64,000 bases of DNA from Octopus sinensis. Taxonomy: Eukaryota. The notes below the pieces were generated by a model. The model made no database searches and was not told where the DNA came from. It worked only from the letters and a program-made list of their open reading frames with translations. The position numbers and the translations under genes were made by a program. The stretch spans positions 53,456,464-53,520,463 of the forward strand of contig NC_043011.1 in NCBI RefSeq assembly GCF_006345805.1, read 5' to 3'. Below, one piece after another: positions 1-64,000 of the stretch. Position 1 is the first letter of the stretch. The number at the start of each line of letters is the position of its first letter.

Positions 1-11669: not shown

Positions 11670-12180
11670 TACACCATAGCTGCCACTGCTACCTTCATCC
11701 TCCTCTTCCTCCTCGTCATCATCATTATCACCACCACCACCACCACCACCACCAGCATCATCATCGTCACCACCACTGCTGCCATTATCATCATCACCAG
11801 TGCCACCACTGCTGCCGCCGCCACCGCCACCACCACCACCACCACCACCACTATCACCACCATCATAATCATCCCCACCACCACCACCACCACCATCATC
11901 ATCATTATCATCATCACCACCACCATCATCATAATCATTATCATCATCGACACCACCATCCCCACCACCACCACCACCACCACCACCACCACCACTACTA
12001 CCACCACAACCCTCATCTTTCTCCTCTCCTCCTCCTCCTCCTCATCATCATCATCATCATCACCACCACTATACCACCACCACTACCATAACCCTTGTCT
12101 TTCTCTCTCTTTTCTCCTCCTCTCCTCCTCCTCCTCATCATCATCATCAGCAGCAGCAGCAGCCATCGCCATTACTGCTC
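11670..12180. repeat. Mixed (CAC/CAT/CCT)n trinucleotide tract
   Basis: Visible directly. Confidence 0.95.
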
Positions 12181-12716
12181 CCATATTTACCAGCATTGAT
12201 GTTGCTGTTGCCTAGCCTCAGGTCATCTATCATTGAACAGGTATGTGATCAAAGGTTCACCTGTCTGTTTTTCAGATGCAAAAGACCTTAGAACCTCATT
12301 ATCTAAAGCATTCTTCCTCTTTTCTTTCAATCAGTAGGGTATGAGCAGGGAAATATTTTAGCTGCTATTTCTAGCAGACAAAGCAACCACATAGTGCCCC
12401 TCTCCCAACTCCTCCTACTACCATTGATGGCTTGCCATCGTTGTTGTTGCTGTTGTTGTTGCTATCACTGCTGTTTTTGCTCTTGTTATTGCTGGTGTTG
12501 ATGATGATGATGATAATGCTGTTATGACTATTTAGCTTCAGGTCAACTTTGATCATTACATCTTTTCCTTTTTGTCCAGACATAGGCACAGGTGTGGCTG
12601 TGTGGTAAGAAACTTGCTTCTCAACCACTTGGTCACAGGTTCAGTTCCTCTGCATGGCACCTTTGGCAAGTGTCTTCTACTAGAGCTCCTGGCTGACTAA
12701 AGCCTTTGAATGGATT

Positions 12717-12718
<2 letters not shown>

Positions 12719-12749
<31 letters not shown>

Positions 12750-12957
12750 TGTGTACAGTGCTCAGGTGCACTACAACTCATCTAAAGTGTATATATAATC
12801 AGGTGTAGTTTCGGCGGATTTCAGAAAGCATGAGGGCCTTAAAGGATGCAGTGTCATGGCAGTCAACAACTGACGCAGGCAGTTTATTCCATGCTTCAGC
12901 AACTCTGAGCGTGAAAAAATGTTTCCGAAAGTCATGGGAGCTGTGTTGTTTTCTGAC
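12719..12957 (-). mobile_element. CR1/L2-group LINE 3' end nested in a SINE A (12585-12977)
   Basis: Minus strand translates RKQHSSHDFRKHFFTLRVAEAWNKLPASVVDCHDTASFKALM, matching the R.FF..RV...WN.LP C-terminal motif; (ATT)n tail. Confidence 0.8.
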
Positions 12958-13002
12958 GAAACTGAAAGAAGCCCGTCATATATATATATATAGAGAGAGA
13001 GA

Positions 13003-13270
13003 GTGCCGCTGGACTGGCTCCTGTACAGGTGACATGTAAAAGCACCATTTGAGTGTGGCCATTGCAAGTACCACCTGACTGGCCCTCATGCTGGTGGCAC
13101 GTAAAAGCACCCACTACACTCTCAGAGTGGTTGGCATTAGGAAGGGCATCCAGCTGTAGGAACTCTGACAGATCAGATTGGAGCCTGGTGCAGCCATCTG
13201 GCTCACCAGTCCCCAATCAAACTGTCCAACCCATGACAGCATGGAAAGCAGACATTAAACGATTATGATG
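13003..13270 (+). mobile_element. Family F non-autonomous RTE-related element
   Basis: GGTTGGCATTAGGAAGGGCATCCAGCTGTAG module plus CATGGAAAGCAGACATTAAACGATTATGATG tail. Further copies at about 19640-20055+, 21737-22190-, 30890-31165-, 36715-36905-, 38040-38265-, 40495-40675+, 53960-54215-, 58521-58686-. Confidence 0.75.
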
Positions 13271-13272
13271 GG

Positions 13273-13445
13273 GAGAATTCACGATAAAACAAAAGACGAA
13301 GACAGGTAATGTAGACAACAAACAGATGTTTTAGTTTAACACTCAGGAAGTGAAGAAGTCTTTAATGTTTCGAGCCTATGCTCTTTCACAGAAAGGAACA
13401 CAGAAAGAAACAAGGAGAGAAAATAAAGAATGTGTGGTGGCTAGC
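13273..13445 (-). mobile_element. Penelope-like pLTR fragment with degenerate hammerhead
   Basis: Minus 13395-13360: CTTT CTGTGAA A GAGC ATAG GCTC GAAAC ATT AAAG; related to the 44108-44325 element. Confidence 0.55.
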
Positions 13446-14231
13446 AGTATGTATGTATGTATGTATGTATGTATGTGTGTGTGTGAGTGTGTGTATTTGT
13501 GTGTATGCATGTGTGTGTGAGTGTCTTTGTGGTTGTGTTTGTTCCCCATTATTACTTGACAACTGATATTGGTTTATTTATGTCCTCATAACTTAGCAGT
13601 TCAGCAAGAGATATTGATAGAATGAATACCAAGCTTTAAAAAAATAAGTCCTGCGGGGTGAGGTGTGGGTAGTTGATTCTTTTGACCAAAAATTCCTCAA
13701 GCTGGTGCCCCAGCATGGCCACAGTCCAATGACTGAATCATGTAAAAGATAAAAGATAAAAGACAGACAGAGGAATGGTTCAGCAGTTTGCTTCTCAACC
13801 TGATCGCTTCTGGTTCAATCCCACTGCTGGGCACCAATGAGCAAATATCTTCTACTAAACACCTCGTTCAACCAGTGCTTTGTGAGTGGATTTAGTAGAT
13901 GGAAACTGAAAGAAGCCCATTGTATACATAGTATGCGACAGATTAGCATCCCATAGAGAGAAAACTGGTCTGTTGCAGGATTACCTGTGAACAGACCTGT
14001 GATCGAATACATTCTAGTAGTGACCCCTCTGTGTTTTTCTTATGAGCAAGGAACCCAAGCCCTTGTTATCAATGTGTTCCTTTCTAAGAGAGTAAAGATG
14101 TGATTTGAGGGTGATTTGACTGCTGTTTATGACATGTCCAGTGGTCATGTTAAGTTCCCATCCAATCCCTCTTTGACTTGACTTGAACTTCCAATGTTGA
14201 TGCTGTTGCAGTTGTTTATGAAATAGTCCTA

Positions 14232-14235
14232 GTTA

Positions 14236-14280
<45 letters not shown>

Positions 14281-15470
14281 CAGCAGCAGCAGTAGCAGCA
14301 GCAGCAGCAGTGGTAGTGATAGTGGTGGCGGTGGTGGTGGTGGCGGCGGTGATGGTGGTGGTGGCGGTGGAGGTGGTGGTGGTGGTGGCGGTGGAGTGGT
14401 GGTGGCGGTGGAGTGGTGGTGGTAGTGGTGGTGGTGGTGGTGGTGGTGGCGGTGGAGGTGGAGGTGGTGGTGATGGTGGTGGTGGTGGCAGTGGTGTTGG
14501 TGGTGGTGGTGGTGGCGGCGCTGGAGGTGGAGGTGGTGGTGATGATGGTGGTGGTGGCGACGGCGGTGGTGGCGGCAGGGGCGATGGCGACAGCGGCCGC
14601 AGTAGCAGCAGCATTTGTTGTTGTTGTTATCATCTATCCAGTCATCTCTGACCGGTTTCTGGTCAAGCAAGACCAACAACATGGAGACAACAAAACCAGT
14701 ATATCGGAATACATTAGATTTAGGCAGATAATACATATGACTCTCAACCATATATTTATACGAAAACATATGTCCAAATTAAAGACCGTTTGTTAGACAA
14801 TAAAAACAGCATGATAATTTGTTGCTAAATATTCTGTACATACATTTTTATGCTGTATATTTGAGATCCATTCTTCCAGACATAAAAAGTTATAGCACCG
14901 ACTATTTGGTGAATCGTTGCTTGCTCCCCGTTGTTTAATGTCTCATTTACATGAGCTAAGACTGAACAGCCTTGGTTCATATTCGACTGTTATTCCTCCT
15001 CCTCCTCCTCCTCCTCATCATCATCATCATCATCATCATCCTCATCCTCATCCTCATCCTCATCATCCCCCTCCCCCTCCTCCTCCACCACCACACCGCC
15101 GTCGCCACCACCGCCACCACCACCATCACCACTTCCGCCTTCGCCCCTCCTCCTCCTCCCCTCTCCCTCTTTTCCTCTTCCTCCTCATTATCATCATCAT
15201 CATCGTTATTGTTTTTATAGACGCCATAGTTATCATCACTGTTATTGTCATCATCATCATCATCATCACTGTCGTCATTGTCTTCATTGACATTGTCGTT
15301 ATCATGGTTATTATTGTCATTACCACGATAATGATAATGATGATGATGGTGATGATGATGATGACCATCATCATCATTAGCAGCAGCAGCAGCATTGTCA
15401 TCGTCATTGTCATGATGATTTTCATCATCATCTTTGTTGTGGCCATCATTATCAGCATTGTCGTCGTTGT
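14232..15470. repeat. Trinucleotide low-complexity tracts (14232-14630 GGT/AGT/AGC; 14995-15470 CCT/CAT)
   Basis: Visible directly. Confidence 0.95.
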
Positions 15471-15531
15471 TCAAAAGGGTCGGCCTTGTCACAATCTGTG
15501 TCACACTGAATCTCCCTGAGAACGATGTTAA

Positions 15532-15759
15532 CCCTTTAGTGTTCAGATTACTCTGTTAAATGTAATACTTTTTTGCTCAAATTGTTTTGAATTAATCAAG
15601 CATTATCTTATAGCTTTGAGGTTTCAATGATGTGATTGCTTATTTTTAGAATGTCAATGTAGGTTAGGTGTGAGAGCCCTGATCTGGTCAGTTTAAACAT
15701 AAAATAGGTAGAAAACTTCAGCCGGATATGGCCATATGGCCAGTTTAAACACTAAAAGG
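15532..15759. mobile_element. piggyBac-type MITE inserted into a SINE D tail
   Basis: TIRs CCCTTTAGTGTT / AACACTAAAAGG; TTAA on both sides, duplicating the TTAA of the SINE D sequence GAACTACGTTAAGGGTAC. Confidence 0.85.
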
Positions 15760-16181
15760 TTAAGGGTACACTTGTCTGTGGAATGCAAGATGGCAAAAGA
15801 GATGCACCGGAACAGACATTCTAATTCATAGGGCTGTCACTTGTGGACAGCCATTTCCACCCTGATAGCAGTGAGCAGGGGTTTTGTCCAGGGGTGGTTC
15901 GGCCAGAAAACTGTCAGAGAGCCACCAAAGTGGATTTTTTTTGTAGCCTGACAAGCTGTGGAGCCTAGGCTGGTGGCTGAACACATCAAGGCAATGTCAC
16001 GGCTTGTGGCAGGGCCCGCTGTCACGGAAATGGGAAAACCATTATCAGTCCATATTGTAGAAGAATCTTGTAGAAAACTTTTTACACATCTTTCTGTCTA
16101 TGATTTAGAACTCTTGAACTCTTGTAGTGTTGAATATGTTTGTATAGCAACTCATCAAAATGTATCACTATACCTTCTTTC

Positions 16182-16191
16182 ATACACACAC

Positions 16192-16238
<47 letters not shown>

Positions 16239-16582
16239 ACACACACACACACATGCACACACACACACACACACATACACATGCACTCTCTCTCAAACTC
16301 TCACACACATATACACTCACTCTCTCTCTCTCTTTCTCAAACTCACACACACTATCTGTTTCTCTCAAACACACACACGCACACACACACACAGACACAC
16401 ACACACTCACACTCTCTCTCTCTCTTTGTGTGTGTGTGTCTCTCTGTCTCTCTCTGTTCCTGTCTCTATCTTTCTTTCTCTCTCTCTCTCACACAGACAC
16501 ACACTCTCTCCTTCTCTCTCTCAAACACATACATACACACACACACACTCACACACTCTCTCTCTCCCTCACACACACACAC
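16182..16582. repeat. (CA)n/(CT)n compound microsatellite
   Basis: Visible directly. Confidence 0.95.
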
Positions 16583-17984
16583 GGTAATAATTCTTTTTGT
16601 TCATTCAGTCATGCACACACTTCTTATTGAAAAACATAGATGTTGTCTTACTTTGAAACATTCAAACTGAAGTTTATTTAAACTAAATCCTTTCTTACCA
16701 ACTATTTACTTGATTGAATTAAATTGTTATTTTGTTGTTGGTAAGATTCGTCTTTAATGTTCTGTATCCTTGCATCACTTATTTCCTTTTTACTTATTTC
16801 ATTTATACAGAGTATGACATGACGCTCTTTCTCAATATTTTATCGAATTTGTGTCGTTGGTCCCTATTTTATGTTGGTCTCCTTGACTCCCCGCAAAAAT
16901 TTTGTTCTTACCTTTTTCAGTTGTAACTGGTGCAACTATTTCTTAGCACCTTAGTATTATTTTGCACTTTTGTTTCACCACTCAATGAAAAACCAAACAA
17001 CATGGGTCTTATTCAACAAATGATGTGAACAAAATGCTGATAAAGACCTGACTTCATAGTTTGAAACACAGATAGGAGGCATTTTCACACCTTTGTCCCA
17101 GCTGGAGATGGATGATATAGACAAAGTGAGTCTTTCAAAGAAACAACAAATGAAATAACAGAAGAAGCCATTAGCTTTGAAAGCGAGTGATGGGCCTACT
17201 ATCAGAAAAAAGCGTCTGTAAACAAAGGCAAAAAGCTAGAACAGAAATATCGAACAACCCAGACGATATTATCAAAGCTGAATGATACAAAGAACTGAAC
17301 AAAGCAGACAAAACAGCAGTGAAATAAAAAAATTTTAAAATGGAAAGAAAAAAAATCTATAAGGAAAATAGAACTACTAGAAGCTGACTTTAAGAATAAT
17401 AATAGTCAGAACCTTTTCAAGTCAGTCCATGAAACGGAGGGAAAGAGCAGACGAGTATACTGTGTTATCGAAGACGAAAACAAACAACTACATACAAACG
17501 TAGTCCGGGTACTTCAATGATGGAAAGATCATTTCATACAACATCTTAGCACTAAATTCCTGCACAATCTTGAAGGAATATAAGAAATCCTAATTGATCT
17601 ATTTGTTGTGGATACTCTTGTAGAAATAGGAAAAGAAGTAGAAAAGGTAATTAAAAAAAAAATGAAAATCCATAAATTGACCGGTATTGATGTCATCAGG
17701 GCTGAAGTGTAGCAGAAGGAAAGCACATGGTTTATATCAATCATGGGCAACATGAAATCCATGGGACTTTCTTAATGGCATGCCTAATGAAAAATACTTC
17801 AAATTTTTATAGTAGTGTGGCCCACCTGATGAAGAGCCATGTTTAATGTGGCCCAGCCTGCTTCTCAAAAATGGCTACTCATGCTTGGTTTATATTTTAT
17901 ACATAACATTTCAAATAGTTTGGAATAATAGCAAAGATACCAAAATATTGAACCCATACACTGTTATATAAAAAAAGGGCGGTG

Positions 17985-18305
17985 AAGGTTCATGGCTTAG
18001 TGGTTAGGGCATTTGGCTTATGATTGTAAGGTCGTGAGTTCAATTCCTGGTAACACTCTGTGCCCTTGAGCAAGACACTTTATTTTAGGTTGCTCCAGTT
18101 CATTCAGCTGGCAAAAACAAGTAGTACACATACTTCAAAGTGCCAGCCTTGTCACAATCTGTGTCACACTGAATCTCCCTGAGAACTATGTTAAGAGTAC
18201 ACTTGTCTGTGGAATGCTCAGCCACTTGCATGTTAATTTCACAAGAAGATTGTTCCGATGATCGAATCAACTAGAACTCAAGTCATCATAAGCGATGGAG
18301 TGCCA
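17985..18305 (+). mobile_element. SINE family D
   Basis: tRNA head TGGCTTAGTGG / GAGTTCAATTCC; CCTTGAGCAAGACACTT core; CCTTGTCACA...GGAGTGCCA tail. Relatives at 20243-20600+, 31200-31535+, 31660-31975-. Confidence 0.8.
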
Positions 18306-18792
18306 TATATAAAGAATGGGTGTCAGGTACTTGTGAGAGCCTCTTGATTTAAGAACAGTTCTCCTTGATAGAATATTAAATAAAAACTAAACAAGTGACA
18401 GGAGAGAGTAAGTTTGGTTTTAGCTTATAGACATTTTGTTGATGCCATTTCCATAGTAAGACAGATCATTGAGAAGACAAAAGTACATCAAGTGTCCTTA
18501 CATTTCAACTTTATTAACTTTAAAGCTGCATTTGACATAATCTACTGGAAGGCCCTGTTGAAGATGACATCAGGTAGACCTCAACGCTGTGTAAATTATA
18601 GATGTGCCATGGTTGAAGATTGTGACCTGAGAACTCAGTATGAAGTACCAAGTTATTTGCTAAAATCCATCCTTTTTTAATATCTTCCTTGAATTTCTCA
18701 TGAATGAATAATAAACTTGGATATAAGTCAGGCATTTGCTGGAGTTCTTATCATAGTTATTAGACATTCTGATGATGCAAGCCTAAGATCTT

Positions 18793-19002
18793 ATTTCTTT
18801 ACTACCCACAAGGGGCTAAACATAGAGGGGACAAACAAGGACAGACAAAGGAATTAAGTTGATTACATCGACCCCAGTGCATAACTGGTACTTAATTTTA
18901 TCGACCCCCGAAAGGATGAAAGGCAAAGTCGACCTCGGTGGAATTTGAACTCAGAACATAATGGCAGACGAAATACTGCTAAGCATTTCACCTGGCGTGC
19001 TA
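18793..19002 (-). mobile_element. SINE family B
   Basis: Reverse complement of the 39174-39405 sequence. Confidence 0.9.
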
Positions 19003-19409
19003 AGATCTACAGTCTTTGATAAACTGAAAATATTCACTGAACAGTTTGATAAAGAATGTCAAGAAATACAGTATGAAAATAATTGATGCAAAGTGCAAGG
19101 TCTTTCCACTTCTGGCAAGGAAATTACCATAATGGACAGTTGTGAAGTAGAACATATCGTGGAGTTCATGTTTCTTATTAATAATGTTTCATACAGAATA
19201 GAAGGTATGAAACAACAGCACATCTGCAGTATTTGGAAGACTAAGAAATACAATGTGGAAAGAGGTAGGATATCTGTCAGTGACTCAATAATAGGTATAC
19301 AACAGTTTGATGCTGTATCAGGGGTACTCTTGCGAGTCACTTTATCAGCATCTCTATATCCATGCTTATTTGGGAGAGTTGGTTTTCCCAGTGCAAAACA
19401 TTGTCAGTT

Positions 19410-19458
<49 letters not shown>

Positions 19459-19465
19459 CCATCAC

Positions 19466-19535
<70 letters not shown>
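19410..19535. repeat. (CAT)n microsatellite
   Basis: Near-perfect tract. Confidence 0.98.
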
Positions 19536-19536
<1 letters not shown>

Positions 19537-20187
19537 CTTGTCATTTCTTTTGTGAGGTTCATAATCTCGTGACCTGTTCCCATCATTTCCATGTCTTCTT
19601 GTTCCGTAGGGCAATCTTGTTCCATCGGACAGCTGCCCAAGCTTAGAGTGCTTGGGCAGCGGTTGTCATCGCAGACCTAGGAAGATGTGGGACGAAGTGA
19701 TGAGAAAGGATCTTCAGATACTGGGCCTCACTGAGGAAACGACAAGGGGCCGGGAGTTGTGGAAATTTGCTGTACTTGGGAAGACGTGTCAAGCCAAGTA
19801 AAATCACTGCCATCCATACATACAGGCTGGTGCCACGTGAAATGCACTCAAGCCAGTGCTTTGTGTATGCAACTGTATGCAAAAATAAACCCAGTACACT
19901 CTGTAAAGCAGTTGGCATTAGGATGGGCATCCACCTGCAGGAACCATGCTTCAAGAGACAATTGGTGTCTGGACAACTCCCTGGCTGGCCACCCCCTGTC
20001 AAACTGTCCAAACCATGCCAGCATGGAAAACAGATGTTAAACAATGATGATGATAATGTTACATATATATATGTGTGTGTATATGTATGCGTGTGTGTGT
20101 ATATATTTATATATGTATGTATGTATGTATGTATATATATATGTGTTTATATATATGTATGTGTATATATATATGTTTATATATATG

Positions 20188-20218
<31 letters not shown>

Positions 20219-20622
20219 GCATATACATATATATGTGTGTATAGGGTAGCAGACTTGCAGTCATGGGATTGCAGTTTCAATTTCCTGACCGGGGAATTGT
20301 GAGTGTTTATTGAGCGAAAACACTTAAAGCTTCACAAAGCTCCAGCAGGGGATGGTGGCGAACCCTGCCGTACTCTTTCACCACAACTTTCTCTCACTCT
20401 TTCCTCCTGTTTCTGTTGTACCTGTATTTCAAAAGGGCCAACCTTGTCACATTCTGTGTCATGCTGAATCTCCTCGAGAACTACGTTAAGGGTACATGTG
20501 TCTTTGGAGCACTCAGTCACTTGCACATTAATTTCACGAGCTAGCTGTTCCGTTGATCGGATCAACTGGAACCCTTGTTGTCATAACCAATGGTGTGCCA
20601 CGATATATATGTATATATATAT

Positions 20623-20952
20623 ATATTAGAAGGTTTGGAGTTGATGTACAGGTATTATATATTAGAAGAAATGAGGTACTCAGAATTTGGGATGGTTTTA
20701 TATTTACAGATATTTATTAGTCTGTTACATGTTTTTATACATCTTATATCATATATTAGCGCTTTCGTCCATTCTAGTGGAGTCTTCAAATTGATCAATT
20801 TGAAGACTCCACTAGAATGGACGAAAGCGCTAATATATGATATATAAAACATGTAATATACAAATAAATCTCTGTAAATATGAAACCATCCGGATTTCTG
20901 AGTACCTCATTTCTTCTAATATATAATACATCAACTCCAAACCTTCTAATAT
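20623..20952. mobile_element. Head-to-head inverted Penelope-like pLTR pair (long palindrome)
   Basis: Perfect 100-bp palindrome 20745-20844 with imperfect arms to about 165 bp each; each arm carries TTGAAGA C TCCA CTAGAA TGGA C GAAA GCGC TA; embedded in (TA)n. Confidence 0.7.
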
Positions 20953-20959
20953 ATATATA

Positions 20960-21043
<84 letters not shown>

Positions 21044-21136
21044 ATGTATGTATACATACATCTATATATGTATCTATGTATATATATTTATATCTATCTA
21101 TTTATGTATGTATGTGTGTATGTATCTATCTATCTA

Positions 21137-21195
<59 letters not shown>

Positions 21196-22516
21196 GTCTG
21201 TCTGTCTATCTAGCTGTGTAACTTAAACTAGATGCAAGTTCATCATGTTACCCTCTTCATACTCACAAGAATAAAGAAACATTGCCCTGACAATGTTTTC
21301 TAGTTCACTGACTGCTGAGCAGTGAGCAAGCACCCCTCACTCCTCTCCCACAAGAGAGCTTATAGCAAGTAACTATTTAAATCAAGCACAAAGTGGAACT
21401 TAGTCGCTGTGGCCATATTGGACTGTACACGATGTATTTGTTGACAGTTTGATTAATTATTAAATATGTAGTTATGTACAACACAGAATGTATTAGAAAA
21501 CTTGTGAATAAGCTCAAGGCTTCAAATCATTAGTTTAACTACACTAAATTTATCATATCTCTCCTGTTTATATGACTGTGTGGTTAAAGAAGTTCACTTC
21601 AGATCTACATAGGTAGGGGTTCAATCTTACTGTGTGAATATTGCTGGCTTGTGGCCTACACTATAGACATGGGCCTTCCAATATTTTATGAGTTTATGAG
21701 GTAGATAGAAACTGAAGAAGCCTGTCATATATCAACATCATCATCATCATCATCATCATCATCACAATTTAACGTCTATTTTTCCATGCTGGTATGGGTT
21801 GGACGGATTGACAGGCGCTGACCAGGTGAAGGGCTGCTTAGGCTCCCTGTCCATTTTGTCATGGTTTCTATGACTGGATACCCTTCCTGACATCAACCAC
21901 TTTACAGAATATACTGAGTGCTCTTACACAGTACTGGCATGGGTGCTTTTTACATGGTACCAGCACCTATGAGCCCACAAGAGATGCTCAGCTGGAGAGG
22001 GTTGCAGGAGATGAGCTTGTATGCAAGGGCAACCACATTTTTACGTAGCTTGACGTATCTTTTCAAGCGCAGCAAAATGCCAAGAGTTTTGGTCCTCTGT
22101 CATCCCAGCATCCGTAGATCTTTTCTCACCACTTCATCCCACATTTTCCTGAGTCTACTCCTTCCACATGTTCTCTCTTCAATTAATCGTTGAGAGGATG
22201 CTTGTGTTGCCATGGCAGAGGTTTGTGCTCTCTGAGTGCTCTTGTTTAAAATTGGGCTTAGAGTGAGATTTGGCTGCTGTTTCTAATAGGTCAAGCAACT
22301 GCATGAAGAGGCTCTCTCTCTCTCATGGCCGTACTAAAGCCAATATGCGACATGTCAAGAATTTGTCAAGAATACATTACTGGAAGCCATTGTCCAACCA
22401 AACAGATGGAGGTGTCAGGTTAGATACAAATTTATGATTGCTAACCACTAATCTATTTCATATTTAGTATAAGTTTGAACATAGTACATATGTAAGTTTC
22501 CTTGCTTTACCTAGAA

Positions 22517-22545
22517 CATGGTGGTGATTGATGGTGATGAATGAT

Positions 22546-22589
<44 letters not shown>

Positions 22590-22779
22590 ATGATGATGAT
22601 GGTGGTGGTGGTGGTGGTGACAGCAGTCGTAGCAGCTACGACAACAATGATGATGATGGTGATGGTGGTGGTGGTGGTGGTGGTAGTAGTTGCAGTGGCG
22701 GTGGTTGCAGTGGTGGTGGTGGCAGTGGTGGTGCTGGTGATGATAATGATGATGATGATGATGATGACAATAACGATGC

Positions 22780-22811
<32 letters not shown>

Positions 22812-22935
22812 ATGATGCCACTGCCGCTGCCGATGATCATTACGGTGATGATGACGAAGATGATGATGATGATGTTAATGATGATGGTGATGATGATGAT
22901 GATGGTGATGATGACGATGATGGTGATGATGATGG
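22517..22935. repeat. (GAT/GGT/GCT)n tract
   Basis: Visible directly. Confidence 0.95.
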
Positions 22936-22961
22936 ATATCATGTCAGTTTCAATATATGGT

Positions 22962-23267
22962 AAATACAGTTCTATATTTAAGAGATGAGGAATTGTGTAC
23001 ATTATTTACATTATGCCCATGGGCATATGGCGTAGTGGCTAAGAGTGTGGGTTACTAACCCCAAGATTCTGAGTTCAATTCCAGGCAGTGACTTGAATAA
23101 TAATGATAATAATAATAACATCGAAAAATACCTTAGGAATGAGAACCCAGGTTTGAAATTTCCCTAAGACACCTGAAGAAGGCTGGAGGGTATATCAGCC
23201 GAAACATTGTTTGACAACAAACAAGATGAGGACAAATATCCGTCGAATGTAAATAATGTAAATAATG
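22962..23267 (+). mobile_element. Family C SINE with inverted tail copy
   Basis: Inverted tail 22965-23011; junction palindrome ATGCCCATGGGCAT; tRNA head; hammerhead 23168-23212; TSD TCAATATATGGT (22950-22961) / TCAATATAGGGT (23268-23279). Confidence 0.85.
23168..23212 (+). ncRNA. Minimal type-I hammerhead ribozyme motif (family C)
   Basis: GACAC CTGAAGA A GGCTG-GAGGGTATAT-CAGCC GAAAC ATT GTTT: conserved CUGANGA and GAAA boxes with a perfect 5-bp stem II. Confidence 0.7.
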
Positions 23268-23516
23268 TCAATATAGGGTGTTCCAATTGTTCAATCAATG
23301 AAGCTATTTTAATTAAAAAAAAAATTTGTTGTTGTTTTGAAGTATAAATGACTGAATGTATGATAGACACTACTTGCACGCTTAAATATTATAGTCAGGC
23401 AGACTCAGAGTAGTCGTTACATTAACCCTAGTACTTCACTGGTACTCTGTTTTATTTATTTTATTTATTCTCCCCAGAAGGAGATGCTCTAGCTATTCTG
23501 CCAGCTAACCACCTTG

Positions 23517-23602
<86 letters not shown>

Positions 23603-23644
23603 CACCACCACCACCACCACCACCGACAACAACAACAACAACAG

Positions 23645-24690
23645 CAACAGCACAGTACTGACCTTGTCTGCAGAATTCATATTTTTTCTGTCCAGATGAT
23701 TTTGAAGACATATTCGCAGGACATTGTTCAGATGGAGCAATGTCCTGCGAATATGGTGGATGGGGTATCATTTCCCATTCAAACTGCTCCAGCCTTTGGA
23801 ATGTCATCCTCGTTGTATGTGGCTGAGCATTATCCTGATGGAAGAACACCTTTCGCTTTGAAACCAAAACTGGTCGTTTTTCTTCTAGTGCTGACTTAAG
23901 CCACTCAAGCTGCTCACAGTAAATCTCCTTTGTTATTGTTTGGTTTGGGTTTAAAAGTTCAAAGTGGACTAAGCCTTTCATATCCCACCAAACAAATAAC
24001 AACACCTTACATGGGTGAAAGCCTTCTTTAGCCTGGGGTGCCATTGTTTCTCCTTTCCCTACCCACAGTCTTCGGTGCTTGACATTTTTATAGAGAACTC
24101 ATTTCTTGTCACTAGTCATTATTTGGTTCAAAAATGGTTTATTTGTGAGACCTAGCTGCAAAGAAGAGCAGACATTCACTCTCTGCACATGATTAGATTT
24201 GGAATGTTTGTGAGGAACCCATTGATCCAATTTACTGACTTTTCTGATGACATGTAGATGTTGATGAATGGTGGAATGACCAAATCCAAGCTTCTCTGCT
24301 AGTTTCTCAACAGTTATGATAGGATTTTGTTCTACCAGAGTTTGCAGGACGTCCTCGTTGAGCTCTACAGATCTTCTAGGATGAGACTTGCCTTCTAGGC
24401 TGTAGTTTCCGGCTCGGAATTTCAGGAACCACCGTTGACACTGGCTTATGCTTATTGTCCGATCCCCATATACTGCATTAATATTCCTTGCACTTTTCAT
24501 TGCTTTGTTGCCTTTATTGAACTCAAAAAGCAAAATATGCTGAACATGCTCCTTTGTCACTTTCATTATAACTTTGAAAAAAATAACTGTTAATGTCAAA
24601 CTGCACTCTTCAAAACTTGCACTAAGAATAAGGTCAAGGTAATATTACTACCTGCTTTTATACTAGGTTGATGCAGGTAGTTTATATCCC
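23645..24690 (-). pseudogene. Mariner (D,D34D) transposase relic, copy 1
   Basis: ORFs 24099-24599 (HTH, WVPHK, MTSDKK) and 23505-24044 (WWDMKG, FHQDNAQPH, HPPYSQDIAPS); internal stop; 3' end truncated. Confidence 0.92.
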
Positions 24691-52289: not shown

Positions 52290-53625
52290 AAATAAGGGTG
52301 AACTGGTGTGGGTGTCTTTCGTGCGACATCTTTCCACAGCTCATCTCATTGACAGAGCTGCAATCTTGGGTCAAACATAGACCAAAATTGAGCATTTGGC
52401 ATCTAGAATGTTACCTGGTGCTCACTGCATTTTACCAGCTGCCGTTAGCAGGAAAACACCCATGATTTTACCAGCTACCGTTAGCAGGAAAACACCCCAT
52501 GATTTCTACAGGGGGCTAGTTGAGGGTATGAGTGATGATGGCCTAGGATTGAATCTAGGCATCAGTGAGAACAGTTTGAGTAGTTTCTTCCAGATGACTT
52601 TTGGATTGAAGATCATGGACAATTTCCAAATTTCATTGGTTTGGCAGTGCTACAAAGGGGCATTGCCTGTTTGAGGCAAGCTCTTCAGGCATGGAGGTGC
52701 AAACAGCTGAACCTGTCCGAGATGCTTGCAGGGGAACAAAACATGCAATAATTCAGTCTCCATACATTAGAGAGTTGTGGGATTGTGTGGAGCAGTTGTC
52801 ACGTGTAAGATGAATTCAGCTGTCTGCTGAATGTATTGTGAAGACTGAAGAACCATTTCCCTTAGCAGAGAAGGAAGGCAGATCTTTCTCTGTTTAGTGG
52901 CTGTGGCAAAAATGGCTGTGTGGTGGACCCATCTGAAAGGTTTGAAGAAAGCACATTCCTATCTAGCCAAGCCCTCTTTAATTTCTTTAACCCTTTCGTT
53001 ACTGTATTTATTTTGAGATGCTCTGTGTTTGTTTCAATTACTTTAAATATAACAAAGAATTTAGTAAAATAAATTAGTTATCATTCAGCTAGTGTTAGAA
53101 ACATAAATTGTGACTAAGGTTTGGTGGAAGATTTTAATTCAAAACTTATGAAAGCAAGACATTTGTACTCGGAGCCAGAGTTGGTTTCAGTCGGGTTGGT
53201 AATGAAAGGGTTAAATATCATTTGAAGATGGAAGGTGAGGGTAGAGAGGGAGGTGCTGCCTTCTTGTGTGGTCAACAGTGGCAAACTTTTGAGACTGAAT
53301 GGATCTACTCTGAATATGCTTTTCTAAGAAGGAGGAAAGAAACAAGAAGAGGGCACCTTCCATGTCATAGGGATGGCAGAGTAATCCAGGATTTTGAGTG
53401 GGGCTTATTCTGGATTCCCTCACTATTGGGGATCCTGTCTATTATTATTTTATTTATTTCTCTACTTTCTGTTATATAATCCTCTGTTGTATCCTTTAAT
53501 GTGGTAGTGTCTCCCCTTGATTGATATTAACCCCACATGTTTTTGTTTTTGCTAACCTTGTGTTGTAACTTGTCCTTTGATATTGTCCTCCATGTCTTGG
53601 GCCCTTGGGGTCTAATGAAAGAAAT
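52290..53625 (+). pseudogene. Tx1/L1-clade LINE 3' portion
   Basis: FQISLVWQCYKGALPV*GKLFRHG...TCPRC...KHAIIQ resembles the zf-RVT zinc knuckle; ends ...GGCCCTTGGGGTCTAATGAAAGAAAT. Confidence 0.6.
52991..53210. mobile_element. piggyBac-type MITE
   Basis: TIRs CCCTTTCGTTAC / GTAATGAAAGGG; TTAA on both sides. Confidence 0.88.
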
Positions 53626-53879
53626 CATTATTATTATTATTATCATTATAAAGGCAGTGAGCGGCAGAGTTGTTAGCACACTGGGGAAAATGCTTAACGG
53701 CATTTCATCTGTTTGCACAATCATCATCATCATCATCATCATCATCATTATCCTCATCATCATTATCCTCATCATCATTATCCTCATCATCATTATCATC
53801 ACTCTCATCATCCTCATCATCATCCTCATCATCATCATCATCATCATCATCACCCTCATTATCATCATCATCATCACCC

Positions 53880-53914
<35 letters not shown>

Positions 53915-54373
53915 GTCGTCGTCGTCGTTGTCGTCGTCGTCGTCGTCGTTGTTGTCCTCGTCGTTTAACGTCCGTTTTCCATGCTAGCATGGGTTGGACG
54001 GTTCGATTGGGGTCCAGGAAGCCAGGAGGTTGCACCAGGCTCCAGTCTGATCTGGCAGTGTTTCTACAGGTGGTGGCCCCCTCCTAACGCCAACCACTCT
54101 GTGAGTGTAGTGGATGCTTTTAACGTGCCACTGGCACAGAGGCCAGAGGAGGCTGGCAGCAGCCACGATTGATTGGTGCTTTTTATATACCACCGGCATG
54201 GAAGCCAGCCAAGGTGGCATCTGAGTTCAAATTCTGCCAAGGTGAACTTTGCCTTCCATCCTTTTGGGGTAGATACATTAAGTATCAGTGACACACTGGG
54301 GTCAATGTCATTGATTAATCTCCTTCCCACAAATTTTAGGCCTTGTGCCTTTAGTAGAAAGGATTATTAATAG

Positions 54374-54836
54374 AAAGTGACACTGGGGTACAAATATACG
54401 AAGCCCAATATACTCATCATGACTACCTCTCTAATAAGGGTACACCAGGCACATGCATCACAACCATATGTGCATGATCTTGCAGGTGGGAGCCAGTTAG
54501 AATTTTCTTCAGGTTGAGTAGCTCATCCCGCTCAAAAGGTCCCTGAATAAGGTTTGTTTAAGAATAATGAATGAAGCAACCATGTTTCCAGAGGTGAATT
54601 ATTCAAACCCCAAAGAATCCCTCTCAACACATGGCTATGATGCTCCCACACTACTTCTGCTTATGATCAGAGATGCACATATCGTCAGCCACTAAGGGAC
54701 ATGCTCAACTGGTTAAGGTCAAGCAACTGACAAGCAAATCTGTGGTATTGAGGAGATTATTTGCTGTAGCCCATCTTTTATACCAAGGCAAAACAATGTA
54801 CAAGATAACAGAAGCCATGAGAGCCATTGCCTAGCA
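54374..54836 (-). mobile_element. Family E repeat, second copy
   Basis: Reverse complement of 25889-26444 with internal deletions. Confidence 0.8.
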
Positions 54837-55130
54837 TTATTTATTATTGTTGTTGTTGTTGTTGTTATTAATATTTTTTTCCTTCTTTCTTCAAATTTTC
54901 TTCCATTTCTCGCCGAGTGATTTCCATACACCTAGGGCAGAGAAGCTCATTGTATGCATTCCCAGATTACACGCACAAGTTCACAGACAAAATATGTATT
55001 TAAAAAAATTAATAAATAAATTCATGAATGGATGTTGTTTTCACAGCGATAATGCTCTTCTCAGTACATTATTATTATTATTATTATTGTTATCATTATT
55101 ACTAATACTATTACTATTATTTTTACTATT

Positions 55131-55199
<69 letters not shown>

Positions 55200-55458
55200 G
55201 TTGTTATTATTAAAGTGATGAGTTGGCCTTTATGTTCTGAGTTAAAATTCCATCGAGGTCAACTTTGCCTTTTGATCTTTCAGGATCAATAAAATAAGTA
55301 CCAGCTGAAAACTGGGGTCAATTTATCAATTACATTGGCCCCAGTGCTCAGCTGGGACTTATTTTATTGACCTGGGAAGGATGAAAGCAAAGTTGACCTC
55401 AGGAGAATTTGAACTCAGAACATAAAGACAGAGAAATCGTGCTAAGCATTCTGACTGG

Positions 55459-55527
55459 CGTCACTGCTTGGAATTGAACTCGGAATCTTGTGGTTAGTAG
55501 CCCATGGTCTTAACCACTACCTGAATC

Positions 55528-55558
<31 letters not shown>

Positions 55559-56073
55559 CATCGAAAAATACCTTAGGAATGAGAACCCAGGTTTGAAATT
55601 TCTCCAAGACACCTGATGAAGGCTGGAGGGTATATCAACCGAAACATTGTGTTAATAACAAAGAAGTTGAGGACAAATATCTGTCAATTGTACATAATGT
55701 ATATAATGTACATAATTCCTCATATCTTCAATAAAAGCCCATGGGCATATGGTGTAGTGGTTAAGAGTACGGGCTACTAGTCCCAAGATTTCAAGTTTGA
55801 TTCCAGGCAGTGACCTGAATAATAACGACAATAATAATAACAACAACAACATTGAAAAATACTTTAGTAGCCCATGCTATTAACCACTACACCATATGCC
55901 CATCGAAAAATACCTTAGGAATAAGAACCCAGGTTCGAAATATCCCCAAGACTCCTGATGAAGGCTGGAGGGTATATCAGGCGAAACATTGTGTTAACAA
56001 CAAACAAGATGAGGAAATATATCTGTCAGATGTAAATAATGTGCATAATTCCTCATCTCTTAAATATAGAACT
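55459..56073 (+). mobile_element. Family C complex partial-tandem locus with two hammerheads
   Basis: Inverted head piece, body with hammerhead (55608-55653, CTGATGA core), head 55741-55820, inverted head piece, body with hammerhead (55950-55995), full tail. Confidence 0.8.
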
Positions 56074-56127
56074 AGATTAGTAGTAGTTGTTAGATTTGGT
56101 GTGTATATATATATATATATATTATAT

Positions 56128-56163
<36 letters not shown>

Positions 56164-57049
56164 GTATATCATCAGCTTGATCATTGTCATAATTAGTGCA
56201 TCATGCAAATTAATTTGAGAAATTTGTTCTTAATTACTTGAAATTATCTCTCTTTTCTTTGAAAGTTGCTGACCATTATCACTCACTAGGTTTTGTTTCA
56301 CAACCGTCGGAGCACGAAGCGCTCTGCATGGCCTCATGTTCGTGAGACGGTTGTGATATGTAAATAGTTTTGAGTTGGAATCGGAAAGAGAAGTATGAAC
56401 ATGCAATGTGCATGTGCACACTGAATTCGTAAAATGGAAGAGAAGAATAAAAATGCAAAGCATGTGTCAAAACAGAGCAGAAGAGAGGAATAAAAATGCA
56501 ATGTCAAGCAAGTTATATGATGGTCTGCATGCCACATCTGACACCACCATCATGCAGCTTTGCTACAATTTTCTTGCTATGTTTGTTATTGTTTTCCCAG
56601 CTAAGAAGAAAATTTCAATTAATTAAAATATGCTTTTTTCATGTCCACCAGTCAGCACACATCTCCTTTAGCTTTATGTTGATAGCTAATCCAGAGGAGC
56701 AGGGGTCGATGTAGAAACAAAAGAAGAAGCAATGAGACAAAACAATGCTTTTATAATTTAGTGATTGCAGCATGTTGGTTTGAGGATTATTGCAAACCAT
56801 CAAATTATTCGTATTACTGCACTGACTCCAAAAGATTTGTGGCCTTGTGCCTATAACAGAGAAGCATTATTGATGAAAATATTTTTAAAGAATTTTGTTC
56901 AAAGCATGTTTCGTAAAAGAAAATAATAGTAGTAAAAATAAATGCAGAAAGAACAAGGTTAGCAGTCTCTGGAGAATAGTTACACCATTTTCTGATAGCG
57001 ATTTATTTGTGTTTTTTTTTCTCTTTTTCTCCTTTTAAAGCCTATATTT

Positions 57050-57400
57050 TGATGTTTTCCTTTTCTTAGTACAAAAGATACTGAAAATGATGTTCAAAGA
57101 AGGACGAATAATGCAGTGGATCTGTTTGAAAGTTAATCCCAAGTGACCCTCTAAACCACTTCAGAAGGACTGCAAAGATACGTCTTTATTCGAATTATCC
57201 ATGTGAACTGCCTCTACATCGAACATGGAAGAATTTGTGAAGATACATCAGATAGATGCTTTTTTACTTATGAAACTCTTTGGAAATGAATTCTGAATAA
57301 AACATGACTTAATCACATGAGGAAGAAACAGAAGCGAGATGATGGCGATTTTTAGGATATTGGTGTAGTTTTGAGAAGAGACAAGTGAGACTTATTCTTC
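57050..57400 (+). pseudogene. Very decayed RTE-like LINE C-terminal fragment
   Basis: Pieces ENDVQRRTNNA, KIRLY, QIDAF, KQKR..WRFLG resemble the RTE post-RT region. Confidence 0.4.
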
Positions 57401-57589
57401 ATGTCTTCACATCTATATGTTCTGGGTAGTTTTTAGAATTAGTACCAAGGACATTGTTATTATTGGTTATAACTTAACTTCCAAATCAAATCATCTCCGA
57501 CCAAGCAAGTTTATGATCAAATGTATTCTAACCATGACCATACTGCATGTATTTTCAAACAATGGTCCACATTTTCCAATGCATACTCT

Positions 57590-57888
57590 CTCTTTTTACT
57601 CTTTTACTTGTTTCAGTCATTTGACTGCGGCCATGCTGGAGCATCGGTTGTCAAGCAATGCTAGGGGGACAAACACAGACACACACACACACACACGCAT
57701 ATATATATATATATATACATATATACGACGGGCTTCTTTTCAGTTTCCGTCTACCAAATCCACTCACAAGGCTTTGGTCGGCCCGAGGCTATAGAAGAAG
57801 ACACTTGCCCAAGGTGCCACGCAGTGGGACTGAACCCAGGACCATGTGGTTGGTAAACAAGCTACTTACCACACAGCCACTCCTGTGC
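57590..57888 (-). mobile_element. SINE A with internal deletion
   Basis: Tail joined at the AGCA(C/T)CG microhomology, removing about 110 bp. Confidence 0.88.
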
Positions 57889-58987
57889 ATCCTTCTATTT
57901 GGAATAAATTATATTTCGTTGCTATTTCTAGTAGATTATGTGACTGTATGGATCATCCCTCAATGGCTTATAATCACAGAGAGACTCTGCTGTTGACTCA
58001 AAGGTAAAAGAAATCCGATGAAGTATTTTTAGTGAGGACTTAAGGTTCATAGCAGTATCTGGAGAATCATTTGAGGAAACTTCACTTTGAGTAGGAGACA
58101 ATAAATCTTAAACTGAAATTGGTTATATTAAGGTCTGTCTATCACACGAGGATCCAGTTTTGAATAGGTATTTTAGCAGTGATATTGGATTCAACTGGTG
58201 GCACAAGGCCAGCAATTTCGGTGGAGGAGCTAAATTGACCCCAATCCTCAACTGGCACTTCTTTTATCAACTCCAAAAGGATGACAAGCGAGGTCGATCC
58301 TGGCAGTATTTGAACCCAGAATGTAAAGATGGATGAAACGTTGCTAAACGTTTTGCCCAGTGTGCTAATGGTTCTGTCAGATTGCCATCTTATTTTTAGC
58401 AGTCATATTAATGCCAAGGTTTTATTTTATCATTCATATTGTTATAAATGGAGGTAAGAAGTTGATTGGCAGATGGGGGTGTTTAGTAGAGTATTGGACT
58501 AATTCCTTATTTGATTATATTCATCATCATCATCATCATCGTTTAGCATCCGCTTTCCATGCTAGCATAGGTTGGACGGTTCAACTGGGAGCTGGGAAGC
58601 CAGAAGGCTGCACCAGGCCCAGTTTGATCTGGCAATGTTTCTACGGCTGGATGCCCTTCCTAACGCCAACCACTCCATGAGTGTAGTATATTCCATATGG
58701 TATTTAATAACATTCGTTTATGTTCTGTGTTCAAATCTTGCTGGGCCAACTTTGATTCACGTCCTTAATAAAATTTATACCTGTCATATACTGGGATCAC
58801 TTTGATTTATTAAATCTCCTCCGCTACAAATATGTGGTCTTGTGCCAATCTAGAATGCTATTTGGATTAACAAAATCATTGACGTAACAGAAAAAATTAC
58901 ACTCGGTCCTTCCTACCCAGAATATTGACATTCTGGGATTCCCCCCACTCTGTTCATATCTTTCCTACATTCTCTGACTTGCAAGGA

Positions 58988-59627
58988 CCCTTTAACATCT
59001 AAACCAGCCATACATAGCCCAAATATTCTACCTGTTTCTATGCTCTGACTGTCCACATCCAGACTCTCACACCTGCCCTACAATACCATTCTAAAAATGA
59101 ATATTCATATCATCAAAGCGATAAGATAAGGTATGATTAATTAAAAATAATGTGAATAAATAACTCTCTTTCTCTCTTTTCTCTCTTTTACTTGTTTCAG
59201 TCATTTGACTGTGGCCATGCTGGAGCACCGCCTTTGGTCGAGCAAATCGACCCCGGGACTTATTCTTTGTAAGCCCAGTACTTATTCTATCGGTCTCTTT
59301 TGCCGAACCGCTAAGTGACGGGGACGTAAACACACCAGCACCGGTTGTCAAGCAATGCTAGAGGGACAAACACAGACACACAAACATATACACACACATA
59401 CATATATATATACATATACATACGACAGGCTTCTTTCAGTTTCTGTCTCCCAAATCCACTCACAAGGCTTTGGTCGGCCCGAGGCTATAGCAGAAGACAC
59501 TTGCCCAAGATGCCACGCAGTGGGACTGAACCCGGAACCATGTGGTTGGTTAGCAAGCTACTTACCACACAGCCACTCCTGCGCCTATTACTATTACATT
59601 TGACTGAGTAATCTGAATGCTAAAGGG
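58988..59627. mobile_element. piggyBac-type MITE (family of 15532-15759, inverted) interrupted by a young SINE A (-, 59165-59586)
   Basis: Ends CCCTTTAACATCT / GAATGCTAAAGGG; internal similarity to the 15532 element. Confidence 0.75.
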
Positions 59628-59807
59628 TTTAGCAGAATCAGTTTCTCTGATCAACATCATCAATTTCACTGATTGATTGGAGTAAGTAGAAGAAACAAAA
59701 AATGCTTTGTATTTAGTCACAGCTCTTTATGCTCTGAGTTGATAAAATAAGTTACAATTAGTTATGTTTTCATGGTAGCCTGGACACAAAGAAGGACACT
59801 GCATGTA

Positions 59808-60553
59808 CAGTCGTGGCCAAAAGTTTGGAACATAGGTTTGAAAATTAGAATTTTTACACTAAATGCCCAAAGTTGTATTTAATTTGCAATATTGCTTGCT
59901 GACCAACCACATGGTTCCAGGTTCAGTCCCATTGCGTGGCGCCTTGGGCAAGTATCTTCTACTATAGCCTCGAGCCAACCAAAGCCTTGTGAGTGGATTT
60001 GGTAGACAGAAACTGAAAGAAGCCCATCGTATATATATATGTATATATATGTATGTGTGTGTGTTTATGTTTGTGTGTATGTTTGTCTCCCCAACATCGC
60101 TTGACAACTGATGCTGATGTGTTTACATCCCCGTAACTTAGCAGTTCGGCAAAAAGGAATAAGTACTAGGCTTACGAAGAATAAGTCCTGGGATTGATCT
60201 GCTCAACTAAAGGTGGTGCTCCAGCATGGCCACAGTCAAATGACTGAAACAAGTGAAAGAGTAAAAGAGAGTAAAGAGTATATCTTATTACTTGACCAAA
60301 AGTTTGGAACATAGGTCTGAAAATTTTTTCTTCCATTTATAACTGTTTTACCATATTAGTATCAGTTGGATAGATATACAAATTCAGAGATTTGCATAAA
60401 ATGTTGCAGTAGCTATGGTATAAAACTGAATATGTTCCTGCCGGCAATGGTTCAATCTAAGGGAGAGGTGGTATCTCTATGTCCACCATTACATTTATTA
60501 CATTTAATGCGTCTAGTATTTGTATGTATGTATGTATGTGTATGAGAGAGAGC

Positions 60554-60607
<54 letters not shown>

Positions 60608-60760
60608 CAGCTACATAGATTTAAGTCCATATCAGGCTTCATGCATTGGATCAGTTATTCAGTAAGCATATCTTTACATTGTATATATTTGAATAAAATT
60701 ATACTCGAGGTTAACAATTTTAATTTTAGCAAAATGTTCCAGACTTTTGGCCAAGAATGT
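59808..60760. mobile_element. Tc1-type MITE with a duplicated left end, a SINE A insertion (59893-60278) and a templated insert
   Basis: TA|CAGTCGTGGCCAAAAGTTTGGAACA, repeated at about 60290; right end TGTTCCAGACTTTTGGCCAAGAATG|TA. Confidence 0.7.
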
Positions 60761-61744
60761 ATTAGGGTAATGCTCATTAACAACAGTCATATGATGCTAA
60801 CATAAGGTGACACCAAATACACACATATATATTGTTATTTATAACACCTAGAAGAAAATGCTTCTTTTGCACTCACCAAAGTCAATGCAGCTTTGGTCAG
60901 GAGGAATTTGACACCATCAGACGGTATCCAATGATTGTCAATTGTTTCAACCCTGAACTGTAACACCATTCAGAGTCAAAACACAAAGAGACACAAAACA
61001 CACACACATATACACATATAGTACAATGGAGTGATTCTCAAACTTTTTCAGCCTACTGCCCCACTGGCACCCATGCCACATTCCTTGTGCCCCTGCACCA
61101 ACTCACCACCACAAATATGGACCGCTTTCTGCACCAAATTCAAAACCAACTGTATTTCAAAAATAAAACTTTACCTAATTAACCCATTATTTTGTTCAAT
61201 GCCCACCCTGTTGGATCCACTTTGGAACCCACTAGTATAATGTATGTATATTGTTGTTCATAAGTAAACAATAAAGTACTTTGTACATGGTTGTGGTAGA
61301 AATTTTAGGGTTCATTAAATTTTTGTTTAGTGCTAAATGTGTGATTAATTCCATCCAAACCATAGATTTTTAACCGGGTATCCAAATGTGCATGAGAAGA
61401 AGTATGTCTGCTAATTCTTAATACTGTTTCACATCCTCTGAACATTGTGGATTTCCACTTTGACAAATGCATGAAGCCTAATATGGTCTTAAATCTATGT
61501 AGCTGCTCTCTCTCTCTCTCTCTAGCTCTCTCTCATACACATACATACATACATACAAATACTAGACGCATTAAATGTAATAAATGTGATGGTGGACAGA
61601 GAGATACCACCTCTCCCTTAGATTGAACCATTGCCGGCAGGAACATATTCAGTTTTATACCATAGCTACTGCAACATTTTATGCAAATCTCTGAATTTGT
61701 ATATCTATCCAACTGATACTAATATGGTAAAACAGTTATAAATG
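60334..61744. repeat. Near-identical inverted repeat of about 280-310 bp (60334-60647 / 61466-61744)
   Basis: Arms differ by a handful of substitutions and (GA)n length. Confidence 0.95.
61029..61234. mobile_element. hAT MITE
   Basis: TIRs GAGTGATTCTCAAA / TTTGGAACCCACTA; TSD GTACAATG / GTATAATG. Confidence 0.7.
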
Positions 61745-61863
61745 CAGAGAACCAAGCAACAAATATATTCAAAGAGGCATTCGCAAAGTACACATAACAT
61801 ATGAGTATGTGTGTGTGCATGTATATATATACATATAAATATATATGTGTATGTATATATACG

Positions 61864-61957
<94 letters not shown>

Positions 61958-62242
61958 CTTACAACATCTATTTACCTACAGATGTACATATAAAGCAGTT
62001 ATACATGGCATGCACACACACACACATACACACATACATACATACACAAACATATTGCTTACAAAATCTATTTACATAGAGATAAACACACAAAACAGTT
62101 TTACACAGCACACTTACATGTATGTATATTACATGGACTTATACCAAACAAATTATGCACACAAAATTTTTCCAGACTCTCACAGTTTTTGCACACAGCC
62201 CATATAAGCACAGATTTATATACACAACATATATACAAGTCA

Positions 62243-62288
<46 letters not shown>

Positions 62289-62440
62289 CACAGTTCATCT
62301 ACACTCTACACATACATGGAAGTATATATATATGTACATTTAGAAATATTTTGTATGAGTCTTTCTGAACAGAAATGTGTCTGTATGTATGTATGTGTCT
62401 ATGTACATATTAATATTTTTATGTGTTGTGGTTATGTGCT

Positions 62441-62490
<50 letters not shown>

Positions 62491-63269
62491 GTGTGTGTGT
62501 GTGTTAGTGTGTGTGTGTGTGTGTGTGAGTATAACACTCGTGCACATATAAAAATATATAATTTGCATAAGTAGACATGAATGTATGTGTGTGTTTCGGT
62601 GTGTGTGTGTGTGTGTGTGTGTGTGAGTATGTGTGTGTTTCGGTGTGTGTGTGTGTGTGTATGTGTGTGTGTGTGTGTGTGTTTCGGTGTGTGTGTGTGT
62701 GTGTGTGTTTCGGTGTGTGTTTGTGTGTGTGTGTGTGTATGTTTGTGTTTCAGTGTGTGTGTGTGTGTAACTATTTGTCTGTCTCCTCTCATTGTCAGAA
62801 AGCTATGTTACAGCTTTGACAAAACTGCAATATTTTTATTTCATCCTGCATCATGTCTTATTCATGGTAAAAACCAATTCTCTAAAGACGGCAAGTGAAA
62901 TGTGACTGACCAGACATGTCTCCGATAACTACGACAGACTTTCAAATTGATGTTAATGTGTATCTAGCGATTTATCAGGTGTAAACGATGGACACGAGCT
63001 TCACAACAATTTCGGAGAGAGTGAGATGAAAGATTTCGACAGCTGTCTGATGTATGTCGTTTTTGAGGTAGTTTTCTCATTAACAATATTGATATGTTCT
63101 ACACAAAACAGACTCTTTTCATTATGCATAATTAAAAAAATAAAATGAGCTAAGGGAAGTAACTCAAGTGGACCAGTGACATGAAGATAAATAAGTTAAG
63201 TTGATGATGTTCATTATTGACAGATGTAAGCAAAAAAAAAAAAAAATTAATCTTTAGCGCCTTTCAAAT

Positions 63270-63520
63270 AAAGGAACGGGAGCAGGATATAATTTTAAGA
63301 AATTAAGAATTAATTTCACAAAATTTATTTTTATATTTACAAAATCTGGTATTTGTTAGCTTTGAGTTTTGTGAACTGATGAGGTGTAATAAGAACAAAA
63401 CATGTTCGTAGTTGTCCTCCTGCTTGTTAACAAAAATCTGTTGCATTTTTCTTAAATGCGTGAATTTATTTTGTGAAATTAATTCTTAATTTCTTGATAT
63501 TATCTCCCCTTTTCCTTTCA
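63270..63520. repeat. Inverted repeat enclosing a hammerhead-like remnant
   Basis: AAGAAATTAAGAATTAATTTCACAAAAT (63297-63324) / ATTTTGTGAAATTAATTCTTAATTTCTT (63468-63495); CTGATGAGG...AAACATGT inside. Confidence 0.55.
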
Positions 63521-64000
63521 GAGCTGCTAACTATTACTGTTAGGTTTCTTCTTTCTCCAACTAATACGGAAATTTTGGCCATTTGATAATTTTTATCCTT
63601 ATACATACAGTACAATACATACATACATACATACATAATACATACATACATACATACATACATAATACATACATACATACATACATAAATGATAACACAG
63701 AGGGGTTGTGGTTCACTACAGCTGCTTTAGATGTGTTCTTTGTTGAAGAACAAAAGTGTTACATCATGCAAAAGAACTGTTTTTTATCAGGTGAATACTG
63801 GCAAGAATTAACAATAAGAACTTCTGGCAAAACAGGACATAGTGCCAGATGATCACCTAACCTGATTTTGGCAGAAAATACACACACACAAACACACACA
63901 CATTCACACATGCAAACGCACACGCACATGCACACACACACACACACATACACACACGTGCACACACACAAGTAAGAACATAGATGCAAAACAAAGTGGA

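What the first reader, a model, noticed from the sequence alone, without database searches (positions are those of the whole stretch)
22950..23279. Stereotyped inverted-tail insertion geometry of family C, bounded by TSDs
Seen: at three independent loci an inverted copy of the extreme 3' tail (about 50-110 bp) is fused to the SINE head, and the composite sits inside 12-13 bp TSDs (2209-2221/2589-2601; 22950-22961/23268-23279; 36287-36298/36698-36709). The terminal CCTCATCTCTTAAATATAGAACTGTA occurs only in the inverted piece; the full SINE stops short at (AATAATGTA)n. Sequence is duplicated between the two parts, unlike L1 twin priming, where parts do not overlap. Established: inverted truncated pLTRs and a unique 3' tail extension are Penelope hallmarks. 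Inference: single-event integration by a Penelope-type mechanism.
Basis: partly seen in the sequence, partly recalled or inferred. Interest (0 to 1): 0.8.

Follow-up and report, generated by a model that had tools for sequence, protein, structure and literature searches.

The report
Penelope retrotransposon disguised as a SINE
These repeats are not a separate SINE but the end pieces of a protein-coding Penelope retrotransposon that carries a tRNA-derived segment and a hammerhead ribozyme motif; its back-to-back copies were likely inserted in one step from both cut DNA strands, and the tRNA segment may serve as its promoter.

Summary
The three inverted composites and their 12-13 bp target duplications (TSDs) are real. 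"Family C" is not a free SINE. It is the pseudo-LTR of an autonomous Penelope/Poseidon-type element with a 2.5-kb unit: the tRNA-like head follows the RT-endonuclease ORF stop in 30 of 30 endonuclease-selected loci, and the ORF starts inside the repeat. Of 65 inverted pairs, 52 have exactly one tailed end and 39 have TSDs, against 3 of 260 mismatched flanks. This geometry is a published Penelope hallmark. What I did not find in print: the pseudo-LTR begins with a tRNA-derived A/B-box segment; most copies end 5' within about 10 nt of tRNA +1; the sense strand lacks TTTT (1 of 80 relatives does); short and ORF-bearing copies share haplotypes. Best reading: both target nicks primed at two internal start sites (likely), on an RNA that may be made by Pol III (unshown, about 0.4). 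New variant of a known kind.

The parts
22950..22961 (+). left target-site duplication (11 of 12 identical to 23268-23279)
   Evidence: control
22964..23013 (-). inverted, 5'-truncated arm ending at the long (tailed) end; this sequence is ORF codons ~38-55 of the parent element
   Evidence: frame (L190, L202)
23014..23093 (+). tRNA-derived head (+1 at 23021; A box 23028-23038; B box about 23073-23081) with the -7 palindromic edge where most copies begin
   Evidence: sequence; tRNA profile; 5' ends
23097..23119 (+). (AAT)n microsatellite spacer
23139..23268 (+). start of the Penelope ORF inside the pseudo-LTR (ATG at 23139; stop at codon 6 in this copy), ending at the short end after the 9-nt repeats
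   Evidence: translation; open in L190; aligns to the N-terminus of homolog P0001
23168..23213 (+). minimal type I hammerhead motif (CTGAAGA, 6-bp stem II, GAAAC, palindromic stem III decayed at CpG in this copy)
   Evidence: same motif with other stems in 20 of 80 related loci; not hit by Rfam
23268..23279 (+). right target-site duplication
2209..2601 (.). second composite: TSD 2209-2221 / 2589-2601, tailed inverted arm 2222-2329 (-), main arm 2326-2590 (+); inserted into an older repeat whose paralogs lack the insert
36287..36709 (.). third composite: TSD 36287-36298 / 36698-36709, main arm 36295-36595 (-), tailed arm 36590-36699 (+)
55460..56079 (.). fourth, complex locus: two forward pseudo-LTR copies with tail sequence plus short inverted head pieces

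Best explanation
Family C is the pseudo-LTR of an autonomous Penelope/Poseidon-type retrotransposon, and each inverted composite is likely one insertion in which both staggered target nicks primed reverse transcription, one at each of two start sites 35 nt apart. Shown: the unit is ORF (RT + endonuclease), stop, 22-nt spacer, tRNA-derived head, (AAT)n, ORF start with hammerhead motif, short end, tail, ORF. Shown: pairs carry one short and one long end inside 9-17 bp TSDs, and single-arm copies rarely have TSDs. Inferred: the two cDNAs are joined at their truncation points by microhomology or by the palindrome at the head's edge, and some insertions used two different templates. Inferred, weaker (about 0.4): the tRNA A/B boxes drive Pol III transcription from about -7 through a TTTT-free unit. 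Priming at the RNA's 5'-proximal tail would then give the abundant 250-bp SINE-like copies, and priming at the distal tail the ORF-bearing copies.
For: Head directly after the ORF stop in 30 of 30 endonuclease-selected loci, the query's own locus among them. ORF opens in the repeat and runs through the tail (L190, 391 aa); L191 is pLTR-ORF-pLTR, unit 2,498 nt. RVT_1 E 3e-10; 42% to an Anolis PLE ORF over the RT and 30%, E 1e-24, over the endonuclease. One long + one short end in 52 of 65 pairs, two long 1, two short 3, unclassified 9; 6 of 6 in a position-ordered sample. TSD 39/65 vs 3/260; single-arm 3/32 vs 2/96. Tail 17-mer 6,898 exact matches vs 121 for a 17-mer 25 nt further on. In 23 pairs the smaller arm has the tail, so each arm holds sequence the other lacks. 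4 of 24 TSD-bearing pairs differ at a master-level A/T variant, background 44/3,242. PAc cuts both strands, is predicted dimeric and starts at two internal sites that bound the tail (PMC11167929). For the Pol III step.
Against: No intact ORF was seen; the longest stop-free frame is 432 aa. Pfam did not call GIY-YIG on the endonuclease piece. Rfam called neither tRNA nor hammerhead. 26 of 65 pairs have no scored TSD. Inverted pairs are not the majority in unselected samples: 2 of 9 random events and 6 of 27 A-box loci with both 3' ends. For Pol III: there is no start-site data; the codon-shuffle P for zero TTTT is only 0.02-0.04; GGGG is also absent and close homologs are Phe-poor; palindromes at pLTR 5' ends occur in PLEs without tRNA heads (PMC3846280); 7 of 30 unbiased arms run past the wall; an uncapped RNA is a poor mRNA (established knowledge).
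Confidence: 0.8

Rival explanations
1. A separate tRNA-derived SINE lineage arose from the pseudo-LTR and is mobilised in trans by the Penelope protein.
For: Head-bearing arms outnumber ORF-linked arms about 7-fold: 5,265 vs 1,082 exact matches, calibrated by 23/46 and 34/46. 5' ends pile at the tRNA edge. Short arms look slightly younger, 3.2% vs 4.8% divergence.
Against: No diagnostic substitution separates 83 short from 50 ORF-linked arms, and the same three haplotypes occur at 34/23/17 vs 21/12/6. The age gap is confounded because short arms were picked by similarity. Short copies lack ORF sequence past the tail, which PAc needs on its template.
Confidence: 0.12
2. Inverted arms come from fold-back self-priming of one cDNA (or an antisense template) at palindromes, and the 5' wall is that palindrome, not a transcription start; the promoter is Pol II and the tRNA piece is a passenger.
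For: 17 of 79 arms in head-to-head joints end at -7, the edge of the palindrome. Arms of a pair are more alike than chance, 43 of 53 vs 56% expected. Self-priming is the published proposal (PMC3846280), and D. virilis Penelope has a LINE-like internal promoter (PMC2377424 abstract).
Against: Copying one arm from the other cannot put the tail on the smaller arm (23 pairs) or give arms of different haplotype. The wall persists in arms not joined to a head: 37 of the 46 that reach +10 stop within -10..+10.
Confidence: 0.3
3. The composites are two successive insertions, the second targeted to the 5' end of the first.
For: Some pairs have arms of different haplotype. PLEs tend to insert beside earlier copies (PMC6765202 passage).
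Against: One TSD encloses both arms. Independent ends would give about half like-ended pairs, against 4 of 56 seen. Paralogous sites lack both arms.
Confidence: 0.04

Closest known systems
Penelope/Poseidon PLEs: PAc of Anolis carolinensis (PMC11167929; parts 1-2 of 4 read) and Pen2a_Av of Adineta vaga (PMC3846280; passages)
   Same: Single RT + C-terminal endonuclease ORF; pLTR overlaps the ORF start; hammerhead near the start codon; inverted 5'-truncated pLTR; 30-40 nt tail on one end only; TSD around the whole insert (8-10 bp in Adineta, 9-17 here).
   Different: Here the pLTR starts with a tRNA-derived A/B-box segment, copies pile up at that edge, and the sense strand lacks TTTT. The Adineta pLTR has a putative TATA/Inr promoter.
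TRIMp3 elements Cassandra, Helenus, Ajax (PMC10886601; passages)
   Same: Small-RNA-derived Pol III promoter motifs inside the terminal repeat of a retrotransposon; proposed origin by insertion of a SINE into that repeat.
   Different: Those are non-coding LTR elements of 0.3-1.3 kb, and the paper argues that their autonomous partners must use Pol II. This element is a 2.5-kb protein-coding PLE.
Schistosome Sm-alpha / Sj-alpha SINE-like hammerhead repeats (review PMC6765202; passages)
   Same: Pol III-type promoter plus hammerhead in a short repeat.
   Different: Described as non-coding and often tandem; here the same layout is continuous with a coding PLE and shows the PLE tail and inversion.
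Animal non-LTR retrozymes (bioRxiv 10.64898/2026.07.22.740005; part 1 of 5 and passages)
   Same: Short hammerhead-bearing repeats related to PLE pLTRs.
   Different: Defined there as tandem arrays; the text has no tRNA, Pol III or octopus mention. Family C is mostly dispersed single or inverted arms.
L1 twin priming (recalled, no call)
   Same: Both target strands prime cDNA, giving an inverted 5' part inside a TSD.
   Different: L1 parts do not overlap; here both arms start at the 3' end, 35 nt apart, and can come from different templates.
Octopus SINEs OK, OR1, OR2 (Ohshima and Okada 1994; seen only as a citation; tRNA origins recalled)
   Same: tRNA-derived heads in what looks like an octopus genome.
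   Different: Sequences not available to me; I cannot exclude that family C was once filed under one of these names.

Membership tests
Penelope/Poseidon EN+ PLE | PLE-type RT in a single ORF | tested here: met
   RVT_1; 150 homologs, the listed ones carrying PF26215/PF28514, 42% to an Anolis ORF. No tree was built, so the clade rests on similarity.
Penelope/Poseidon EN+ PLE | C-terminal GIY-YIG endonuclease | tested here: met
   VYSIPCSCG..Y.GET motif; 30%, E 1e-24 to the Anolis C-terminus; Pfam PF01541 not hit
Penelope/Poseidon EN+ PLE | pLTR in partial tandem, overlapping the ORF start | tested here: met
   L191, L190, L202
Penelope/Poseidon EN+ PLE | Minimal type I hammerhead in the pLTR | tested here: met
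   Motif and stems; the core's free position 7 is A or T; cleavage itself untested, and no clear pile of 5' ends at the cut site
Penelope/Poseidon EN+ PLE | Inverted 5'-truncated copy with a 30-40 nt tail at one end | tested here: met
   52 of 65 pairs; ends at ORF +131 and +165
tRNA-derived SINE | tRNA-related head with A and B boxes | tested here: met
   13 of 17 heads score 6.2-16.4 bits on a profile of 27 tRNAs from this genome, shuffles max 3.1 of 1,020; Rfam RF00005 not hit; isotype not assigned
tRNA-derived SINE | Non-autonomous lineage distinct from its partner, head at the element's own 5' end | tested here: not met
   Head is inside the coding element; no lineage-specific changes
tRNA-derived SINE | Transcribed by Pol III | not testable with these tools
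   Only indirect signs; the RNA runs laid were unstranded and showed no start
tRNA-derived SINE | LINE-type simple-repeat or poly(A) 3' tail | tested here: not met
   The 9-nt repeats are in-frame ORF codons and the ends are two fixed sites
TRIMp3 (Cassandra/Helenus/Ajax) | Two LTRs with PBS and PPT, no ORF | tested here: not met
   The element has a long ORF and PLE ends; PBS and PPT were not searched

The most novel reading that the evidence does not exclude
An autonomous, protein-coding retrotransposon whose 2.5-kb genomic RNA is made by RNA polymerase III from a captured tRNA promoter, kept free of TTTT terminators through its whole ORF, and which sheds over ten thousand SINE-like copies from its own 5' end. 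It would be a living intermediate between a coding retroelement and a SINE, on the Penelope side.
Probability: 0.35. Interest if true: 0.85.

Novelty: new variant of a known kind. Interest (0 to 1): 0.58.

Why it matters
The flagged geometry is known, but PLE integration is still unresolved (PMC8557442 and PMC11167929 say so), and this family offers thousands of insertions to test it. The counts here tie the TSD to two-arm insertions, put one start site on each arm, and show arms from different templates, which fits a two-strand, two-template reaction better than fold-back. It also shows that a tRNA-headed 250-bp repeat can be a PLE pseudo-LTR, which bears on SINE annotation in genomes with many unclassified SINE families (893 of 900 recent ones in PMC13282606). 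If Pol III drives the coding element, it contradicts the stated expectation that autonomous partners must use Pol II (PMC10886601).

Tried and rejected
Rfam scans found no tRNA or hammerhead family at the copies. The Pfam GIY-YIG genome search returned other PLE families and not this one in the 30 loci fetched; the parent was found from locus L017 instead. tRNA isotype: best local scores go to Arg(TCT) but by small margins over Lys, Thr and Cys; not assigned. Hammerhead cleavage as a source of 5' ends: 5 of 62 arms start within -1..+4 of the cut, and the best 6-nt window holds 7 against 6 elsewhere; inconclusive. Expression: no RNA holder listed; three raw RNA runs of a same-label species and one contig set were laid on L191. 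Reads were unstranded, 70-74% of those laid ran on into unlike sequence, and no start was called at the head, so this is no evidence on the promoter. A second Poseidon family in this genome as a TTTT control was not found: all 30 fetched hits to P0001 were this family. Target-template microhomology of >=1 nt was seen at 24 of 36 long and 26 of 32 short ends (16 more ends unparsed), but no control was run, so it is not used. True orthologous empty alleles: no relatives held. Earlier scan findings: none. Ten paper searches listed no tRNA-headed PLE; Repbase, Dfam, subscription papers and supplements were not seen, and the O. vulgaris repeat library (supplement of PMC13282606) may hold this family.

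Full report
OBSERVATION. The three loci are as described: TSDs at 2209-2221/2589-2601 (12 of 13 identical), 22950-22961/23268-23279 (11 of 12) and 36287-36298/36698-36709 (12 of 12), each enclosing a main arm and an inverted piece of about 108, 51 and 107 bp. A fourth locus at 55460-56079 has tail sequence on forward, head-bearing copies, so the tail is not confined to inverted pieces even in the window. The window lies in a 2.72-Gb assembly. That it is an octopus is my inference from size and repeat landscape; no call shows it.

WHAT FAMILY C IS. In locus L017 the sequence upstream of the head encodes the end of a Penelope endonuclease. A search with that coding DNA gave 30 loci, L017's own among them; all 30 have the head right after the ORF stop, 22 nt before the -7 edge (alignment). 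On the other side the ORF opens inside the repeat: L190 reads 391 codons from the ATG in the middle of the repeat through the hammerhead, the 9-nt repeats and the tail into the N-terminal domain, 49% identical to homolog P0001 from its N-terminus on. L191 is pLTR-ORF-pLTR with a 2,498-nt unit. The RT hits RVT_1 at E 3e-10 and is 42% identical to an Anolis ORF; the endonuclease piece aligns to that protein at 30%, E 1e-24, though Pfam did not call GIY-YIG on it. A minimal type I hammerhead motif sits in the repeat, with core position 7 varying A/T (43/85 of the arms aligned), and the same motif with other stems occurs in 20 of 80 related loci from metagenomes. Rfam missed it. No intact ORF was seen.

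GEOMETRY. Profile mapping gave 142 events: 93 from loci chosen by similarity to the repeat core, 34 endonuclease-selected, 9 from 600 kb taken at fixed positions, 2 from neighbouring stretches and 4 in the window. 65 are head-to-head inverted pairs with both 3' ends, 61 single-strand and 16 complex or at a locus edge. Of the 65, 52 have one long and one short end, 1 two long, 3 two short, 9 unclassified. TSD score >=9 occurs in 39 of 65 against 3 of 260 mismatched flanks; lengths 9-17, median 13. The tail is on the smaller arm in 23, the larger in 18, similar arms in 11. Core selection favours two-arm loci: only 2 of 9 random events and 6 of 27 position-ordered A-box loci were complete pairs, though all 6 were long+short and 3 had TSDs; 8 of 27 long ORF-bearing loci were pairs, 4 with TSDs over 2.0-3.0 kb. 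Single-arm events with a mapped 3' end rarely have TSDs: 3 of 32 against 2 of 96, and one of the three hides a short inverted tail. Genome-wide the tail 17-mer has 6,898 exact matches and a 17-mer 25 nt further into the ORF has 121.

MECHANISM OF THE PAIRS. PAc cuts both strands, is predicted to be a dimer and starts reverse transcription at two internal sites that bound the tail (PMC11167929). Here the ends lie at ORF +131 and +165; the short end falls in the loop of a predicted stem whose 3' strand is in the tail (z -2.0, one copy). Fold-back of one cDNA, the published proposal (PMC3846280), cannot give the 23 pairs where the smaller arm has the tail the larger lacks. Arms agree at the A/T variant in 43 of 53 pairs against 56% expected, yet 4 of 24 TSD-bearing pairs differ, against a background of 44 in 3,242 columns. 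I infer priming from both nicks, often on the same or a sister RNA and sometimes on different templates (two RNAs, or the two pLTRs of one RNA). Gene conversion and master timing could inflate the concordance.

THE tRNA HEAD. A profile of 27 tRNAs from this genome scores 13 of 17 ORF-linked heads at 6.2-16.4 bits; 4 give no score and 1,020 shuffles reach 3.1. By eye the invariant positions and both boxes are kept and the stems are decayed; Rfam gives no tRNA hit. 5' ends pile here: of 109 head-bearing arms 19 start at -7, 12 at +1, 9 at +4, and 5 pass -20 (mostly core-selected). In 30 position-ordered arms 7 reach -40 or beyond and 23 stop between -22 and +6. Among 58 arms not joined to another head, 37 of the 46 that reach +10 stop within -10..+10. 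Exact matches are 5,265 for the A box and 1,082 for the spacer 30 nt upstream, about 10,500 and 1,460 after calibration. Short and ORF-linked arms share haplotypes, 34/23/17 and 21/12/6, with no diagnostic change beyond an alignment-edge artefact and two nominal P values of 0.01-0.03. None of 60 related loci with downstream DNA has a tRNA-like segment there (best 4.0 bits).

TERMINATORS. Column majority over 2,428 positions has no run of four T on the sense strand; copies hold 0.35 per kb (28 in 78,934 nt, some loci counted twice) against 3.4-4.9 in full ORFs of two other PLE families of this genome. In 80 related loci, some near-duplicates, the median is 3.2 per kb and 1 has none. Against: codon shuffles give P 0.019 and 0.037, GGGG is also absent, and the closest homologs are Phe-poor too. 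This is compatible with Pol III read-through and does not show it. RNA runs gave no start site.

KNOWN AND NEW. Inverted truncated pLTRs, a one-sided 30-40 nt tail and enclosing TSDs are described for PLEs (PMC3846280, PMC8557442; passages). Short non-autonomous Penelope elements and PLE-derived retrozymes are also in print. tRNA or 5S promoters in terminal repeats are known for non-coding LTR elements (PMC10886601), and Pol III plus hammerhead for schistosome repeats (PMC6765202). Ten searches listed no coding PLE with a tRNA-derived pLTR head; Repbase, Dfam, the 1994 octopus SINE paper and all supplements were not seen. Other papers opened: PMC13282606, PMC4758252, PMC8869645 and 10.1101/596502 (passages), PMC2377424 (abstract).

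VERDICT. It is a Penelope/Poseidon-type element (about 0.97) and not a SINE lineage. One-step insertion primed from both strands is likely (about 0.75). Pol III transcription of the coding unit is open (about 0.35-0.4). New variant of a known kind; interest 0.58.

Noticed in passing
window 10033-10430 (+), 59155-59590 (-), 632-1126 (-), 3258-3647, 37606-38003: A second abundant ~400-bp repeat with a tRNA-like head and a short tandem A-rich tail; inverted or tail-to-tail pairs at 10747-11208 and 57583-60289.
   Followed up: no
window 24644-23508 (-): Two open frames resembling a Tc1/mariner transposase (motif recalled, no family search run).
   Followed up: no
window 44239 (-): Another minimal type I hammerhead motif in unrelated sequence, perhaps from a second PLE.
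   Followed up: no
window 60334-60572 and 61506-61744: Near-perfect 239-bp inverted repeat, 99% identical.
   Followed up: no
window 31973-31911 (-), 17992-18052, 31215-31267, 33664-33720: Four tRNA-like segments scoring higher than family C heads on the local tRNA profile.
   Followed up: no
L016 600-1330; L024 800-1420: LINE 3' pieces (R4/Dong-like by my recall) sit in or before the (AAT)n of the pLTR; L016's ends in TGAA(TAA)n like the head, hinting that the head arrived as a LINE-mobilised tRNA copy.
   Followed up: no
L081-L087, L090: A young PLE family with intact-looking 780-aa RT/GIY-YIG frames preceded by a separate ~480-aa frame; no hammerhead found by my scan.
   Followed up: partly
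L181-L184 (also L322-L324): The same near-full-length insertion with flanks is held on C1 and three unplaced contigs at 98-99% identity: duplication or uncollapsed haplotypes.
   Followed up: no
L023 1596-1660; window 23224-23232: Predicted 9-10 bp stem between the sequence before the 9-nt repeats and the tail; the encoded residues on both strands are kept in homolog P0001.
   Followed up: partly
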